From the NCBI GenBank assembly GCA_002453155.1, contig DKGG01000039.1, positions 67,714 to 131,713 of the forward strand: a stretch of DNA of 64,000 bases. The letters run 5' to 3'. The notes under the pieces were generated by a model, which saw only the letters and a list, made by a program, of their open reading frames with translations, was not told where the DNA came from and made no database searches. A program made the position numbers and the translations under genes. The stretch is from Bdellovibrionaceae bacterium UBA6776 (GTDB lineage Bacteria; Bdellovibrionota; Bdellovibrionia; Bdellovibrionales; UBA1609). The first letter of the stretch is position 1, and each line of letters starts with the position of its first letter. This document shows, piece by piece, positions 1 to 64,000 of this stretch.

Positions 1-2
1 AA

Positions 3-290
3 AATGGCGAGCCTTTAAGAAATATCCGAAAGAGCGATATTCAAAAAGGCACCCCTTACAATACCTATCGAGTGAAGGCTTTGCCGGTGGGTCCCGTAGC
101 AAATCCAGGAGCTGAGGCTTTGAAGGCTGCTATGTTGCCAGCACAAAGCGACTATCTTTACTTTGTCAGCCGCAATGATGGGACTCATGTTTTTACGCAC
201 ACCTATTCAGACCATCAAAAGGCAGTTCGAGATTTTCAGTTGAATCGCAAAGCTCGCGAAGGAAAATCTTGGCGTAACTTAAATAAGTGA
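3..290 (+). CDS. mltG: Endolytic murein transglycosylase MltG (YceG-like), C-terminal fragment; 5' end lies outside the window
   Basis: The frame is open from the window edge. NTYRVKALPVGPVANPG...YLYFVSRNDGTHVFT matches the conserved YceG/MltG C-terminal region. Confidence 0.8.
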   Translation, partial: NGEPLRNIRKSDIQKGTPYNTYRVKALPVGPVANPGAEALKAAMLPAQSDYLYFVSRNDGTHVFTHTYSDHQKAVRDFQLNRKAREGKSWRNLNK

Positions 291-302
291 TTTCAAATAG
301 AT

Positions 303-986
303 TTAATTCTTTTTAAGAAAATCCACTTTGATCCATTTTTTTACAGATCCGGATTCATCAACAATTTGCATTTGATAAACAATGGTATTGTCTGATTGGA
401 CGATCTTGTAAACCTGAGAAGAGAAGTTTTGATCCTCCATGGCTTTTGAAGGAGGCGTTGCTTTGGACTCCCCCTGTTTGACTTTGCCAACCAAAGGATC
501 TTTTGAATTCAAAGACATCGAAAGCGTTCGCATTTGAGTGGTGGTTTGTCCCCCAGCAGCCACATTGACCTCCGAAGGAAATTGAAATTGCAAATCGAGG
601 GTTTTCAAATTAAGCGCATTTCTCACGCAAACGGCGGAGTACTGATGATCCTCAGCTGCAACTTTTTCTTCTTTAAGAACGGGCTTTTCTTTGATGTGGT
701 ACTGGAAGTTTGTGGCTTTATCCACAAAGTAAAACTCCATATTGATGTATTGGTAAAGACCGGGCTCCATTACGGGATCTGGTGAAGCGGATTGAGGCCA
801 GCTGACTTTGGAGACGTTTGAATCTTTTTCGATTTCACTGGTGATGGGCTTGTAGGAATCTGCAGCTGGGCACTGAACCACATCTCCTGTGTCCACTCTG
901 GAAAACCCGCCGCCTCCGCCACAAGACACCAACGAAAGACTCAAGATTAAGCCTGCGGAACCACCAAGTAACAGAGTACGTGTCAT
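303..986 (-). CDS. Hypothetical lipoprotein
   Basis: 227-aa ORF with an N-terminal signal peptide and a canonical lipobox (LSLVSC followed by a Gly run). I recognised no family. Confidence 0.6.
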   Translation of the reverse strand: MTRTLLLGGSAGLILSLSLVSCGGGGGFSRVDTGDVVQCPAADSYKPITSEIEKDSNVSKVSWPQSASPDPVMEPGLYQYINMEFYFVDKATNFQYHIKEKPVLKEEKVAAEDHQYSAVCVRNALNLKTLDLQFQFPSEVNVAAGGQTTTQMRTLSMSLNSKDPLVGKVKQGESKATPPSKAMEDQNFSSQVYKIVQSDNTIVYQMQIVDESGSVKKWIKVDFLKKN

Positions 987-1030
987 GATAAGAAAACCTT
1001 TCTTTGATCAAACCAATATGGGGATTTTTA

Positions 1031-1048
1031 TAGCAAAAATTCGACCAA
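1031..1048 (-). promoter_or_regulatory. Candidate sigma-54 (-24/-12) promoter for the lipoprotein gene
   Basis: The minus strand reads TTGGTCGAATTTTTGCTA, with GG and GC at the canonical spacing. The -12 element lies about 47 nt upstream of the ATG at 986, in a 70-nt intergenic gap. Confidence 0.3.
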
Positions 1049-1056
1049 GGCACCAC

Positions 1057-1527
1057 TTATTGAGTGGGAATGGAGGAGGAAATTTCCTGAAATTCATTCA
1101 CTGATGGCTGGTATTTGTACACATTTAAGCGGGGGCGGCGGGCTTCATCAAAGGTCGGAACCAAAAGCTCCTCAAGTCCATCATGATCCACATCACTGGC
1201 TACCAAACGAGACATGTGGCCCCGATAATTGAACTGACCATCCAATGGGTGGCCGGTGCGAATCTCGTACACTTTTTTTAGGCTGCCATCTTCTCCATTC
1301 TCAAAAAATTCAATAAATACACCCTCTCCATCAATCATCTTTACCGCTTTTAAAGATCCCCGAGATTGCATAAACTGACCGCGAACAGTGGCTAGAACCC
1401 TTCGTTGGTGGGTTCGAAATTGATCCTGAACTTGAGACCTCAAGGAGGGGACCAAAGCAATGACTGCGAATCCCACAGAAGTGATTGCTAGTAGCCCAAT
1501 TAAAATCCATTGAATTCCGGTTCGCAT
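1057..1527 (-). CDS. Hypothetical membrane-anchored protein
   Basis: 156-aa ORF with one N-terminal TM helix (WILIGLLAITSVGFAVIALV). It has a DVDHDGLEELLV segment but no clear family. Confidence 0.5.
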   Translation of the reverse strand: MRTGIQWILIGLLAITSVGFAVIALVPSLRSQVQDQFRTHQRRVLATVRGQFMQSRGSLKAVKMIDGEGVFIEFFENGEDGSLKKVYEIRTGHPLDGQFNYRGHMSRLVASDVDHDGLEELLVPTFDEARRPRLNVYKYQPSVNEFQEISSSIPTQ

Positions 1528-1566
1528 GTCTCTTAGTCTCTCTAAAAATGGGATTTTTGAAAAGTC

Positions 1567-2244
1567 CTATTGCAGTTTCGCAATGAAACTCAGCATTCTT
1601 CCCGCATTCTTTCCGTTCCTACGATAGGAGGGGTGCTCAGAGCTCGAAAACGTATCGATGGATAGAAATTCCAGTTTCATATTCGGAGCCAGAGAACGTC
1701 CTTGGTTTTCTATGATTGGATCCAGATTTACGTATCGTTTATCGGAATCTTTGTGAGGGAAAATAATTTTTGAAGGATCCCCACCAGGATCTGATTTTGC
1801 TAACCGTTCAGCAACATCAATGCCCACTTCAAAGCTTTGTTTTAAAATATGAGGCCCAGCCACAACAAAGACCTTGTCCTTCTCTAAAGGGCGAAGCCTT
1901 TCAAGGGCCTTGGTGAAAATTCCATTTTCTACACCTCTCCATCCTGCATGTAGACCAAACACTCTTTCGGGAGTTTCAATCAATAAGGGAATGCAATCTG
2001 CAGTTTGAATGACAAGAGCTTCATTTTTGTTTTGGCTCCAGTGGCCATCGGCTTCGACAATTTGGTCTGTGGATTCAATAACGATGTTACTGTGGATCTG
2101 TTTCAACATTCTAAAATCAAAGTCAGGATACAGCCTCTTTAGATGTTCCAAACTGGCGTCTTTGGATCCAAAAAAGCCTAAGGAATTGGTCGTCTTGAAC
2201 TCATGCCCTAAAAAAACATCGTGCTCGTAAATCTTTTTAAACAT
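1567..2244 (-). CDS. pgeF: Peptidoglycan editing factor PgeF (YfiH/DUF152 laccase-domain protein)
   Basis: Motifs HSNIV, ADG, TADCIPLL and GLHAGWRG are typical of the YfiH/PgeF family. Confidence 0.85.
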   Translation of the reverse strand: MFKKIYEHDVFLGHEFKTTNSLGFFGSKDASLEHLKRLYPDFDFRMLKQIHSNIVIESTDQIVEADGHWSQNKNEALVIQTADCIPLLIETPERVFGLHAGWRGVENGIFTKALERLRPLEKDKVFVVAGPHILKQSFEVGIDVAERLAKSDPGGDPSKIIFPHKDSDKRYVNLDPIIENQGRSLAPNMKLEFLSIDTFSSSEHPSYRRNGKNAGRMLSFIAKLQ

Positions 2245-3217
2245 CCTTAAATCCTAGTAAGGATACTAGGGGCGTCAAGTTTTCGGGCCAATTCTCTTTA
2301 AATAAAAGGAATTCATTGGTGATGGGATGGTGGAATCCCAATTCTCGGGCATGAAGGCCAATGCCTTTCATCGAGCGAATGCAATCGATCAATTCTGAGC
2401 TGAGTGGCTTCAATCGTCTTGAAGTGGAATAAATGGGATCACCAACGATGGGGCATTCCATTTCACTCATGTGAACTCGAATTTGATGGGTTCGGCCCGT
2501 TTCCAGTTTGCATTGAATCAAACTTATGCCCCGGGAGGACTTCAAAGTTTGATAATGTGTGATTGCGATTTTTCCCTTGGAGCCGGAGTGGAACTTCTTG
2601 CGATGAACGGGGTGTCGCTCCAAGTGGGTTTGAATCCGACCTTGGGCTTTTATGGGAGTTCCATAAACCAAGGCATAATAAATGCGGTGGACGGATTTTT
2701 CTTTAAATTGATGGCCAAGGGACTCGAGGGCCCTCTCTGTTTTTGCCACAACCAGGATTCCAGAGGTGTCCTTGTCTAATCGATGGACAATGCCAGGCCG
2801 TTTTTCATTAAAGCCAATTTTCAAACCTTCGATCTTTCCAAGAATGGCATTTACCAAAGTGTCTTGTGCATGTCCTGCAGCAGGATGCACCACGAGTCCA
2901 GCAGGTTTGTGAACAACCAGGCAATGTTCATCTTCATAGAGAATGGGTATTTCTAATTCTAAAGCTTTGAGCTCATTCGCCTCTGGATGGGGCACGGTCA
3001 GTAAGATCTGATCTCCGGTCTTGAGCTTGTAAGAGGATTTTGAAGGGAGGCCGTTCACAGATACGAAACCTTGCTCAATCAGTTGAGTACATTTCGATCT
3101 GGAAAACTTGAGATCGGTCTTTTGAAAGTGATCTTGCAAGAATCGATCAAGACGTTGCCCGGAAACCCCCGACTCAATTGTTAAAGTATCTGAATATCGG
3201 TAAGTTTCAGCGCTCAC
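2237..3217 (-). CDS. rluD: RluA-family 23S rRNA pseudouridine synthase (RluD-type)
   Basis: N-terminal S4-like domain plus the catalytic HRLDKDTSGILVVAKT motif. It overlaps pgeF by 8 nt. Confidence 0.9.
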   Translation of the reverse strand: MSAETYRYSDTLTIESGVSGQRLDRFLQDHFQKTDLKFSRSKCTQLIEQGFVSVNGLPSKSSYKLKTGDQILLTVPHPEANELKALELEIPILYEDEHCLVVHKPAGLVVHPAAGHAQDTLVNAILGKIEGLKIGFNEKRPGIVHRLDKDTSGILVVAKTERALESLGHQFKEKSVHRIYYALVYGTPIKAQGRIQTHLERHPVHRKKFHSGSKGKIAITHYQTLKSSRGISLIQCKLETGRTHQIRVHMSEMECPIVGDPIYSTSRRLKPLSSELIDCIRSMKGIGLHARELGFHHPITNEFLLFKENWPENLTPLVSLLGFKDV

Positions 3218-3945
3218 GTACTTTTCTGTGACTTATAATAAGTCATATAGGCAGCAACCACTTTGTGTTCATCCAAACCAAGCATTCGGCAGTATTGAAC
3301 AACGATTCCTCGAGTAAACACCTGAACAGGCAGGCGGTCCAATTCATTTTCCTCCAGCGCTCGGAGAGTGGACCGACTTGTTTTCATGGCTTCGCTGAGT
3401 TCTTGCAAAGGCACATTTTTGTATTCTCGAATTTTTTGCAGAAAAGATCCGTCGCACTCTTCCACGTCTTCAATGTCTTTTTCGAATTGAGCGTCGACAG
3501 TATAAGTGCTAAACCGAGTTCGCTCCTGACCTTCAGGAAGTGGATCCACCTTTCGATGAACTTTCACAATCCCGGTCCAACCTTCTTCGGCTCTCCCAAC
3601 CTTTCGTTCCTCCACAAGCGAGTCTTGCTTTTCAGGAGATTTATTTGGATGGGAATGATAAGCATTTGGTGTTTCATTCTTCAATTCTTCATCGTCGAGC
3701 AAACCTAGCCTTAAGTCATAGGCGCGTTTCCGACTGCGATTGCTTAATGTGGAATAAGCTTCATCCACAAGCCTTAAGAGTTCACGCGCTTCCTCTTCGG
3801 TAAACATGGAATAAATCGCAGCGCTGTGGGGCGAATAGGTTTCTCTAGCACGCTGATAGGCTTCGTAAATTTCCGTAGGCCCAGCGCTGGGGGAGATCTC
3901 TAAGAGATCATAAAAAGAAGTTTCTTCCTCTTGGTACATGCTCAT
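3214..3945 (-). CDS. J-domain-like protein with a C-terminal RodZ-like helix-turn-helix
   Basis: The N-terminal FYDLLEISPSAGPTEIYEAYQRARETYSP resembles a J domain but has no HPD tripeptide. The C-terminal LQELSEAMKTSRSTLRALEENE...VFTRGIV resembles an XRE/RodZ HTH. Confidence 0.6.
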   Translation of the reverse strand: MSMYQEEETSFYDLLEISPSAGPTEIYEAYQRARETYSPHSAAIYSMFTEEEARELLRLVDEAYSTLSNRSRKRAYDLRLGLLDDEELKNETPNAYHSHPNKSPEKQDSLVEERKVGRAEEGWTGIVKVHRKVDPLPEGQERTRFSTYTVDAQFEKDIEDVEECDGSFLQKIREYKNVPLQELSEAMKTSRSTLRALEENELDRLPVQVFTRGIVVQYCRMLGLDEHKVVAAYMTYYKSQKST

Positions 3946-3951
3946 CCTTAA

Positions 3952-4935
3952 TCACGATACCATATTTTTTGGCTGAGATGGATCGGCCAATTTCCGGGCC
4001 ATTGCCATTATTTGAGCGTACAAGTGACTGTAAGGATTCGCTACCAAAAGGTGCTTTTTTTGGCGTAATGACTGCCATACCGCATTATCGTAACTAAGGG
4101 CTCCCAAAAATTCACAAGGCAGTCCGAAGTGCCTTTGGCAAACGGATTTGATTCCCTTTCCTAAGTTTCGATCCTGTGCAGTTCGAATTTGGTTAAGTAC
4201 AATTTGAAACTGTAACTGGTTCATTACCTCTTTGAGATCTTTGGAAATCTCAGGGAATTCCTTATGGAGGGTATTTAGAAGATCCCTTGGGGACTTGATG
4301 TTGTGATTGTTCTTAGTGATGTGTTCAATACGTTGATCAATGTCTAAGCGACTTCCATAGCGACGAATCTTTCGATAAAAGACAGCTTTCATAAACCGGT
4401 AGGCATTCTCAATGCTGGAGGGCTCTGGGGTAAAGACCACAACGTGATGTTGAGCCATGAGGAAATAATCTAAAGTGGAGGTATGAGTTCCCGCACCTAA
4501 ATCCAAGATAATGTAATCAGTCGGGTAATTGTAAAGAGCAGAAAGCAAACGAGATTTCTCAGCGTCCGAGATGTCCCCATTGTAAAGCCCCTCGGAAGCG
4601 CCCGAGATCAAATGAAGATTATTTTTCATTGTGGGGCTGATGACATCGCCGATTGTGAGGTTGGTGTCTTTCATGAATTCATTGATGCCTTTGCTCGGAA
4701 GACCTTCACCGAGCCAAGTGTGAAGATTCGCGGCTCCAAGATCCATATCAACCAACAAAGTTTTATGGCCCATCTGAGCGAGAAAATATGCCAAGCTTGA
4801 ACTGAAAAATGATTTTCCAACGCCGCCTTTACCAGCACCTACAGCAATAATAGTAGATTGAGGCGCTATTCGGCCTCTAAGATCCACCACCTTCTTCTTT
4901 GTTGCTGTGCTCAACTTCGGACTCGCTTTCATCAT
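3952..4935 (-). CDS. MinD/ParA-family P-loop ATPase
   Basis: Deviant Walker A GAGKGGVGKS, followed by LLVDMDLGAANLH and ILDLGAG. Confidence 0.8.
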   Translation of the reverse strand: MMKASPKLSTATKKKVVDLRGRIAPQSTIIAVGAGKGGVGKSFFSSSLAYFLAQMGHKTLLVDMDLGAANLHTWLGEGLPSKGINEFMKDTNLTIGDVISPTMKNNLHLISGASEGLYNGDISDAEKSRLLSALYNYPTDYIILDLGAGTHTSTLDYFLMAQHHVVVFTPEPSSIENAYRFMKAVFYRKIRRYGSRLDIDQRIEHITKNNHNIKSPRDLLNTLHKEFPEISKDLKEVMNQLQFQIVLNQIRTAQDRNLGKGIKSVCQRHFGLPCEFLGALSYDNAVWQSLRQKKHLLVANPYSHLYAQIMAMARKLADPSQPKNMVS

Positions 4936-5569
4936 ACAAAGGTTTTAATAGCCCGCGGCTTAAATTCTCTTCGGCTTGTGATCGTCTCAAATAAAGAGGA
5001 TGGACCAGATTCCATGACTTTTCTTGGAACACCCTGGGCTTTTGTCTGTAAAAGGTCAGCATGTCCTCTACTTTGGGCCAGTGAGCATTCAATGATGTGG
5101 AAACGTGAGAGCGAAACTGAGTGGAAAAATTTTGAAGCTCATCATCAGTTGCAGATTGAGGCGAAACGATTTCGATCAATTCGCCATTCTTCCTTTCATA
5201 TGCGGCAACATAGTGATTCCCTTTGATTGCGGGGAAAGAAACCAGAATTTGTTCCGCAGAAGATTGAAGGCTTGCGAGTTCCAAGCTGTTAAACTCCAAG
5301 ATGGGAATTTGAAGTAAGTAGGAAAGACTTAAAGCAAAACCAAAAGCCACGCGAAGCCCGGTAAAACTTCCCGGGCCCACATCGAGAATAATTTTTTGAA
5401 GGTCTTTGGGTTCAATGGAAGCTTGAGAAATAATTTTTTCAAATTCGTGAGTGATGGTTTCAGAGTGGGAGACCTGATCGGTCCACTGGGTTTGAAAAAT
5501 TTTTTGAAGGGTGGGATCTGCGAGCAGCAGCCCGCCCAATTTTCCTGAAGTTTCGACAAATAAAATCAT
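4877..5569 (-). CDS. tsaB: tRNA t6A biosynthesis protein TsaB (YeaZ)
   Basis: ILFVETS start and the GPGSFTGLRVAFG motif. The 3' end overlaps the next ORF by 59 nt, so one of the two boundaries is uncertain. Confidence 0.75.
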   Translation of the reverse strand: MILFVETSGKLGGLLLADPTLQKIFQTQWTDQVSHSETITHEFEKIISQASIEPKDLQKIILDVGPGSFTGLRVAFGFALSLSYLLQIPILEFNSLELASLQSSAEQILVSFPAIKGNHYVAAYERKNGELIEIVSPQSATDDELQNFSTQFRSHVSTSLNAHWPKVEDMLTFYRQKPRVFQEKSWNLVHPLYLRRSQAEENLSRGLLKPLYDESESEVEHSNKEEGGGS

Positions 5570-5590
5570 CTTCCTCTGAACCTTTAGGTT

Positions 5591-7258
5591 CTACCATTGA
5601 CTGGAAAAAAGATTGCTCACGTCATTGAAGAGAGCAAAAGCCATCAATAGCAAGAGGAGCATAAGTCCCACTTGCTGGGCTATCTCCAATTTTTTCATGG
5701 AAACAGGAGATCCCTTAAGCGCCTCTAGGCCGTAGAAGACCAAATGACCTCCGTCCAATACGGGAACGGGAAGTAGGTTTAACAGAAAGAGATTGATTGA
5801 AATGATCGCCATGGTTTTTAGAAATACAGACAAGCCCGCATCATAGGAATGGTTTGCAACTCTTCCTATTGTGATCACACCGCCAATATTTTTATAAGAG
5901 ACAACACCTTGGAAAAGTCGAACCATGGACATCACGGTAAATTCAGTCCATTTCCAAGTTTGTGACAATCCATATGAAAATTTACCAAGAAGACCATCTG
6001 GACGATAAAGGACGGTTTCTGGGCCCACATTTAAGTTCGAAGAAAGAATTCCAATGGTGAATCGATTTTCCTCTTGGCCCTTTTCGTTCATCAGCTGAGT
6101 CATTTCAGGAACCAGTTGGAGTGGAATGTTCTTACCCTCTCGCATTGCCAGGAGAGAGATGTTTCCTTCAGATTTGGGGTCAAAGTTCTTAATGGAATCT
6201 AAGATGTTGGTCCAATTGGAAACAGGTTTGCCATCAATCGAAACAATCTTGTCACCAGATTTCAACCCGGCTTTATGTGCGGGCGAGGGGTCTTTCACCT
6301 TAAGCACATAGGTTTCAGCGAACTCGATTCCAAGAGCATCAAAGTCGGTCGATGAGGAGGCTAAACTTATGGTTCGCTTTGGACCTCGTTTGCCTTCCGC
6401 GAAACTTTGCACTTCCATTTGAACTTCAGATCCCGTTTTTAGCCCCTCAATCACTGCGGTTTTAAAACTTCGAAATGAAGAAACGTCTTTTTCGTTGACC
6501 TTTAAAATGAGGTCTAAGTTTTTTAGACCAGCAAGAGCCGCAGGCGACTGAGGACTTGGCACTCCAATCAATGCGGCATTGCTCTCGAAGCTTAGGCCTT
6601 CAATTTGAGGCACCTTTTCCTGACTGCTGAAGATGTTTTCATTTTTTGAAATTTCAGGTCGACTTGAAATCTGAATCGACTCATTGCCTCTCTGGACTTG
6701 AAAGGAAAGTTCTTTCTCGTTGCTTTGTGAAATTCGATCGATCAATTGAGTCCATCCATCCACGGACTTGTTCTCGACGGAAAGAATTTTGTCACCGGGA
6801 CGGAATCCGTCTTTGTAGGCTTGGGTCGTTGATGCGATATCGCCGACCACGGCGGCAGGTTGACGGTCACCAATAAATCCAATGGCCGTGAATAAAAAGA
6901 TCGCGAAAAACAAATTCATCAAAGGTCCGGCAAGGACCACAGCGATTCTTTGGCTGACGGGTTTGTGAATAAAAGAATGAGATTTTTCTTCTTCTGAAAC
7001 CTCGGCGGCAAAGTTGTCGCCAAACATCTTTACGTATCCACCGAGAGGGATCATGGAAATGCAGTAAGTGGTGTCTCCGTGCTTGTATTGGAGCAATTTT
7101 TTTCCAAAGCCCAAGCTAAAGACTTCAACACGAACGCCACACCATTTGGCGACGAGGAAATGTCCAAGCTCGTGAACAAAAACCAAAAGACCCAAAAGCA
7201 AAACAAAAGGGCCAATTCCAGAGAGAGTTTCTTGAAGGTAATGAAGAATTAAGTCCAT
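5591..7258 (-). CDS. rseP: RIP zinc metalloprotease RseP (site-2 protease) with PDZ domains
   Basis: HELGHFLVAKWCG (HExxH) lies in the first TM region, followed by PDZ-like repeats and a C-terminal LNLLPVPVLDGGH motif. I chose the start at MDLILHYL (7258); the ORF extends to 7318. Confidence 0.9.
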   Translation of the reverse strand: MDLILHYLQETLSGIGPFVLLLGLLVFVHELGHFLVAKWCGVRVEVFSLGFGKKLLQYKHGDTTYCISMIPLGGYVKMFGDNFAAEVSEEEKSHSFIHKPVSQRIAVVLAGPLMNLFFAIFLFTAIGFIGDRQPAAVVGDIASTTQAYKDGFRPGDKILSVENKSVDGWTQLIDRISQSNEKELSFQVQRGNESIQISSRPEISKNENIFSSQEKVPQIEGLSFESNAALIGVPSPQSPAALAGLKNLDLILKVNEKDVSSFRSFKTAVIEGLKTGSEVQMEVQSFAEGKRGPKRTISLASSSTDFDALGIEFAETYVLKVKDPSPAHKAGLKSGDKIVSIDGKPVSNWTNILDSIKNFDPKSEGNISLLAMREGKNIPLQLVPEMTQLMNEKGQEENRFTIGILSSNLNVGPETVLYRPDGLLGKFSYGLSQTWKWTEFTVMSMVRLFQGVVSYKNIGGVITIGRVANHSYDAGLSVFLKTMAIISINLFLLNLLPVPVLDGGHLVFYGLEALKGSPVSMKKLEIAQQVGLMLLLLLMAFALFNDVSNLFSSQW

Positions 7259-7318
7259 AGAGTAAGATTGCCTATGACTGGCTCGCATTGCAAGGTCGCT
7301 CGACTTCAAAACCATCAA

Positions 7319-7369
7319 CGCACCGGGTGCAGAAAAAGGTGCCAGGTACCAAAATCTGTATTCGGTGCG
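7319..7369. repeat. Three-tier hairpin, copy 1: CGCACCG..TGCAGA-AAAA-GGTGCC-A-GGTACC-AAAA-TCTGTA..CGGTGCG
   Basis: Nested inverted repeats read directly from the sequence, lying between the cdsA stop and the rseP start. A near-identical core occurs at 45856-45888. Confidence 0.6.
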
Positions 7370-7396
7370 TAAAGATTGAAGAGATTCTAAGCGAGA

Positions 7397-8212
7397 TTAA
7401 ATGACCAGGAGATAGAGAAGTGGACAAACCAGAAGAACGCCATCCAAGCGGTCTAGGATTCCACCGTGACCGGGAAGAAGGCGGCCGGAGTCTTTCACTT
7501 GCGAAACCCGTTTCACCAAGGACATCAGCAGGTCTCCTGCCTGGCCCACGCAGCCACCAAGGAATCCAAATAAAAGCAAAAATCCTAGTGATAGGTCGGG
7601 CTGGGCGAAATACCAAAACCCTGCGGCGGCCAGCAGGGATCCAAACAACCCTGTGATGGAGCCTTCCACGGTTTTCTTAGGAGAAAGTGAGGGATTGAGT
7701 TTTGTTTTTCCGAAAAAATAACCGCCAAAATAAGCAAAGGTGTCGCCAAAGAACACCACCAACAGCAAAAGCAAAAAATGCTGAGGACCATGGGGAGCCA
7801 ATCCCACCTGTGCTGCCATCCAAGGACAGAGCACGCAGTAAAACAATCCAAAAACTCCAAGCGCAATCATTTTTAAAAGTTGTTCGTTTTCGACTCTTTC
7901 TCGACCAAGAATGATCAATCCTGTTGCGAACAAGGAAGCGGATACGCCAAAAGCTTTCAATCCATCAAAGTTGAAAATGAAAAGGCTTAAAATCAGTAGC
8001 AAACTTGTAAAAGTGTAGAAAGCCAAGAAGGGGAGCTTCTTAGATTTTAAAAATAAGAGGGATCGAAATTCACGACTGGCCAAGAGGGAAACTGCCAAGC
8101 AAATGCCAACCAAACCTCTTTGGTCAAAGAGCAAATAAATACCCAAAATAACGGCTGCCGCAACAAGAGCTGATGCAATCCGAATTACAAGGGATTTATC
8201 CTTTAGCATCAT
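7397..8212 (-). CDS. cdsA: Phosphatidate cytidylyltransferase CdsA
   Basis: C-terminal signature SLVKRVSQVKDSGRLLPGHGGILDRLDG. I chose the start at MMLKDK, which overlaps the uppS stop. Confidence 0.85.
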   Translation of the reverse strand: MMLKDKSLVIRIASALVAAAVILGIYLLFDQRGLVGICLAVSLLASREFRSLLFLKSKKLPFLAFYTFTSLLLILSLFIFNFDGLKAFGVSASLFATGLIILGRERVENEQLLKMIALGVFGLFYCVLCPWMAAQVGLAPHGPQHFLLLLLVVFFGDTFAYFGGYFFGKTKLNPSLSPKKTVEGSITGLFGSLLAAAGFWYFAQPDLSLGFLLLFGFLGGCVGQAGDLLMSLVKRVSQVKDSGRLLPGHGGILDRLDGVLLVCPLLYLLVI

Positions 8213-8930
8213 GAAGCCTAATGACTTGAGCAGAGGTTTTTCCAAATCTTCGCTCATGGGAGCGGAAGGTGGCCAGCGCATTTTGCAAATCACTTGAATT
8301 GAAATCGGGCCAAGCTTTATCGATAAACTGCAGCTCGCTGTAAGCGCATTGCCAGAGCATGAAATTTGAAATTCGAGATTCTCCGCTGGTGCGAAGGATT
8401 AAATCTGGATCCGGTAAAAAGGCGCTATCCATTTCTGCTGCGAAGATCTCGTCAGAGATATCTTCCGGCAAAAGTTCACCGCGAGCCACTTTTTTAGCAA
8501 GAGACTTCACGGCAGAGACGATTTCTTGGCGTCCGCCATAAGACAAAGCCAAAGTTAAAGTCATACCAAAGCAATCGCGAGTCTCATCCAAGGCCTTTTG
8601 CACTTGTTTGCGTGCGAAATCAGGAATGCGGTTGATATCGCCAATGATCTGAAACCGAATGTTTTGACGAACCAAATTTCGAGTTTCTCGATTGAGCCAT
8701 TTGCTCAGAAGCTTCATTAAAAATCTAACTTCGTCTCGGGGTCTGCGCCAATTTTCGGTGCTAAAGGCGAAAAGTGTGAGGTAGGGCAAGCCCATTTGAG
8801 AACACTCTTCAATGACGCTCTTGGCGACCTTTGCGCCCCGAACATGTCCAAAGAAACGGTTGTGACCACGCTTTTGCGCCCACCTTCCGTTTCCATCCAT
8901 AATGATTGCCAAATGATTGAGTGAGTTCAA
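8196..8930 (-). CDS. uppS: Undecaprenyl diphosphate synthase UppS
   Basis: HLAIIMDGNGRWA, FAFSTENWRRP and RTSGESRISNFMLWQ motifs. Confidence 0.95.
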   Translation of the reverse strand: MNSLNHLAIIMDGNGRWAQKRGHNRFFGHVRGAKVAKSVIEECSQMGLPYLTLFAFSTENWRRPRDEVRFLMKLLSKWLNRETRNLVRQNIRFQIIGDINRIPDFARKQVQKALDETRDCFGMTLTLALSYGGRQEIVSAVKSLAKKVARGELLPEDISDEIFAAEMDSAFLPDPDLILRTSGESRISNFMLWQCAYSELQFIDKAWPDFNSSDLQNALATFRSHERRFGKTSAQVIRLHDAKG

Positions 8931-8942
8931 TTCTTTAAATCT

Positions 8943-9497
8943 CTACAAAGTCAAAAGTTCTTTTTCCTTTTCCTCGGCCAGCTCATCCACTTTTTTGATG
9001 AACTCATCGGTCACCTTTTGAACTTCATCGGTCAGACGTTTTTGTTCGTCTTCACTGATTTCTTTATCTTTTAATTGTTGCTTCAAAAAGTCGTTGGCTT
9101 CTCTTCGAGCTTGTCGAATGGCAACGCGGGATTCTTCGCAGGTTTTTTTGACTCCTTTCACCAAGTCTTTACGTCGATCTTCAGTCAACTCAGGAACTTT
9201 CAAACGAATAACTTTTCCATCATTTTGAGGGCTCATTCCCAAGTCACTTTTAACAATGGCAGATTCCACTTCTTTCAAAATGGAGGCTTCCCAAGGGGAG
9301 ATCAAAAAAGATCTCGCATCGGGAGTGGAAATGGCGGCCACCTGGTTGATTGGAGTTGGTGTGCCGTAATAGTTCACTTTAATGCCATCAAGCATAGAAA
9401 CTTGCGCACGACCTGTGCGGACTTTCTGTAAATCACTCTTCAACGAAGAAATCGCTTTCTCCATCTTCGATCGACTTTCTTCTCCAATTGATGACAT
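8943..9497 (-). CDS. frr: Ribosome recycling factor
   Basis: 184 aa with typical Frr sequence (LQKVRTGRA, VPELTEDRRKDLVK) and conserved synteny. Confidence 0.95.
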   Translation of the reverse strand: MSSIGEESRSKMEKAISSLKSDLQKVRTGRAQVSMLDGIKVNYYGTPTPINQVAAISTPDARSFLISPWEASILKEVESAIVKSDLGMSPQNDGKVIRLKVPELTEDRRKDLVKGVKKTCEESRVAIRQARREANDFLKQQLKDKEISEDEQKRLTDEVQKVTDEFIKKVDELAEEKEKELLTL

Positions 9498-9538
9498 ATC
9501 TGTCTCCTTAAAATTTGTTGAACACGTTGAACAGAGAA

Positions 9539-10913
<1,375 letters not shown>

Positions 10914-10933
10914 ATGTCCTTTCTTAAAATCTC

Positions 10934-11851
10934 TTATTCTTTGTCAGATGATTCGTCTTCAGAAGTGGTGTCGTCCTCTTCTTTTTGTCCTTCGAGCTCC
11001 ATTGCAATTTCAACGTCGTCTGCAGTTCCAGCAGCAACGAGTTTTCGAGCTTTGGAGACCTTCACGACGGCAGGACCAGCAGCTTCAGTTTCTTTGGCAG
11101 GAGCCGCTTTCACAGGAGCTGGTTTTGCTTCTTTTTGAGCAGGTTCTTCGTCACGAGCTTTGGAGCTGTACTCTTTTGCTCCTTCAAGGAAAGCATCTGC
11201 AACCATGTTGGCAAAAAGTTTAATAGAGCGAATGGCATCGTCATTTCCAGGAATTGGATACTCAATGGTTCCAGGATCAGAGTTTGTATCTGCAATCCCA
11301 ACAACAGGAATTCCCAATTTTTTCGCTTCAGCAACGGCAATGTGTTCTTTGGTGATATCCACAACAAACATGCAAGAAGGAGCATCTTTCATGTCGCGAA
11401 TTCCGTCCAAGTAATCCACAAGGCGAACATATTCTTTTTCAATGGAAGCACGTTCTTTTTTAGAGAAGTATTCCAACTCGCCTTTTTCTCTCATTTGGTC
11501 GATGCGCTTCAAGCGATCAATACTGGATTTAATGGTTTGGAAGTTTGTAAGGGTTCCACCGAGCCATCTTTTGGTCACGTAAAACTGACCGGATTTTTGA
11601 GCCGCTTCTTTGATGGGTTCAACGGCTTGCTTCTTTGTTCCAACAAAAATCAAGCGACCCCCTTGGGCAGCGATTTTGTGAACGAATTCCGCAGCGTTCT
11701 TTGCTCCAACCACTGATTTTTGCAAATCGATGATATGGATTCCGCCTCGTGCAGTGTACACGTAAGGCTTCATTTTTGGATTCCATCTTTGAGTCTGGTG
11801 ACCAAAGTGGACTCCGGCATCCAACATGTCTTTCATGGTGATTTGTGGCAT
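10934..11851 (-). CDS. rpsB: 30S ribosomal protein S2 with an acidic/Lys-Ala-rich C-terminal extension
   Basis: MLDAGVHFGHQTQRWNPKM and GIPVVGIADTNSDP motifs. It is 305 aa, with a low-complexity tail. Confidence 0.95.
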   Translation of the reverse strand: MPQITMKDMLDAGVHFGHQTQRWNPKMKPYVYTARGGIHIIDLQKSVVGAKNAAEFVHKIAAQGGRLIFVGTKKQAVEPIKEAAQKSGQFYVTKRWLGGTLTNFQTIKSSIDRLKRIDQMREKGELEYFSKKERASIEKEYVRLVDYLDGIRDMKDAPSCMFVVDITKEHIAVAEAKKLGIPVVGIADTNSDPGTIEYPIPGNDDAIRSIKLFANMVADAFLEGAKEYSSKARDEEPAQKEAKPAPVKAAPAKETEAAGPAVVKVSKARKLVAAGTADDVEIAMELEGQKEEDDTTSEDESSDKE

Positions 11852-11872
11852 AAATTGTCCTCCTGGTTAAGC

Positions 11873-11922
11873 CACCCTTTCGCAGGGGAAACCCAGAGGG
11901 CACCAGAAGCTTGCGAAAGGTG
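11873..11922 (-). promoter_or_regulatory. Leader hairpin between the upstream stop codon and the rpsB RBS
   Basis: Inverted repeat CACCCTTTCGCA / TGCGAAAGGTG of about 11 bp with one bulge. On the minus strand it ends 7 nt before the CCAGGAGG Shine-Dalgarno. No U-run follows it. Confidence 0.4.
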
Positions 11923-11926
11923 AGTG

Positions 11927-13006
11927 TTATAGTTGCTGTTCAGTTAACACAGAGCTCTGGGGCTCGGCAACTAAAAGCTCAGCCAGTACGGCTTCTGCAG
12001 TCTGAAGTTCTCCAAGTGAGCCCAACAGAGGAGAGAACCGATGGTTCGCAAGCCAGAGGTTCGAAATCTCATTAAATTTTTGAGGATTTTTCAATTTAAG
12101 ATCCAAAGATCCATAGGCCTCGTCCTGAATGAAAATGTGCTCTTTCTCGGTCTTTTCCAACAGATCCGGCATGTGGCGCTTCAAAACCCGTTTTATGGCC
12201 CGAATTTGGTGGGTCACATAGTCAGGTTCCATGGCCTTTTCGATGGGGATCAAGCTCATCCATTTGGAGTGATTCTTGAAAACCCTTCCCACAGCGGGTT
12301 CTAAGTCTTTTCCGGTGCCAAGCAAAAAGCGCACAGATTCCTTCTCGGACACCTCTTCAGAGTGGTCCAAACGAAGAAAAATACCAGTCCACCCGTGTGC
12401 CCGAGCCAAACGGGATCGCGTGGAGGATTTCAAAGCCTCGTGGGACAGGAGTTCCAAAAGGCGCGAAGGTGACGGGCAAAACACCAGCTCGTCCACGGCC
12501 ATTTGAGTGGAGCCATTTACGGTAATGGAAGTGACAGACTCCTTCTCAACTTCAATGTGAGTGATCTCGCTCCGAAGAAGGACTTTGAAAGGCGGATCTT
12601 CCAAAAGTTTTGCAACCAGGCTGGAGGCCTTTGGAGTCATTTCCAGCTGTGAGGAGCTGTTCCACTTGGAAAGGAGGTCTACTGAAGTCGCAGGATCATC
12701 TCCAAATCCCACGAATCCTCGCCACTCTCCATGGATGTGAGTCAAAGCTTGGTGGGGTTCAATCACCCAATCAAAGGTGTCAGGAACTCTTTTAGAAAGA
12801 GTCTTTAAAAAACTTTCGTGAGCTTCATCGCCGGCAAAAAAATCCAAATCTGGAGTTTCAAAAGGGGAGTCTTCTCGCACCCTTCGATAGCGTCCGCCAG
12901 CAACTTCACGGGATTCCAAAAGGGTCACGTCAAAGCCGCTCTCACTGAGGTTTTGGGCGGTCCACAAGCCGGTCAGGCCACTGCCTACAACTGCAATTTT
13001 CTTCAT
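11927..13006 (-). CDS. FAD/NAD(P)-binding oxidoreductase (amine-oxidase/phytoene-desaturase-like fold)
   Basis: N-terminal Rossmann motif KIAVVGSGLTGLWTA...LLESRE..GGR. The specific function is not recognisable. Confidence 0.65.
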   Translation of the reverse strand: MKKIAVVGSGLTGLWTAQNLSESGFDVTLLESREVAGGRYRRVREDSPFETPDLDFFAGDEAHESFLKTLSKRVPDTFDWVIEPHQALTHIHGEWRGFVGFGDDPATSVDLLSKWNSSSQLEMTPKASSLVAKLLEDPPFKVLLRSEITHIEVEKESVTSITVNGSTQMAVDELVFCPSPSRLLELLSHEALKSSTRSRLARAHGWTGIFLRLDHSEEVSEKESVRFLLGTGKDLEPAVGRVFKNHSKWMSLIPIEKAMEPDYVTHQIRAIKRVLKRHMPDLLEKTEKEHIFIQDEAYGSLDLKLKNPQKFNEISNLWLANHRFSPLLGSLGELQTAEAVLAELLVAEPQSSVLTEQQL

Positions 13007-13024
13007 AGACTCAAAAGGAACAAT

Positions 13025-13894
13025 TTATTCGTTGGTTTTCAAGTGCTTAATGAGGAGAAGACTCAATTTTTTTAGGGTTGGCCGCAGCAATTGTTTAAGA
13101 AACGGGCGTCTGCGAATCCAGTCTGCCAAGGGAGGAGACATTTTGTAGTAGGCCCAAATGAACTGCTTGCCTAAAACGTGGGTGCGCAGGTGCTGGTCGC
13201 GAAACTTTCGAAAGACCATAAGTTCCACGGCATAAGGTTCGTTTTCAAAAACGGCGGTGGCCAAAAAGCAGGGGCCACGGGAGGTTTTTGTCAGCTTTAA
13301 AAACTGGCGGATTACCGCAGGGTTTTTTGCAGATTTTGAAAAGGCCTCGGCCTTTTTTACGACCATAGGATAAATCGTCGTAAAAGGAAGGAACTCTGCA
13401 AGCTTTGCTGCGGCCTTTGCCATGCGGTCACCATAGGCGGGGCTGGTGTCATAAATGCGTACCAAATCCCAATAAACAGAGGCAATCACAGTCATTTCCT
13501 TACTGCGTTGGGAATTGTTAAAAACTTTTGGAGACAGCTCGCCCCGATTGAGATTGTAAACAATTTCAAGAACACGAATGTACTTTTCGTAAATCACGGC
13601 GGCTTCAGAATAGGCTTTGTTGGCCATCAATACACGGGCGTGTTTGACCAAGTTGACCCGAGTCTTCCACATTTTCACTTTGTTTTTTTCCCGCGCCTCC
13701 TGCTCCATGCGAAGTTTCATTCCCTGGGAAACATTGGTCGCAAGGCTAGAGTAGCAGTTTTCACAAACTTTTTGAGGGATGTCTCCCCCCTGTCCCGTGC
13801 TGGAAAGAGCGACCTTAAGGGCCGTGTCGACACGGTAAAAATGTGTGCTCATGTTGCCGCATCTTGGGCAAGCTTCGCCTTGGGAATCCGCCAT
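13025..13894 (-). CDS. Hypothetical zinc-ribbon protein
   Basis: N-terminal CPRCG...CENC pair, a central helical region, and a C-terminal CFLATAVFENEPYAVEL..FRKFRD...YYKMSPPLA segment. Confidence 0.5.
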   Translation of the reverse strand: MADSQGEACPRCGNMSTHFYRVDTALKVALSSTGQGGDIPQKVCENCYSSLATNVSQGMKLRMEQEAREKNKVKMWKTRVNLVKHARVLMANKAYSEAAVIYEKYIRVLEIVYNLNRGELSPKVFNNSQRSKEMTVIASVYWDLVRIYDTSPAYGDRMAKAAAKLAEFLPFTTIYPMVVKKAEAFSKSAKNPAVIRQFLKLTKTSRGPCFLATAVFENEPYAVELMVFRKFRDQHLRTHVLGKQFIWAYYKMSPPLADWIRRRPFLKQLLRPTLKKLSLLLIKHLKTNE

Positions 13895-13971
13895 AGCTTC
13901 TTATTGTATATGAAGTCACGGACAGAGGGTAAATCCAATTTTATAAATTAGGCCCTGGTTGGGAAGATCCC

Positions 13972-16017
13972 CTAGAGCATGTGAAGGGGATCAATATCGA
14001 CCTGAACTTTAGTCCCGGAATGCAAACATTTGTCGTCTTGAATCAAGCGTCGGCAAAATTCACGAATCACTTGCGACTGTGGTGCCTTGATCAAGACTTG
14101 ATAGCGGTACTTGCCTCGAAGTCGACTCAAAGGCGCAGGTGCTGGTCCTAGAACTTGTACAGATTCAAAAACTTCAAAGGCCGACTTCAACTGGTAAGCT
14201 CTTTTCACTAAACTTTGGGAGCTTTGAAGAGTTTTGGTTTTGTCATTTCCTTGAATCTTTAAAAGAGCGATGCGAGCAAAGGGCGGATAATTAAGGTCTC
14301 TGCGCTCACCAAGTTCCGATTCGTAAAAACTTTTGATCTGGTGAGACTGAGCCACCTGAACACTTTGATGGTTGGGGCTGTAAGTTTGAATGAAAACCTG
14401 TCCGGGATCTTGGGAGTGTCGCCCGGCTCTTCCGGTCACCTGAGTGAGCAATTGATAGCTGCGTTCAGTGGCGCGGAAATCCGGCCAATGGAAACCCACA
14501 TCCGCTAAGACCAAACCCACGCAAGTGAGTTTGGGAAAATCCAATCCTTTTGCAATCATTTGGGTGCCCACCAAAATATCAATTTCGTTTTTTTCCATCC
14601 GTTGAATCAAATCTTCCAATTCGTGACGAGATTGAATTTCATCTCGATCCGCCCGCGCAATGCGCGCTTGAGGAAAAAGTTTAAGAAGATCCGATTCCAC
14701 AAGTTCAGTTCCCAGACCTAAAGGTTCCATTTGTCCCACATGGCAAGAGGGACATCTTTTTGTCTGGGCTTCGGTGTAACCACAATAATGGCAAACCAAA
14801 TCGCTGCGCTGATGAACGGTCAGGGAAACGGCACAGTTGGGACACTCGCTGACAAAGCCACATTCTGGACATTGATTGGTTTGAGCCGTTCCTCGACGGT
14901 TTAAGAATAATGCCGCTTGTTCACCGCGATTCAAAGTGGATTGAATGCCTTCATAAAGAGTGTCGGAGAGCCAAAACGGAAGTTCACTGGGTTCGTCTCT
15001 CCGATGTTCTCGAACTTCTCTGAGATCAACAATATGCACGTCCGGCATGTGACTTTCGGTGGCTCGGCTTTTCAGTTCGTGGAGTTGATACTTTCCCTCT
15101 TGGACATTTTCCCAAGACTCCATGGAGGGAGTCGCAGATCCTAAGATTACGGGGCACTTGCAAAAAGATCCCAAAACAACCGCGGCATCTCTGCCATGAT
15201 AGCGAAGCTTTTCTTCTTGTTTGAAAGAGGGCTCATGTTCTTCGTCCACCACAATAAGTCCAAGGTTTGGGATGGGGCAGAACAAAGCCGATCGCGCGCC
15301 GATGAGAATTTTTCTTTGCCCGTCGATCATGCTCCACCATTGGTCCGTCTTTTCCCGTTCTGTCAATTGAGAGTGAATCACTGCAACCTGTCCCGGAAAG
15401 CGTTTGGAAAATCGATCCACCAACTGTGGAGTGAGGGCAATTTCGGGAACCAGAACCAAACCGGACTTACCTTGGCGAAGAATTTCTTCAAGGACATTTA
15501 AATACACTTCTGTTTTTCCCGAGCCGGTGACACCTAACAAAAGGTGAGTTTGAAATCCAGAACTTTTGAGGATTTGTTGAACGGCATTTTCTTGTTCGGA
15601 CTTCAAAGTGGGAGCTTGTTCGGGCTCACGAGTCGGGTCTTCCCAAAACAATTGATTTTTTCGCTTGCGGTTCGAAGTTTTTTTAAGAGGTGGAAAAAAC
15701 TGACTGAGCACTTGCCCCAATGGATGCAAATAATATTCAGAAAGCCATTTGCCCCATTTCAGGTGGGATTCTGGGAGGAAAAATTTGCTGTCTTCTTCTT
15801 CCTCTTTCAAAAGAACCGGTTTCAATTCAAATTCTGTGGAAGGATTTTCATCAATGCCGAGGACCACGCCTTTAACTTTGCGCTTTCCTAATGGGGCGAT
15901 CACCTGGGTGCCAGGATGTGGAAATTGCTCGTAGGTCCAAAGATAAGTTAAGGGGCCAAGAATGGGTGCTTCGACGGCAACCTGAATGGCACGGTCCGAA
16001 GTTGAAGATGTGCTCAT
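13972..16017 (-). CDS. priA: Primosomal protein N' (replication restart helicase PriA)
   Basis: Walker A GVTGSGKTEVY, DEEH box, Cys-rich zinc insertion (CPECG..CPNC...CHYCG..CPSC) and a helicase C domain. Confidence 0.9.
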   Translation of the reverse strand: MSTSSTSDRAIQVAVEAPILGPLTYLWTYEQFPHPGTQVIAPLGKRKVKGVVLGIDENPSTEFELKPVLLKEEEEDSKFFLPESHLKWGKWLSEYYLHPLGQVLSQFFPPLKKTSNRKRKNQLFWEDPTREPEQAPTLKSEQENAVQQILKSSGFQTHLLLGVTGSGKTEVYLNVLEEILRQGKSGLVLVPEIALTPQLVDRFSKRFPGQVAVIHSQLTEREKTDQWWSMIDGQRKILIGARSALFCPIPNLGLIVVDEEHEPSFKQEEKLRYHGRDAAVVLGSFCKCPVILGSATPSMESWENVQEGKYQLHELKSRATESHMPDVHIVDLREVREHRRDEPSELPFWLSDTLYEGIQSTLNRGEQAALFLNRRGTAQTNQCPECGFVSECPNCAVSLTVHQRSDLVCHYCGYTEAQTKRCPSCHVGQMEPLGLGTELVESDLLKLFPQARIARADRDEIQSRHELEDLIQRMEKNEIDILVGTQMIAKGLDFPKLTCVGLVLADVGFHWPDFRATERSYQLLTQVTGRAGRHSQDPGQVFIQTYSPNHQSVQVAQSHQIKSFYESELGERRDLNYPPFARIALLKIQGNDKTKTLQSSQSLVKRAYQLKSAFEVFESVQVLGPAPAPLSRLRGKYRYQVLIKAPQSQVIREFCRRLIQDDKCLHSGTKVQVDIDPLHML

Positions 16018-16823
16018 CGAAACAAACTGTAAAACTCTTTCAAGGGAATTTCATCGCTCCACTGGAAGGTTGGATTTTTCGAATCTCCTTGGAAGACCGA
16101 GGGTTTGGGATTGCGGCCCAAGTAAGTCACCCGTTTCAAATTTACGGTGACCTCATTGTTCCCCCATTTGTAAACAATCAACTTTGGGTAATAAAATCCA
16201 CCGCTAAATTCTTCGTAATTGTGAGCGGTCACGGTGGCTCCTGTAGGAAAAGAAACTTGGGTCACGACAAACTGATCCTGTTCAATAAACAAGTAAGGAG
16301 CTTGAGCCGTTCCTATTCCGTAGGTGATGGTTCCACCAATGCGTTTTAAATTGACGAAATTTTGCCCCGTGTATTTGGGTGCACTGTCGGCAGAAAAAGG
16401 TGGCCGACCTTGTAGGGATTCAGCTCCGGTCATCCCAATCTGGTGAAGGTAAGACTTCATCCAACCGGAACTTCGAAAGTGAAAGAAAACCGGAGAAAAA
16501 TTTTGAGGCCAACGAGTGGTCGTCAGTTTTTCGCCACTGTCATAAACTTTCCGTCGGTTGGCCGAGTAGATGATTTCACCATTCACTTGGTTTTTCAAAA
16601 GGCCAGCACCTTGAAGATTCAGTTTCATTTTGGATTCACTGTCTACCCACCAATCTTCATTGACGTGGTAAAGACTTCCTTCACCGGACTTCCATTCGAC
16701 AACCTGTTGAATGTGGTAGGCGCCGGCGCCGTGATTTTTTGCAGTTCGAGAAATGATGGTGTCGTATTCCAAGACGTAAGCAAAAGCGGTGGAACTCAAA
16801 AGGAATGCAATTAAAAATTTCAT
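16014..16823 (-). CDS. Hypothetical secreted protein
   Basis: 269-aa ORF with a signal peptide (MKFLIAFLLSSTAFA). It overlaps priA by 4 nt. I recognised no family. Confidence 0.55.
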   Translation of the reverse strand: MKFLIAFLLSSTAFAYVLEYDTIISRTAKNHGAGAYHIQQVVEWKSGEGSLYHVNEDWWVDSESKMKLNLQGAGLLKNQVNGEIIYSANRRKVYDSGEKLTTTRWPQNFSPVFFHFRSSGWMKSYLHQIGMTGAESLQGRPPFSADSAPKYTGQNFVNLKRIGGTITYGIGTAQAPYLFIEQDQFVVTQVSFPTGATVTAHNYEEFSGGFYYPKLIVYKWGNNEVTVNLKRVTYLGRNPKPSVFQGDSKNPTFQWSDEIPLKEFYSLFR

Positions 16824-16825
16824 AA

Positions 16826-17710
16826 TTAGGAAAGTCCTTTTACTTTTTCGATCAGGAAGTTTTTAAAATCTTCGGACACTTCTGGGTGACGAAGGGCCAC
16901 TTCCACATTGGCTTGAAGGTACCCCAATTTGTCTCCGGCATCAAAACGTTGGCCTTCAATCGTCATCGCGCGAAGGGAACCGCCTTGGGCCAACAAATTC
17001 ATTGCGTCCGCCAGCTGAATTTCACCATTGCGGCCAGGGGAGCATTTTTCAATGCACCGAAAAACAGAGGAATCAAAAACGTATCTTCCTGTCAAAGCCA
17101 TGCATGAAGGGGCTTCGTTGGGGCTCGGTTTTTCGATGACTGAGGTCACATCCCAAATTTGATTTTTCAATTGACCATCAATGATTCCGTATCGGGAAAC
17201 ATTGTTCTTTGGGACCTCCATAATGGATGCCACACTGAGAGAATTTTTTTCGAATTGGTCTTTGAGCTGAGCAATGGCAGAAGGAGTTCCTTTTTCCGTA
17301 AAAACCACTTCATCTCCAAGGAGAACTGCAAACGGTTCTGATCCCACCGCCGGTTGAGCGGTCAAGACGGCGTGGCCAAGTCCGAGAGCACTTTTTTGGC
17401 GAATGCTCATCAAACACACTTGATCGCGAATGGCTTTTAAATCTGCAAGCAAATCGGTGCGACCCGATTTTTCCAAAGCCCATTCCAATTCAAAGGAAAC
17501 ATCAAAGAAATCTTCAATGGCTTCTTTGTTCCTACCGGTGATCAAAACAATTTCATTGATGTTTGCGTTCAAACACTCTTCGATGATGTACAGCAAGATC
17601 GGTCGATCGACGATCGGAAGGAGTTCCTTCGGAACGCTTTTCGTGGCTGGCAAAAATCGAGTGCCAAGTCCTGCAGCGGGTATGACGGCTTTTTTGACAG
17701 TTTCACTCAT
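16826..17710 (-). CDS. galU: UTP--glucose-1-phosphate uridylyltransferase GalU
   Basis: KAVIPAAGLGTRFLPATKSVPKELLPIVDRP N-terminal signature. Confidence 0.9.
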   Translation of the reverse strand: MSETVKKAVIPAAGLGTRFLPATKSVPKELLPIVDRPILLYIIEECLNANINEIVLITGRNKEAIEDFFDVSFELEWALEKSGRTDLLADLKAIRDQVCLMSIRQKSALGLGHAVLTAQPAVGSEPFAVLLGDEVVFTEKGTPSAIAQLKDQFEKNSLSVASIMEVPKNNVSRYGIIDGQLKNQIWDVTSVIEKPSPNEAPSCMALTGRYVFDSSVFRCIEKCSPGRNGEIQLADAMNLLAQGGSLRAMTIEGQRFDAGDKLGYLQANVEVALRHPEVSEDFKNFLIEKVKGLS

Positions 17711-17837
17711 GGATTCTCACAGAATCACAGATTTCTGAGAGATGGCAAGGACTTAGACCTTAGGCCAAAAAAAAACTGAAGGATTTCTGGATTATTCCGA
17801 TACATCTCATACGAAGGTCTTGGGTCAAGAGGTGCTT

Positions 17838-19013
17838 ATGCGATTTGGTCTCAAAGTGAGACATATTGTGAGTTTGGGAGTGTTGAGCAGTTTGTTCTTC
17901 TTTCAGAACTGTTCGTCCTACGATGAAAACTCCACCGGAGTGACGGGCTTTTCATCGCACATTCAACAGCTTCCTTTTGCTTACAAAGCCTCTTTAGACA
18001 CAATTTCTTACATGTCTTGTTCTCGAATGAAATCCGATTATGAAAAGCGAGCCTATTTCACCTTTCGCGCCGGTGCTTATACACCCAGTTATGGTTTATC
18101 TATGAATAAGGACTATTTGGAAGAGACCAAATACTATTCTTTGGAATCTAAGGCCAATGCGCTTTCCTCCAATCCTAAAAACACCAACACGCGATTGCAG
18201 TTGGCTTTGAGAAACACCAACAATCTTCAATCAATTGTTGTGAACGGTTCTCCGTCAAATGGGACCAGTTTGGGAACCATGCTTTCAAGTTTGAGTGCAA
18301 GTCCTATCGTAGATCACCTGGTCACCATGCAGGCGGGCGACGTGAAACATTACTTCCCGTCGGATTCGGACGATCGATTGATGGCTTCCAGTTTGAGATT
18401 TAATGATGGTTCCGAGGAAAATGTGGTTGGAGAGATTCGTAAAATGCTTCGCGATCGCCAGGCGCTCTTGGCTCTTACATTTACAGATACGGACAATCCC
18501 GACGACAAAACCGCAAGAGGTCCTACGACCGTAACAGGAGATTCCACCAGCACTTCTTCTGCATCGAATGACGTCTATGGAACAGGTTACCAAATTCAAT
18601 TCAAGTCCCCCATGAATTGGGCAACGGCAGAGCAAAGAGTTCTTTCGACCGTGAACGAAGTGAATTTGAGTTCAGGTTTTCCTTCCACGGGAGGCTCTTG
18701 GAGCTGTCCATCCTCAATGCAGTTTGTGGTGGTTCGAAATGAAGACCTGGCAACAGTGAGCAATTGTGAAGTGACGGTGGACTATTACACCAATGACACT
18801 CAACGGCTGGCTTTGGATGCCATTCGTCGGGTTCTTCCTGTGGAAGATTTCTATGTGGACGTAGTTCACCAGTGTATTGTGGCGAAAAATCACATTGCCA
18901 ATCAATCTTGTTATGGGGATCGCACGGGCAGAGGAGCGATTGATTACAGCTCTGGAAGTTGTTCTGGAGACAGTTGCCCACACTATGTTTCCGTTTGTGT
19001 AAAAACAAAATAA
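17838..19013 (+). CDS. Hypothetical secreted, possibly lipidated, Cys-rich protein
   Basis: Signal peptide MRFGLKVRHIVSLGVLSSLFFFQNC with a non-canonical lipobox-like Cys. The C-terminal third carries about 9 Cys. Confidence 0.55.
   Translation: MRFGLKVRHIVSLGVLSSLFFFQNCSSYDENSTGVTGFSSHIQQLPFAYKASLDTISYMSCSRMKSDYEKRAYFTFRAGAYTPSYGLSMNKDYLEETKYYSLESKANALSSNPKNTNTRLQLALRNTNNLQSIVVNGSPSNGTSLGTMLSSLSASPIVDHLVTMQAGDVKHYFPSDSDDRLMASSLRFNDGSEENVVGEIRKMLRDRQALLALTFTDTDNPDDKTARGPTTVTGDSTSTSSASNDVYGTGYQIQFKSPMNWATAEQRVLSTVNEVNLSSGFPSTGGSWSCPSSMQFVVVRNEDLATVSNCEVTVDYYTNDTQRLALDAIRRVLPVEDFYVDVVHQCIVAKNHIANQSCYGDRTGRGAIDYSSGSCSGDSCPHYVSVCVKTK
17848..17862. promoter_or_regulatory. Palindrome GTCTCAAAGTGAGAC (copy 1 of 3)
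   Basis: Read directly from the sequence. It lies in codons 4-9 of the secreted-protein ORF, in the region divergent from galU. Related copies are at 26889 and 45314. Confidence 0.4.
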
Positions 19014-19058
19014 TTCTCCGCTGGTCAGCAGACCATTTCTTAAATAAGCTTTCATCCC

Positions 19059-19931
19059 ATGAGAGCTTTTGGAAAAAAATCAGTTTTATTTTTGCTGTTT
19101 GTTATCGGTCTGCAAAGTCAGGCCACCGATCAATTTGCTGCGGGCTCTTACTCTTTGGGTTTGAGTGGTACAGGACGGGCGGGATTGAGTTCTCCGGAAG
19201 CTGCATTTTTAAATCCAGCCCTTGTCGGACTGCTCGAGAGTTCGGGCCAAGTGACGTATATGGATGGGGCTCCCGCAGAGTCCGCCCATCGAACCATCAT
19301 TGGGGCGTCTCTTGTGGATGCGGAACCCAACAACATGAGCAATGGGGTGATCAGTTACCGAAAGATTCGACGGACGGGTGAGGGTTTGGATCATGCTGCG
19401 GACGGAGAGCTTTGGCATGGGGCTTTGGGAAAGATTCTTTCTCCTCATTTTGTCTTAGGGATTTCAGCGCGAAGATTGACCTATCAAATTCCTGGCTCAA
19501 GTTTGAAGGACCAATGGAATGGTTCTTTAGGAATGCTTTACCTATTTAACTCCTCCTTTGGAGTGGCCTATGTGTTGGACAATCCCGTCAATGAAAACGA
19601 GGACATCCCTTTGGCGCTTCGACAAAATCTGACTCACGGCTTGGGAGTTTATTTTAAACCCTACGAAATGGCCCGGATTCGGATGGATGTGACCAAGCAA
19701 GAACGGTTTAACCCTTCAAACAATGTGGACTTTGCCTTTAGCTTTGAGGCCAAAACCGCAGAGATGTTTATGATTCGCCTGGGCCATCTGTGGAATGGGG
19801 TGGAGGGCCGAAACGAGTGGGGCGGAGGCTTGAGTTTTGTGGGACCGAAGCTGATCTTGGATTATGGATTTCGGCAAAACCTTAAGGATTCCGAGACGAT
19901 GCATGGCGTTGACTTGCGAATTCCCTTTTGA
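19059..19931 (+). CDS. Putative outer-membrane beta-barrel protein
   Basis: Signal peptide (LLFVIGLQSQA), alternating amphipathic segments and a C-terminal DLRIPF ending in Phe. FLNPALVG near the N-terminus is faintly PorP/SprF-like, which is unverified. Confidence 0.55.
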   Translation: MRAFGKKSVLFLLFVIGLQSQATDQFAAGSYSLGLSGTGRAGLSSPEAAFLNPALVGLLESSGQVTYMDGAPAESAHRTIIGASLVDAEPNNMSNGVISYRKIRRTGEGLDHAADGELWHGALGKILSPHFVLGISARRLTYQIPGSSLKDQWNGSLGMLYLFNSSFGVAYVLDNPVNENEDIPLALRQNLTHGLGVYFKPYEMARIRMDVTKQERFNPSNNVDFAFSFEAKTAEMFMIRLGHLWNGVEGRNEWGGGLSFVGPKLILDYGFRQNLKDSETMHGVDLRIPF

Positions 19932-19974
19932 TAGGTTAGGCAGCTCTTTTGCTAATTTAAACGAGGACTGGAAA

Positions 19975-20109
19975 ATGGCATCTGCATCTAAAATCACTGA
20001 GTTTCGTCGCAAACGTAAAGAAAGTAAGGCGGGAAAAAAGCGTAAAGCTAAAAACCGCAACCAAGGAACCACTCGATCTGAAAAAGAGCTTTTTGGAGAC
20101 AAAGAGTAA
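19975..20109 (+). CDS. Small, highly basic protein (44 aa)
   Basis: A GAGGA Shine-Dalgarno sits 9 nt upstream of the ATG and a strong terminator follows. The sequence is MASASKITEFRRKRKESKAGKKRKAKNRNQG... Confidence 0.4.
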   Translation: MASASKITEFRRKRKESKAGKKRKAKNRNQGTTRSEKELFGDKE

Positions 20110-20136
20110 TCTGAAGTTTGATCTTTGGTGAAATCC

Positions 20137-20171
20137 AAAAAAAAAAGCGAACCTATCGGTTCGCTTTTTTT
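20137..20171. terminator. Bidirectional rho-independent terminator
   Basis: Stem AGCGAACC / GGTTCGCT with a TATC loop, flanked by an A-run upstream and a T-run downstream. It serves the convergent small ORF and the TonB-like gene. Confidence 0.75.
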
Positions 20172-21045
20172 ATTCCATGGTGCTGGAATGGGCGGCTTCC
20201 AGGTCGTCTGGAATGTTGTTTTTCAAAGTAAATTTCACCGGATGTTCGGTCCAACCACTTTGGCCGGGCAAATAACGAAAGTTTGAAATGGCGCGGATGG
20301 CTTCATTGTCCAATTCATCATAGCCAGAGCTTTCTGCCACTTGAATTTCTTGAACTCCGCCGTCTTCATTGACGAAGTAATTTAAAATCACCCGCCCTTG
20401 ATGACCTTGGGTCAATGCTTCTTTGGGATATCTGGGCCCTTTGTTTCCCGGAGCTTGGCTCAACCCCAAATAGGATCTCATCGGTTCGCTCTGTTCCACT
20501 TCAGAAAGAAGATCTAAGTTCTCAACCTCAGCCAACTCTGAAGGAGTTTTTGTCACTTCAGCTTGTGCTTCTGTTTGACTCTTCTCGGTTTCGGTTGGAA
20601 CAAGGGTGACTTTGTTTTTGGGAAGAGAAATTTCTTCGGAGGAATCTGAAGTGGTTTTGCTTTTCTCCGGAAGAGCAGCGCCGACGATATTTTTAGATTC
20701 TTCTTTTTTTGGTTTTACATTTTTCTGGGCAAGGACTTTTTTAGAGGACGTTTTTGAATCCTTTTTCGAGGATTTTACATCCACCTCTTTGACCACAGAT
20801 TCTACTTTGTGAAATTCAAAGTTCTCCGAAGGCTTGATGTCCGCAAGGACCTCCTCTTGAGGCAAGACTTCCACGGCTTCTTGATTTTGTGTGAGATCTA
20901 CAGCTCCAAAGATCTGTTCGCGAACCTTCAAGTAAGAGTCTTTCAATGAAAGACTTTCAGAGAAGTTCCAAAAAAGGGCACTGTGAAGGGCAATGGAAAG
21001 GCCCACCAAGGTCAATGTGCGAGCTGGGGAGTTAATAGGTTTCAT
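20170..21045 (-). CDS. TonB-family energy transducer
   Basis: N-terminal TM helix, a Lys/Glu/Pro-poor charged linker, and a C-terminal TonB domain (PRYPKEALTQGHQGRVILNYFVNEDGGVQEIQV..SGYDELDNEAI). Confidence 0.75.
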   Translation of the reverse strand: MKPINSPARTLTLVGLSIALHSALFWNFSESLSLKDSYLKVREQIFGAVDLTQNQEAVEVLPQEEVLADIKPSENFEFHKVESVVKEVDVKSSKKDSKTSSKKVLAQKNVKPKKEESKNIVGAALPEKSKTTSDSSEEISLPKNKVTLVPTETEKSQTEAQAEVTKTPSELAEVENLDLLSEVEQSEPMRSYLGLSQAPGNKGPRYPKEALTQGHQGRVILNYFVNEDGGVQEIQVAESSGYDELDNEAIRAISNFRYLPGQSGWTEHPVKFTLKNNIPDDLEAAHSSTME

Positions 21046-21092
21046 CTGATCCTCCTGAAAACGTTCAACTTAAACACCCGCTGAAAGGGGAG

Positions 21093-21109
21093 TTCAAGAT
21101 GAGTGCCGG
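21093..21109 (-). promoter_or_regulatory. Candidate sigma-54-like promoter upstream of the TonB-like gene
   Basis: The minus strand reads CCGGCAC-TCATC-TTGAA, with GG at -24 and TTGA instead of TTGC at -12. It lies 48 nt upstream of the ATG at 21045. Its format is identical to the motif at 33886-33902. Confidence 0.35.
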
Positions 21110-21113
21110 AAGC

Positions 21114-22220
21114 TCAAGATTGAATCAGATCAGCGGGAACGGAGCCGGATTTAACGGCATCGGCAAGTTTCTGGTGGTGTGCGACCATTTGTTGGAAAGC
21201 CTCTTCATTCCAATCGGGAAGAGGTTCGGAGGACAAAGTCTTCTTTTTGAGATCTAGTACTCTTTGATAGGAATCATCCACCCGTTGCGCGGTGATGACA
21301 TCATCCTTCAAGGCTTTTGCCATCGCATCCAAAGCCATTTGTGGTTTGGAAAAGTCATTGCAGTAAAGGAGCAAATCCACTCCAGCTTGAAAAGCGCGGA
21401 CGGGAATTTCTTTATCATCGTAGTGGTTTGCCAATGCCTTCATATCCAAATCGTCGCTGATGATCAGGCCTCGAAAACGGTATTCTTGCCGGAGAATGTC
21501 TTGAACAAATTTTTGCGAAAGAGTGACGGGCCAATCCTTATCGATATTTTCGAACAGAATGTGAGAGGTCATGACCATATCCAGGCGTGAGCGAAAGACC
21601 TTTTTAAATGGAACCAGCTCTCGATCTTGCAAGGTTTTGTAATCGGTGGATTCTTTGGGAAGTTCTTCGTGGGAATCTACGGAAGTGTTGCCATGCCCGG
21701 GAAAGTGTTTTGCACAGGGAATCACTCCAGATTTGATGTAACCACGAACCAAAGAAGAGGCGATCTTGGCCACTTCTTCAGGATCTGAATGGATGGAGCG
21801 ATCTCCAATCACGGGGTTTTTTGGATTTGTCAGAACATCCACGCAAGGAGCAAAATCCAAATTGATTCCAACGGACATCAACTCTTCACCCATGGAATGA
21901 GCATATTTAAAACCCAACGAGGTGGATCCAATTTCACCCAATTTTGAAAGAGGAGGCCACTGAGTAAATCCTTCTTTCAAGCGAGCCACTCGACCACCTT
22001 CTTGATCAATGCCGATAAAGAAAGGAGCATGAGAGTGAGTTTTTTTAGAAAGCTTTTGAATTTTTTGATTCAGTTCGAAAACCTGCTGAGGGCTTTCGAT
22101 GTTTCGAGAAAATAAAATCACTCCACCAATGTCATTGCGAACAATGAAGTCGGCTTCTTTTTCGGTTAAATCCTTGCCCTCAATTCCAATGATTAGCAGC
22201 TGACCAATTTTTTCGAGCAT
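21114..22220 (-). CDS. nagZ: Beta-N-acetylhexosaminidase NagZ (GH3)
   Basis: IDQEGGRV and KHFPGHGNTSVDSHEELP motifs. Confidence 0.9.
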   Translation of the reverse strand: MLEKIGQLLIIGIEGKDLTEKEADFIVRNDIGGVILFSRNIESPQQVFELNQKIQKLSKKTHSHAPFFIGIDQEGGRVARLKEGFTQWPPLSKLGEIGSTSLGFKYAHSMGEELMSVGINLDFAPCVDVLTNPKNPVIGDRSIHSDPEEVAKIASSLVRGYIKSGVIPCAKHFPGHGNTSVDSHEELPKESTDYKTLQDRELVPFKKVFRSRLDMVMTSHILFENIDKDWPVTLSQKFVQDILRQEYRFRGLIISDDLDMKALANHYDDKEIPVRAFQAGVDLLLYCNDFSKPQMALDAMAKALKDDVITAQRVDDSYQRVLDLKKKTLSSEPLPDWNEEAFQQMVAHHQKLADAVKSGSVPADLIQS

Positions 22221-22255
22221 TGGGCCTCCAAGCCTTTAAGGATAGAGGGTTTTGG

Positions 22256-23077
22256 TTAGCCTTTCAATTGGCGTCTTGGATCAAACAGGTCTCGTAAGCC
22301 GTCGCCCAACAAATTAAAACCTAAGACGAGGGTCATGATCGCAAGACCTGGGAACAAACTGACGTGTGGGGCATCAAATAAAACACGGCGCCCACTGTTT
22401 AATAAAGCGCCCCAAGAAGGAGTGGTCGAGGGAACGCCCAATCCAAGAAAACTCAAACCGGATTCAGAAATGATGGTTCCTGCCATGGCAAAAGTGGCTT
22501 GAACAAATAAGAGTCCTAATAAATTTGGCCAAATGTGAAAGACGATTTGACGTAAAGCTCCAGATCCGAGAGACCGGGAACACACAACGTATTCTTTCTC
22601 TTTCAAATACAACACTTCGCCGCGAACCAAGCGGGCGAAGCTGGCCCAACCGGTTAAGCTCATTGCGATGATGAGGTTTCTTAAAGAAGGGCCGAGCACT
22701 GCAACTAGACTTAGGGCCAACAGAAATCCAGGAAAGGCATAGACGATATCAATGGCCCTCATCAAAGAAAGGTCAATCCAGCCCCCTTTAAATCCTGCGA
22801 TGGATCCAATGATCAATCCAACAAAGGCACTGATCAAAACCACAGATCCTGCGACCAGCAAGGAAACCCTTGCTCCATAGACCACTTTAGAAAAAACATC
22901 CGATCCATTTTCATCCGTTCCAAACAGATGGTCTTTTGACGGAGAAACCAATCGATTTTCCAAGTTCATGGTGTTTGGAGATTGAGACGCAAGAAGTGGA
23001 GCAAAAAGTGCCACAGCAATCAAAAGACCAATTACAAGAGATCCGGCGGTGACAAAAATTTTGGGAAGACTTCTCAT
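22256..23077 (-). CDS. Opp/Dpp-type ABC transporter permease (C-type)
   Basis: Multi-TM protein with the N-terminal region typical of OppC/DppC and an EAA-like loop region. The start at MRSLPK abuts the upstream stop (TAGCATG). Confidence 0.85.
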   Translation of the reverse strand: MRSLPKIFVTAGSLVIGLLIAVALFAPLLASQSPNTMNLENRLVSPSKDHLFGTDENGSDVFSKVVYGARVSLLVAGSVVLISAFVGLIIGSIAGFKGGWIDLSLMRAIDIVYAFPGFLLALSLVAVLGPSLRNLIIAMSLTGWASFARLVRGEVLYLKEKEYVVCSRSLGSGALRQIVFHIWPNLLGLLFVQATFAMAGTIISESGLSFLGLGVPSTTPSWGALLNSGRRVLFDAPHVSLFPGLAIMTLVLGFNLLGDGLRDLFDPRRQLKG

Positions 23078-23078
23078 G

Positions 23079-24005
23079 CTAAGAATCCTCCAAACGAATG
23101 CGAGGATTCGCAAATCCGTAGGCCACATCAGTCAAAAAATTCACCAGAACATAAATGAAGGCAATAAATAGAACGCAACCTTGGACCACGGGGTAATCCC
23201 GTTGTTGAATGGCGGACAGCAAAAGTGTTCCGATTCCGGGCCAATCAAAAATGGTTTCGGTGATGACGGTTCCCGTAAGGAGAGCGCCCAGTTGTAAGCC
23301 CACAATTGTGATGACGGGAATTAAGGCGTTTCGGAGAGCATGAACCAAGTAGATTTTTTTTTCACCGAGACCTTTGGACCTAGCGGTGCGGATGTAATCT
23401 TCTCCAATCACCTCGAGCATTGACGCGCGAGTGACTCTTAAGGTGACGGCACTTAAGGGGATGGCCAAACTCAATGCAGGCAATACAAGGCTGTCCCATC
23501 CAGACCGTTCGCTGACAGGAAACCAATCCAGCTTCATTGAGAACAAATAGATTAAAAGTGGCGCAAGAAAGATGGCCGGGAGACTGATTCCTAAAATTCC
23601 ATAGCCTAAGCCTCCAAGGTCCACCGGAGAGTAGGGTTTTGCGCCGGCAAGTGCTCCTGTGGGAAGTCCAAACAGCAATGCCATTAAAACTGCAGAGAAT
23701 GCCAGTTCAAATGTGGCGGGGAAACGTTCGGCAATCAAAGTGGTCACGGGTTTGTGGCTTCGCAAAGAATTGCCTAAATCCCCTTGGACAAGATCTGTCC
23801 AAAATTTTAAGTACTGTGCAGAAAGGGGAGCGTCCAAATTTAAGGAAGATCTTAAATTTGCCTTATCCTCTAGGCTGGCCTGATCTCCAAGGATCAAATC
23901 CACGGGATCTCCAGGAATAAAATGAATTAAAAGGAAGCTGAGTGTACCAACGCCAATAAATACGGGAATAAGGATCAGAAGTCTTTTTAAGGTGTAACTG
24001 ATCAC
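23079..24005 (-). CDS. Opp/Dpp-type ABC transporter permease (B-type)
   Basis: MISYTLKRLLILIPVFIGV..SFLLIHFIPGDP N-terminus and DYIRTARSKGL EAA motif. Confidence 0.85.
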   Translation of the reverse strand: MISYTLKRLLILIPVFIGVGTLSFLLIHFIPGDPVDLILGDQASLEDKANLRSSLNLDAPLSAQYLKFWTDLVQGDLGNSLRSHKPVTTLIAERFPATFELAFSAVLMALLFGLPTGALAGAKPYSPVDLGGLGYGILGISLPAIFLAPLLIYLFSMKLDWFPVSERSGWDSLVLPALSLAIPLSAVTLRVTRASMLEVIGEDYIRTARSKGLGEKKIYLVHALRNALIPVITIVGLQLGALLTGTVITETIFDWPGIGTLLLSAIQQRDYPVVQGCVLFIAFIYVLVNFLTDVAYGFANPRIRLEDS

Positions 24006-24814
24006 TTGGATTCCTTTTTGGGTTCGGATTTGGCTTTTTTGTCCACGGGCTTTTGATGAAAGTGATTGGTGCGACCCAGTGGAACTTTTCCAAACAAAAG
24101 TTCAAGAGTTTTGTGTGGAACCATCATTCCCTTGGTGGCTTCAGGTGGGGTGGAGACCAATTGAGCGGTAAGTTTGTGATTGGGAACAAAGGTTCCCAAG
24201 ATTTCACCCTTTTCACTGATAAAGCTGACAAATTCATCCCCTTTGAATTTGTTCAAAATTTTGTAGGAAGGAATGCTGTTGTATTCGGTCTTTTCTTTGA
24301 CCCAAGCTTCGCCGTTGTAGTTGTTGCCATCTTCTTCGGCAATGCCTTTGTATGTAAATTTGGTTCCAATAGAGATTCCTTTTTGAAGCATGAGGTAAGT
24401 GAGGAAAGAAGAAAGAAAACTTCCCTTTGGATTTTTGAACGTGAGATTTTGAGCCTTCGTCTTTCCATCTGTGATTTTGACCTTCATGATCTGACCTTTA
24501 AATTGGGCATCAATGGTCTTTAGGTCTTCACCCACTTGGGCAGTGTAGGAATAGCTCAAAGGTTCTAATTTCTCATTCGACTGCGCTTTTAAGCTTTCTT
24601 GAGTTTTTCCGCTGGGAGTGGTGGTGGTTAGGAAGGAGAGATGTGTGAATGTTTTTGTTTTTTCATCATAGCGATACTCGATCACCATGTAACCCACATG
24701 CTTGTCGTTCAAATCTATTCGATAATAACCATCAAATAAAGTTTTGGCTTCAAGTGTGCTCGTTAAAAGAGCCAGACCAAAGAAGAGGAATATCAGCGTC
24801 TTAGAGATCTTCAT
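24002..24814 (-). CDS. Hypothetical secreted protein, first gene of the permease operon
   Basis: Signal peptide MKISKTLIFLFFGLALLTSTLEA. It overlaps the permease gene by 4 nt. At 270 aa it is too small, and does not resemble, a family-5 substrate-binding protein. Confidence 0.5.
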   Translation of the reverse strand: MKISKTLIFLFFGLALLTSTLEAKTLFDGYYRIDLNDKHVGYMVIEYRYDEKTKTFTHLSFLTTTTPSGKTQESLKAQSNEKLEPLSYSYTAQVGEDLKTIDAQFKGQIMKVKITDGKTKAQNLTFKNPKGSFLSSFLTYLMLQKGISIGTKFTYKGIAEEDGNNYNGEAWVKEKTEYNSIPSYKILNKFKGDEFVSFISEKGEILGTFVPNHKLTAQLVSTPPEATKGMMVPHKTLELLFGKVPLGRTNHFHQKPVDKKAKSEPKKESK

Positions 24815-24883
24815 TCTTATTATTCTCAGAAAGAGTCGAGGAGGAGTCAAAAAAAAATCCGAATTCATATAATATGGACATCT

Positions 24884-26884
24884 ATGGGTTTTCCAGGGTC
24901 GAGTTCACTTCGCAATCAGCGAGGACAATCTGCAATTTTTGTGGCGTTGATGTTCAACGTGCTCTTTGTCTTCTTCGCCATGGCCATCAATGTGGCCATG
25001 GTGGTTCACGACAAAATCAATCTGCAGAACTCCGTGGATATGGGTGTGTATTACGCCGCAGAAAAACAAGCGGAACTTTTGAATGTGATTGCCCATCAGA
25101 ATTATATGATTCGTCAGTCATGGAAGTTGCTTTCTTGGAGATACAGAGTCCTAGGGACAATGGGTTTGGACACTCATCCGGTGTCAAATAATGAAATTTC
25201 AGATGTTTCCTATGGGCCTGCGGCCACTCCTTCCCTCTGCATGAATGACGGAACCACTTGGGAAGAGGTGGCAGAACTCAGCAGCGGAGATCCGGACTCC
25301 ATTCAGAACCTCTGTCGAGAACAAAAAACTGCAATTCCACCTCTGCCGAAAGTCAAAGTCATCGCTGGATTCTTGGGAATTAACCATGGAATTGCGGCTC
25401 TGGCGGAACAACTTCGCACTCAGTATGCCAAGGACTGTGACAACAACGGAGCTTTCAATTGGTGGTTTTCTGCGAGTATTCTTCATGCATTTCGAATCGA
25501 CCAACGCAATCGAAAGCGGGTGATGTATGGAGTGGCCCAAGGTCTTTCCAGGCATCAAAATGACTTTGTGGATTTGGATGGGAATTCGGTCTTGGAAGGG
25601 GTTCGTCAGACCATTTTAAAGAATCTGACTTTTGCTAACCGAGAAAAGGGAGTGGACATTCAACTGTTCAATTCCTTGGGTGGAGTTCCCTACCAGAGTT
25701 GGTTGTCCGAAGTCCAAATAGCCCCAACTATAGTGTATACAGATATTGAGGATCGGGAAGGTTGTTATGGGTATCCTCAAACGGTTCAGAATTTGCCAGC
25801 TAGACAATCAGCAAGAGAAGCCGTTATGGGAGGATTGTCGGGTGGGGATCTGATCCCTTGGTTTAACCCTTCGAGTGATGGAATTCTTCCTGGGGATTTT
25901 CAATACTCCATGGGTGTGGAAAAGAACCCATGGGTCATGGCCTATGTGGGAGTGAAGGTTCAAACCAATCCGCGACAGGTCTTTTTTCCTGTGGCGGGAA
26001 ATTTACCTACAGTGGCAAGGGCTTTTGCGAAGCCTTTTGGAGGACGCATCGGTCCTTGGTACAAAGACAAATGGGACCGAGGGTCCCAGGAATCTTCTGG
26101 GCAAGTGGTTGATGCTCTTTTGCCTCCTCGGGTTTCTGTAACAAATTTAAATGGGTCTGAGGATACTCGCCGGCTTCCCAATTACTCTCGATATCCGGGT
26201 GACACTTTGGGGATGACATCAAAGATGTCTCAGAACAGCTTGGCAGGATTGAACACCTTGAAGGCGAGGTATGACTATTATCGAAATATCAAAGCCGATT
26301 TTTCTGTAGGCGGCGTGAATGACATCTTGGCTTGGGACTCGGTTTCGAACAAATCGCCCCAGATCAGAGAGTTTGAATTGGCGGCCATTGCGCCGGATCT
26401 TTTCGACATCACCTATTATTCCATTGAACCCAACTTTTCTGAAAACTACTTGGCTCGCCTGAAAGCAAATAAAGTAAGGCTAGGAATTCCGGCAGATGCC
26501 CCCGTTCGATCGGATTTGGGAAGCAACTCCAACATCATTCCTGCATTTTCAATTCAGAACCAAATGGCTCTAGTTGCAAATCGTCAACGATCGGAACCCT
26601 ATTATTTTGTTCGCGATAAGGCGCACCTTTTAACATCTTGGGTGCCGGGACCAGGAACTTACAATTATGACGCCAGTGCAGCCGTTCCTTTTTTTGGAAA
26701 TTGCAAAGTCACGGATGATGGTTTCAAAGTGAAAAACCCTGGATCTTGTGTGGCTGGTGGCGGCCGAACCGGGTATTCCGTGAAACTGGTTTCTAGAGAT
26801 TATCTTTTGTCCAACCAGATTCGTGCCGGGGGTCCTTCTGCGTCTCCCAATGGAATTTTGAATCCTCCACCCGAAGATTGGTGA
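24884..26884 (+). CDS. TadG-like protein (Flp pilus-assembly TadE/G-like N-terminal domain), 666 aa
   Basis: N-terminal RGQSAIFVALMFNVLFVFFAMAINVAMVVHDKINLQNSVDMGVYYAA matches the Tad_N/TadG-type hydrophobic segment plus LQ..D.A motif. I recognised nothing in the rest of the protein. Confidence 0.6.
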   Translation: MGFPGSSSLRNQRGQSAIFVALMFNVLFVFFAMAINVAMVVHDKINLQNSVDMGVYYAAEKQAELLNVIAHQNYMIRQSWKLLSWRYRVLGTMGLDTHPVSNNEISDVSYGPAATPSLCMNDGTTWEEVAELSSGDPDSIQNLCREQKTAIPPLPKVKVIAGFLGINHGIAALAEQLRTQYAKDCDNNGAFNWWFSASILHAFRIDQRNRKRVMYGVAQGLSRHQNDFVDLDGNSVLEGVRQTILKNLTFANREKGVDIQLFNSLGGVPYQSWLSEVQIAPTIVYTDIEDREGCYGYPQTVQNLPARQSAREAVMGGLSGGDLIPWFNPSSDGILPGDFQYSMGVEKNPWVMAYVGVKVQTNPRQVFFPVAGNLPTVARAFAKPFGGRIGPWYKDKWDRGSQESSGQVVDALLPPRVSVTNLNGSEDTRRLPNYSRYPGDTLGMTSKMSQNSLAGLNTLKARYDYYRNIKADFSVGGVNDILAWDSVSNKSPQIREFELAAIAPDLFDITYYSIEPNFSENYLARLKANKVRLGIPADAPVRSDLGSNSNIIPAFSIQNQMALVANRQRSEPYYFVRDKAHLLTSWVPGPGTYNYDASAAVPFFGNCKVTDDGFKVKNPGSCVAGGGRTGYSVKLVSRDYLLSNQIRAGGPSASPNGILNPPPEDW

Positions 26885-26888
26885 TTTT

Positions 26889-26903
26889 GTCTCAAATTGA
26901 GAC
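26889..26903. promoter_or_regulatory. Palindrome GTCTCAAATTGAGAC (copy 2 of 3)
   Basis: It begins 5 nt after the TadG-like stop codon and about 115 nt upstream of the next ATG (27018). Confidence 0.4.
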
Positions 26904-27017
26904 ACTCTTTCGGGCTTGGGCAAATTTTTAAACCCAGACTGGTCGAAGGTCTTAAGTTTCAAAATGATATGGCCGATGAGTTTTTCAGTGGGTTTGAAAA
27001 AGAGAGAGGTCATATCT

Positions 27018-28010
27018 ATGCAAGAAATCAAAGTCCTCATTCTGGGAGTTCTTATTGCTTTCGGAGGGCAGACCTTTGCTCAATCCAATTCCGCTTTAAC
27101 AGGTGCCGCCGCTCAAAGCCTTCGACAAAATGCCTTGGCGGAACGTCATGCCAACACCGAAGAAGTTTCTACCGCTTCGGAAGCTGTTCGCGAAGAAATC
27201 AATACGGCTCCCACCAGTGACTCTGTGAACCAATCTGCAAGCAAAGGAAAAAGCTCTCAAGGCGCAGGACAAATGATGAATATGTTGGCTGCCGCGGCGT
27301 TAATGGCAGCCTGCGCAGCATCTTGTCCGAAGTGCCAAATGGAATTGTGTGCAATGGGCGCATTGGCCGCAGCTCAAGGTGCTCATGATGGGGATGCCGC
27401 AAATCAATCTGCGGATTCTTACAAAGCCAGCCAATACAAATCACACGCTTTAAATCCAGCTGCCGTTCCTGGGAGCGGAGAAGCGGCCTATACGGATCCT
27501 CAAATTGCTGAAGGAATGAATAAGTTGAAAGATGCCGGTTACAAAGTGACGGAAAAAGGAGTTACATTTCCCGACGGGACTTTTCAGCCTGCATCTGCAT
27601 TCAATTCGGGAAGTTCCATGCTTGCCGCGGGAATGGATCCGGATGCTGCAGCTGCGGCCGACAACGTGATGAAAAAGATCAACAAAGAATTGAGCCAGTA
27701 CAGTGTTTCCTCCATGGCGGTGGATTCTGCCGGTGGATCGGGATCCGGTGGCGGCGGAGGGTCCTATGGAAGTTCCGATTACAGTTCTTTTAAAATGCCA
27801 AAGTTCAAAAGTCCTTTCGCCAACCAAGACAGTAAAAAACTTTTGGCAGGAAAGTCTGTCATGGTCGGTGGCGAACCCATTGGCGTAAAAGGTGACAACC
27901 TGTTTGATATGGTTCATCGCGCTTACCAGAAAAAACGAAATCGTCGCCAATTTATGGAGTCTTCTAAATCGGGGCGCCTTCCTGCAAGCATGACGGAAGA
28001 GGGGCTATGA
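27018..28010 (+). CDS. Secreted low-complexity protein (Ala/Met/Gly/Ser-rich, one Cys cluster)
   Basis: A GAGAGAGG RBS precedes the ATG. Signal peptide MQEIKVLILGVLIAFGGQTFAQ; QMMNMLAAAALMAACAASCPKCQMELC segment; GGSGSGGGGGS run. Confidence 0.5.
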   Translation: MQEIKVLILGVLIAFGGQTFAQSNSALTGAAAQSLRQNALAERHANTEEVSTASEAVREEINTAPTSDSVNQSASKGKSSQGAGQMMNMLAAAALMAACAASCPKCQMELCAMGALAAAQGAHDGDAANQSADSYKASQYKSHALNPAAVPGSGEAAYTDPQIAEGMNKLKDAGYKVTEKGVTFPDGTFQPASAFNSGSSMLAAGMDPDAAAAADNVMKKINKELSQYSVSSMAVDSAGGSGSGGGGGSYGSSDYSSFKMPKFKSPFANQDSKKLLAGKSVMVGGEPIGVKGDNLFDMVHRAYQKKRNRRQFMESSKSGRLPASMTEEGL

Positions 28011-29347
28011 GAATTGTTCTCTCCATTCTTCTTTTAACAGGATCATTGTCGGCGTTCGGGCAAGCGGCTCCGGGTGCCACAGAGGTCGCTCCTGGAAGTG
28101 GCGGCAACCCTCAGCTTCAACAAGAGTTGCAAGCCGACTTGGATCAATGCGGAAACCAAAAAAAGCAGGCAGAGCTGTGTTGTGGAGATCCCATGCAGTG
28201 TGCCTCGGGTATGAGTGAAGAAAGCCAACAGCAGCTTTCTCAATTGATGGCCATGGGTGCGATGGGAGCTGCGGCCTATTTGAGTCAAAAAAAATCCGAT
28301 GGAGAAGGCGGAGATGACAACTCTGCCATGGCGGCAAGTTTACCGATGATTTGCCAAATGATGAGTGCCATGGGAAGTGCAGGAGCCGGTGCAAATGCGG
28401 GCGCTGCAGAAGTTTGTGATAAAGAGAGAAGCACTTGTGATTCCATGTGTGGAGAGATTGCGCAAAAGTGGAAGCAAAAACAAACCGAATGTCAGGCGTC
28501 GTCTTGCGCGGATGGTGAGTTGTTAAGTCAGGCGGTCACTCAATTTGATTCCACCATTTCAGAGTGTAAAAATCTGCAAGCCAATTCGGAAAGCATGAAC
28601 AAACAAGGAAAAGAATCGCAGCAAGCCGGTGGAGCCGGTGATTTTTGCAATCAGTTGGCCTCCATGATGACTGCGTCCAAGAAAGAGCCCACTCAGCCAC
28701 AGATTGATTGTAACGATCCGGTTCAGTTTCAAGCCAACCTTCAAATGTGTGTGGATTGCCAAAAGAATCCCGAAGACATCAATTGCGGAAAGGTTGCCGC
28801 GGTGAAAGGACCTAAAGCAGGGTTTGATGAAGGCAAGGTTACGGATTTGTCTTCGTTCAATACGGGATCGATTGATGGTTTGGATCAAAACGCAAAGTAC
28901 GGAGGGTTTGAACCCGTGGCCAGTCAATCGGGGACGGTCAGCGGAAGCGGCGGTGGAATTCCTGGTGGCGGAAATGATGGAAACTTTGGAGATCCAGCGC
29001 CGGCAAATGCAGGTGAGCGATCTGGCATCAATACGGACATTTTAAGTGGAGAGCGTGGAGGCGGTGGCTACTCTGCGGCCAGTGCAGGAATGGATGTGGA
29101 TCCAAGTGCCGGATTTTCTGGTTATGGTGGGGGAAGCGGAAGCAATGATGATGTGTCTGGATATAAGGGGATGGACTTGAAGAAGTTTCTTCCCGGTGGA
29201 GCTTTGGACCCATCTCGTCGTCTAGCGGGAGCACTTGTGAGCAGTGGTCAAATCAATCCAAAGAATCAAAATATTTTTGAACGCATTTCTTCGCGAATGA
29301 AAATGGTTTGCGGAACAAAGCGCTTGAAAGACTGCGGGGGTAAGTAG
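28007..29347 (+). CDS. Secreted Cys-rich, Gly-rich protein
   Basis: ATGA start/stop overlap with the upstream ORF. Signal peptide MRIVLSILLLTGSLSAFGQA, about 20 Cys, Met/Ala-rich segments and a Gly-rich C-terminal half. Confidence 0.55.
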   Translation: MRIVLSILLLTGSLSAFGQAAPGATEVAPGSGGNPQLQQELQADLDQCGNQKKQAELCCGDPMQCASGMSEESQQQLSQLMAMGAMGAAAYLSQKKSDGEGGDDNSAMAASLPMICQMMSAMGSAGAGANAGAAEVCDKERSTCDSMCGEIAQKWKQKQTECQASSCADGELLSQAVTQFDSTISECKNLQANSESMNKQGKESQQAGGAGDFCNQLASMMTASKKEPTQPQIDCNDPVQFQANLQMCVDCQKNPEDINCGKVAAVKGPKAGFDEGKVTDLSSFNTGSIDGLDQNAKYGGFEPVASQSGTVSGSGGGIPGGGNDGNFGDPAPANAGERSGINTDILSGERGGGGYSAASAGMDVDPSAGFSGYGGGSGSNDDVSGYKGMDLKKFLPGGALDPSRRLAGALVSSGQINPKNQNIFERISSRMKMVCGTKRLKDCGGK

Positions 29348-29377
29348 TTCAGCTTCGGCCATCATGGGCTTTCTTCG

Positions 29378-29700
29378 CATTTCTCCCTCGGACGATTCAC
29401 ATCCAGGCTTTTTGAATCTCTTTCTCAGAATCTCAAAGTTCATTGAACCTGACACACCCTTCCGTGGGTTCTTCTACATGTACAGCAAACTTTTCAAATT
29501 CAATTATTTCCTCGAGGAAGCACGCCCATCCATGGGCTCACAAGTCTTTGCCCTCCGGGCAAATCACTTCCTGTTTCCTTGAGGTTTACTCGAGGAAGCA
29601 ATTGAACCCGAAAAGTTACTTTACCGAAGAACCGCTATCCTTTGTGGAGGTTGTGGTGGGCGCAAAGAACCTGAAGATTGTTCCTTCTTTGATCGCCGCT
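29378..29700. repeat. Left inverted-repeat arm (contains a 67-nt insertion)
   Basis: Manual reverse-complement alignment to 30846-31093. Mismatches are sparse in the inner ~200 nt and more frequent toward the outer end. Confidence 0.7.
29512..29578. mobile_element. MITE/REP-like 67-nt insertion flanked by a TTTCC direct repeat
   Basis: It is present in the left arm but absent from the otherwise colinear right arm. It contains the palindromic core GCCCATCCATGGGC and the hairpin TTTGCCC-TCC-GGGCAAA. A related copy lies at 35783-35833. Confidence 0.55.
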
Positions 29701-29843
29701 CGATCACTAAAAACGATAATGTTCGAATTAGGTTCGGAATATCCGGGCACTGAATCCCCAAGTTGGATGACGCAAGTCTTCTTAGACACTAATAAACATT
29801 GCGTCTTAAATTTTAAATACTGAATGCGGCAAGGATGTTTCAA
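29635..29843 (-). pseudogene. Possible decayed HNH gene remnant (or the mirror image of the right-arm ORF end)
   Basis: The minus strand encodes ..SGDQRRNNLQVLCAHHNLHKG-stop, nearly identical to the intact HNH C-terminus. Upstream of it, FEHYRF-stop-stop-SSGDQ aligns with LDHISPVRRGGDQ but is broken by stops and a frameshift. Confidence 0.35.
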
Positions 29844-29896
29844 GCTTCACGAAACAAGAACGCACTTTGGTCTTTTTTTTATTTATGAAATATATT

Positions 29897-29925
29897 TTGA
29901 CAGGGGTTTTGTGTCGAAATTTATT
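29897..29925 (+). promoter_or_regulatory. Candidate sigma-70 promoter in the AT-rich leader of the HNH gene
   Basis: TTGACA, then 17 nt, then TTTATT, about 190 nt upstream of the ATG. This is a pattern match only. Confidence 0.2.
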
Positions 29926-30115
29926 TTTTAAACTCTCCACAAGATCTTTCTGAGCCATTGTCTAAAGTCACAGAGGCTTTGACCTAGGGAGCTTTAGAAA
30001 AAGACAACAAGGATGCTGTTGAAATTTTTAAATGTGCAAAGATCAAATTTTACGACTTAAAATTCACAAAATAAAACCCGTCATATTGTTCTCTCAACTT
30101 TAGAGGGAGAAAATC

Positions 30116-30910
30116 ATGGAACTTCACAAAGAGTTGCTTGCACTAAGGCTTAAAGAAAAACGAATCACTTCAGAAATTTTAACCAAACTTCAAGAGATGG
30201 AAGATTCTAGGGATTATCTTAGAATGGGGTATTCATCTTTGTTCGATTATTTGGTGAGAGGTCTCAATTATTCTGAGTCCTCAGCCTACCAAAGACAGTC
30301 TTGCGTTCGACTTTCTCGGGAACTTCCCGAAATTAAAAATAAAATCGATCAAGGAGTTCTTACGCTATCCACAGTGGCCACAGCCTTTAAGCACATTCGT
30401 AAGAAACTTGTTGAAGAAAAGCGTCAAATTTTAAAGTCATTAGAGGAAAAGTCGGCTCGTGAAGCGAAGAAGATGTTTTTAGAACCTATGCCCGCCATTA
30501 AAATCAAAAAGACGGAGCATGCAGATAAAGTACTTTTGAGATTGGAACTGACCCACGAACAAAACCAAAAATTAGAAAAACTAAAGGCGCTGAAGTCACA
30601 CAAGTACAACATCGAAAGTCTTCTAATACATCTGATAGAAAAGGAACTTAAATCTTTCGAAAGTGTTCAGATGAAATCTTCTAAATCCAAGGAAGACTTT
30701 AACGAGCCAAGATCAAAAAATCCTCGTCAAATTTCCAAGCGCCTAAGAAATGACGTGTTGAAGACCGCAAACTACAAATGTCAATTTCCCGGGTGTGAGT
30801 CTGACCACTTTCTTCAATTGGATCATATTTCTCCCGTTCGCCGAGGCGGCGATCAAAGAAGGAACAATCTTCAAGTGCTTTGCGCCAACCACAACCTCCA
30901 CAAAGGATAG
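30116..30910 (+). CDS. HNH endonuclease with a DUF222-like N-terminal helical domain
   Basis: GGGAGA RBS. The C-terminal CQFPGCESDHFLQLDHISPVRRGGDQRRNNLQVLCANHNLHKG is an HNH motif. The N-terminal GYSSLFDYLVRGLNYSESSAYQR..LSRELPEI..G.LTLS is DUF222-like. Confidence 0.85.
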   Translation: MELHKELLALRLKEKRITSEILTKLQEMEDSRDYLRMGYSSLFDYLVRGLNYSESSAYQRQSCVRLSRELPEIKNKIDQGVLTLSTVATAFKHIRKKLVEEKRQILKSLEEKSAREAKKMFLEPMPAIKIKKTEHADKVLLRLELTHEQNQKLEKLKALKSHKYNIESLLIHLIEKELKSFESVQMKSSKSKEDFNEPRSKNPRQISKRLRNDVLKTANYKCQFPGCESDHFLQLDHISPVRRGGDQRRNNLQVLCANHNLHKG

Positions 30911-31093
30911 CGGTTCTTCGGTAAAGTAACTTTTCGGGTTCAATTACTTCCTCGAGTAAACCTCAAGGAAATAATTGAATCTGAAAAGTTTGCTGTACAT
31001 GTAGAAGAACCCACGAAAGAGTGTGTCGGGCTCAATGAGCTTTGAGATTCTGGAAAAAATATTCAAGAAGCCTGGATATGAATTTCCTCAGAA
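30846..31093. repeat. Right inverted-repeat arm, overlapping the last 65 nt of the HNH ORF
   Basis: Reverse complement of the left arm. It ends 4 nt before the stop codon of the convergent murU-like gene. Confidence 0.7.
30912..31011 (+). other. Extended ~100-nt imperfect hairpin immediately 3' of the HNH stop codon (candidate structured RNA or DNA recombination site)
   Basis: Nested stems: GGTTCTTC/GAAGAACC, CTTTTCGGGTTCAATTA/TAATTGAATCTGAAAAG (with two G-U pairs in the sense orientation) and TTCCTCGAG/CTCAAGGAA. Confidence 0.45.
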
Positions 31094-31096
31094 AGG

Positions 31097-32146
31097 CTAC
31101 AGGCCTTCGATATCTTTCAACTGGCCATCAGAAGTCAGAACCTTCTTTATTGCACCCATGTAGAATCCAGAAATGGAATCTGGCAAAGGGTGTTTCCAAC
31201 GGTAAAAAGTGCTAGGAGCTTGAACGTCAATAAATCGAATCTCATCGGACTGTGCCGGTTGAGGTCCAGGAGAAATCAAACACATATGGTGTTGAGGATT
31301 GGTAAATCGCAATCGATCCAATTTTTCATAGCGGAAAATATCATTCCGTTGATAATTTCTCCAACCGGGCTGGAATCGATCCATGATATCGACCAAGTTC
31401 CATTGGGACTGATGATCTTTCAGAACTCGCATCAAATCTAACTGTGCCTGAGCCAGATCTTTCAAATTTCCGGTCTCATAAAAACGCACATCTTTAGATT
31501 TAAAGATCTGAATCCATTCCTTCTTTTGCAGAGCCTCTGCAAACACATCCAAAAAAATATTTTGCGAATGGGAATGAATATAGGAATAGATGTCCGGAGA
31601 GCAAATCATCACAGAGGCATAGTGCAGACACAGGGCATTTTCAGAGGGTGCGGATGTGCCAACACCCAAAAATCTTCCAGACTCCGAATGCCAGACTCCT
31701 GAAAAATCCTTCCCAGCTCCAGGATGAGGAATGCACAACACCGTTGCAAGAGCTTTGCGCTCGTTGTGAAACAAAAGCATCTCCTCAAGGACTTGAGGAT
31801 TTTTTGTCAAAATCACCCCATCGCCATTTGCAATCACAAAAGGTTCTCTAGAATTCAACGCATCCATCTTGAAATGATTCAAGGGAAGGGCACTTCCCAA
31901 AAGTGTTTCTTCATGATGAACATGAAAACGATAGTTGGGATGAAGGTGTCGTTTGAAACTCTTCACAACCGTGTCTGGCAAATGGTGGGTGTTGATGTGA
32001 AGATCTGTCAGATTCAGACTTTCCAAAAGCTGCAAAGGGTATCCCCACATGGGAACGTTCAGCACGGGAACAGCAGGCTTGGCGATATCATGGGTCAAGG
32101 GTTGAAGTCGTCGACCTTCACCCGCACACAGAATTAAGGCTCGCAT
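31097..32146 (-). CDS. murU: Sugar-1-phosphate nucleotidyltransferase, MurU-like, with a C-terminal extension
   Basis: N-terminal ALILCAGEGRRLQPLTHDIAKPAVPV nucleotidyltransferase motif. It is adjacent to, and overlaps by 13 nt, an AmgK-like kinase gene. The MurNAc-1-P specificity is inferred from that pairing only. Confidence 0.65.
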   Translation of the reverse strand: MRALILCAGEGRRLQPLTHDIAKPAVPVLNVPMWGYPLQLLESLNLTDLHINTHHLPDTVVKSFKRHLHPNYRFHVHHEETLLGSALPLNHFKMDALNSREPFVIANGDGVILTKNPQVLEEMLLFHNERKALATVLCIPHPGAGKDFSGVWHSESGRFLGVGTSAPSENALCLHYASVMICSPDIYSYIHSHSQNIFLDVFAEALQKKEWIQIFKSKDVRFYETGNLKDLAQAQLDLMRVLKDHQSQWNLVDIMDRFQPGWRNYQRNDIFRYEKLDRLRFTNPQHHMCLISPGPQPAQSDEIRFIDVQAPSTFYRWKHPLPDSISGFYMGAIKKVLTSDGQLKDIEGL

Positions 32147-33165
32147 AGGTCGTCAAAGCACCTTTCCAAAAGACCCTCGTCGGTGGTCAATTGAGTCAAT
32201 GGTTTTAACCAAGACACTCGAGAGGCTTCTCCAAAAACAGTGTGAAGGGTGGGCGCAATGTATTTTAAATAGCGAGTGTCTTTTCGAGTTTGATAAAAGC
32301 TTGCGAAACTTCCACAGGCTTTAAAGCAGCGTTGAACAATTTGAAGGGACATGATCTCTGAAAAATGATCCGTGCTACACAGATCTTGTTCGGTCTTTGG
32401 AAGACGGCCAATGTACTCATCCAAAAGAAGACTTCGAATGCTGTCATCCAAATCTACATAGGAATCATAGAGCAAGGAAACCAAATCATATTGACGTGGA
32501 CCCAGGCGAGCATCTTGAAAATCAATCACATAGGTTTTTCCAAGTTTCAGCATTACATTTCGCGAGTGATAATCTCTGTGACAGACCACCTTTGGCTCTT
32601 TAGCTAAAATATCGGCGAGTTTTGAAAAGCAGGCGTCAAGTTCCTTGGCGAAGGATGCGGGCAATTTGACCTCGCACAAGCCTTCGACCAAATGGGTTTT
32701 TGCATAGTTCAATTCCCACAGAAATTTTTCATGATCAAAAGCAACTTTTTGACATACGGGCTTGGGATCCACGGCTTTTGAAGCTGTGGTGTGAATCAGG
32801 GCCAACTGCTCGATGGTCTTCTTGTAAAAGGGAAGTACCAAAGACTGATCTTGGTTTTCCCAAAATTTTCTCTCCAAGGTCAAATCGCCAAGATCCTCAA
32901 GAAGGATTAAACCTTTTGAGCCATCACAGGCTTTGACCTCTGGAACTAAAATTCCAGATTTTTTAAAGTGATTGAGGATGTTCAAAAAGGGATATTCGCC
33001 TTTTTCATCAAAGGGGTCCCAAGCCATTAACGCCCAGGTTTCATCATCCATTACAATACGATAGTACTTTCGAGTGCTGGCATCACCGGCCAATCGAAAA
33101 GATTCAAAATTTGAAGAGCCTAAAGTTTGAGTGAGAAAATCCTTCTCTGCTTGATTCAATTCCAT
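32134..33165 (-). CDS. amgK: Aminoglycoside-phosphotransferase-fold kinase, AmgK-like (anomeric MurNAc/GlcNAc kinase)
   Basis: HRDYHSRNVM catalytic loop and IDFQDA motif. The pairing with a nucleotidyltransferase gene matches the amgK-murU peptidoglycan-recycling pair. Confidence 0.65.
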   Translation of the reverse strand: MELNQAEKDFLTQTLGSSNFESFRLAGDASTRKYYRIVMDDETWALMAWDPFDEKGEYPFLNILNHFKKSGILVPEVKACDGSKGLILLEDLGDLTLERKFWENQDQSLVLPFYKKTIEQLALIHTTASKAVDPKPVCQKVAFDHEKFLWELNYAKTHLVEGLCEVKLPASFAKELDACFSKLADILAKEPKVVCHRDYHSRNVMLKLGKTYVIDFQDARLGPRQYDLVSLLYDSYVDLDDSIRSLLLDEYIGRLPKTEQDLCSTDHFSEIMSLQIVQRCFKACGSFASFYQTRKDTRYLKYIAPTLHTVFGEASRVSWLKPLTQLTTDEGLLERCFDDLCEP

Positions 33166-33183
33166 GAATCAATGCTTACAAAT

Positions 33184-33846
33184 TTAGACCAGGCTTTCAA
33201 GAAAGAGTTTAAAGAAGCCCATTTTAAGATATTCGCTCAAAGGCCTTTGCATTCTGAAATGTGCTTGGGAAAGTCTCTCAAGAAATTCTCCGTTGATCTC
33301 TTTAAGATGCTTCAGGTCCTGAAGAGTAGACCTTGTGGATCCCACAATAAGAGGCCCATCTTCACTTTGAAGGCTCATGTCCAGAAGACTTTGTTGTCCC
33401 TCATTAAGACTCTGAATTTCCGGCAAGAAAAGGGTGCAACTGTCCAATCCACTGACGTTTCCGTTCCAGTTTTTACCTAAAGAATCCGAATCGACAAAAA
33501 TGTGATTTTGGCTTCTCGTATGAATTTCAAACGCCAGCTTCCTACGCTCCTCAAAACTCTGTCCTTCAATCAAACAGGGAGTCTTGATGCAAAATCTGCG
33601 ATCAAAAACCTTCATCTTGGAGGGAGAAGGTGACTTAAAGGGGCGAGGCTTAAAAGGAATCAAATTCCCATTGGGATCCAAGGCCTGGCTTAAAAAGGAT
33701 TCGTGCTTTAAGAGAGATTCAATCTCTAAAGTTTGAGATTCAAGGGCCTGAATCAGCAATTTTAAATCCTGATCGCGGCCTTTTGAATTTTGAACATTAC
33801 TGCATAGACGAAGAGCTTTTGCTCTTCTCACCAACTCCGTACTCAT
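33184..33846 (-). CDS. Degenerate sigma-54-activator (AAA+) relic protein, predicted ATPase-dead
   Basis: LIEGQSFEERRKLAFEIHTRS aligns with VLI.GESGTGKE..ARAIH..S, so Walker A is lost. TLFLPEI aligns with TLFLDEI, so Walker B Asp is lost. The GAFTGA region is deleted. PLIVGSTRSTLQDL..G.F.E.L..RL is retained. There is no HTH. Confidence 0.5.
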   Translation of the reverse strand: MSTELVRRAKALRLCSNVQNSKGRDQDLKLLIQALESQTLEIESLLKHESFLSQALDPNGNLIPFKPRPFKSPSPSKMKVFDRRFCIKTPCLIEGQSFEERRKLAFEIHTRSQNHIFVDSDSLGKNWNGNVSGLDSCTLFLPEIQSLNEGQQSLLDMSLQSEDGPLIVGSTRSTLQDLKHLKEINGEFLERLSQAHFRMQRPLSEYLKMGFFKLFLESLV

Positions 33847-33885
33847 GATGCTCCGTCGATTCTAATTTTGTATAGCTCTTAGCAC

Positions 33886-33902
33886 TTCAAAGTCTGTGCC
33901 GG
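33886..33902 (-). promoter_or_regulatory. Candidate sigma-54-like promoter upstream of the degenerate activator gene
   Basis: The minus strand reads CCGGCAC-AGACT-TTGAA, the same format as 21093-21109. It lies about 40 nt upstream of the ATG at 33846 and downstream of the activator terminator. Confidence 0.35.
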
Positions 33903-33944
33903 GAACTGGAAGCTCTGAGGGGCGCGCTAAGATATTGAAATCAT

Positions 33945-33975
33945 TGAAAAAGCCCACCTTTTCGGGGTGGGCTTT
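33945..33975 (-). terminator. Rho-independent terminator of the sigma-54 activator gene
   Basis: Stem AGCCCACC / GGTGGGCT with a 7-nt loop, followed on the minus strand by TTTTT. Confidence 0.7.
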
Positions 33976-34019
33976 CGAAGATCTAAAAAGCGAATATTCT
34001 GATCAGTTCTGAAATAATT

Positions 34020-35582
34020 TTACTTCGTCATACGGCGCTTATCGAGCCCGTACTTTTCAACTTTCATAATTAGACCAGCACGGCTGATTCCAAGTTCTTT
34101 GGCAAGCTTGGATTTGTTCCATCCGGTTCGGCGCAAACCTTCTTTGATCATTTCACGCTCAAGGTCTTCCAAAGCATCTTTCAATTTGCCATGAACACGA
34201 GCTCCTTGAACCTTAGAGGACTGGCTGCCTTCAATAATCTTTGGAGAAAGCATTTCAGCCATGATCTTGGTTTCCATTCCAGAAAGTACGATCAATCGCT
34301 CCATTTCGTTTTGAAGCTCTCGAACGTTTCCAGGCCATTGGTAATCATAGAGTTTTTCAAGTGCATGCTTGGTGAGTGTGCGCTTTTCTGCGTCGTCACC
34401 CAATTGGGCCTTCAATGCCTTCGCAAGAAAGAATTCCGCCAAGAGAGGAATGTCTTCTTTGCGCTCGCGAAGAGGGGGCACAGAAATATTGATCACGTTC
34501 AGGCGGTAGTACAAATCTTCTCGAAATGTTCCTTCTTCGACCATTTCTTTTAGGTTCTTGTTGGTCGCCGCGATGATGCGAACATCCACTCGCTTTGCAT
34601 CGACCGCACCTACGGGAATAAAAGTTCCTTCCTGAAGCACGCGAAGGAGTTTAACTTGCATGGTGGGCGAAGTGTCTCCAATCTCATCCAAGAAGAAGGT
34701 TCCTTTGTCGGCCATTTCAAAAAGACCTTTTTTATCTCGAACCGCACCGGTAAAGGATCCTTTAACGTGACCAAACAGTTCGGACTCGAGCAAGTTGTCA
34801 TTAAATGCCGAACAGTTCTGAATGATAAAGGCCCGGTCTTTTCGGGCAGAATTGTAGTGAATGGCTTTCGCAATCAATTCTTTACCAGTTCCGTTTTCAC
34901 CTTGAATCAGAACCGTTGAATCCGCTCCGCGAATTTTGTCCAAAAGGGAATACAAGGTTTGCATGGGTTTTGATTTTCCAATCATGCTGTCATATTTATA
35001 ACGGCTGCCCAATTCCTTGTTCAGTTCTTTAATGCGATCTTCACGGGTGGTGATTTCAAGGTGGAGAGTCACAACTTCTTGTGCAACAAGATCTACCAAT
35101 TCCACAAAATGCTCTCGGTCTTGATCATCAATAAAAGAGATTTTAGAAATGGCTTTATCGATGGTGTCTCCAGAGGCACCAAAGATGGCCAAACGTTCGC
35201 GAATTTCGGAAATGCGGCCCGTTTGATTGCGGTCTTTTAAAAATCCCATGGCCACAACTGTACCCATGAAGTCGTTTTCAATAATGATAGGTACAACTGC
35301 AATGTCGAAACCAGCCGTGTCCCATTTTCGAATGGAGTAACGGTGTTCACTGCTTCGAATGTCTTCCACAGCTTTGTTTACAGCTTCCGAAAAACTTTCC
35401 AGTGAAGTTTCCTTTGAGAGAAAGGTTTTTACAGCGGGGTTGCTGATTTTAGAGACATCAGGAACGCCTCGAAGTCGTCCTTTATCATCCGTAAAAACAA
35501 CATCAATGCTCCACCACGAACCCAAAATTTGTTTGAGCTTGCGAATCACATGTATGTGTTCAAATTCATCCCAATTGATCAT
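34020..35582 (-). CDS. Sigma-54-dependent transcriptional activator (bEBP) with an N-terminal sensory domain
   Basis: GENGTGKELIAKAIH Walker A, GSFTGA (a GAFTGA variant), TFFLDEIGD Walker B, RIIAATN, YYRLNV, and a C-terminal Fis-type HTH (KSKLAKELGISRAGL). Confidence 0.9.
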   Translation of the reverse strand: MINWDEFEHIHVIRKLKQILGSWWSIDVVFTDDKGRLRGVPDVSKISNPAVKTFLSKETSLESFSEAVNKAVEDIRSSEHRYSIRKWDTAGFDIAVVPIIIENDFMGTVVAMGFLKDRNQTGRISEIRERLAIFGASGDTIDKAISKISFIDDQDREHFVELVDLVAQEVVTLHLEITTREDRIKELNKELGSRYKYDSMIGKSKPMQTLYSLLDKIRGADSTVLIQGENGTGKELIAKAIHYNSARKDRAFIIQNCSAFNDNLLESELFGHVKGSFTGAVRDKKGLFEMADKGTFFLDEIGDTSPTMQVKLLRVLQEGTFIPVGAVDAKRVDVRIIAATNKNLKEMVEEGTFREDLYYRLNVINISVPPLRERKEDIPLLAEFFLAKALKAQLGDDAEKRTLTKHALEKLYDYQWPGNVRELQNEMERLIVLSGMETKIMAEMLSPKIIEGSQSSKVQGARVHGKLKDALEDLEREMIKEGLRRTGWNKSKLAKELGISRAGLIMKVEKYGLDKRRMTK

Positions 35583-35782
35583 ATCTTCGACTCCTTTTCA
35601 CAAAGTGACTTAATTATTATCGTCGAAAATTTGAACAACTTTACAGGACCTGGACTTATTGCCTGTAAAGATCCATGACTTGGTCCAGTCCAGATTTGAG
35701 TTTCTTCGCCCGTGCCAAAAATTTCATAAAATCTCAATTGCACAAAGGCCATGGCAAAGCAATTTGGCTATTAGAAATAGAC

Positions 35783-35833
35783 CCGCCCATCCATGGGCTC
35801 ACCAGTATTTGCCCTATAGGGCAAATCGCTTCA
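35783..35833. repeat. Second copy of the REP/MITE-like element seen at 29521-29571
   Basis: CCGCCCATCCATGGGCTCACCAGTATTTGCCCTATAGGGCAAATCGCTTC aligns with the 29.5-kb copy at roughly four-fifths identity by eye. Confidence 0.55.
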
Positions 35834-35884
35834 CGCTTACTGGAGGTCTCTTTCTAAAGCCAAATTACTATGCCAATGTCTTTG

Positions 35885-36007
35885 CGAATAAAGAATATAA
35901 AAAGGGCCCATGGATGGGCGGGTCTGAAGCTGCGAGCAAGTAGCTTTGAAATACCTCAGGCGAATTAAGAATATCAAAAGGGCCCAAAGGGATGGGCGGG
36001 TGTAAAG
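35885..36007. repeat. Two ~46-nt direct repeats (35885-35930 and 35961-36007), each carrying the inverted core GGGCCCATGGATGGGCGGGT
   Basis: CGAATAAAGAATATAAAAAGGGCCCATGGATGGGCGGGTCTGAAG versus CGAATTAAGAATATCAAAAGGGCCCAAAGGGATGGGCGGGTGTAAAG. The core is the reverse complement of the 5' end of the element at 35783. Confidence 0.6.
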
Positions 36008-37729
36008 TTACAGGTGGCTTTGAAGTTCGATAAACTGGAAGTATCCACCTTTTTTGTCCATCAGCTCCTGATGGGTGCCCATTTCCACAATCTGTCCCTT
36101 GTCCATCACGACAATGCGGTCGCAGTCACGGATGGTGGACAGGCGGTGAGCAATGATCAAAGCGGTTCGGCCCTTCATCAGCTGATCAAGACCTCTTTGA
36201 ACTTCGACTTCACTTTGTGAGTCCAACGCACTGGTGGCTTCGTCCAAAATCAAAATAGGAGCGTCTTTAAAAATTGCGCGAGCAATGCTGATCCGCTGTT
36301 TCTCGCCACCAGAGAACAGACTGCCCCGGTCTCCCACCCGAGCCTCGTAACCCTGCTCGTTCTTCGAAATAAAGTCGTGGGCATTGGCCAACTTTGCGGC
36401 GGATTCAACACTGGAATCATCTTTGGAAAAATCTCCCGATTGAATGTTTCGAGAGACCGAATCCGAAAATAAGAACACGTCCTGGGTAACCAGTGCCACA
36501 TGAGAACGCAATTCGTTCACTTTCAAGTGGTTCAAGGGCACTCCACCAATTCGAATCTCTCCATCGGTGGGATCAAAAAAGCGCGGCAAAAGATTGATCA
36601 TGGTGGACTTCCCAGCTCCGCTGGTTCCCACCAAAGCCACCTTTTCTCCTCGAGAAATGGTCAAATTCACACCGTTTAAAACTTTTTTGTTTTCATAGCT
36701 GAAGCTGACATTTTTGAATTCAATTTCTTTCCAGTCTTCAGGAAACTTTTCAGGAGATTCCGGATCATGAATTTCATCCGTAGAATCCAAAATGTCTCGC
36801 AGTCGTTCAAGGGCCACAGAGGCCTGTTGAATTTTAATATAACTGTCTTGGATTTTCTTGACGGAATCGCTCAAGAAAATTGCCGCGGCAAAGAAAGAGA
36901 GAAAATCTCCCACAATCCATGCGCCCGAGCGAATTCGAAACCCAATGTAAATCAAAACTCCGGCAATAAGAACGGCGACCAAACTTTCCGAAATGGGTCC
37001 AGTGCTCTCTTCTCGAGAAATGATTTTTTCCCGGGATTGAATGTAGTTGTCTGCCTCCCGTTCAAAACGGTTTTTCAGTTCCGGCTGAAGGTTAAAAGCC
37101 TGAACAATTCGCGTTCCGTCCAAGCTTTCTTTGATGGTTTGAGTGATGTCTTCCATGGCCTCTTGGTTTCGGGCCGAATACTTGCGAATGCTTCGAGCCA
37201 TCCGCCGCGAAACCGTAGAAATGATCGGAAGTGCCAAAATCAAAAAGAGAGTGAGCTTCCAGTCGATATAAACCAAGTAGCCAAAACTTAAGATCGTCAA
37301 AAAAGGCTCTCGAATCACATCCGCAAGACGACGAAACCCAGTTTGAACAATGTAGATGTCATTCAGCAAACGACTGATCAATCCGCCAGAGCCTCGAACA
37401 AAGTTTTGAAAGAAGCTCAGATTTAAACTCAAATATTTATGCATCAGTTGGCGTCGCAAATTCAAAGCCACTTCTTCTGCGGTCAAAATCATCAAGTACA
37501 TGTGAAAGTAGCGGGCGATGGCTGCGACCACCCAGAGGGCCGCAATCAAAATTGGAATTTGATAGATTTTAATGTTGTCGTTGGAGCTCCAAACCTGCTC
37601 CAAATTTTTAATCAATGGGGCATTGTAAAACTTGGCGCCGCTGATCACCAATCCAAGCAGAAGAGCGACAATGATTCGACTTTTGTATTTTTTAAATTCA
37701 GGCCAAAGTGTCTGGATGATGGCTTTCAC
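36008..37729 (-). CDS. ABC exporter, fused permease/ATPase (MsbA-like)
   Basis: Six-TM N-terminal half, Walker A GTSGAGKST, signature LFSGGEKQR and Walker B ILILDEATSALD. Confidence 0.85.
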   Translation of the reverse strand: MKAIIQTLWPEFKKYKSRIIVALLLGLVISGAKFYNAPLIKNLEQVWSSNDNIKIYQIPILIAALWVVAAIARYFHMYLMILTAEEVALNLRRQLMHKYLSLNLSFFQNFVRGSGGLISRLLNDIYIVQTGFRRLADVIREPFLTILSFGYLVYIDWKLTLFLILALPIISTVSRRMARSIRKYSARNQEAMEDITQTIKESLDGTRIVQAFNLQPELKNRFEREADNYIQSREKIISREESTGPISESLVAVLIAGVLIYIGFRIRSGAWIVGDFLSFFAAAIFLSDSVKKIQDSYIKIQQASVALERLRDILDSTDEIHDPESPEKFPEDWKEIEFKNVSFSYENKKVLNGVNLTISRGEKVALVGTSGAGKSTMINLLPRFFDPTDGEIRIGGVPLNHLKVNELRSHVALVTQDVFLFSDSVSRNIQSGDFSKDDSSVESAAKLANAHDFISKNEQGYEARVGDRGSLFSGGEKQRISIARAIFKDAPILILDEATSALDSQSEVEVQRGLDQLMKGRTALIIAHRLSTIRDCDRIVVMDKGQIVEMGTHQELMDKKGGYFQFIELQSHL

Positions 37730-40601
37730 TGGGTTTTAAGTCCTTTTGAGAGTAGATGGTCTCCACATATTCTTTCAGGTAGTGACCGGTTTGACTTTTA
37801 GGATTAGACATTAGCTCCTGAGGCGCGCCTTGGCAAAGGATCTCTCCGCCTCGCTCTCCAGCTTCAGGGCCCACATCGATTACAAAGTCAGAATGGACAA
37901 TCACTTCCAAGTTGTGTTCCACCAAAAGAACGCTGCCGCCGGCCTCTACCAATTTATGAAGAACTTTCATCAGCAAATGAACTTCGCGAAAATGAAGCCC
38001 CGTGGTGGGCTCATCAAAAATGTACAAGGTTTTGTGTTGCTTGGCTGTAATCAACTCGCGGGCCAACTTCATCCGCTGAGATTCGCCCCCACTAAAGGTG
38101 TTGGCAGATTGACCTAAGCGCAAATAGTCCAAGCCCACCTCTTTTAAAACAGAAAGAGGGCGCCAGATGTTGGGGTAGGCGACGAAAAAATCCATGGCTT
38201 CTTGAACGGTAAAATTCAATATTTGATCGATATTTCGTCCGCGGTAAGTGATGTCTAAAATTTCATGGCGATATTTTTTTCCATCGCAGGCTTCACATTG
38301 AATTTCCACATCGTCCATAAAAAGCATGTCGATGGTTTCAAATCCAACTCCTTTACACACAGGACATCGGCCTCCATCCACATTCAAACTAAATGTTCCT
38401 GGTGAGTAGCCGCGACTTTGAGCTTCACCCACCGAAGCCATAATGGTTCGAATGGCATCAAAGACTTTCAAATAGGTCAGCACGTTACTGCGCGCAGTTC
38501 GTCCCACAGGGGATTGATCAATCAGAACCACACCTTTGAGCTGTTCGGCTCCTTTTAAATCTTCAAAAGGAAGTCCCGGCAAAAATTCTTTTTTCAACGC
38601 GCGGGCAACGGCAGGGTAGATGGTCTTTGAAACCAAAGTGGACTTTCCGGAACCACTCACCCCAGTCACAGTCACCAAACGATTTAAAGGAATGGTCACA
38701 TCAATGTTTTTGAGGTTGTTTCCTGAACAGCCCTTCAAGCGCAAAGCGTGTTTGATGGTGTCCAACTGCACGGGACGGGGAATGCGCAAAGGCGCTTTCA
38801 TGTTTCGTCCAGTCAGATAGCCGGCGGTTAAAGATTCGGTGTCGGAAATAAAATCTTTGTAGTCTCCAGAAAACATCACTTTTCCACCCAGATGTCCTGA
38901 TCCAGGACCAATCTCTATGACGTGATTGGCGTTAAGGATCACATCGTGATCGTGTTCCACAACGACTAAGGTGTTTCCAAGTTTTTGCAAATCTTTAAGC
39001 ACTCCAATCAGGCGTTCAGTGTCTCTGGGATGAAGACCTACAGTGGGTTCGTCCAAAACAAACAAAGTCTGGGAAAGTCCCATTCCCAATTGATGGGCCA
39101 ATTGAAGACGTTGATACTCGCCACCAGACAAAGTTCGGGTTGGGCGATCAACGGTAAGGTAACCCACGCCCACATCTAACAAATAGTGCAGGCGGGATTT
39201 GATCTGTCTTAAAGGCTCTTTCACAATGTGCATTTGATTCTCGGTCAGCTCAAGGCTGTCCATAAAACGAGACAGATCAATCAAAGTCATTGCGGCCAAA
39301 TCGCCAATGGACTTGTCTTTGATTTTAACCTGCAAAGCTTCAGGTTTTAAGCGAGATCCATGGCAGGTGGGACAGGTGAAAGGACTTTTGAAGCGAGAAA
39401 GAAAAACGCGAACATGCATTTTGTATTTCTTCTCTTCCAAGTATTCAAAGAGACCTTTGACGCCGTAAAAATCCTTGGTTCCTTCCCAAATGGAGGTTTG
39501 TTGCTTCTTGGTGAGTTTTTCCCAAGGAGTGTCCATGTCGATTTTTTTCTTTTTACAAAAGGCACGAAGTTCTCGGCGGTCATACTGAGCACTGGGCATG
39601 GCAAACGGAGCCAAAGCTCCTTGCTTTAAACTCAAAGAAGGATTGGGGATGACCTTTTCCGGATCCAACTCCAAACGATTTCCAAAACCGTTGCAATCGG
39701 AACAGGCTCCCACCGGAGAATTGAATGAGAACAAAGCTGTGGACAACTGTGGAAAGCGAAATCCACAGATGGAGCAAGAATTGTCCTCGGACAACTGAAG
39801 CATTTTTCCTTCCGTGGTTAAAACAGTGGCGCGGGGAAAAAGATTTTCTTTGCTGACTTTTAAAGAGGTGGCATAAGCCAAGCTCAAAGAATCTGCCAAG
39901 CGGCCACGCTCTTCCGAATCAAACTGCAAACGGTCAATGATGACAAAAAAATCTTTGGCTGGAAGTGTTTTTACTTTGGGATCTTCAAGGTCTTTGATTT
40001 CGCCCATTTCATTTTCAATCAGATGAGTGCCCTTGATCCATTTGTCTTTTTTTGTGGAGGGCACATAAATGCGGCGAAAGCCTTCGGTCTTTAAAAATTC
40101 CATCAGGGCTTTGCCCTTCATTAACCGACCCTTCGAAGGAACAGGGGCGAGAATGTATCCCCGCTGACCTTGAAAGTGAGAAAGCGCTCGCTCCGAGCCC
40201 GAACTGGGAGAATCGGAATAAAGAGTCACATGGTGATCTGGACATTTTACATCGCCCAGCTTTTCAAAAAGCAGGCGCATAAAATCAATCAACTCTGTGG
40301 TGGTTCCCACGGTGGATCGAGAAGTCTTTACGGAATTTTTTTGCTCAATGGACAAAGCCGGGGGAATGTTTTCGATTCCATCCAAATCGGGTTTTGGGGC
40401 TTTGTTTAAAAATTGGCGAGAGTAACTGGACAGGCTTTCGATGTAGCGCCGTTGTCCCTCAGCATAAAGAGTTTGAAAAGCCAAAGAGGATTTGCCAGAT
40501 CCACTGGGTCCGCAAATCACGGTAAAAGATCCCAGTGGAATTTTGACTTCAATGTCTTTTAAGTTGTTTTGTCGGACTCCCCAGGCGCGGAGATTCTTCA
40601 T
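37698..40601 (-). CDS. uvrA: Excinuclease ABC subunit A
   Basis: VRQNNLKDIEVKIPLGSFTVICGPSGSGKSSLAF, LSIEQK, zinc-finger Cys pairs, and a second ABC module VTGVSGSGKSTLV. It is 967 aa. Confidence 0.9.
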   Translation of the reverse strand: MKNLRAWGVRQNNLKDIEVKIPLGSFTVICGPSGSGKSSLAFQTLYAEGQRRYIESLSSYSRQFLNKAPKPDLDGIENIPPALSIEQKNSVKTSRSTVGTTTELIDFMRLLFEKLGDVKCPDHHVTLYSDSPSSGSERALSHFQGQRGYILAPVPSKGRLMKGKALMEFLKTEGFRRIYVPSTKKDKWIKGTHLIENEMGEIKDLEDPKVKTLPAKDFFVIIDRLQFDSEERGRLADSLSLAYATSLKVSKENLFPRATVLTTEGKMLQLSEDNSCSICGFRFPQLSTALFSFNSPVGACSDCNGFGNRLELDPEKVIPNPSLSLKQGALAPFAMPSAQYDRRELRAFCKKKKIDMDTPWEKLTKKQQTSIWEGTKDFYGVKGLFEYLEEKKYKMHVRVFLSRFKSPFTCPTCHGSRLKPEALQVKIKDKSIGDLAAMTLIDLSRFMDSLELTENQMHIVKEPLRQIKSRLHYLLDVGVGYLTVDRPTRTLSGGEYQRLQLAHQLGMGLSQTLFVLDEPTVGLHPRDTERLIGVLKDLQKLGNTLVVVEHDHDVILNANHVIEIGPGSGHLGGKVMFSGDYKDFISDTESLTAGYLTGRNMKAPLRIPRPVQLDTIKHALRLKGCSGNNLKNIDVTIPLNRLVTVTGVSGSGKSTLVSKTIYPAVARALKKEFLPGLPFEDLKGAEQLKGVVLIDQSPVGRTARSNVLTYLKVFDAIRTIMASVGEAQSRGYSPGTFSLNVDGGRCPVCKGVGFETIDMLFMDDVEIQCEACDGKKYRHEILDITYRGRNIDQILNFTVQEAMDFFVAYPNIWRPLSVLKEVGLDYLRLGQSANTFSGGESQRMKLARELITAKQHKTLYIFDEPTTGLHFREVHLLMKVLHKLVEAGGSVLLVEHNLEVIVHSDFVIDVGPEAGERGGEILCQGAPQELMSNPKSQTGHYLKEYVETIYSQKDLKPSESHHPDTLA

Positions 40602-43267
40602 CCAGATAAATCCTCTTTGAAAAAGTTTTGGTCGTCGTCTTTCTTTTCCTCTTGGCTTTTTTCTGCCGTAGGTTCAGTGCCTTCAATAAAGGCTTGTCTT
40701 ACGACCATTTTGGATTGAGGACCAACCAATTTTCCAGTTTCGTTATCAATGTTCACAAAAACAACGTTTTCAGGCACCGGAAAGTTTCTTACGGGAAGCC
40801 CATCGTGGGCCGCCTTCATGTACTCCAGCCAAACCGGCAAAGAGGCGGTTCCACCGAATTCACTTTTTCCGAGGGTTTTTTCCTCGTCAAATCCCGTCCA
40901 AACGCCCGTGGCATAATCGGGAGTGTAACCAATAAACCAGGCATCGAAATAGCCGTTGGTGGATCCGGTTTTTCCGGCCGCAGGACGGCCCAAGGCGCGA
41001 GCTGCGGGGGCGGTTCCACCTTGCTCCTCAATCACCGCTTGAAGCATGCTGGTGGTGACGTAAGCGGTTTCTGGTTTCATCAATTGGTTGGGATTTTCAA
41101 AGAACAAAGGAGGTTCTTTGGCCCGAACTTCTTCCGAAGCTAAAACCGCTTGTCGGGTTTCCTCAAATTTTTGCTCAATGGGTTCCAACTGTTCTTTAAA
41201 ACGTTCATCCAAGTTGATGGGGCCACTGAGCTCTTCGCCCTCTTGGTTCATCACCTTACGAATCAAAATGGGCGAGAGCCGTTTGCCCATTCGTCCCAAA
41301 ACAGCGAATGCGCGAGTAATTTCATACAAAGTCACGCTGCTAGACCCGAGAGACAAAGTGAAGTCCATATTGAGCGGACTAAAAATCCCAAGACGTCGGG
41401 CGTAGGTGGCAATGGTGTTTACGCCCACCTTTTCGGTGATTTTTACAGTGGGAACGTTCAAAGATTTGATCAAAGCCCGGCGAAACAAAATATCGCCTGA
41501 AAATTTGTTGCCCGAATTTTTAGGCTTCCATGTTTTGGTTTCAGGAGCTGTGGGTCCCCCTTGAGTGTCTTCTTGGCCTTCTTCAATTTCCTCTTCGTAA
41601 ACAATGGGAGCATCAATGATGGGAGTTGCTGGAGTGTAGCCATGATCCAAAGCAGTGGCATAGGTGAGAGCTTTAAAGGCCGATCCAGTTTGTCGAACCG
41701 CTTGCAGGGCGCGGTTGAACTGAGATTTTGAAAAGTCTGCGCCACCCACCATGGCCACAACGTCTCCGGATTTCTGGTCGAAAGAAATCAATGAGCTTTG
41801 GGCCAAGGGTTCTTGCTCAAGCTCAAGAAGTGCGAAGTTTTCATATTCTTTGGGATCGTATTTTAATTTTTTGGCGTCTTTTTCCAAACGTTCCGATTTA
41901 AAAGTTTTCCCGGTGATTCGAACTTCAATCACATCGCCCACTTTTAAAACTTTCGAAGGGGTGGTCACTTTAGGAGCCCATCGGAAACTGATGTCAGGAT
42001 CGGGAGTGCGGGTCCACTCCATGCTTTCAATGTCGATGATTCCGCGATTTTCCGCAAAACGCACATAGGTCATTCCCAACTTGTCGTCCACTTTGGTGAC
42101 GATCCCTTTGGTCAAAGTGCCCACCGGAATGTAAGAGGCCAAAGAGGGAAGCTCTTTTCCGTCTTTGTCTTTTCCAGTCAGGTTCAATGGAGGTTTTTCC
42201 TCAAAGCTGCCATCGGGTTTTAAAATCCGTTCCGGAGAAAGATCGTCCATCAATCGGTTGCGCTCTTCCAAAAGAAGTTCGGCCACCTGTTTGGGGTCTT
42301 CCAAATTCTTTTCTACACCACGAAAACCTTGACGCTTGTCGTGGGCGCGAAGACCCGCTTCGATTTGCTCTTGGGCGGCTTTCTGAAGTTTTAAATCCAA
42401 GCCGGTGTAAACTTTGATTCCGCGGTCCAAAACCATTTCTTCGCCCACCTTTTCAACCAACATTTGGCGGACGGTTTCTAAGTAGTAAGGCGCAATCTCT
42501 TTAAAGTTTTTCCAGATGTACAATTTGACCGGTTCGTTTTTGTACTTCTCTGCATCTTCAGGAGAGATAAATCCCACGTCGGCCATTCGAGTGAGAACAT
42601 AACGTTGTCGCTCTTTGGCAGATTTTGGATTGTGAATGGGCGAATAACGGCTGGGTGCTTGAGGAAGTCCCGCAAGAATTGCGGCTTCCGGAACGGTCAG
42701 CTCCTCAACGTTTTTGCGAAAGTAAACGCGCGCAGCCGCGCCCACTCCATAGGCTCCTTGGCCCAAGTAGATTTGGTTCAAGTACAGATAAAGAATCTCT
42801 TCCTTGGAAAGGTTCTTTTCCATTTTTTTAGCCAGCATCACTTCTTTGATTTTTCGGGTGTAGGTTTTTTCCGAACTTAAAAGGAGCGTTCGAGCCACCT
42901 GTTGAGTGATGGTGGATCCCCCTTGAGCTTTTCGACCGGCCTTGAGGTTTGCCACAAAGGCGCGAAAGATGGCCAAGTAGTTGATGCCTTCGTGTTGGAA
43001 GAACTGGTCGTCCTCTGCAGAGATAAAGGCTTGCACCAAGTGCGGGGGAATTTTTTCGTAGGGAGTCAGCATGCGCTTTTCGCGGAAGAACTCGCCGATT
43101 TTTTCGCCATGGCGGTCGAAGACTTCGGACACCACCAGGGGTTTGTAATCTTCGATTTGAATCATTTGGGGAAGACTGGAGGAGAAGATGGCAAGAAGGC
43201 CTGCCACCGCAGCCACTCCGACGAATACTAGTAGGCTCAGTGCGATCAAAATTTTCTTCATAGACAT
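40598..43267 (-). CDS. mrcA: Bifunctional class A penicillin-binding protein (PBP1A-type)
   Basis: Glycosyltransferase motifs EDDQFFQHEGI, GGSTITQQ and RKIKE. Transpeptidase motifs SAFK and KTGST. Confidence 0.9.
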   Translation of the reverse strand: MSMKKILIALSLLVFVGVAAVAGLLAIFSSSLPQMIQIEDYKPLVVSEVFDRHGEKIGEFFREKRMLTPYEKIPPHLVQAFISAEDDQFFQHEGINYLAIFRAFVANLKAGRKAQGGSTITQQVARTLLLSSEKTYTRKIKEVMLAKKMEKNLSKEEILYLYLNQIYLGQGAYGVGAAARVYFRKNVEELTVPEAAILAGLPQAPSRYSPIHNPKSAKERQRYVLTRMADVGFISPEDAEKYKNEPVKLYIWKNFKEIAPYYLETVRQMLVEKVGEEMVLDRGIKVYTGLDLKLQKAAQEQIEAGLRAHDKRQGFRGVEKNLEDPKQVAELLLEERNRLMDDLSPERILKPDGSFEEKPPLNLTGKDKDGKELPSLASYIPVGTLTKGIVTKVDDKLGMTYVRFAENRGIIDIESMEWTRTPDPDISFRWAPKVTTPSKVLKVGDVIEVRITGKTFKSERLEKDAKKLKYDPKEYENFALLELEQEPLAQSSLISFDQKSGDVVAMVGGADFSKSQFNRALQAVRQTGSAFKALTYATALDHGYTPATPIIDAPIVYEEEIEEGQEDTQGGPTAPETKTWKPKNSGNKFSGDILFRRALIKSLNVPTVKITEKVGVNTIATYARRLGIFSPLNMDFTLSLGSSSVTLYEITRAFAVLGRMGKRLSPILIRKVMNQEGEELSGPINLDERFKEQLEPIEQKFEETRQAVLASEEVRAKEPPLFFENPNQLMKPETAYVTTSMLQAVIEEQGGTAPAARALGRPAAGKTGSTNGYFDAWFIGYTPDYATGVWTGFDEEKTLGKSEFGGTASLPVWLEYMKAAHDGLPVRNFPVPENVVFVNIDNETGKLVGPQSKMVVRQAFIEGTEPTAEKSQEEKKDDDQNFFKEDLSG

Positions 43268-43387
43268 CGGAAGAGAGTATCAGAAAGTGGGGCGAAGCTT
43301 AAATTATTCCTGGAAGATCCAGATTTTTGTGAGGGCGCAAGGGGGCCTCACGCCGCAAGGAGTCAGTGTTGTGCAGGGAGAGCTTTC

Positions 43388-45154
43388 CTATCTAGTTCCT
43401 GGAGGACGTGGCGTGGGAATCGGAACATCTTTTTTAGGAAGAATTTGAGGAGGCTTTTGGCCTGGTATCGGAGGAGTTTTTGCTGTGGGTTTTGTTTCAC
43501 CAGTAGAGTCCGGAAGCTTTCCATTGGCTTTGATTTCTTGATCGGTCTGAGCCGTGGCGGCAGCATTTGTTGTGATGTGTTCCACAGCACTTGGCGACGC
43601 TGTATCTACAAGAGCATTCCCAGATCCTGACAAAAAGCTTTTGGTATTGGCACAATCTCTTTCGAATCCCTTTGCTTTGTCTCCTATGCAACAGGCGCCA
43701 ACAAAGCTCGCAGCCTTTCCTTCATACTCCGCTAGATTTGCAAATACTTCGCTAAAGTCTTTTCCCGAAGAGGCCCCCCCGGCAGCTTGGCTTTTGAGTC
43801 GAACCGCATCACGGATGTTTTTGTAGTTGTCTTCAGATTCTTTCAATTTCAACTCGGCTTTTTTGAGTTCTTTTTGTGAGCCTTGAGCTCCCTTTGCTCC
43901 CTGCATTTGGGCCTGCATCATCTGCATCATGGCCATTTGTTGGCCTTGAGCACAATCTTGATTGGCTGCTGCCAGATCCTCTTGGGCCCGTTGACGAAGT
44001 TGGGCGACTTCGTTGTTTTGCAACATTCCCATTTGCTGCTGAAGCTGAGCCCGCTGTTGAACGAGGCTAGATTTTCGTTGATCCGCAGCGGCCTCCGCCA
44101 TCTTCACCGCTTCTTTCGCTGCGGAAAGTTGCTTCTTGGCCACGCCACTTTGCAAGCAGTATTTGTATTCCTGAAAGGCAAACTCTTGGTCGGCTCGTCG
44201 TGATTTTTTTCCAGCAGATCCAATCATCGAGTTGAGCGAACCCACATTGTAAGTTCCTTCAGCGACTTTTGCCAAAATGGCCTGACGTCTTTCGTTCACC
44301 TTGGTAAGGGCCTGTTGGTGGCAATCCAATTCAATTTTCGTTTTGGCTTCTGTGTATTTGAGAGAGGCTTCCATTTTGGTGCGTTCGGCGTCGGCAATCT
44401 GTTCGTTCACACTAAGAACTTGGGAGTAAACCTGTTGAACCTGGTTGTAGATTTCTTTTTCAGCATCTTGAAGGCCACGCTCGATTTCTTTTTTGGTGTC
44501 TCGACAGGTTTTGGCCAACTCTTGTAGGGCCTGTTGTTTTTCAAGCCCACTTTCACTGGCGGACGATTGGGCGGTCTGAGCGTTTTCTTTGGCGCTGTCC
44601 ACTTTTTCTTGGTTTTTGTCCACTTCCTCTTTGGCGTCCTTCAGCTCTTGTTTCATTTCCTTTAAGCCCTTGGCGCCAATGGCGGGACAAATTTCCAACT
44701 CTGCTTTCATGGCTTCGGTGTCGTAGAGTTTCCCTGAGTCCTCTTCTACGCCGGCTGCCACGGCATCTTTTTCACCGCATTGATTGATTTTTTTTGCACA
44801 TTCGACACCTGTTCCCATTCCACTGGCTCGACAGGTTCCATTGAACTTTGCTTCGGCCTCTTTCAGCTTTTTAAGATCTTCAGCACAACCCTCAGGGGAA
44901 GAATTGATACATTCTTTTCGTTTTTTGTCCCATAGTTTTTGTTTTTCTTTTCCGCTTAAATTTTTACCGTAGTGGTTGTCTCGAATAGCAATGTCATAGG
45001 CTTTTTGAATTTCTGAATTGGAGCAACGTGCAGCGCTGTCTTTATCTTTTTCCTCTTTCGCAATTACATTTCCACCAAAGCTCAGTGACAACACCACTCC
45101 AACACAAGTCAGACTGAAAAAAGTTTTTGCAGCAGTTGTCTGAAGCTTAAACAC
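43388..45154 (-). CDS. Secreted coiled-coil protein with Cys pairs, a Met/Gln-rich segment and a Pro-rich tail
   Basis: Signal peptide, long heptad-like charged regions, MAMMQMMQAQMQGAKGAQG, ACCIGDKAKGFERDC, and a C-terminal KPTAKTPPIPGQKPPQILPKKDVPIPTPRPP. Confidence 0.6.
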   Translation of the reverse strand: MFKLQTTAAKTFFSLTCVGVVLSLSFGGNVIAKEEKDKDSAARCSNSEIQKAYDIAIRDNHYGKNLSGKEKQKLWDKKRKECINSSPEGCAEDLKKLKEAEAKFNGTCRASGMGTGVECAKKINQCGEKDAVAAGVEEDSGKLYDTEAMKAELEICPAIGAKGLKEMKQELKDAKEEVDKNQEKVDSAKENAQTAQSSASESGLEKQQALQELAKTCRDTKKEIERGLQDAEKEIYNQVQQVYSQVLSVNEQIADAERTKMEASLKYTEAKTKIELDCHQQALTKVNERRQAILAKVAEGTYNVGSLNSMIGSAGKKSRRADQEFAFQEYKYCLQSGVAKKQLSAAKEAVKMAEAAADQRKSSLVQQRAQLQQQMGMLQNNEVAQLRQRAQEDLAAANQDCAQGQQMAMMQMMQAQMQGAKGAQGSQKELKKAELKLKESEDNYKNIRDAVRLKSQAAGGASSGKDFSEVFANLAEYEGKAASFVGACCIGDKAKGFERDCANTKSFLSGSGNALVDTASPSAVEHITTNAAATAQTDQEIKANGKLPDSTGETKPTAKTPPIPGQKPPQILPKKDVPIPTPRPPGTR

Positions 45155-45198
45155 TTTAAATCCCCCTTAAGTGCTTGAATGGACTTCAATAAGTAAAA

Positions 45199-45214
45199 GC
45201 AAGATCGAAGCCAA
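45199..45214 (-). promoter_or_regulatory. Candidate sigma-54 promoter upstream of the coiled-coil protein gene
   Basis: The minus strand reads TTGGCTTCGATCTTGC, with GG and GC at canonical spacing. The -12 element lies about 45 nt upstream of the ATG at 45154. Confidence 0.35.
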
Positions 45215-45313
45215 AACTCCGATTTTTCAATTCTTATTTTCACTTACTTTTCGGAAATTCGCGAGGGAAGGATAAATGCCCTTGGGCTTTGATCTAAGGG
45301 CAGAGAGAAAAAC

Positions 45314-45328
45314 GTCTCAAAATGAGAC
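45314..45328. promoter_or_regulatory. Palindrome GTCTCAAAATGAGAC (copy 3 of 3)
   Basis: About 100 nt upstream of the candidate sigma-54 promoter at 45199-45214, a position typical of enhancer-binding sites. Confidence 0.4.
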
Positions 45329-45641
45329 AAAAGTCAGAAAGGAATGCAGAAAAAATACCTTGTGGGTCTGAGTGATCCAAGTAAACCCATGATTCACAAA
45401 GTGGGCGACCATTATAGGAACTTTAGGCTTCTCAATCGAAATGAGCTTGCTCACCATTCCCAGGGACAGTCCCCAATGCTATTGGCTTGTAGGGTTTACT
45501 TTTGTCATCAGCCCACAAGACACTTTCAAGTTACCAAACCCTAAGAAGCCCCACAAGAGGGGGGCTTACCGTTTCGTGCAAATAGTTAAAAAACCTCTCT
45601 TCGTCCTGTGTACTTTTGAGAAAAAGATCCGAAAAAAAAGA

Positions 45642-45854
45642 ATGACCTTGAATCAATTGGACTTGCTTTTCCCTTTTTTTGTTTTCGGATATGGCGTCAT
45701 CATGTGTGTGGTGAATTCCATTGCCGAGTGGGTGGCGAAATCCAAACCAGAAATTCCTCCCTATTTTTTTGAACGGCTGAAATCCCACGAAGCCTTGGGA
45801 TGGGTGTGCCTTTTTGTCGGCGGCCTCTGGTCCCTCCAATCCCTAACGCTCTGA
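45642..45854 (+). CDS. Small hypothetical membrane protein (70 aa)
   Basis: Two predicted hydrophobic helices (LLFPFFVFGYGVIMCVV and ALGWVCLFVGGLWSL). The RBS is weak. Confidence 0.3.
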   Translation: MTLNQLDLLFPFFVFGYGVIMCVVNSIAEWVAKSKPEIPPYFFERLKSHEALGWVCLFVGGLWSLQSLTL

Positions 45855-45855
45855 A

Positions 45856-45888
45856 TACAGAAAAAGGTGCCAGGCACCAAAATCTGTA
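45856..45888. repeat. Hairpin, copy 2: TACAGA-AAAA-GGTGCC-A-GGCACC-AAAA-TCTGTA
   Basis: Perfect nested inverted repeats 2 nt after the small ORF stop codon. A second GC-rich hairpin follows at about 45888-45925. Confidence 0.6.
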
Positions 45889-45958
45889 ATCACCGCGTCG
45901 AAGGCGGCGCCTTGCGGGGGTGATTGACTCGAGATGGGGATCACGCCACATTGCTTTG

Positions 45959-47353
45959 ATGCAACAAATGTCTATGGATTTTAATGGAAGCCAAAGGGAA
46001 AAAGACGAGGCCAATGAGCCACAAATTCTCTCTGTTTCTGATTTGAACAAAGCCGTCCGCGGTCAGCTGGAAAGCCAGTTTAAACTGATCTGGGTCAAAG
46101 GTGAAATTTCAAACTTCAAAGCCCACTCTTCGGGCCACCACTATTTCAGTTTGAAAGATGACAAAGCTCAGGTGAACGCGGTCATGTTTCGCGGTTTCAA
46201 TCAGAATTTGAAATTTCGTCCGGAAAGCGGAATGGAAGTTTTAGTTCGTGGAAAAATCACCGTGTATGAACCGCGGGGAACCTATCAAATTTTTTGCGAG
46301 CAAATGGAGCCGGTGGGCGCCGGAGCTCTTCAGTTGGCCTTCGAGCAATTGAAAGCCAAGCTTCAAAGCGAAGGTCTGTTCGAGCAAAGTCGTAAGCGCC
46401 CTCTGCCCAGCCTTCCAAAGCATGTGGCTGTGGTGACTTCACCAACAGGTGCTGCCATTCGCGACATTTTAAATGTTTTAGAAAGACGATTTCGCGGACT
46501 TGAAGTCACGGTGATTCCTGCATTGGTTCAAGGGGCAGGAGCTCCTGCGTCCGTGATCGAAGGCATTCGCAAGGCACAGCTTCTTAAGGGAGTGGATGTG
46601 ATGATCGTGGGTCGTGGTGGCGGCTCCATTGAGGACCTTTGGGGCTTCAATGATGAAGGTGTGGCCCGAGCCATTGCAAGTTCACGGATTCCCGTGATCT
46701 CAGCGGTGGGCCACGAAGTGGATTTCACCATTGCGGATTTTGTTGCGGACTTGAGGGCTCCTACGCCCTCTGCGGCTGCGGAATTGGTTTGTCGAAATGC
46801 CATGGAATTGATGGAGAAGATTCATTCTCTTAAAGCGGGTTTGTGGCGAGTTTGGAATCACACTTTTTCTACCAAGCAAATGGCCGTAAAACACATGAGT
46901 GAGCGCTTGGTGGATCCCAAGCGTCGACTTCAAGATTTGATGCTTCGTTGTGATGAAATGACTCAACGGTTGGATCGTGCTTGGCAGCGCCGTCACGAAA
47001 GATGGGCCAACCAAGTTCGCGTGGCCCTGTCGAAATTGCCTCCACCAAGGGAGAAAATCCTGAGGCTTCATCAACAGATTCGGATTCACCTTTCCGAGCT
47101 GGAGTCCGAAATTCGGCGTCAAATTGAATTGCGAAATTCTCGTTTGGCAAGATTGGCATCCGTTTTGGATTCCATCAGCCCACTGAGGGTTTTGGAGCGC
47201 GGATTCTCTATTGTGAAAAAAGACGGAGAGGTTGTAAAAGGCAGTTCGTTTTTAAAAGCAAAGGATCAAGTGGAAGTGATTCTTGGTAAGGGCGCCTTCC
47301 ACGCTGAAGTTTTAAAAGTAAACAAAGAAAATCATCTTAAGACTTTAAATTAA
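45959..47353 (+). CDS. xseA: Exodeoxyribonuclease VII large subunit
   Basis: LSVSDLNKAVRGQLESQF..IWVKGEISNFKAHSSGHHYFSLKD OB-fold N-terminus, and VGRGGGSIEDLWGFNDE. The start is uncertain (45920, 45959, 45968 or 45974). Confidence 0.9.
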   Translation: MQQMSMDFNGSQREKDEANEPQILSVSDLNKAVRGQLESQFKLIWVKGEISNFKAHSSGHHYFSLKDDKAQVNAVMFRGFNQNLKFRPESGMEVLVRGKITVYEPRGTYQIFCEQMEPVGAGALQLAFEQLKAKLQSEGLFEQSRKRPLPSLPKHVAVVTSPTGAAIRDILNVLERRFRGLEVTVIPALVQGAGAPASVIEGIRKAQLLKGVDVMIVGRGGGSIEDLWGFNDEGVARAIASSRIPVISAVGHEVDFTIADFVADLRAPTPSAAAELVCRNAMELMEKIHSLKAGLWRVWNHTFSTKQMAVKHMSERLVDPKRRLQDLMLRCDEMTQRLDRAWQRRHERWANQVRVALSKLPPPREKILRLHQQIRIHLSELESEIRRQIELRNSRLARLASVLDSISPLRVLERGFSIVKKDGEVVKGSSFLKAKDQVEVILGKGAFHAEVLKVNKENHLKTLN

Positions 47354-47365
47354 AAGGAGTCACAC

Positions 47366-47584
47366 ATGGATTTCGAAAAGAAGCTCAACCGACTGGAAGA
47401 AATTGTTGGTAAAATGGAAAATGGAGATTTGTCTTTGGACGACTCGCTCAAGATGTTTGAAGAAGGTGTGAAGCTTTCAAGAGAGTGCAACTCTCAACTG
47501 GCTCAGGCCGAGCAGAAGGTAAAACTTCTTTTGAACGTGGACGAAGACGGAAACACAAAGACGGAAGACTTCCAGGCGGAATAA
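47366..47584 (+). CDS. xseB: Exodeoxyribonuclease VII small subunit
   Basis: 72 aa. FEKKLNRLEEIVGKMENGDLSLDDSLKMFEEGVKLSREC is typical of XseB. AAGGAG RBS. Confidence 0.9.
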   Translation: MDFEKKLNRLEEIVGKMENGDLSLDDSLKMFEEGVKLSRECNSQLAQAEQKVKLLLNVDEDGNTKTEDFQAE

Positions 47585-47585
47585 T

Positions 47586-48431
47586 TTGAACACTTGGGAT
47601 TACTCGTCAGATTTAGAACCTTTTGAGAAGTACTTGTCTGCGGTTCTCAGCACCGAGGCCCCGCCACCCCACAAGGATCTTTTCAAGTTTTGGGAAGGCA
47701 TGGAGTACTCCCTCTTTGGTGGGGGCAAGCGTTTTCGACCCCTGCTTTGTATTCTTACGGCGAAAGCTTTGGGAAAAGATCCCACCGTCGCCTATCCGTT
47801 AGCCGCGGCCATCGAAATGATTCATACCTATTCACTGATTCATGATGATTTGCCCTGTTTGGACAATGACGATGAACGGCGAGGTCGACCTACACATCAC
47901 AAAGTGTATGGCGAAGATATGGCTTTGCTTGCGGGAGATGCCCTTCAAAGTTTGGCCTTCTTTGTCTTGGCCAATGATTACAAAGATCATCCTCATCTTT
48001 CTACGCTTATAAAGTCTGTGGCTTTGGCTGCCGGTCCTCAAGGAATGGTTGGTGGTCAAGTTTTAGATATGCTTGCGAACCAAGAAGCGCCGATTGAAGA
48101 GCTGCTCAAGAAAATTCATGAATTGAAAACTGGAGCCTTAATTTCTATTTGCGTCCGCGGAACTGCGGAAGTGTGTTTGGCTTCAGATTCAGAGAAAAAA
48201 CTTTGCAAAGAATTCGGCGACAAATTGGGCTTGGCCTTCCAAATTTCCGACGATCTTCAAGATCACCAGGAGGGCGAGGAGTCTAAGAATTTTGCCTGCC
48301 TCGTGGGGCCAGAGAAAACCAAAGACTGGCTTCGTCTTTTGTCAAAAGAATCTCATGGTCTCCTCGATCAAATGACCGGAGACACTTCAGGATTAAAATC
48401 CTTGGTAGAATTTAATCTTCAAAGAGTATGA
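47586..48431 (+). CDS. ispA: Short-chain (E)-polyprenyl diphosphate synthase (FPP synthase-type)
   Basis: First Asp-rich motif LIHDDLPCLDNDDERRGRPT, second motif FQISDDLQD, and xseB-ispA synteny. The apparent start codon is TTG. Confidence 0.85.
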   Translation: MNTWDYSSDLEPFEKYLSAVLSTEAPPPHKDLFKFWEGMEYSLFGGGKRFRPLLCILTAKALGKDPTVAYPLAAAIEMIHTYSLIHDDLPCLDNDDERRGRPTHHKVYGEDMALLAGDALQSLAFFVLANDYKDHPHLSTLIKSVALAAGPQGMVGGQVLDMLANQEAPIEELLKKIHELKTGALISICVRGTAEVCLASDSEKKLCKEFGDKLGLAFQISDDLQDHQEGEESKNFACLVGPEKTKDWLRLLSKESHGLLDQMTGDTSGLKSLVEFNLQRV

Positions 48432-49192
48432 AGCGCGCCGATATTTTGCTGACCGAAAAAGGTCTTTGTCCCTCTCGAACCAAAGCCAAAGAACTGATTG
48501 AAATCGGAGAGGTCGAGTATCTTTTCCAGGGAGAATGGAAAAAGGTTTCCACATCCAGTCAAAAACTTCCCGAAGACGTAGAGCTTAAAATTTTAGATTC
48601 TGAGCGTCTTCGATTTGTTTCTCGCGCGGGCTTGAAGTTGGAGGGTGCTCTAAACGATTTTAATATTTCAGTCCAAGATCGCTACGTTCTAGACATTGGG
48701 CAATCCACCGGTGGATTTACCGATTGTCTGCTTCAGCAAGGTGCCAAAGAGGTCTTAGGATTTGATGTGGGCCACGATCAACTTCATAAGTCTTTGAAAA
48801 ACCACCCACAAATCAAAGCCTATGAAGGCATTCACTTACAAGATTTGGCGTCGATCACCGAAATTAAATCTTGGTTGGACCAACACTTGGATTTGGTGGT
48901 GGTAGATATTTCCTTTATTTCTGTAATTTCGGCTTTCGAAGAGCTGTGTCAGTTTCATGGGAAAAAATTCGAAGTGTTGGCCCTTGTAAAACCTCAATTT
49001 GAGGTGGGACGAGAGAATTTGAACCGCTCAGGGGTTGTTAAAGATCGCAAGGTCCAAGATCAAGTTCTTAAAAATTTAAAATTAAAAATTGAAGAGCTTG
49101 GTTTTGAAGTTTCAGAATTTAAAGCTTCTAAACTTGCTGGCCGAGATGGGAATCAAGAGTTCTTTTTATTTTGCAAACATTCGAACAGGTAG
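48428..49192 (+). CDS. tlyA: TlyA-family rRNA 2'-O-methyltransferase (S4 plus FtsJ domains)
   Basis: RADILLTEKGLCPSRTKAKELIE S4 region and DIGQSTGGFTDCLLQQGAKEV SAM motif. Confidence 0.85.
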   Translation: MKRADILLTEKGLCPSRTKAKELIEIGEVEYLFQGEWKKVSTSSQKLPEDVELKILDSERLRFVSRAGLKLEGALNDFNISVQDRYVLDIGQSTGGFTDCLLQQGAKEVLGFDVGHDQLHKSLKNHPQIKAYEGIHLQDLASITEIKSWLDQHLDLVVVDISFISVISAFEELCQFHGKKFEVLALVKPQFEVGRENLNRSGVVKDRKVQDQVLKNLKLKIEELGFEVSEFKASKLAGRDGNQEFFLFCKHSNR

Positions 49193-50298
49193 ATCGTGAC
49201 CGAAAGGCCACCGTTGGTGGTTTTGGTCTTTCGAAGGACCTTCCAATTCTCGGGAAGTTGAAGCCGCCCTTTGATTTTTTGTGTGGGAAGCATAAACGAC
49301 GCCCGAAAGGGCGAGAAGTTCCGATCGATCACTTGAAAAAGCCGCTCATAGTAGAACTTGATGGATCCCGAAATTTTAATACGTTCTCCATAGGGAGGAT
49401 TGCAAACCACCAGTCGTGATTCGTCCGGAGTTGGCAAAGGTTTCATTTCAAAAACATTTTCGCGACGGAGAAGAAACGGAATGGATAGATTCATTTGTTC
49501 CAAATTTCGTTGAGCCGCATGAAGTGTTTTTTGATCGAACTCGAAACCTTTGAGTTTTTCAAGGTTCCACGGGGAGGTGGGTTCTTCAATTTTAAAAGAT
49601 TCCTCAGTGGAACTGTCCTCTTGGGAATTTGCTAAAACCAATGAGGAAAAGTCTTTTCCTAAAGGTTTATTTTTTAGGGCCGCCTCCATTAAAAAAGTGC
49701 CGCTTCCCACCATAGGATCGATCAATTGGAAGTTGCCCGTAAGACCTTCCAGAAGATCTTCAAGCATGGCCGCCGCCAAAGTTTCGCGCAAAGGCGCGAT
49801 CCCCACATGTTTTCCAACGGAAGATCGTTTGTGGAGACGTTCGCCGGAGGTGTCCACACTCAGGGTGCAAATGTCCTCAAAGAGGCGGACATAGATTTTT
49901 GCGGATTCGCTTCCTGCAGAAATCTTTTTCTTTTTTTGAAAGGCCAGGAAGCCTTCTTCCACAGTGCTTTGAATTCTTTTTTTGATATTGAGTCGAGATT
50001 TCGAAGAGGAGGCAACGACTTCCACCTGAACGTTGGGATGGATCCACTCTTCCCAAGGAAGCTCCGAGGTCTTTTTAAACAGTTTTGGAAAATCTCTGCA
50101 CCGAAATTCTGAGAGGCGCATCAAAATCCGCGTGGGAATTTTTAAGCATTGATTCAGTTCCAGGCCGACTCTTCGAGGCACCTCAAAATGGACTCCACCA
50201 TGGGAAATTTCTGATTCTATGAGGGGAGCCCAACGCAAAAGCTCTTTCTGTGCCAGGTCTTCCAGGCCGGGCGTGACGATCAAATAAAACTTGTCCAT
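49153..50298 (-). CDS. THUMP-domain class I SAM-dependent RNA methyltransferase (RlmL/UPF0020-like)
   Basis: N-terminal THUMP-like region, DPMVGSGTFLMEA SAM motif and VVCNPPYGERI catalytic motif. I chose the start at MDKFYLIV. Confidence 0.8.
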   Translation of the reverse strand: MDKFYLIVTPGLEDLAQKELLRWAPLIESEISHGGVHFEVPRRVGLELNQCLKIPTRILMRLSEFRCRDFPKLFKKTSELPWEEWIHPNVQVEVVASSSKSRLNIKKRIQSTVEEGFLAFQKKKKISAGSESAKIYVRLFEDICTLSVDTSGERLHKRSSVGKHVGIAPLRETLAAAMLEDLLEGLTGNFQLIDPMVGSGTFLMEAALKNKPLGKDFSSLVLANSQEDSSTEESFKIEEPTSPWNLEKLKGFEFDQKTLHAAQRNLEQMNLSIPFLLRRENVFEMKPLPTPDESRLVVCNPPYGERIKISGSIKFYYERLFQVIDRNFSPFRASFMLPTQKIKGRLQLPENWKVLRKTKTTNGGLSVTIYLFECLQNKKNS

Positions 50299-50340
50299 GC
50301 TATTGAAGCTCCCAAAAGAAAAGCGTATTCTCATTTGCCT

Positions 50341-51318
50341 ATGAAATCTTCATTTTTTTCACGGATTGTCATTTTGCCATTGTATGCGGTGCTCTTCATT
50401 TCCGTCGGCTGTACGCAGATGAAACGAAGGACCGAGGTTCGAACTCAACAGAATCAGACCAACTCTGGAACTTCCCCTAAGGATGTGGGGTTTGAAACCC
50501 ATCCCGAACAGGATGAGGATGGTGACTTTCAAACGCTTCCGCCACAGATTTCAAACCAGCGGGCAAAAAAAGTGGGATTGGTTTTTGGAATGGGAGGAGC
50601 ACGAAGTTTTGCATTGGCAGGACTGCTTCGAAGTTTCGAAAAAAACAAAATCAATGTTTCTCACCTCGCCGCTACGGGGTGGCCCAGCTTGATCGCCGCC
50701 AGTTATGCCATGAGTGGAGAAATTCATGGAATGGATTGGAAGCTGTACAAATTGGAAGAAGCCAATTTGAAATTTGACAAAGGGTTTCTCGGATTTGGGG
50801 GAAGTGGTGCCTCCAGCAAATTCCACAGTTTTCTTAAAGAAAACTTCAACAATTTAAACTTGGATTCAGCTAAGGTTAATTTTTCCTGCGCCACTCGAAG
50901 CCTCAATGGCAATCAAAGTGTGATTTTGAAATCCGGATCGGCAATCGATGCTTTAAATTCCTGTGTTCCCGTGCCGCCCTTTTTCGGAGAGTTTCGAAGA
51001 GCGGCCAGCCCGGCGAGTCTGTTTAAAATGGCAAAACATTTAAAGGCTCAAGGAGCTGAAATTGTCGTGTTTATCGACCTTTTGGATGAGAGCATTCAAA
51101 GAGAAGGTCTTATTCGCAAAGATAAAAATCTAGAGTTTCTTTGGTCGCAAATTCTGGAATCTCAAGAGGCGGCGAAAATGGGAATCAAAAACAGCTACAG
51201 CTTGAACCTTCGCCGTTACTCTATTTTTGACTTTTCAAACCGAAAGGCCTTGGAAGCAGAGGGCGAAAAACAGGGCGAGCAAATTGCGCAAAAATTGATT
51301 CGGGCTTACGGGCTCTAA
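50341..51318 (+). CDS. Patatin-like-fold lipoprotein whose catalytic motifs are not conserved
   Basis: Lipobox FISVGC. GLVFGMGGARSFALAGLL resembles the patatin oxyanion G-G-G-x-R/K motif. The GxSxG nucleophile position reads ATGWPS, and I saw no DG[AG] motif. Confidence 0.4.
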   Translation: MKSSFFSRIVILPLYAVLFISVGCTQMKRRTEVRTQQNQTNSGTSPKDVGFETHPEQDEDGDFQTLPPQISNQRAKKVGLVFGMGGARSFALAGLLRSFEKNKINVSHLAATGWPSLIAASYAMSGEIHGMDWKLYKLEEANLKFDKGFLGFGGSGASSKFHSFLKENFNNLNLDSAKVNFSCATRSLNGNQSVILKSGSAIDALNSCVPVPPFFGEFRRAASPASLFKMAKHLKAQGAEIVVFIDLLDESIQREGLIRKDKNLEFLWSQILESQEAAKMGIKNSYSLNLRRYSIFDFSNRKALEAEGEKQGEQIAQKLIRAYGL

Positions 51319-51333
51319 GGAATAGGTGACTAG

Positions 51334-52638
51334 ATGAGAAAAAGTCTTTTTAAAAAAGAAGTCTATGCAGAACGCAGACGTCGATTGGCGGCACTGATTC
51401 CGGGGAGTGCCGTGGTTCTTCCCGCATGGCCTGAATTCATTCGCAACCACGACACCTCACACAAGTACCGCCAAGAGTCGAACCTGCTCTATCTTTCGGG
51501 CTTTGATGAGCCGGGATCTTGTTTGGTATTTCGACCAGGGCAAACTCCAGAGACCATTTTGTTTGTCCGCGAAAAAGACGTGGAAAGAGAAACTTGGGAT
51601 GGATTTCGATTTGGTCCTCAGGCGGCGAAAGATGTCTTTGGCGTGGACGAAGCCTTCATCATTGATGATTTTGAAGAGAAAGCGCCTCAACTTTTAAGAT
51701 CTTGTGACAAGGTTTACTACAGCCTTTTTAGAAATCCCGAATTTGATCGGAAGATGTCAGAAGTTTTAAAGGGCGTTGCTCATCTGAACCGTCGTTCCAA
51801 TCCAGGCTTTCCTCCTGTGGAAGACGCTTACACTCTTTTAGGTGAACTTCGCATTCATAAAAGCGAAGCAGAAGTGGAAGCTTTGAAGAAAGCCTGCTCC
51901 ATTTCTGCCTTGGCCCATCAGGAGGTTTTTAAGGCGGCACGTCCGGGAGTGACGGAAAGAGAACTTCACGGGTTGTTTCTTTACAGCGTGATGAAACAGG
52001 GAGCTATGGGGGAAGCCTACGGAGGAATTTTTGCCTCTGGTGTGAACGCCGTTACCCTTCATTATGTTTTCAATGAGGATGTTTTAAAAGAGGGCGACTT
52101 GTTCCTGACGGACGCAGGTGCAGAATACTTGAACTACAGCGGAGACATTACGCGGACCTATCCAGTGGGCGGGAAGTTCTCCACACCTCAAAAGGAACTC
52201 TATAGTGGCATTTTAAAAGTTCAAAAAGAGCTGATTGAAATGTGCAAGCCAGGAACGCCATTTAACAAACTTCAAGAGCACACCGTCGAAGGACTGTCTC
52301 AATTGATGGTGGACTTGGGAATTTTGAAGGCTTCCAAAAATGAGGTCGTTGAAAAAGGTTTATACGCAAAATACTATCCCCACGGCGTGAGTCACTTGCT
52401 GGGCTTGGACACCCACGATGCAGGAACCTTGTCGGTTCGAAGTCAGCCTCGCGCCATGGAGGCCGGTTGGGCATTGACCATCGAGCCAGGTCTTTATCTT
52501 CCTCACGATGATGAAAGCATACCCGAAGCTTATCGCGGGATCGGAATTCGCATTGAGGATGACATCTTGGTTACTCAAGAGGGTCCGTCAAATATGACCG
52601 CAGAAATGCCCAAGGAAGTCGCGGAGCTCGAGCGATAG
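51334..52638 (+). CDS. pepP: Xaa-Pro aminopeptidase (M24B, PepP-type)
   Basis: AMP_N-like N-terminus, then DAGAEY..YSGDITRT, HGVSHLLGLDTHD, EPGLY and IGIRIEDD metal-ligand motifs. Confidence 0.9.
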   Translation: MRKSLFKKEVYAERRRRLAALIPGSAVVLPAWPEFIRNHDTSHKYRQESNLLYLSGFDEPGSCLVFRPGQTPETILFVREKDVERETWDGFRFGPQAAKDVFGVDEAFIIDDFEEKAPQLLRSCDKVYYSLFRNPEFDRKMSEVLKGVAHLNRRSNPGFPPVEDAYTLLGELRIHKSEAEVEALKKACSISALAHQEVFKAARPGVTERELHGLFLYSVMKQGAMGEAYGGIFASGVNAVTLHYVFNEDVLKEGDLFLTDAGAEYLNYSGDITRTYPVGGKFSTPQKELYSGILKVQKELIEMCKPGTPFNKLQEHTVEGLSQLMVDLGILKASKNEVVEKGLYAKYYPHGVSHLLGLDTHDAGTLSVRSQPRAMEAGWALTIEPGLYLPHDDESIPEAYRGIGIRIEDDILVTQEGPSNMTAEMPKEVAELER

Positions 52639-52643
52639 TTGAT

Positions 52644-53663
52644 TTAATCTTCGATTTGGAAATGTGAGCGGTTCTGGTCCACAACCTTGAAGACATGAAT
52701 CAAGGCTTCACTGATTCTTCGAAGAGAAGAGACTTCGTCGTCTCCACAAAAGGCTGCGGGGCAACCGGTTCCCATTTCAAAACCTGGGATAAGAGTGGTT
52801 TTGTTTTCGGTGCGCTTCTTCCAGTGTTCCTGACTCTCTCGAAAGAAGATTTTAAAATCTTGAGAGAAAACCCATTTTCCATTTTTAAAATCCAAAGGTT
52901 TCGGAACATACATTCCATAAATGGAGTAATACCCTAAGACCGCGGGCTTAAACACAACGGCAAGTTGTTCCACCAAGCTGAATTTTGAATCCTGCTGAGG
53001 GAGCAATAAAATTTTAAGCCATTCCTGATCAGATATTTCTAAAGGGCGATCGACGGACAATAGGGAAATGGCATGGACATAGGAGAAAAATGCAAACTCC
53101 ATGGTGTCGATCATTTCGAGTTTGGTAAAACTGTATCTTTGAAGAATTTTACTGTCTTCGGCAGAAAATATCGTTGGGAGAGCCGGCCGTGAAAAGTTGG
53201 CCAAATATTTCAAAGACAAAATGGTTTTGGTCATAAGAGATCGACTTCTTTCAACACTGCTTGCGTAAAAAGAGTGTGCATGGCCCGAAATCACATTCAA
53301 GCTGTGCTCAAAAAACTGCCCGTGAAATTGGTATTCTTGAAGGCCCGTTAGTGTTGAGATGGGAGGATTTCCTGTGTATTTGTGGGCTCTCGGTTGAAAC
53401 CTGGAATAAATGATGGATTCGGGATGATCTTGAAACCACTCCAAGATCTCTTTTTCAGAGGATTCTTTGGAGGCTTCCAAGTGTTTTCCAATGGGTTCAA
53501 AAATTTTTGTGAGTTTTCCTCGAACTTCGATCTTTTCAGGAGTAGACAGTAGTCGGGAGCAGAAACTTGGAAACTCTGTATCGGCGAAAGCTGAAAGTGG
53601 GATTGAACCAAAGATTAAAAAGAGGTTCAAAAGACATCTTGAAAAGATCTGTTTTCCAATCAT
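52644..53663 (-). CDS. Secreted protein of unknown family (paralog A)
   Basis: Signal peptide. Roughly half of the positions are identical to the product of 53780-54766 (by eye), including GNPP..TLTG..E.QFHGQF, MEFA..SYVH.ISLLS.DRP, EWLKILLLPQ and GTGCPAAFC. Confidence 0.6.
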   Translation of the reverse strand: MIGKQIFSRCLLNLFLIFGSIPLSAFADTEFPSFCSRLLSTPEKIEVRGKLTKIFEPIGKHLEASKESSEKEILEWFQDHPESIIYSRFQPRAHKYTGNPPISTLTGLQEYQFHGQFFEHSLNVISGHAHSFYASSVERSRSLMTKTILSLKYLANFSRPALPTIFSAEDSKILQRYSFTKLEMIDTMEFAFFSYVHAISLLSVDRPLEISDQEWLKILLLPQQDSKFSLVEQLAVVFKPAVLGYYSIYGMYVPKPLDFKNGKWVFSQDFKIFFRESQEHWKKRTENKTTLIPGFEMGTGCPAAFCGDDEVSSLRRISEALIHVFKVVDQNRSHFQIED

Positions 53664-53779
53664 AGATTTCGAAAGTTAAAGGGCTGAACTGTCCGTGGTC
53701 AACCTCCTCATCGGGTCCATTTTAGAAGAGGATGTGAAGAGGGAAGAGGTGGATCCAGAGCGCTGAGGCTGAAAATTAT

Positions 53780-54766
53780 TTAAGGTCGAATTGTAGAAAA
53801 ATTCTGGTCCACCACTTTGAAAACATGGAACAAAACTTCGCTGATGGTCCTCAAAGAGGATTGTTCTTCACTGTGACAAAAGGCTGCAGGACAACCGGTG
53901 CCCAGCTCATATCCGGGGCGCGTGGAATTGGCTTTCGAAATTCTCCACTTCTCTTGGCTCTCGCGAAAGAAGGTTTTGAAATCTTGAGAAAAAGTCCATT
54001 TCCCATCATGAAGCTCCAAAGGGTGGGGAACGTACAATCCATTCATGGAGTTAAAGCCCAAGACTTCGGGTTTTAAAATGATCGACAACTTTTCAAGGAG
54101 GCTTAAAGACTCACCCTCTTGAGGCAGCAAAAGAATTTTTAGCCACTCTTCATCTGAAGATTCTTCGGGACGGTCATTGGACAGCAGGGAAATTCCATGG
54201 ACGTAAGAGAGGTAGGCAAACTCCATGGCATTGACCAGGTCTAACTTGGTAAAGCTGTGATTCTTTAAAAGATTGCGATCCTCTTCAGAAAGTTCTCCGA
54301 AAAGTGCCGGCCGTGTGTGATGACCCATAAACTTTAAGGCCAATATGACTTTTGTTAGCAGGGGGATGTTTTCAAATGAGCTGCCGGCATAGAAAGAGGC
54401 CGAAAATCCTGAAACCAAAACGGATCCATCCATAAGGAATTGACCGTGGAATTGAAACTCATGCACTCCGGTCAGCGTGGTAAAGGGTGGATTGCCGCCG
54501 TAAATTTCAGAGCGAAAAAGAAATTCGGCTTCTTCCTGGATGCGAGGTCGGGCCGCAAACCATTTTAATATTTCAGCCTCGGAAGTGTCTTTGAGCTTCT
54601 TCACGTGAAGCCCTATAGGTTCAAAAACTTGGGTCAATCGATCTCGAATTTCAATGCGCTTCGCGGTGGATAAGGCCTCTGTGCAGGAGGTCTCGCTCGA
54701 GTTCGTGGCCCAGCAGATGGGTGCGGCGTGGAACACCAAAAAGAAGTAAAATATCAGGCTCTTCAT
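53780..54766 (-). CDS. Secreted protein of unknown family (paralog B)
   Basis: Signal peptide. It is colinear with paralog A. Confidence 0.6.
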   Translation of the reverse strand: MKSLIFYFFLVFHAAPICWATNSSETSCTEALSTAKRIEIRDRLTQVFEPIGLHVKKLKDTSEAEILKWFAARPRIQEEAEFLFRSEIYGGNPPFTTLTGVHEFQFHGQFLMDGSVLVSGFSASFYAGSSFENIPLLTKVILALKFMGHHTRPALFGELSEEDRNLLKNHSFTKLDLVNAMEFAYLSYVHGISLLSNDRPEESSDEEWLKILLLPQEGESLSLLEKLSIILKPEVLGFNSMNGLYVPHPLELHDGKWTFSQDFKTFFRESQEKWRISKANSTRPGYELGTGCPAAFCHSEEQSSLRTISEVLFHVFKVVDQNFSTIRP

Positions 54767-54912
54767 GCGTGCTTAAAATTAAGCAAGGCCTCGGCAGGGG
54801 TCACTGAAAATCTGGGTCCCCTAAAAATTTGTTAATGGGTTTTAAGAGCGAAGGGGTGCTCCTTGAAAAGACGTTCTTGGGCACCAAATTTCGCTTTTGT
54901 GACAGGTACAAC

Positions 54913-55653
54913 TTATTCGTATTTGAGGTGATAAAACCAGCCTTCTTTTTTGGCCAGTTCAATCATTTTGGATTCGGTGGGGTGGTTTTCGTGGTCTTTG
55001 TCTGTGTTGCAGATCACAAAACGCAAATCCGTCGCTGACATTAAAAGATCGTAGTCGCCCTCGGTGTTGCCAGCGCTAAAGAAAGGCCTTACTCCAGACT
55101 CTTCCACAATCCGTTCGGCCTTACCGGCCTTGTAAGTCAAAATCCCCTTTTGCTCCAAGCCCACGAGGCCCCCTGGAGTTTGAACTTCAATGCCCAAAAC
55201 CTTTTCGGGGGTGAGGCCCACCAAAGAGGCGGCGGGTTCCACAGCCCATTTGATGGATGCGGTCACAATGTAAACATCTACATTCAAACTCAAAAGGTGT
55301 TGTATCAACTTCTTTTGGAAATCAAAAACCGGGACGGGCTGAACAGACTCCACAGCCTCTTTTGCCCACTGTTGAACTTGAGGAACTTCCACTCCTTCAA
55401 AGATTTGCGCCAACCAGATGTAAGCCGCTTCTTTAGACACTTCCACCTGCATGTTCCGGTAATGCTTCCAAGGATCTGCAGGCAATGGCACCAACTTGTT
55501 ATCAATTACATACTGAAAGAAATTTTCTCCCATATCGATGTCCCAAAGGGTTCCGTCCGCATCAAAAGCGGCGACCGCCTTTTGATCTTTGGGAAGAGAG
55601 GTTGAGATCTTGTCCAACAGGATATTTAGGTCATTTTGGTTTTTGATATGCAT
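54913..55653 (-). CDS. HAD-superfamily hydrolase (subfamily IB, SerB-like)
   Basis: Motif I FDADGTLW, a cap region, and motif III/IV SAGNTEGDYDLL. Confidence 0.75.
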   Translation of the reverse strand: MHIKNQNDLNILLDKISTSLPKDQKAVAAFDADGTLWDIDMGENFFQYVIDNKLVPLPADPWKHYRNMQVEVSKEAAYIWLAQIFEGVEVPQVQQWAKEAVESVQPVPVFDFQKKLIQHLLSLNVDVYIVTASIKWAVEPAASLVGLTPEKVLGIEVQTPGGLVGLEQKGILTYKAGKAERIVEESGVRPFFSAGNTEGDYDLLMSATDLRFVICNTDKDHENHPTESKMIELAKKEGWFYHLKYE

Positions 55654-55721
55654 AATGACCTGTTATCGCCCAAGTGCTTGCAAAGAACACCCTTTAACAC
55701 AGAGCTTTGCGCCTCGAGAGC

Positions 55722-55756
55722 AAAAAAAATCCCAGGTGCTGTTTCGCAACCTGGGA
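55722..55756 (-). terminator. Rho-independent terminator of the metallopeptidase gene
   Basis: Stem TCCCAGGT / ACCTGGGA with an 11-nt loop, followed on the minus strand by an 8-nt T-run. Confidence 0.7.
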
Positions 55757-55780
55757 CTTGAAGTTTTGGCGAGGAATCAA

Positions 55781-57781
55781 TTATTCGCTTTCCAGACGAT
55801 CTAGAAATCTTGAGAGTCGGGACTTGAGGTTTTCAGTAAAGCTCTTAGGCGAGAACTTTACCCCGGCAAATTTCTCTACGGACTTCGGAAAGGGAACCTT
55901 AAAGCCCTGCTTATAAATTCCGTCTGAGAGAAGTTTTGCCAATCCTGGTTGTTTGTACAATGTTCTTCGTCCTGTCTTTTCTTCCAATTGGTCGAGCAAT
56001 GAATCTGTCATGATGGCTGCAGAAACTTCAGCTAAGACGTATCCAAAGTATCTTACACTGCCAGATCGAAAGTGACCGGTAATAAAATAGCTATGCCCAG
56101 GTTCGAATCCTTTTTGCGTGTATTCTTCAGGCCATTGAAATGGAGAGTACTTTCGTCTCATTTCTCGAGCCAACTCTAGGGCTCTCTGCGAGAAAGTCTT
56201 GCCACCTTTGGAATAGTCGTAATCCCAAAGCAAAATATCAAAAATAGCACTTTCAACATTTGACCGAAGACTTAGAAAATCCCCAATAGAAGAGCGATCG
56301 ATAAATGTGTCGACCACATCTTCAGGAATGGACTTACCCTCTCTTGTTTGGCCATGTGCCATTAAGAACTCTTTATCTACGATGAAGCTTTCCATGGTTG
56401 TAGAGTGGGTCTCTGCATATCCGTATGCCGAAGAATAGCCAAGGTCATCACGTTGGTAACTGAAATCGAGACCGTGTCCCCCTTCGTGAAAGGCGGTGCG
56501 GAGGTCGCCCAATCCATCATCATCATAGTTTTGCAAAATATAAATGAGAGCAGAACTCCACGATTTTTCTGAAAGTTTTTCTGCCGCTAGAGTCGTTCCA
56601 TTGATTTTCAAAATTTTCGGATAGGGGACAAGAACTGGATTCATGTAAGCATGGCTGTTTTTCTTTTCTCGAGGAAATCCATCCACAATAATTTGGTCCA
56701 AAACTTTTTTGGGAAACCCACTTTCCATCATGGTTTGACGCCAAAGCGAGGTGAAATTTTCTTTTTGAAAGTAAGGCTTCATCAATAGAAAGGCGGGAAG
56801 TCCAAGGAAGCTGGATTCGAAAGGTTTCACCTCTGAAAGATTTTTGCCTTTTTTACGAGCCATAACTTGGTAATAACGATCAGCCAGGGGTTGGGTGTCG
56901 TTCAGAATATCAGTAAGAAATTGGAGCAGCTTCTCTTTCGATTGGAATTCTTCTGTGTGGGAAAGAGATTGAGCTGCAATCTTCATTTCAGCATAAGTTT
57001 TAAAACCCTTCGAATGGGCCAGCTCAGAGCGAATTTGAGCAATTCGATCCAGTTCTGCTTGAGACTTTTCAAAAACATCTCTTCCATAAGACATATACCC
57101 ATCAAGAGCCAGTTTTTCATATATTTGAGTGGCCTCTTCATATGAGACTTTGCCATCGAAATAATCAGCTAAGATCTGAGATTGTTTTGCGCCGTTTTGT
57201 TGAAAGACAGTTTTCTTTGGGGATTCGTTTGCGTTTTCATCAACTTTGTTGTCGAGGGTCTGTTCTTCTTGGAGAAGGGGCTTCATATCTTCGGAGAACT
57301 GTTCAAACTTTAGAGATTTTTTGTTCTTTCTTGCAACAGCAGCGAGCTCTCCAGAAAGTCCTTCGGCAAGATCTCCCCATTTGAGTTGATCGGCTTCCCA
57401 CTGAGGGTTGGTCATATAGGAAATGTACTCGTTGTAGGCTTCATCTTTTTTTTGAGTCCACTCTTCACGTTGCTCTTTGGATTCATAAAAACCGGCATCG
57501 ATCATTTGATGATAAACACTGTAAGTTGCACCTACGCGGCGAAAATTTTGATGAACCGGAAAGATCTTCTCTTTGTAAAAGTTCAAAAACTTTTCTTCCG
57601 CAGATCCTTCCTTAGGAGCTGGGTTGATTTCTAATTCTTGGGTGCGAGTGTCGTCCAACACGGCAAGCAAGCGGGCGCAAGCTTCGGGAACGGAGAAATC
57701 ATCTGCCAAGACGATATGGCCAAGGGTCACCGAAGACAGAACAAGAACAAGGGATGCAAATTTTTGAAACGGGAATCGCAC
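55781..57781 (-). CDS. Secreted zinc metallopeptidase, M3-like (oligopeptidase fold)
   Basis: Signal peptide. HEGGH (HExxH) with a Glu about 27 residues downstream (YAETHS), giving a gluzincin arrangement. It is 666 aa. Confidence 0.6.
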   Translation of the reverse strand: MRFPFQKFASLVLVLSSVTLGHIVLADDFSVPEACARLLAVLDDTRTQELEINPAPKEGSAEEKFLNFYKEKIFPVHQNFRRVGATYSVYHQMIDAGFYESKEQREEWTQKKDEAYNEYISYMTNPQWEADQLKWGDLAEGLSGELAAVARKNKKSLKFEQFSEDMKPLLQEEQTLDNKVDENANESPKKTVFQQNGAKQSQILADYFDGKVSYEEATQIYEKLALDGYMSYGRDVFEKSQAELDRIAQIRSELAHSKGFKTYAEMKIAAQSLSHTEEFQSKEKLLQFLTDILNDTQPLADRYYQVMARKKGKNLSEVKPFESSFLGLPAFLLMKPYFQKENFTSLWRQTMMESGFPKKVLDQIIVDGFPREKKNSHAYMNPVLVPYPKILKINGTTLAAEKLSEKSWSSALIYILQNYDDDGLGDLRTAFHEGGHGLDFSYQRDDLGYSSAYGYAETHSTTMESFIVDKEFLMAHGQTREGKSIPEDVVDTFIDRSSIGDFLSLRSNVESAIFDILLWDYDYSKGGKTFSQRALELAREMRRKYSPFQWPEEYTQKGFEPGHSYFITGHFRSGSVRYFGYVLAEVSAAIMTDSLLDQLEEKTGRRTLYKQPGLAKLLSDGIYKQGFKVPFPKSVEKFAGVKFSPKSFTENLKSRLSRFLDRLESE

Positions 57782-57922
57782 GGGGCCTCCTTTTGAAGAA
57801 CCTTAAAAATAGGGAGGGCGACGCAAGGTATCAACAAAGATCCCAAGCCTGTGAAAAGATTTTAGAATTCTCAAAGATATGGGCAGTTTCCTTGGCCTTA
57901 AATTTCCGCTACATTGCCCCTC

Positions 57923-58369
57923 ATGGAAGAAATGATTGTTCTTAGCCCCTCTCATAAAGAAGCCATTCGGGCTCTTGAAAAAGCAAAATTGGGTCCGTCA
58001 CCCACCATGGAACAGGAAATGTCCACCTGGGATGCCCGTTGGAGGGCAGAAGCCTTGGATCACTATCTCCCCCAAGGCTGGAGTTTTGGAATCCAAAAGG
58101 ACGAAAAGCTGGTGGCCTACTCTTTGATTCAACCCCTTCTCTTCTTTCGAGGTTTGACTCAGACTCTTTGGGTGGAGTGGTTTTCGGCGCAAACTCCGGA
58201 ATCCGCGCAGAAGTTGGTGGAGGTGGTTTACCGGTGGGCCCGAGACAAACACATCCAAGCGGTTGTGGTTGAAAGTCACAAACCCTTCGCTCAAGCTTTT
58301 GAAGAGTCTCCTTTTTCAACTGCAGTTCAAGATGGATTGTTGACTCTAAAAACTTCGAAGATGAAATAG
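57923..58369 (+). CDS. Hypothetical protein (possibly GNAT-like fold)
   Basis: 149-aa ORF divergent from the peptidase gene. I found no diagnostic motif, and the start is uncertain. Confidence 0.35.
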   Translation: MEEMIVLSPSHKEAIRALEKAKLGPSPTMEQEMSTWDARWRAEALDHYLPQGWSFGIQKDEKLVAYSLIQPLLFFRGLTQTLWVEWFSAQTPESAQKLVEVVYRWARDKHIQAVVVESHKPFAQAFEESPFSTAVQDGLLTLKTSKMK

Positions 58370-58376
58370 GAATATC

Positions 58377-60026
58377 ATGTCTAATCTTTCGGCCCTTTCG
58401 CGCTCGCAAAACCTAAAAACCCTCAAATCCAAAAACTTTGATCTTTTGATTGTAGGCGGCGGAATCACCGGAGCCGGAGTGGCGAGAGATGCAGCCTCTC
58501 GAGGCATGAATGTGGGACTCGTGGAGGCCAATGATTTTGCTTCGGGAACCAGTTCCCGATCCAGCAAGTTGGTTCACGGGGGCATTCGGTATTTGGAACA
58601 GTATGAATTTGGGCTGGTCTTTGAAGCACTTTCGGAGCGGCAACGGCTGTTCGAATTGGCCCCTAACTTGGTTCACCCTTTAAAATTTGCAATTCCTCTT
58701 TATGAAAGTGGTCGGGTGAAGCCCCAACTTCTAAAACTTGGAATGATGGCCTATGACTTTCTTTCCATGTACGATGCACCGGAGCTTCATCAGTCCTTTT
58801 CCACCAAAGAACTTCTTCAAGAATACCCTTTGCTTCAAGACAAAGAGTTGATGGGTGGATTTACCTATTATGATGCCTACATGGATGATGATCGTCTGGT
58901 TCATGAAACTTTGCGGTCTGCGGCGGATCATGGAGCCACCATTGCGAATTTTGTAAGTGCGAACGGGCCCGTTTCTGAAGCCAACCAGATCGTTGGATTG
59001 AACTGTACGGATCACCTGAGCGGAGAGCAATTTTCCATTTCCGCAAGACATGTTGTGAGCTGTGTGGGGCCATGGACGGATCTTTTAGGACAGGCTCTTT
59101 TGCCAAAATGGCAAGAAATCATGAGGCCTTCCAAAGGGGTTCACTTGGTCTTTGAGCGCGGCCGTCTGCATTTGGAAGACGCAGTGGTCATGGCCGCTGA
59201 AAAGCGCATCGTCTTTGCCATTCCTCGAAACGAAATGACCATTGTGGGAACCACAGACACGGACTTTTCAAAAGACCCCGGGGAAGTGCGGACTCAAAGA
59301 GAGGATGTGGACTATCTGTTGAAGGTGGCTCAACGCTATTTTCCAGGAGCAAATCTTACAGAATCTGACATTGTGTCCTCCTATGCGGGAGTTCGACCCT
59401 TGGTGTGGGATGGTTCGGCTTCGGAAAGTGCCACCAGTCGAGAGCATGTGATCCTCCACAATCCTTTAGGGGTCAGCTTTGTGGCGGGAGGAAAGTACAC
59501 CACCTATCGGCATATGGCAGAGCAGGCAGTGGAAGGGGTTTTGAATCTTTGGGAGTTTGAAGATCAGGTTCGTTATCAGCATTCAAAGACCTTGGAACCA
59601 CTGAATCCCCTGTGCTCCAGTAGTCTTTACGAGCGCTCAAAAAGTGAAGCCTTAGAGTGGGTGGCGAACGGACGAACGGCGCTCCAGGAGCGGGAAGTTT
59701 TGAGATTGGCCGAACGCCATGGAATGGAATTTGAACACATTCTTGAAAGCTACGAAGGGCTTTTGGATCGCAATCTTTCTTCTGAAGAGAAGCTTTGGGA
59801 CTTGGAGTTGAGACATGCTGTGGAAACAACCATGTGTCTGAACCTGAAGGACTTTTACTTTCGAAGAGTGCCTCTTTTTTTAGCGAGAAAAGGTCACGGT
59901 TTGGAATTTATCGAAGGTCTTTCGCAGACCATGGGGCAAATTTTGGGTTGGTCCGAGTCCGAAAGAGCTTCCCAAGTTAATGCTCTGCAAAAGCAGATTT
60001 CCTATGAGCTTTCTTGGCGCGATTGA
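58377..60026 (+). CDS. glpD: FAD-dependent glycerol-3-phosphate dehydrogenase
   Basis: DLLIVGGGITGAGVARDAASRGMNVGLVEANDFASGTSSRSSKLVHGGIRYLEQ N-terminus, characteristic of GlpD. Confidence 0.9.
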   Translation: MSNLSALSRSQNLKTLKSKNFDLLIVGGGITGAGVARDAASRGMNVGLVEANDFASGTSSRSSKLVHGGIRYLEQYEFGLVFEALSERQRLFELAPNLVHPLKFAIPLYESGRVKPQLLKLGMMAYDFLSMYDAPELHQSFSTKELLQEYPLLQDKELMGGFTYYDAYMDDDRLVHETLRSAADHGATIANFVSANGPVSEANQIVGLNCTDHLSGEQFSISARHVVSCVGPWTDLLGQALLPKWQEIMRPSKGVHLVFERGRLHLEDAVVMAAEKRIVFAIPRNEMTIVGTTDTDFSKDPGEVRTQREDVDYLLKVAQRYFPGANLTESDIVSSYAGVRPLVWDGSASESATSREHVILHNPLGVSFVAGGKYTTYRHMAEQAVEGVLNLWEFEDQVRYQHSKTLEPLNPLCSSSLYERSKSEALEWVANGRTALQEREVLRLAERHGMEFEHILESYEGLLDRNLSSEEKLWDLELRHAVETTMCLNLKDFYFRRVPLFLARKGHGLEFIEGLSQTMGQILGWSESERASQVNALQKQISYELSWRD

Positions 60027-60048
60027 CTCCCACCTTGCAGCTGCCTAG

Positions 60049-61098
<1,050 letters not shown>

Positions 61099-61101
61099 TG
61101 A

Positions 61102-61521
61102 ATGGATGATTCAATCATCCGTTCTTGTCTTCTTTTCTTTTTAGTCACTTTAGATGATGAAAATCGCGTGTATTCTTGTTGTGAATCTGCACTGAGTTCT
61201 GCACGCAAAGCTCAACACAAAAAAGAATTGCCCCGATTGCAGCCCTTGGTGGTGGAAGAAGCCACGAAGGTTTTTTACGATTCCCCTCGAAAGACTTTTG
61301 GAGCCCGACGGCCATTGGGTTTAACCTCGTTGCCTTCGGAAGAGCTGCGCTCTGACCTTAAAAAACTCAGTCAGAAAGTCAGCAAAGAGCAGTTTGTTTC
61401 TTTTGTTTGGAATGAAATTTCTCGAATGCCTTTGTCAGACATTGCTGAAGGCTTAAAGGTTTCTGAGGGAACCGTGGAATATCGAACGCAAGAAGTTCTG
61501 AAAGCATGGGCTCAAGAATGA
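61102..61521 (+). CDS. Small protein with a sigma-70 region-4-like HTH only
   Basis: The C-terminal MPLSDIAEGLKVSEGTVEYRTQEVLKAW resembles ECF sigma region 4.2. There is no region 2. Confidence 0.35.
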   Translation: MDDSIIRSCLLFFLVTLDDENRVYSCCESALSSARKAQHKKELPRLQPLVVEEATKVFYDSPRKTFGARRPLGLTSLPSEELRSDLKKLSQKVSKEQFVSFVWNEISRMPLSDIAEGLKVSEGTVEYRTQEVLKAWAQE

Positions 61522-62519
61522 AAAAAAAGGACCAACTTTCTCAATTTATGGTTCGGGAACTTCTCTATGACTATGCCAAAGGAAAGCTTGAAGGCGAGCG
61601 TAAAGCCGCATTTGAAAAGATTCTTGAGGAAAACGGCGAACTGAAACTGGCTCTTAAGAACTTACAAAATTCTTTGGATCGATTGAAGGAGTTTGAGTCC
61701 GTTGAGGTGACGGAGCAGTGGAAGGAAGAATTGTCCCTTCCCCATCCCAGTTTGGCTCAGCAATTGGTTTCCTTTGAAAAAAGATTGGCTCCTCAATTTT
61801 GGAGAACCTTGCCCATCGCTTTGGTTTTAGCTGGCGCCGTGATTGGAGTTTCGCTCTTCAAACCTTGGAAGCATTTGAACTTTCAAGAAGTGGAAGTGGC
61901 TCAAGTCTCTATGTCTGATGATGATCTTCGTATGGAAGCGGCCATTGCCCTTTCGGAAAAAGACATTGAAAGTGCGATGAAGGCTCAAGAAACCCAGCAA
62001 GGTGAGAAACTTGCTGGAAGTGGTGCCAAGGCAACTTTTACGAGAGATGAGGAATCTGGAAAACCTGAAGACAAAGCTTCCGAAAAACCTTCAGAAGAAA
62101 AAGTGGCCAAGGTTAAAAAAGCCAAGAAAATGGGCGAACTTTATCGAGGCTTCTTGTCTGTGGATGACCTGATGAAAGTCACCGAAGCCACAGTTTTGAA
62201 AATTGAGACTCTCGGCGGAAAAAAAGCAGGTCAGGTTCCTTTGGGATGGAAAAGAGATGAAGACGAGAGATATTTTCACTTTTCTATTCCCGAGAAGAAC
62301 AAACAGGCCCTTTTGGACCATCTTTCAAACTTTGGTCAAGTCCGGTTATCAAGCCAAGAACATCCACTTGTAATGCCTGAAGGGAAAATTCGGATTATCC
62401 TAGTGGTTAAACAGAATCCGAATGTGACTCCACCAACTAAAGAGGAAAGTTCAAATTCCTCTGAGGAAATGGCCCCAAAGGAGAGTGGACAGAGTGAGCA
62501 AAAAGAGGCGACCCCGTAA
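61518..62519 (+). CDS. Anti-sigma-factor-like single-pass membrane protein
   Basis: ATGA overlap with the upstream ORF. N-terminal helical segment (FMVRELLYDYAKGKLEGERKAAFEKIL), a TM helix (LPIALVLAGAVIGVSLF) and a charged periplasmic region. Confidence 0.4.
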   Translation: MKKKDQLSQFMVRELLYDYAKGKLEGERKAAFEKILEENGELKLALKNLQNSLDRLKEFESVEVTEQWKEELSLPHPSLAQQLVSFEKRLAPQFWRTLPIALVLAGAVIGVSLFKPWKHLNFQEVEVAQVSMSDDDLRMEAAIALSEKDIESAMKAQETQQGEKLAGSGAKATFTRDEESGKPEDKASEKPSEEKVAKVKKAKKMGELYRGFLSVDDLMKVTEATVLKIETLGGKKAGQVPLGWKRDEDERYFHFSIPEKNKQALLDHLSNFGQVRLSSQEHPLVMPEGKIRIILVVKQNPNVTPPTKEESSNSSEEMAPKESGQSEQKEATP

Positions 62520-64000
62520 ATCGTTAAGAAGCGTTTTAATCATTTGGTTCTTGTTGTTTTCCGTGGTCCCACTTGCTTTCATCACCGGCTATTCTTTGAT
62601 CAAATACGAACAAGCCATTGATCAGGAACTCTCTCAACGTTTAAAGGGAAATGCTCGAGAAATTTCTGTCATGCTGGGTGAATTCGAAAGCACTCTTTTT
62701 AGAGAAAATGAAAATCATCGCAGTGATCGCACGCTTTCTTATTTTCTTTCCACCGGAAACGAAGGTCGTGCTCGTCAGCTTCTTAAAAAATGGATCATCA
62801 GCGGTTTGGCACAAAGAATGTGGCTCTACTCTGCAGACGCACGATTAAAGATTGCTCTTTATGAAGAGGCTTCGGGGCAAGTGGGTTCAAAGTCCAATTT
62901 GGAATCCGGAGATGTGGAGATCACAGAAGGCTTCTTGAATCGTTTGGGTGACAAAGATGCGATGGGTCTTGTGGACATTCATGTGGATCCAGGGAAAAAC
63001 AAAAAGAAACCCGATGTTCGTATCGATTTGGTGGTTTTTTCGAAAGTGAAGGACAACCAAGGGCGAGTGGTTGGCTACTTGGAAGAAGTCATTTCCATGG
63101 ATCGGGAGTTTCTGCAGAGTTTGCGGAATCGCATGAACACAGAGATTTTCTTTTTCCAACTCAACAAGGAAAGCGTGGCTTCCACCCACGAAGATTTGAT
63201 TCTTTATTCGGCGGAAACTTTTGCAAAAGAATTGAAGGAGGGTGATCAGCCCTTCTTTGATTTAAATGTGCGCGAAGTCCCATACAAGTTTTTGCTGAAG
63301 CCTTTGAGTTGGGGAGATGAAAAAATCATTTTAGGCTTAGGTGCCTCCAAAGAGGCGGCCCGCGCGGTCTTGAAGAACATCAATCTGGCCTTTTATTCGG
63401 TGGCGGGATTTATTGTGATTCTTTTGACAGTACTCAGTTTGGTGATTTCCAAAGTGGTGCTGAAGCCGATTTATGATGTTCTGAATGCCATTGAAAAGTC
63501 TGACTATTCCAAAGGATTGGTGGAGGTTCCAGAGAACAGCACCACCGAACTGGGACTTCTCGCAAAAAGCTTTAATGAGCTTTCAAGGCGCACTTACGAA
63601 TCTCAAAAAGCGCTTCAAGTGAACGTGAAGGAATTGGAAGCTGCAAACTATGAAATCAAAGAGGCGCAGACCCGGTTGGTTCATGCAGCTAAGATGGCAA
63701 GCTTAGGTCAGTTGGTCGCAGGTGTGGCTCATGAGTTGAACAATCCCATCGGATTTATCTACAGCAACATGTCCCATCTTCGGGAATATTCTGAAAAATT
63801 GATTCAGCTTTTGGAAAAAGCAGAGTCTGACCCTAAGAATTTGCAAAAGTACAAAGAAGAAGCGGATTTGGAGTTTATCAAAAAAGATCTTCCGAAGCTT
63901 ATTGCCAGTTGTGAAGATGGTGCTCGTCGGACTCGAGACATCGTGGTGGGACTGAGAAACTTTTCGCGCATGGAAGAATCTAGCCTTCAATCTATGGATG
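62494..64000 (+). CDS. Sensor histidine kinase, N-terminal part (3' end outside the window)
   Basis: This frame is not in the ORF table because it is open to the window edge. A GTG start follows the AAGGAGAG RBS. It has two TM segments, a HAMP-like region and the HisKA H-box GVAHELNNPIGFI. Confidence 0.8.
   Translation, partial: MSKKRRPRKSLRSVLIIWFLLFSVVPLAFITGYSLIKYEQAIDQELSQRLKGNAREISVMLGEFESTLFRENENHRSDRTLSYFLSTGNEGRARQLLKKWIISGLAQRMWLYSADARLKIALYEEASGQVGSKSNLESGDVEITEGFLNRLGDKDAMGLVDIHVDPGKNKKKPDVRIDLVVFSKVKDNQGRVVGYLEEVISMDREFLQSLRNRMNTEIFFFQLNKESVASTHEDLILYSAETFAKELKEGDQPFFDLNVREVPYKFLLKPLSWGDEKIILGLGASKEAARAVLKNINLAFYSVAGFIVILLTVLSLVISKVVLKPIYDVLNAIEKSDYSKGLVEVPENSTTELGLLAKSFNELSRRTYESQKALQVNVKELEAANYEIKEAQTRLVHAAKMASLGQLVAGVAHELNNPIGFIYSNMSHLREYSEKLIQLLEKAESDPKNLQKYKEEADLEFIKKDLPKLIASCEDGARRTRDIVVGLRNFSRMEESSLQSMD

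Follow-up and report, generated by a model that had tools for sequence, protein, structure and literature searches.

An HNH endonuclease gene between opposed copies of its own hairpin-rich tail in Bdellovibrionota

DUF222-HNH units, such as REP13E12 of Mycobacterium tuberculosis, have been known for decades, and to our knowledge their function and spread are still undefined. The mycobacterial DUF222-HNH proteins are ∼400–480 aa long. Another point of reference is the free-standing homing endonuclease gene, such as the HNH mob genes that T-even phages carry: the nuclease cuts the empty allele, and repair copies the gene in. In M. tuberculosis, few loci undergo gene conversion as often as those of REP13E12 (PMC13061034). 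A prophage attachment site has also been reported for REP13E12. RAYT/REPIN systems are recognised by a single-copy gene for a Y1 HUH transposase with inverted REPs. A literature search for an association of HNH genes with REP-type repeats, or for HNH repeats in Bdellovibrio, returned nothing relevant.

The locus described here belongs to Bdellovibrionaceae bacterium UBA6776 and lies in the window, the whole 64-kb stretch of DNA that was analysed. An HNH cassette entered a convergent gene junction that is 3–4 nt long in relatives, and a cluster of REP-like composite hairpin repeats now surrounds it. Each of the inverted arms that bracket it repeats the end of the cassette itself (21 final codons, stop codon, REP-like repeats), in opposite orientations; the arms are a local inverted duplication and not a pair of transposase-binding terminal repeats. 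The explanation favoured here, to which about an even chance of being right is given, is a selfish free-standing HNH cassette in a REP-like cluster, where recombination keeps the arms alike and extends them, and which would spread in a homing-like manner.

An HNH gene inserted between two convergent genes

The gene (30116..30910, forward strand) encodes a 264-aa protein in which a helical N-terminal part precedes the C-terminal HNH domain. Membership of the HNH endonucleases was judged on three features: a score above the gathering cut-off, the catalytic D-H...N...H-N residues, and the zinc ligands. Pfam HNH (PF01844) matches aa 227–263 with 24.4 bits against a cut-off of 21.4, and C222, C227, D236, H237, N251, C256, H259 and N260 are all intact and conserved, so that the protein belongs to PF01844 on score and on residues alike. 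The same model is matched by 30 of 30 close family members. In the AlphaFold2 model (pLDDT 86.5), structure matches are restricted to the HNH domain, with the HNH nickase 4h9d and McrA (a predicted model was searched); the N-terminal domain has no significant fold match and only a weak ParB/Noc/HTH-like likeness (TM 0.28–0.37). The ORFs are under purifying selection: dN/dS of the window gene against its paralogs is 0.05–0.07, and family ORFs are intact, with values of 0.05–0.15.

To the left lies the gene for a Cys-rich 446-aa protein (28007..29347, forward strand) and to the right that for a MurU-like nucleotidyltransferase (31097..32146, reverse strand; Pfam NTP_transferase, E 3e-15), both host genes outside the element. 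The initial annotation had the unit filling the gap between their convergent stop codons, and the ORF listing places these at 29347 and 31097. It had also treated the unit as inserted DNA and advised a search for sites with the Cys-rich gene abutting the MurU-like gene, and such sites were found. The L104 ortholog of the Cys-rich protein is 49% identical (E 2e-102), in an alignment reaching the C-terminus; MurU-like orthologs are found elsewhere, and the two genes are syntenic in L104 and L102, where the stops lie 4 nt and 3 nt apart, respectively. Because two distant relatives with the same gene order have stops 3–4 nt apart, the whole of 29348..31096 (1749 nt) is inserted. These empty-site relatives have flanking proteins only 46–49% identical to those of the window, and the nearest MurU-like orthologs, at most 56% identical, are too diverged for a base-by-base comparison of the junction. 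The arrangement of the locus is recovered at 100% identity in independent Tara assemblies (ENA, JGI), and further family copies also occupy convergent junctions.

No transposase, integrase or recombinase was recognised in the inserted DNA, in line with the initial annotation. HNH is the only Pfam domain of the 264-aa ORF, with no domain of the DDE, HUH, serine or tyrosine type; no other ORF in 29348–31096 reaches 130 aa, and none of the shorter ones listed looks like a transposase, integrase or recombinase. PADLOC models of defence systems gave generic HNH matches only.

The distance from the left arm to the ATG is 416 nt, so the leader of ∼270 nt assigned to the cassette was too short a figure. 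Most of this is a non-coding 5′ region (29700..30057, forward strand) in which alignments with family members reveal degenerate copies of the family's upstream blocks, with motif-like sequences at 29789–29805 and 29845–29865 and TTTGAC at 29896–29901. A conserved proximal block follows (30058..30115, forward strand, from paralog alignments), with a −10-like TCATATTGT at 30081–30089 and the ribosome-binding site GAGGGAG at 30103–30109; from its sequence, this block is predicted to hold the cassette's own promoter. Homology among paralogs begins at 30058–30060 in four independent loci. A fixed cassette end at −53 was considered and discarded: the sharp start at 30058 is a crossover point within a conserved block, and diverged homology extends to ∼−330. 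Nor does the 5′ region hold a small conserved ORF; similarity is present in every frame and on both strands, and the region is therefore not coding. A guide-RNA-like structure upstream of the ORF was likewise dismissed, with 0 conserved pairs by RNAalifold, and Rfam gave no matching RNA family.

Composition and origin of the inverted arms

The arms are reverse complements whose mismatches rise outward, as first described. Repeat search and self-BLAST resolve them into inner segments (29574–29699 and 30846–30971; 126 nt, 97% complementary) and outer segments (29395–29517 and 30961–31083; 123 nt, 89% complementary), split by a 67-nt indel, and by self-BLAST they are the sole inverted pairs with E<1e-5 across the 64-kb window. 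The left arm (29395..29699, reverse strand) is an inverted partial copy of the cassette tail and starts at 29395, not at 29378 as initially given. The right arm (30846..31083, forward strand) consists of the last 65 nt of the ORF and a 173-nt tail; it does begin 65 nt inside the 3′ end of the ORF, as stated earlier, but its extension past the stop had been put at ∼185 nt. The inner end of the left arm is a fragment of the HNH ORF (29635..29699, reverse strand) with codons 244–264 and the stop. By tblastn, aa 245–264 map to 29697–29638 (95% identical, E 1e-7), and the reverse complement of the arm stays in frame, reading SGDQRRNNLQVLCAHHNLHKG and a stop versus GGDQRRNNLQVLCANHNLHKG and a stop in the gene.

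Beyond the ORF fragment, the left arm contains a REP-like composite hairpin (29488..29617, reverse strand) with a ∼30-bp stem and a conserved core (29519–29589) in its loop. The core is matched by nhmmer with E 8e-21, and the hairpin folds as DNA with dG −29.8 kcal/mol (z −6.7). The corresponding structure of the right arm is a long imperfect hairpin (30928..30990, forward strand), a composite repeat without the core, with dG −17.5 kcal/mol and z −8.6 (0 of 200 shuffles fold as well). Rfam searches on the hairpin returned chance microRNA-like matches only, far under threshold. The initial annotation had interpreted this architecture as an HNH-only mobile unit with long terminal inverted repeats; the arms are instead made of the cassette's own 3′ tail, that is, an ORF fragment plus REP-like hairpins.

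Two histories can be weighed for the left arm. The favoured one is boundary creep, in which recombination between the arms would maintain their similarity and shift the repeat boundary into the ORF, in the way that plastid inverted-repeat boundaries shift. Alternatively, the left arm would be the remnant of another, complete cassette in head-to-head position (a separate insertion or an inverted dimer), truncated by a deletion that took its 5′ region and codons 1–243; this is held to be unlikely, although the data fit either history. The 65-nt ORF fragment differs from the gene at 3 positions, two of them synonymous. The left arm is also 93% identical to the tail of the paralog P0002 (L095), and a 67-nt core common to these two is absent from the right arm. 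This last point loses weight through the 9-nt direct repeat TCRAGGAAA, present twice in the left arm (29507–29515 and 29574–29582) and once in the right (30963–30971): the core was apparently lost from the right arm by deletion between these direct repeats, and both arms can therefore have a single origin.

A second cassette would also suit contig L094, in which an intact, inverted P0002 is contiguous with the outer left arm and with the Cys-rich gene, matching at 100% except for three SNPs in the arm. However, this junction is known from one contig of 1.7 kb. Its switch point falls in a 56-nt stretch identical among all copies, and either an assembly chimera or a rare recombinant may lie behind it; every long contig shows the window arrangement. 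P0001 and P0002 show 100% identity over their 3′ halves, and an inverted pair of neighbours would be expected to do so. Longer or shorter remnants at other loci point the same way: the inverted fragment at L109 covers 168 nt of the ORF (aa ∼210–266), and L071 is a 5′-truncated copy that starts near codon 146. Against this, independent truncations at several loci are less parsimonious than one recurring process.

Boundary creep is favoured by what the inverted flanks contain elsewhere. At L088, the fragment found at L109 is present with an internal deletion, and L086, L125, L139 and L157 have the 5′ motif in inverted orientation on the 3′ side of the ORF. With both ORF fragments and 5′ motifs in inverted flanks, repeat boundaries have therefore moved across both ends of the cassette.

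The arms might also be imagined as an invertible switch by which recombination flips the HNH gene, 300-nt repeats of 89–97% identity being adequate for homologous inversion. Some contigs do break inside the cassette, at 29654, 30441 and 30458. All locus-spanning contigs have it in a single orientation at 100% identity, however, and no recombinase gene was found in the inserted DNA. L094, the only contig to suggest an inversion, has the 5′ gene half of a different paralog type, which rejects a simple flip as its origin. The chance that the arms are such a switch is close to negligible.

The HNH family, its repeats and its spread

Searches with the protein found 161 close homologues, several of which bear locus tags of one MAG. 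There are 3–5 copies per genome in several Bdellovibrionia genomes, complete ones included, so that the search for extra copies proposed in the initial annotation succeeded within genomes; the window itself has no extra copy of the arms or the gene, and only a 63-nt core recurs (35784–35847). MAG 2_bin.16 carries four copies, 90–95% identical, with a common discrete unit of ∼1.2 kb that lacks terminal inverted repeats, a dispersed multi-copy unit of the REP13E12 kind. At E<=1e-30, the wider family comprises 1242 cluster representatives (50% identity clusters). IMG/VR viral contigs yielded no full-length relative, and a phage origin was rejected on that ground.

The ORF had been called DUF222-like. 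Its HNH part was borne out by Pfam, but the window protein has no DUF222 (PF02720) match up to E=1, and direct membership finds no support in it. DUF222 is matched in one of 30 close members (E 0.037) and in 10 of 36 distant full-length homologues (best E 2.7e-6), all 36 of which match the family profile at E<1e-43. Because matches arise only through intermediate homologues, the DUF222 link is transitive only. The family is large and multi-copy in Bdellovibrionota, and it appears to be distantly related to DUF222-HNH proteins.

Several paralogs are mosaics. Identity between P0002 and the window gene is ∼68% before 30555 and 100% from there on, L002 and L003 share the same ORF with different 5′ regions, and in L094 P0002 is linked to the window's left arm. 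These mosaics therefore indicate gene conversion among paralogs, and the break points recur at codon ∼146 and in the −53 block.

The bracketing by inverted repeats is seen in other copies too, as the first reading would have expected: it is present at 6 of 10 paralog loci of the window's lineage (L086, L088, L109, L120 and L125 among the bracketed ones) and at three loci in two other lineages (L030, L041 and L054). This recurrence invites the reading that the whole repeat-bounded unit of arm, 5′ region, ORF and arm transposes, the HNH protein acting on the terminal repeats or hairpins. The repeats of L030, L054 and L041 end sharply; the outermost 25 nt match perfectly in L030 and L054, which would also fit functional termini. 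At the window locus and at L088, the space next to the flanking genes is taken up by the arms. Moreover, arms within a locus are far more alike than paralogs are among themselves: dS against same-lineage paralogs is >2.5 or saturated, while the two window arms are 89–97% identical.

Other observations make transposition of this unit improbable. Most family members have no flanking inverted repeats, and four recent copies, those in MAG 2_bin.16, share their ∼1.2-kb unit free of them. No target-site duplication, for which a check had been advised, is present at L030, L054 or L041, the three sharply ended repeat pairs checked, and the window repeat ends show only an imperfect CCTCRGA (6/7). Homology between L054 and L071 overruns the repeat end by ∼200 nt. 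The window lacks a second arm copy, and the arm repeat family also forms clusters without any HNH gene, where core repeats show identical inverted polarity. In one such cluster, L122, core polarity follows the flanking host genes, and because it does so there, inverted flanks need no HNH gene. The terminal-repeat mobile unit of the initial annotation is thus not supported.

The repeats nevertheless keep close to the genes. The core repeat profile matches both sides of other paralogs in opposed orientation; among 21 loci where the core repeat is genuine, at least 12 carry a family HNH gene no more than ∼500 nt away, and every core in the 8.8-kb paralog loci lies within ∼900 nt of the gene. Repeats could thus depend on the HNH protein instead, which would nick the hairpins and multiply or maintain them as an HNH counterpart of RAYT/REPIN. 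Upstream cores are inverted relative to downstream cores, like REPs around RAYT genes. Purifying selection acts on all paralogs, the N-terminal domain has its weak ParB/HTH-like fold matches, and the nearest solved HNH fold is the nicking endonuclease 4h9d. Even so, this account is judged very unlikely. The genes are multi-copy, whereas PMC5581495 describes RAYTs as typically single-copy; members in other lineages, and L091 in the window's lineage, have no core repeats; the polarity in L122 is independent of any HNH gene; and the sample consists of one 64-kb window plus short loci.

The favoured reading, a selfish cassette maintained within a REP-like cluster, takes the mobile part to be ∼1.2–1.4 kb long: its own upstream region, the predicted promoter, the 264-aa ORF and the hairpin-rich tail. 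The HNH protein, a presumed nuclease, would cut at presumed targets within family sequences or close to them. Repair by recombination, with another copy as donor, would then copy cassette segments, yielding the mosaics that are observed and, occasionally, new insertions at repeat-bearing intergenic sites; the homing-like copying step is likewise conjectural. A point against this reading is that the paralogs are old, with saturated synonymous sites, and all intact, which speaks more for long-term maintenance than for a selfish element of the usual, decaying kind.

A bolder version is distinctly improbable: that the DUF222-like HNH protein is a structure-specific nickase acting on REP-like hairpins and on the 5′ motif CTACTAAACGTTGCGGC, a self-propagating partnership and RAYT/REPIN counterpart. 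If it were true, the breaks would be what drives both gene conversion, from arm to arm and from paralog to paralog, and spread into repeat-bearing intergenic sites, and a testable mechanism would be at hand for the unexplained REP13E12/DUF222-HNH repeats.

Comparison with known systems

The locus differs from classical transposons in having no conserved terminal inverted repeats with target-site duplications. An integron cassette was also considered and rejected. The hairpin at 30928–30990 starts with AAC and ends with GTT; the adjoining bases misfit RYYYAAC and GTTRRRY, and the copies examined are single, lie between host genes and have no integrase gene called beside them.

The HNH domain is nearest to the IscB/Cas9 type. 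Its best NCBIfam match is guided_IscB (E 3e-9), and a further likeness to IscB/IshB is the conserved, non-coding stretch of ∼300 nt that precedes the ORF. The protein falls outside that group: the guided_IscB match reaches 36.5 bits where 175 are required and covers the HNH part only, the N-terminal domain is unrelated, and there is no RuvC domain. The searches reported above for a guide RNA, by Rfam and by RNAalifold upstream of the ORF, apply here as well.

Like free-standing homing genes, the cassette is a self-contained nuclease unit that conserved genes flank in some lineages and that other lineages lack; a break followed by recombinational repair, with co-conversion of neighbouring sequence, is the expected route of spread. 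The empty sites in distant relatives and the conversion tracts among paralogs are indirect evidence for such a gene. Unlike them, the family is chromosomal, with many non-allelic loci per genome, and its copies are old, diverged and all intact, with no full-length relatives in viral contigs.

With RAYT/REPIN, the window locus shares a gene flanked by opposed hairpin-forming REP-like repeats that are also dispersed intergenically. These inverted flanks are the only feature of the RAYT/REPIN definition to match; an HNH nuclease takes the place of the Y1 HUH transposase, the genome has several copies of the gene, and the repeats are concentrated near the genes, many members being repeat-free.

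The closest parallel is REP13E12, and the comparison made initially is reasonable, though by transitive homology only. Both are dispersed multi-copy units of ∼1.2–1.4 kb with one ORF, an N-terminal helical and a C-terminal HNH domain. Neither has a transposase, and paralogs of both are hot spots of gene conversion (PMC13061034 for REP13E12; the mosaics for the window family). The window protein, at 264 aa, is much shorter than the mycobacterial proteins, is linked to DUF222 through intermediate homologues and not by a Pfam match, and comes from a host in another phylum, where the gene is flanked by inverted REP-like hairpin repeats.

For annotation, the locus carries a caution: a gene can be bracketed by long inverted repeats that are no transposon ends but the product of repeat clusters and recombination. 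More broadly, it shows a related family of very large size, with >1200 clusters at 50% identity, to be multi-copy in predatory Bdellovibrionota. The question of how REP13E12-like units spread is made testable by the empty site, the discrete cassette boundaries, the conserved non-coding motifs, the recurrent break points (codon ∼146 and the −53 block) and the tight association with hairpin repeats.

A cassette inserted between two convergent genes

The HNH gene of the window (30116-30910) lies between a Cys-rich gene (28007-29347, plus strand) and a gene for a MurU-like nucleotidyltransferase (31097-32146, minus strand), and the convergent stops at 29347 and 31097 are as the initial annotation placed them. 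The MurU-like proteins of the closest available relatives are only 46-49% identical, but gene order is nevertheless kept (ABC transporter, sigma-54 activator, 220-aa gene, kinase, MurU-like gene), with the Cys-rich ortholog and two more genes converging from the opposite side. In one relative, locus L104, this ortholog is the 444-aa neighbour (49% identity, E 2e-102, with the alignment reaching the C-terminus). The gap between the convergent stops is 4 nt in L104, 3 nt in a second relative, L102, and 1749 nt in the window. The Cys-rich gene thus abuts the MurU-like gene in both relatives, the empty site that the initial annotation had proposed to look for as a sign of mobility, and on this sequence comparison the window stretch 29348-31096 is inserted DNA. 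Convergent gene junctions also host other copies of the HNH family.

The 264-aa product matches HNH alone in Pfam (aa 227-263, above gathering score). DUF222 was not detected by Pfam in this protein; it was found in one of 30 close members and 10 of 36 distant full-length homologues, so the earlier label 'DUF222-like' is justified only through transitive homology. Among NCBIfam models the HNH part of IscB matches best, far under its cut-off. An AlphaFold2 model is confident (pLDDT 86.5) and has structural relatives for the HNH domain only (HNH nicking endonuclease, McrA and Cas9); in the model, the helical N-terminal part weakly resembles ParB/Noc DNA-binding domains.

Close homologues (161, 255-266 aa) all come from Bdellovibrionales or Bdellovibrionaceae metagenome genomes, and several bear locus tags of a single MAG. 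In a scan of species-representative genomes, several Bdellovibrionia, complete Bdellovibrio genomes among them, had three to five copies each. Searched with a profile of the family, 1.84 billion cluster representatives yielded 1242 matches at E<=1e-30 and 7488 at E<=1e-10; most of the best 150 listed are full-length, about 260-340 aa, and no full-length relatives were found in viral contigs. Every copy examined is intact, with paralog dN/dS of 0.05-0.15, and when the window gene is compared with its same-lineage paralogs, synonymous sites are saturated or nearly so.

Four copies from a single genome (L006-L009), 90-95% identical to one another, give the extent of the unit: they share a discrete stretch of ~1.2 kb that starts ~310 nt before the ATG, reaches about 80-110 nt beyond the stop and has no terminal inverted repeats. 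Several blocks in the upstream region are conserved between lineages, namely GCCTACTAAACGTTGCGGC (about -275), a T-run, TATTTGAC (about -218) and AAAATAAAAACCCATGGTAATGTTC (about -50); by its sequence, the last resembles an extended -10 element with a ribosome-binding site behind it. The upstream region is non-coding, has no conserved RNA secondary structure and matches no Rfam family, which leaves a guide-RNA reading unsupported. At paralog locus L088 (~3940-4000), about seven tandem copies of the octamer CAAGAGAA directly precede the start codon of the P0008 paralog; this array could vary in length and so alter P0008 expression. A small upstream ORF, MVMFFQRKEDL, occurs at L095 431-469 and at the homologous place in L002 and L086, is absent from the window copy, and in several paralogs has a TGA overlapping the main ATG.

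Inverted arms and REP-like repeats

A repeat search recovered the inverted bracketing of the HNH gene as two segment pairs, 29574-29699 with 30846-30971 (126 nt, 97%) and 29395-29517 with 30961-31083 (123 nt, 89%), which pairwise alignment joins into one continuous repeat broken by a 67-nt indel. Self-comparison of the whole window gave no further inverted pairs at E<1e-5. Each arm consists, in order, of the last 65 nt of an HNH ORF (the right arm starts 65 nt ahead of the stop codon), an 18-nt spacer, a long imperfect hairpin and a ~93-nt stretch akin to part of a further unit of this kind. Reading frame and stop are retained in the left arm on the minus strand, which reads SGDQRRNNLQVLCAHHNLHKG up to the stop against GGDQRRNNLQVLCANHNLHKG in the gene. 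The left arm could be the stump of a second, inverted cassette, a reading that we consider unlikely. The arms are 89-97% identical although the paralogs are saturated at synonymous sites, so they must either have arisen recently or be homogenized by conversion. The same arrangement is present at 100% identity in independent Tara assemblies (ENA, JGI) and so is no assembly artefact of this record; that the arms form an invertible switch is the least likely of the rival explanations, and very improbable.

Both arm hairpins fold far better than shuffled sequence (right arm, dG -17.5 kcal/mol, z -8.6; left arm, dG -29.8, z -6.7). They belong to a REP-like composite repeat, whose variable stem of 30-48 bp carries a conserved core of ~65-70 nt in its loop. 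The core is missing from the right arm. The 9-nt direct repeat TCRAGGAAA occurs twice in the left arm, 67 nt apart, and once in the right, so that the apparent left-arm insertion is most simply explained by loss from the right arm. The core profile matches the window only at 29519-29589 and 35779-35851. The latter (minus strand), with partial copies near 35903-35921 and 35981-36000, forms a second REP-like cluster, with no HNH gene, in a 425-nt gap between the sigma-54 activator and ABC transporter genes that measures 125 nt in L104.

Core repeats form a dispersed family. At paralog loci of the same lineage, core arrays flank the cassette both upstream, where they are usually inverted, and downstream, where they are usually direct, and over the loci examined the core is antisense to the host gene reading into it in eight of nine cases. 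A core cluster without an HNH gene, at a convergent junction on L122, has the same minus-then-plus polarity; a cassette amid such a cluster thus acquires inverted flanks by its position alone. Of 21 true-core loci recovered in a metagenome scan, at least 12 have an HNH gene of the family no more than ~500 nt away and at least five lack one. That the HNH protein serves these repeats as their partner enzyme, as an HNH counterpart of RAYT/REPIN, is a reading to which we give little credence. A 19-mer, GTGAGCCCATGGATGGGCG, lies within ~70 nt of the ends of many Ga0208370 contigs from one other metagenome data set (including L107, L112, L115 and L118); these do not match the full core profile, and probably carry a related dispersed repeat of another organism that breaks assemblies.

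Moving repeat boundaries and recombination among copies

Long inverted flanks occur at six of ten paralog loci in the window's lineage. They measure 163 and 191 nt at L086, 199 nt at L088, where they extend into the ORF, and 356 nt (88%) at L109, including 168 nt of ORF; L120 and L125 also have long ones. Inverted flanks are found too at L030 and L041 (one Bdellovibrio MAG) and at L054 (another lineage), whose arm recurs after a 5'-truncated second HNH copy, L071. Most other family loci have no flanking repeat.

The initial annotation took the arms as possible ends of an unusual mobile element. Its inserted DNA stands, given the 3-4 nt junction in relatives; that the arms are transposon ends is improbable. 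Terminal repeats are lacking in the unit of the recent copies, there is no target-site duplication at the repeat ends of L030, L054 and L041, and in the window there is no more than an imperfect CCTCRGA, 2 nt from each end. Homology between L054 and L071 extends ~200 nt past the repeat end. Transposition of the whole repeat-bounded unit is, in our view, improbable, if slightly less so than the partner-enzyme role. The inverted ORF fragment adjoins the conserved 5' motif in L109 and lies ~15 nt from it in L088, whose fragment is that of L109 with an internal deletion, and inverted copies of the 5' motif stand downstream of the ORF in L086, L125, L139 and L157. The repeat boundaries have therefore moved over both cassette ends, which is the behaviour of inverted repeats extended by recombination between arms.

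Exchange is also seen between copies. Up to 30555, paralog P0002 matches the window gene at ~68% identity; from there through the tail the match is 100%. The truncation of L071 falls at the equivalent position, near codon 146. These two independent homology breaks (window 30555; L054 ~4449 / L071 114) may mark a recombination or cleavage hot spot. L002 and L003 have the ORF and 53 upstream nt in common, attached to 5' regions of two different paralog types, with different chromosomal flanks. On contig L094, P0002 is connected to the outer left arm and Cys-rich gene of the window, the switch falling inside 56 nt identical in all copies; this contig is a genuine recombinant or else an artificial join made in assembly. 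Most assemblies (L003/L004/L005, 2674-3627, minus strand) have an IS30-like transposase gene (HTH_38, faint rve) immediately ahead of HNH paralog P0014; it is absent in L002, where the left flank is entirely different. Contigs L101, L097 and L100, from other samples, end inside the cassette at window 29654, 30441 and 30458, two of the ends being 17 nt apart in mid HNH gene, which suggests strain variants or a nearby repeat boundary. A direct repeat of ~460 nt and 70% identity (52672-53134 / 53802-54258) is probably two neighbouring paralogous genes.

A probable selfish HNH cassette and its known counterparts

The best-supported reading is that a selfish, free-standing HNH cassette inserted at the convergent junction within a REP-like repeat cluster, and that recombination has maintained and lengthened the inverted arms, which are two copies of the cassette tail. 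Breaks introduced by the nuclease would drive conversion among copies, and the same breaks could drive occasional copying into new repeat-bearing sites.

In mycobacteria, REP13E12 is among the most frequently gene-converted loci in a recent long-read study, which notes its function as undefined (PMC13061034). The window locus offers concrete handles on the question of DUF222-HNH repeat units; no new mechanism is demonstrated. It resembles these known, unexplained units in locus type, and differs from them in its Bdellovibrionota host and its REP-like inverted flanks.

Follow-up and report, generated by a model that had tools for sequence, protein, structure and literature searches.

Lineage-specific modular palindromes accompany a multi-copy HNH nuclease gene in marine Bdellovibrio-like bacteria

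A family of structured, modular palindromes belongs to marine Bdellovibrio-like bacteria and piles up on both sides of an HNH nuclease gene. Its stems evolve with their structure preserved, its units cluster at HNH genes according to an orientation rule and sit in inserted DNA, and they are absent from many homologues of the HNH gene. The long hairpin directly 3' of one such gene, which a first-pass annotation had put forward as a nuclease-associated RNA, is probably (at roughly 60%) a decayed member of this family, i.e. of lineage-specific REP/MITE-like modular palindromes that are tied to a multi-copy HNH cassette in a REPtron-like manner. From the RNA proposal we retain a conserved, covarying and HNH-linked repeat, but not a dedicated sense-strand RNA partner of the nuclease.

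The window analyzed here is a stretch of 64,000 nt from Bdellovibrionaceae bacterium UBA6776 (GCA_002453155.1, contig DKGG01000039.1, positions 67,714-131,713, forward strand), and its features are given in Table 1. All loci compared with it are metagenome contigs, many of which break at module repeats.

Table 1. Coordinates of the HNH block, the repeat units and the orphan module in the window.
Feature	Position	Strand	Description or basis
Inserted HNH block	29348..31096		1,749 bp, from left arm through HNH 5' region and gene to right arm; lies between two convergent stop codons
HNH protein gene	30116..30910	+	ORF, 264 aa; Pfam HNH
Inverted repeat, right arm	30846..31083	+	Last 65 nt of HNH ORF, long hairpin, 3' half of a second module type
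Inverted repeat, left arm	29395..29699	-	Decayed 65-nt HNH tail, hairpin with intact core, downstream module remnant as in right arm
A-type long-stem unit, right copy (hairpin of the first-pass annotation), core deleted	30912..31011	+	Fold; alignment with left copy and L082/L083/L173
A-type long-stem unit, left arm, core intact	29467..29633	-	Counterpart of right copy
Core module, ~72 nt, four helices, consensus GACCTCCAGCAAGCAGGATGCGTTTTGCCCGAAGGGCAAATGCTGGTGAGCCCATGGATGGGCGnGTC	29517..29588	-	R1 match 85 bits, E = 5e-22; covariation
Remnant of B-type module 3' half	31004..31083	+	Degenerate P3 GAAGAACCCACGAAAGAGTGTGTC and right arm; weak R1 match at 30957-31029
HNH cassette 5' region, ~300 nt	29787..30115	+	Conserved in all paralogues
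Orphan module	35743..35884	-	Full core (35778-35850) enclosed by 27-bp flanking stems of its own
Degenerate core remnants beside orphan	35843..36004	+	Carry P3-like GGGCCCATGGATGGGCGGGTC

The inserted block and its inverted repeat

All stems that had been described for the hairpin behind the HNH ORF were recovered: an outer stem of GGTTCTTC (30912-30919) and GAAGAACC (31004-31011), a 17-bp stem of CTTTTCGGGTTCAATTA (30930-30946) and TAATTGAATCTGAAAAG (30972-30988) with its two G·U pairs (G30936·T30982 and G30938·T30980), and an apical stem TTCCTCGAG/CTCAAGGAA. The 3' strand of the outer stem, GAAGAACC, comes from the B-type module remnant, which was assigned by comparison with B-type units in L084, L171 and L167. 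The segment 30846-31030 folds with -61.8 kcal/mol (shuffle mean -39.8, z = -5.5, 0/200 shuffles as stable), and its opposite strand is equally stable (-62.4 kcal/mol, z = -5.6). The hairpin is directly followed by CACGAAAGAG. Between the HNH stop codon and 31093 no terminator-like site and no U-tract were detected, and a rho-independent terminator was ruled out because no U-tract follows the stem. Locus L086, by contrast, has a plain terminator.

Alignment of the two arms confirms that the repeat starts 65 nt upstream of the HNH stop codon, inside the ORF (30846-30971 versus 29574-29699, 97% complementary). It also brings out two traits that had been overlooked, namely that the repeat extends to 31083 (30961-31083 versus 29395-29517, 89% complementary) and that the left copy holds 67 extra nt at the hairpin tip, which are part of the ~72-nt core module. 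The substitutions reported for the left copy (equivalents of 30946 A>G and 30981 C>T) do, on the HNH-sense strand, replace Watson-Crick pairs by G·U pairs. The right copy has lost its core by deletion between the 11-nt direct repeats CCTCAAGGAAA and CCTCGAGGAAA; L082, L083 and L173, when aligned with the right hairpin, all retain the core. The left arm carries an in-frame TGA just upstream of its 65-nt HNH tail and is what remains of a second, oppositely oriented HNH copy. L082 has, at this locus, a full HNH gene at the left-arm position, oppositely oriented with respect to the window, with a tail and flank that are 99.4% identical to window positions 29181-29699. A simple inversion between the arms was ruled out as the origin of the L082 allele because its HNH body is only 83% identical. 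The ORF-internal start, which had been taken as the element boundary, varies: other loci keep from 12 to ~230 nt of ORF tail inside the repeat (with differences among L170, L200 and L173). The ORF tail would lie within the repeat only through truncation or conversion of the copies there.

Syntenic loci L245 and L247 have 4 and 0 nt between the two convergent stop codons and contain neither HNH gene nor module, and at the orphan site relatives have a spacer that is ~300 nt shorter and free of modules. Both the 1.75-kb HNH block and the orphan are missing from syntenic genomes and are therefore insertions; the block entered between two convergent genes. This presence/absence comparison is one between species: the 22 contigs examined that have an identical neighboring NTP-transferase gene yielded no population-level empty site and have one common context, the single exception ending inside the HNH gene, and empty sites occurred in other species only. 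No transposition event or transposase was identified, and HNH enzymes are not known to be transposases. The core of the left copy is flanked by CTTCCTCGAG, itself a palindrome, the flanks of the orphan module are inverted rather than direct, and copies of CACAAAGG lie on both sides of the B-type unit in L200 and L170. As such flanks are themselves palindromic, a target-site duplication is not demonstrable.

The HNH protein and searches for an RNA partner

The HNH gene belongs to a family that is multi-copy in Bdellovibrionota; 161 homologues were found, with several paralogues per MAG. Strain-specific multi-copy HNH genes have been noted in Bdellovibrio-like organisms, where the positions of the copies vary from strain to strain (PMC13147790). 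The window protein combines a helical N-terminal part with an HNH domain at about residues 208-264, and HNH is its sole Pfam match. A fold search with its AlphaFold2 model (pLDDT 85) returned HNH domains only, plus weak ParB/Noc-like helices. The label DUF222-HNH, used in the first-pass annotation, had to be dropped: PF02720 is undetected in the window protein and matches 1 of 26 family members (E = 0.037). PADLOC defence-system models gave nothing beyond generic HNH matches. A phage origin was ruled out, viral contigs being devoid of the module and containing only two matches, both limited to the HNH motif. The conserved 5' region of the cassette contains the boxes CTACTAAACGTTGCGGC, TTGAC and AAAACCCATGGTAAT; a hairpin that covers the ribosome-binding site comes after the last box.

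It is very improbable that the hairpin belongs to a trans-acting, nuclease-associated RNA of the omega-RNA or reRNA kind, one that would begin within the final 65 nt of the ORF and act as partner or guide of the HNH protein. The RNA-over-ORF-end layout recalls TnpB, the HNH domain has a weak score against the NCBIfam IscB model (36.5 bits, cut-off 175), some of the loci conserve the structure, and modules and HNH genes are tightly linked. However, the IscB match covers the HNH part only, and no RuvC domain, bridge helix or other IscB- or TnpB-like part was found in the protein by Pfam, the IscB model, or PDB sequence and fold matches, all of which hit HNH alone. Many homologues lack the element, its -65 boundary is not fixed, the conserved core is lost from the window copy, the identical module family also occurs inverted upstream and as orphans, and no variable guide-like segment lies beside a constant scaffold. 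Across the whole window, Rfam at gathering thresholds detected a 6S RNA elsewhere and nothing else, and E-value scans of 29300-31150 and 35650-36050 returned chance microRNA hairpin matches only; neither HEARO nor any other family fits the element. The conserved 5' region of the cassette was likewise ruled out as a structured omega-RNA analogue, because RNAalifold gave zero consensus pairs.

Core module structure, strand bias and placement around HNH genes

Each unit consists of a long stem of ~20-30 bp, which differs among sub-families, around a conserved, asymmetric four-helix core of ~72 nt, with units nested in one another and arranged in arrays. In at least eight loci each, the core of A-type and B-type units is enclosed by conserved arms of ~30 bp. 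Within the core, 19 of 23 pairs show double changes (220 cells versus 67 in shuffles, 0/500 shuffles as high). Covariation, which the first-pass annotation had proposed as a check on the hairpin, is also present in the A-type long stem, where 16 of 29 pairs are compensatory among 14 copies and again 0/500 shuffles are as high. Unpaired core motifs are invariant, namely AGCAGGAKGCG, TGAG and a GGA in two loops. A coding reading of the A-type arms, based on a codon-like LEE(I/V).. periodicity, was ruled out by in-frame stops and by an array period not divisible by 3.

The strand asymmetry claimed for the hairpin stands insofar as G·U pairs are more frequent than A·C mismatches, but this surplus tracks the orientation of the module, not that of the HNH gene: G·U and A·C number 172 versus 83 in module orientation and 134 versus 121 in HNH-sense orientation. 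In module orientation, and on both locus strands, G·U exceeds A·C in 46 modules and the reverse applies to 9, while inside the core the two are balanced (30 and 28). Covariation, G·U bias and invariant unpaired motifs are equally to be expected from a functional RNA, and arm-to-arm conversion can yield compensatory changes in DNA palindromes without selection. We infer that each unit folds as a single strand in its own orientation, the simplest case being ssDNA in the course of replication or mobilisation.

A total of 100 core matches came from 61 related HNH loci. Eleven loci have complete 4-kb flanks, and every one of their 29 core matches lies at most 1,369 nt from the HNH gene (P ~6e-14), at least one core being present in 8 of the 11. 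Downstream cores are on the + strand in 25 cases and on the - strand in 4, upstream cores on the - strand in 22 and on the + strand in 8 (Fisher 5e-6), so that cores face mostly outward on either side of the gene. In L084 the modules form an array with a period of ~118 nt. The window holds two full cores, one of which is an orphan 4.9 kb from the HNH gene. That the hairpin is conserved next to HNH genes holds for a subset of homologues, as seen in the 14-copy stem covariation, and fails as a general statement: no element follows the stop codon in the close paralogues L086/L169, L174 and L181 or in any homologue of at most 66% identity. The first-pass annotation itself had named homologous HNH genes without the downstream hairpin as an outcome that would speak against its proposal, and many such homologues exist. 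HNH cassettes without any module exist, and as several HNH copies do without them, modules are not needed by the cassette.

An RNA-level role in cis is possible, but as the explanation of the family we consider it unlikely. Modules in the HNH 3' UTR and in neighboring transcripts would then, as stable stem-loops, protect mRNA 3' ends, insulate convergent genes, or bind a protein, the latter via the conserved GGA loops CAGGAUG and CAUGGAUG, which resemble CsrA-type sites. Such a role would fit the co-orientation of downstream modules with the HNH gene (25 to 4), the stem covariation with its G·U excess, the invariant GGA in two hairpin loops, the window orphan in sense orientation between two co-directional genes, and the gap between convergent genes that is filled by the hairpin. 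Yet most upstream modules run antisense to the HNH gene, those of L084 also antisense to the upstream neighbor, and orphans in other Bdellovibrionota are sense to their neighbors in ~5 cases and antisense in 3-4. The balance of G·U and A·C inside the core, the lack of a U-tract terminator and the lack of an Rfam match, including the Csr/Rsm families, also argue against it. Rfam on 18 loci of other phyla with the 18-mer gave one tRNA and no Csr/Rsm family; no csrA gene was found in the locus DNA examined, which is uninformative. If the units are instead REP/MITE-like palindromes, effects on the HNH mRNA such as 3'-end protection or insulation against the convergent gene would be incidental.

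The placement of the modules might also reflect homing, with modules as cleavage or recognition sites of the HNH enzyme: the cassette would cut modules, be copied in by repair and end up within module clusters. We regard this as quite improbable. It would account for the inverted clusters at both cassette borders, the head-to-head truncated HNH tails upstream in the window and in L173, the duplicate HNH tail fragments on either side of an inserted B-type unit in L170 and L200, and HNH copy positions that differ between strains (PMC13147790). On the other hand, no module is split by a cassette, whole units being found on each side, and there are the cassettes that lack all modules.

Under the favored reading as modular palindromes, units gather, mostly outward-facing, at both borders of a cassette made up of the ~300-nt 5' region and the ORF. 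The arrangement resembles terminal inverted repeats that are long and modular, or else a REPtron whose RAYT is replaced by an HNH nuclease. The units would spread by transposition or recombination, possibly aided by the HNH protein. A stronger version, in which the HNH nuclease with its ParB-like helical DNA-binding part and the modules form a functional pair that moves or copies the cassette and its satellites in a REPtron- or IS-like manner, is tentative and in our view rather unlikely. The four-helix module could then be recognized as ssDNA or as processed RNA, and the conserved GCCCATGGATGGGC hairpin would serve as recognition knob. Repeat families from unrelated phyla contain the GCCCATGGATGGGC hairpin as well. 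What is shared beyond Bdellovibrionota is limited to the P3 hairpin (17-27 bits), and no HNH homologue was found near the 18-mer repeats of other phyla in 75 loci. Literature searches on the hairpin sequence found nothing related, and those that combined HNH with REP/RAYT or MITE yielded nothing on the linkage between HNH genes and modules, which appears to be undescribed.

Relation to known repeat and nuclease systems

The closest comparison is with REP/BIME sequences, and with REPINs and their RAYT genes, together termed REPtrons (PMC2817692, PMC3116915, PMC3337134). In both systems short extragenic palindromes occur in clusters and arrays, flank a nuclease gene in inverted orientation with further copies dispersed (here the orphan core), and follow a strand-specific hairpin logic. 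The protein here, however, is an HNH nuclease and not an HUH/Y1 (IS200-like) RAYT, its gene is multi-copy whereas RAYTs are usually single-copy, and the units are larger, with a 72-nt four-helix core plus 20-30-bp variable stems. Inspection by eye revealed no conserved GTAG/CGTC tag in the core alignment or the A-type arms, the GTAG at 31001-31004 being GTGG in L173 and L083. Copies away from the gene seem few, as the 64 kb contain a single orphan cluster. Should the linkage be functional, this would be the first instance of structured REP-like repeats linked to the gene of an HNH nuclease instead of a RAYT or classical transposase. They would also offer a handle on the spread of multi-copy HNH genes in Bdellovibrio-like predators, on which the literature notes strain-specific copies only (PMC13147790).

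Similarities also extend to bacterial MITEs and modular repeats (Correia, ERIC/IRU, RUP and BOX), in a comparison that draws partly on a review (PMC10969869). The modules share with these elements non-coding, multi-copy units of ~130-150 bp with terminal inverted repeats, long hairpins, a nested or mosaic arrangement, and presence/absence between related genomes. They differ in that the internal core is conserved while the terminal stems differ among sub-families, in that no target-site duplication is discernible next to the palindromic flanks, and in their tight clustering at one gene family, which is atypical of such elements. BOX elements, like the units described here, are built from modules.

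REP13E12, the mycobacterial DUF222-HNH repeat, is a multi-copy element of ~1.3 kb whose protein has a helical N-terminal part and a C-terminal HNH motif. Structured palindromic modules are not known to have been described for it. Like the cassette studied here, it is a multi-copy repeat around a protein with these two parts and has no known transposition mechanism; it differs in phylum and in DUF222, which is undetected here.

With OMEGA systems (IscB with omega-RNA/HEARO, TnpB with reRNA) the cassette shares a small nuclease gene in repeated, apparently mobile DNA, a structured non-coding element that overlaps or abuts the ORF end, and an HNH motif related to those of IscB and Cas9. It differs from them by the missing RuvC domain, HEARO or other Rfam match and guide segment, and by an element that is not conserved across homologues and is found on either side in opposite orientations, as well as in orphan form. 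As this case shows, a hairpin over a nuclease ORF end combined with G·U asymmetry can arise from repeat biology, without a guide RNA. The core module is compact and strongly covarying with invariant loop motifs, and merits an Rfam-style description whichever molecule folds.

Palindromic units at the borders of the HNH gene

The hairpin that follows the HNH gene had been proposed in the first-pass annotation to be a nuclease-associated RNA. All of its stems are present exactly where they had been placed, and the repeat that contains it does recur in inverted orientation. The segment 30846-31030 folds at -61.8 kcal/mol (z = -5.5; 0 of 200 shuffles equally good), and its opposite strand folds equally well. 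No U-tract terminator was found for the hairpin, and covariance-model scans of the modules against Rfam returned no match. The best-supported reading, to which we assign a probability of about 60%, is that these are REP/MITE-like modular palindromes that face outward and pile up at both edges of a multi-copy HNH cassette. The hairpin itself would then be a unit of this family that has lost its core.

Coordinates of the features in the window
Feature	Position	Strand	Remarks
Left copy	29395-29699	-	inverted relative to the right copy
HNH cassette 5' region	29787-30115		common to L082, L084, L165-L195 and L002-L009
HNH gene	30116-30910	+	264-aa protein; Pfam: HNH only
Right copy	30846-31083	+	starts in the last 65 nt of the HNH ORF
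Outer stem	30912-30919 with 31004-31011	+	
17-bp stem	30930-30946 with 30972-30988	+	two G·U pairs; apical stem above
B-type unit, 3' half	31004-31083		its GAAGAACC is the 3' strand of the outer stem
Orphan cluster	35743-36004	- (full core 35778-35850)	one full core with its own 27-bp stems and two degenerate remnants
6S/SsrS RNA gene	45352-45525	-	61.1 bits (gathering score 46.4)

The left copy carries 67 additional bases at the hairpin tip, its CCTCAAGGAAA|CAGG...CCTCGAGGAAA|TAATTG corresponding to CCTCAAGGAAATAATTG in the right copy. This insert is retained in the closest homologs (loci L082 and L083, 85% amino-acid identity), and the right copy appears to have arisen by deletion. The insert is a core of ~72 nt with many further copies near related HNH genes. 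Aligning 13 copies yields four helices in which 15 of 23 pairs are changed on both sides. For 66 distinct copies, the paired fraction of cells is 90.8% (30-45% in slid controls), 19 of 23 pairs show double changes and double-change cells number 220 versus 67 in shuffles (0 of 500 as high); the copies are related and their alignment was fitted to the model, so these double changes are not independent events. The unpaired motifs AGCAGGAKGCG, TGAG and, in two loops, GGA are nearly invariant. In the window, the covariance model of the core, R1, detects two full cores along with several remnants.

Two families of long-stem units surround the cores. The hairpin belongs to the A-type, whose stem lies 3' of the stop codon or of an ORF-tail fragment in L082, L083, L167, L172, L173, L194, L196, L198, L200 and others. 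Across 14 distinct A-type copies, compensatory changes occur in 16 of 29 pairs (37 cells versus 13.6 in shuffles; 0 of 500 as high), so the covariation check suggested earlier is positive for pairing. The B-type, with stems TTATTCCCAAATTCTAAA..CATAGAA enclosing a variant core, occupies the A-type position in L084, L166, L171, L177 and L200. In L170 and L200, the true stop codon is followed by a B-type unit and then by a second CACAAAGGATAG tail, which carries an A-type hairpin; L173 has an upstream inverted ORF tail of ~230 nt. Given these differing tails, the '-65' start inside the ORF is a truncation point rather than a functional boundary. The A-type 3' arms (window 30962-31011; L172, L178, L197, L198) display a three-base rhythm, CTn GAG GAG nTC nnn GAA nnT GAn AAn, which can be read as LEE(I/V)..E.EK; this points to a possible coding origin, but in-frame stops interrupt several copies.

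Linkage to HNH genes and signs of insertion

The R1 survey yielded 100 cores in 61 HNH loci (317 kb). Eleven of these loci have full 4-kb flanks. Their 29 matches all lie within 1,369 nt of the HNH gene, 28 of them within 900 nt (P ~6e-14 under uniform placement), and 8 of the 11 have at least one match; the comparative DNA consists throughout of metagenome contigs that frequently break at these repeats. Downstream of HNH genes, 25 cores are on the + strand and 4 on the - strand; upstream, 22 are on the - strand and 8 on the + strand (Fisher 5e-6). The modules thus face outward on both sides. In L084, they form an upstream array with a period of ~118 nt.

A homing-target relation between nuclease and modules is a rival reading that we consider improbable. 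The HNH family does not share the hairpin throughout: the close paralogs L086/L169, L174 and L181 have no module, L086 having a plain terminator. Neither module nor flanking inverted repeat was found at HNH loci of 55-66% identity, and modules are absent from more distant homologs too. One core, the orphan, lies 4.9 kb from the HNH gene in the spacer separating an ABC-transporter gene from a sigma-54 activator gene, and its flanking stems differ from those of the left copy.

Syntenic loci of related species (L245 and L247) keep the whole gene order (NTP-transferase 49% identical) with neither an R1 match nor an HNH gene. Their convergent stop codons are separated by 4 and 0 nt, and their ABC-to-sigma-54 spacer measures 125-144 nt versus ~425 nt in the window (~300 nt shorter). 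Since these relatives have neither block, 29348-31096 and the orphan cluster are insertions.

L082, a 1,715-nt ENA contig compared with window 29181-30971, is another allele of this same locus. Its HNH gene, a different paralog, is oriented towards a 446-aa gene, opposite to the window HNH gene; tail and flank are 99.4% identical to window 29181-29699, and the gene body shares 83% nt identity with that of the window, the C-terminal third of the protein being identical. Of an HNH ORF, the left arm retains just the final 65 nt, and two codons before the homologous stretch there is an in-frame TGA. Because L082 has an intact gene at this site with near-identical tail and flank, the left arm is the stump left by a second HNH copy rather than a partner designed for the right arm. 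The allele suggests replacement, or paralog-to-paralog gene conversion, at one locus. The two 65-nt ORF tails, 29635-29699 (-) and 30846-30910 (+), show three differences, two synonymous and one Asn-to-His at a variable position. As the intact L082 gene is spelled like the right copy, these changes arose in the stump, and they are too few to argue for selection.

RNA or DNA element

On the HNH-sense strand, both substitutions cited earlier do yield G·U pairs. The strand asymmetry read from them is real in module orientation, where long stems contain 172 G·U versus 83 A·C mismatches. The excess is seen in 46 modules versus 9 (sign test 4e-7) and holds on either strand of the locus; related copies make these counts, like those of covariation, non-independent events. 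In HNH-sense orientation, the excess hardly persists (134 versus 121), so the asymmetry belongs to the module rather than to the HNH transcript. Within the core, the counts are 30 and 28. G·T wobbles are tolerated in ssDNA hairpins as well, and a strand-biased mutation process could leave the same pattern; the excess therefore does not separate RNA from ssDNA.

A cis-acting RNA role, as 3'-UTR stem-loops or a protein-binding element, is a rival reading that we regard as unlikely. Orphan modules in other Bdellovibrionota are ~5 sense and 3-4 antisense to their neighbors. The GGA loops, in contexts CAGGAUG and CAUGGAUG (e.g. window 29517-29588 (-)), resemble CsrA/RsmA binding sites; the Csr/Rsm Rfam families gave no match, and no csrA gene occurs in the locus DNA examined, which is uninformative.

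An omega-RNA-like partner of the nuclease, as originally proposed, is very improbable. Against solved structures and the NCBIfam IscB model, the HNH protein gives sequence matches limited to the HNH motif, and sequence and fold searches found no resemblance to RuvC, TnpB or a Nop-type RNA-binding domain. The AlphaFold2 model (pLDDT 85) has a helical N-terminal part, weakly ParB/Noc-like in a fold search (TM ~0.36-0.38, normalized to target), and a C-terminal HNH domain. DUF222, to which the protein had been assigned, was undetected in it and matched 1 of 26 relatives (E = 0.037).

Among known systems, the REPtron (REP/REPIN with a RAYT gene) comes closest; the present case differs from it in enzyme class (HNH), in its multi-copy HNH gene and in its larger, modular unit. 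The literature search found no published account of a palindrome-HNH linkage. The HNH family has several paralogs per MAG (locus tags CL676_*, DCL41_*); one GTDB MAG has four HNH loci, and many contigs end at the HNH gene. Multi-copy, strain-specific HNH genes of Bdellovibrio-like organisms have already been noted (PMC13147790).

The 5' region and other recurring elements

A 5' region of ~300 nt is conserved in all HNH paralogs; no consensus structure was found for it. It contains a CTACTAAACGTTGCGGC box, a TTGAC located ~225 nt ahead of the ATG, and AAAACCCATGGTAAT, after which comes a small hairpin over the ribosome-binding site. This layout implies a long leader. In two metagenome contigs (L166 1-83 and L178 1-91), pure tandem repeats, (AGAACAAG)n and (AAACAAC)n, start the contig and reach the HNH start codon in place of this region; either a true microsatellite or an artefact of assembly could account for them.

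An 18-mer at the core tip, TGAGCCCATGGATGGGCG, recurs in unrelated repeat families of other phyla (L090-L164, genome-contig matches), near which no HNH homolog was found. This hairpin is the sole part common to both. Its hosts include one Lysobacteraceae MAG (~15 loci), Pseudomonadota bin P01_B01_bin.103 (several), Geopsychrobacteraceae, Calditrichia, Treponema and Pseudohongiellaceae, and a second hairpin whose loop reads AUGGAU or AGGGAU often lies next to it. The recurrence could be convergent. The sole Rfam match in the window is the 6S/SsrS RNA gene.
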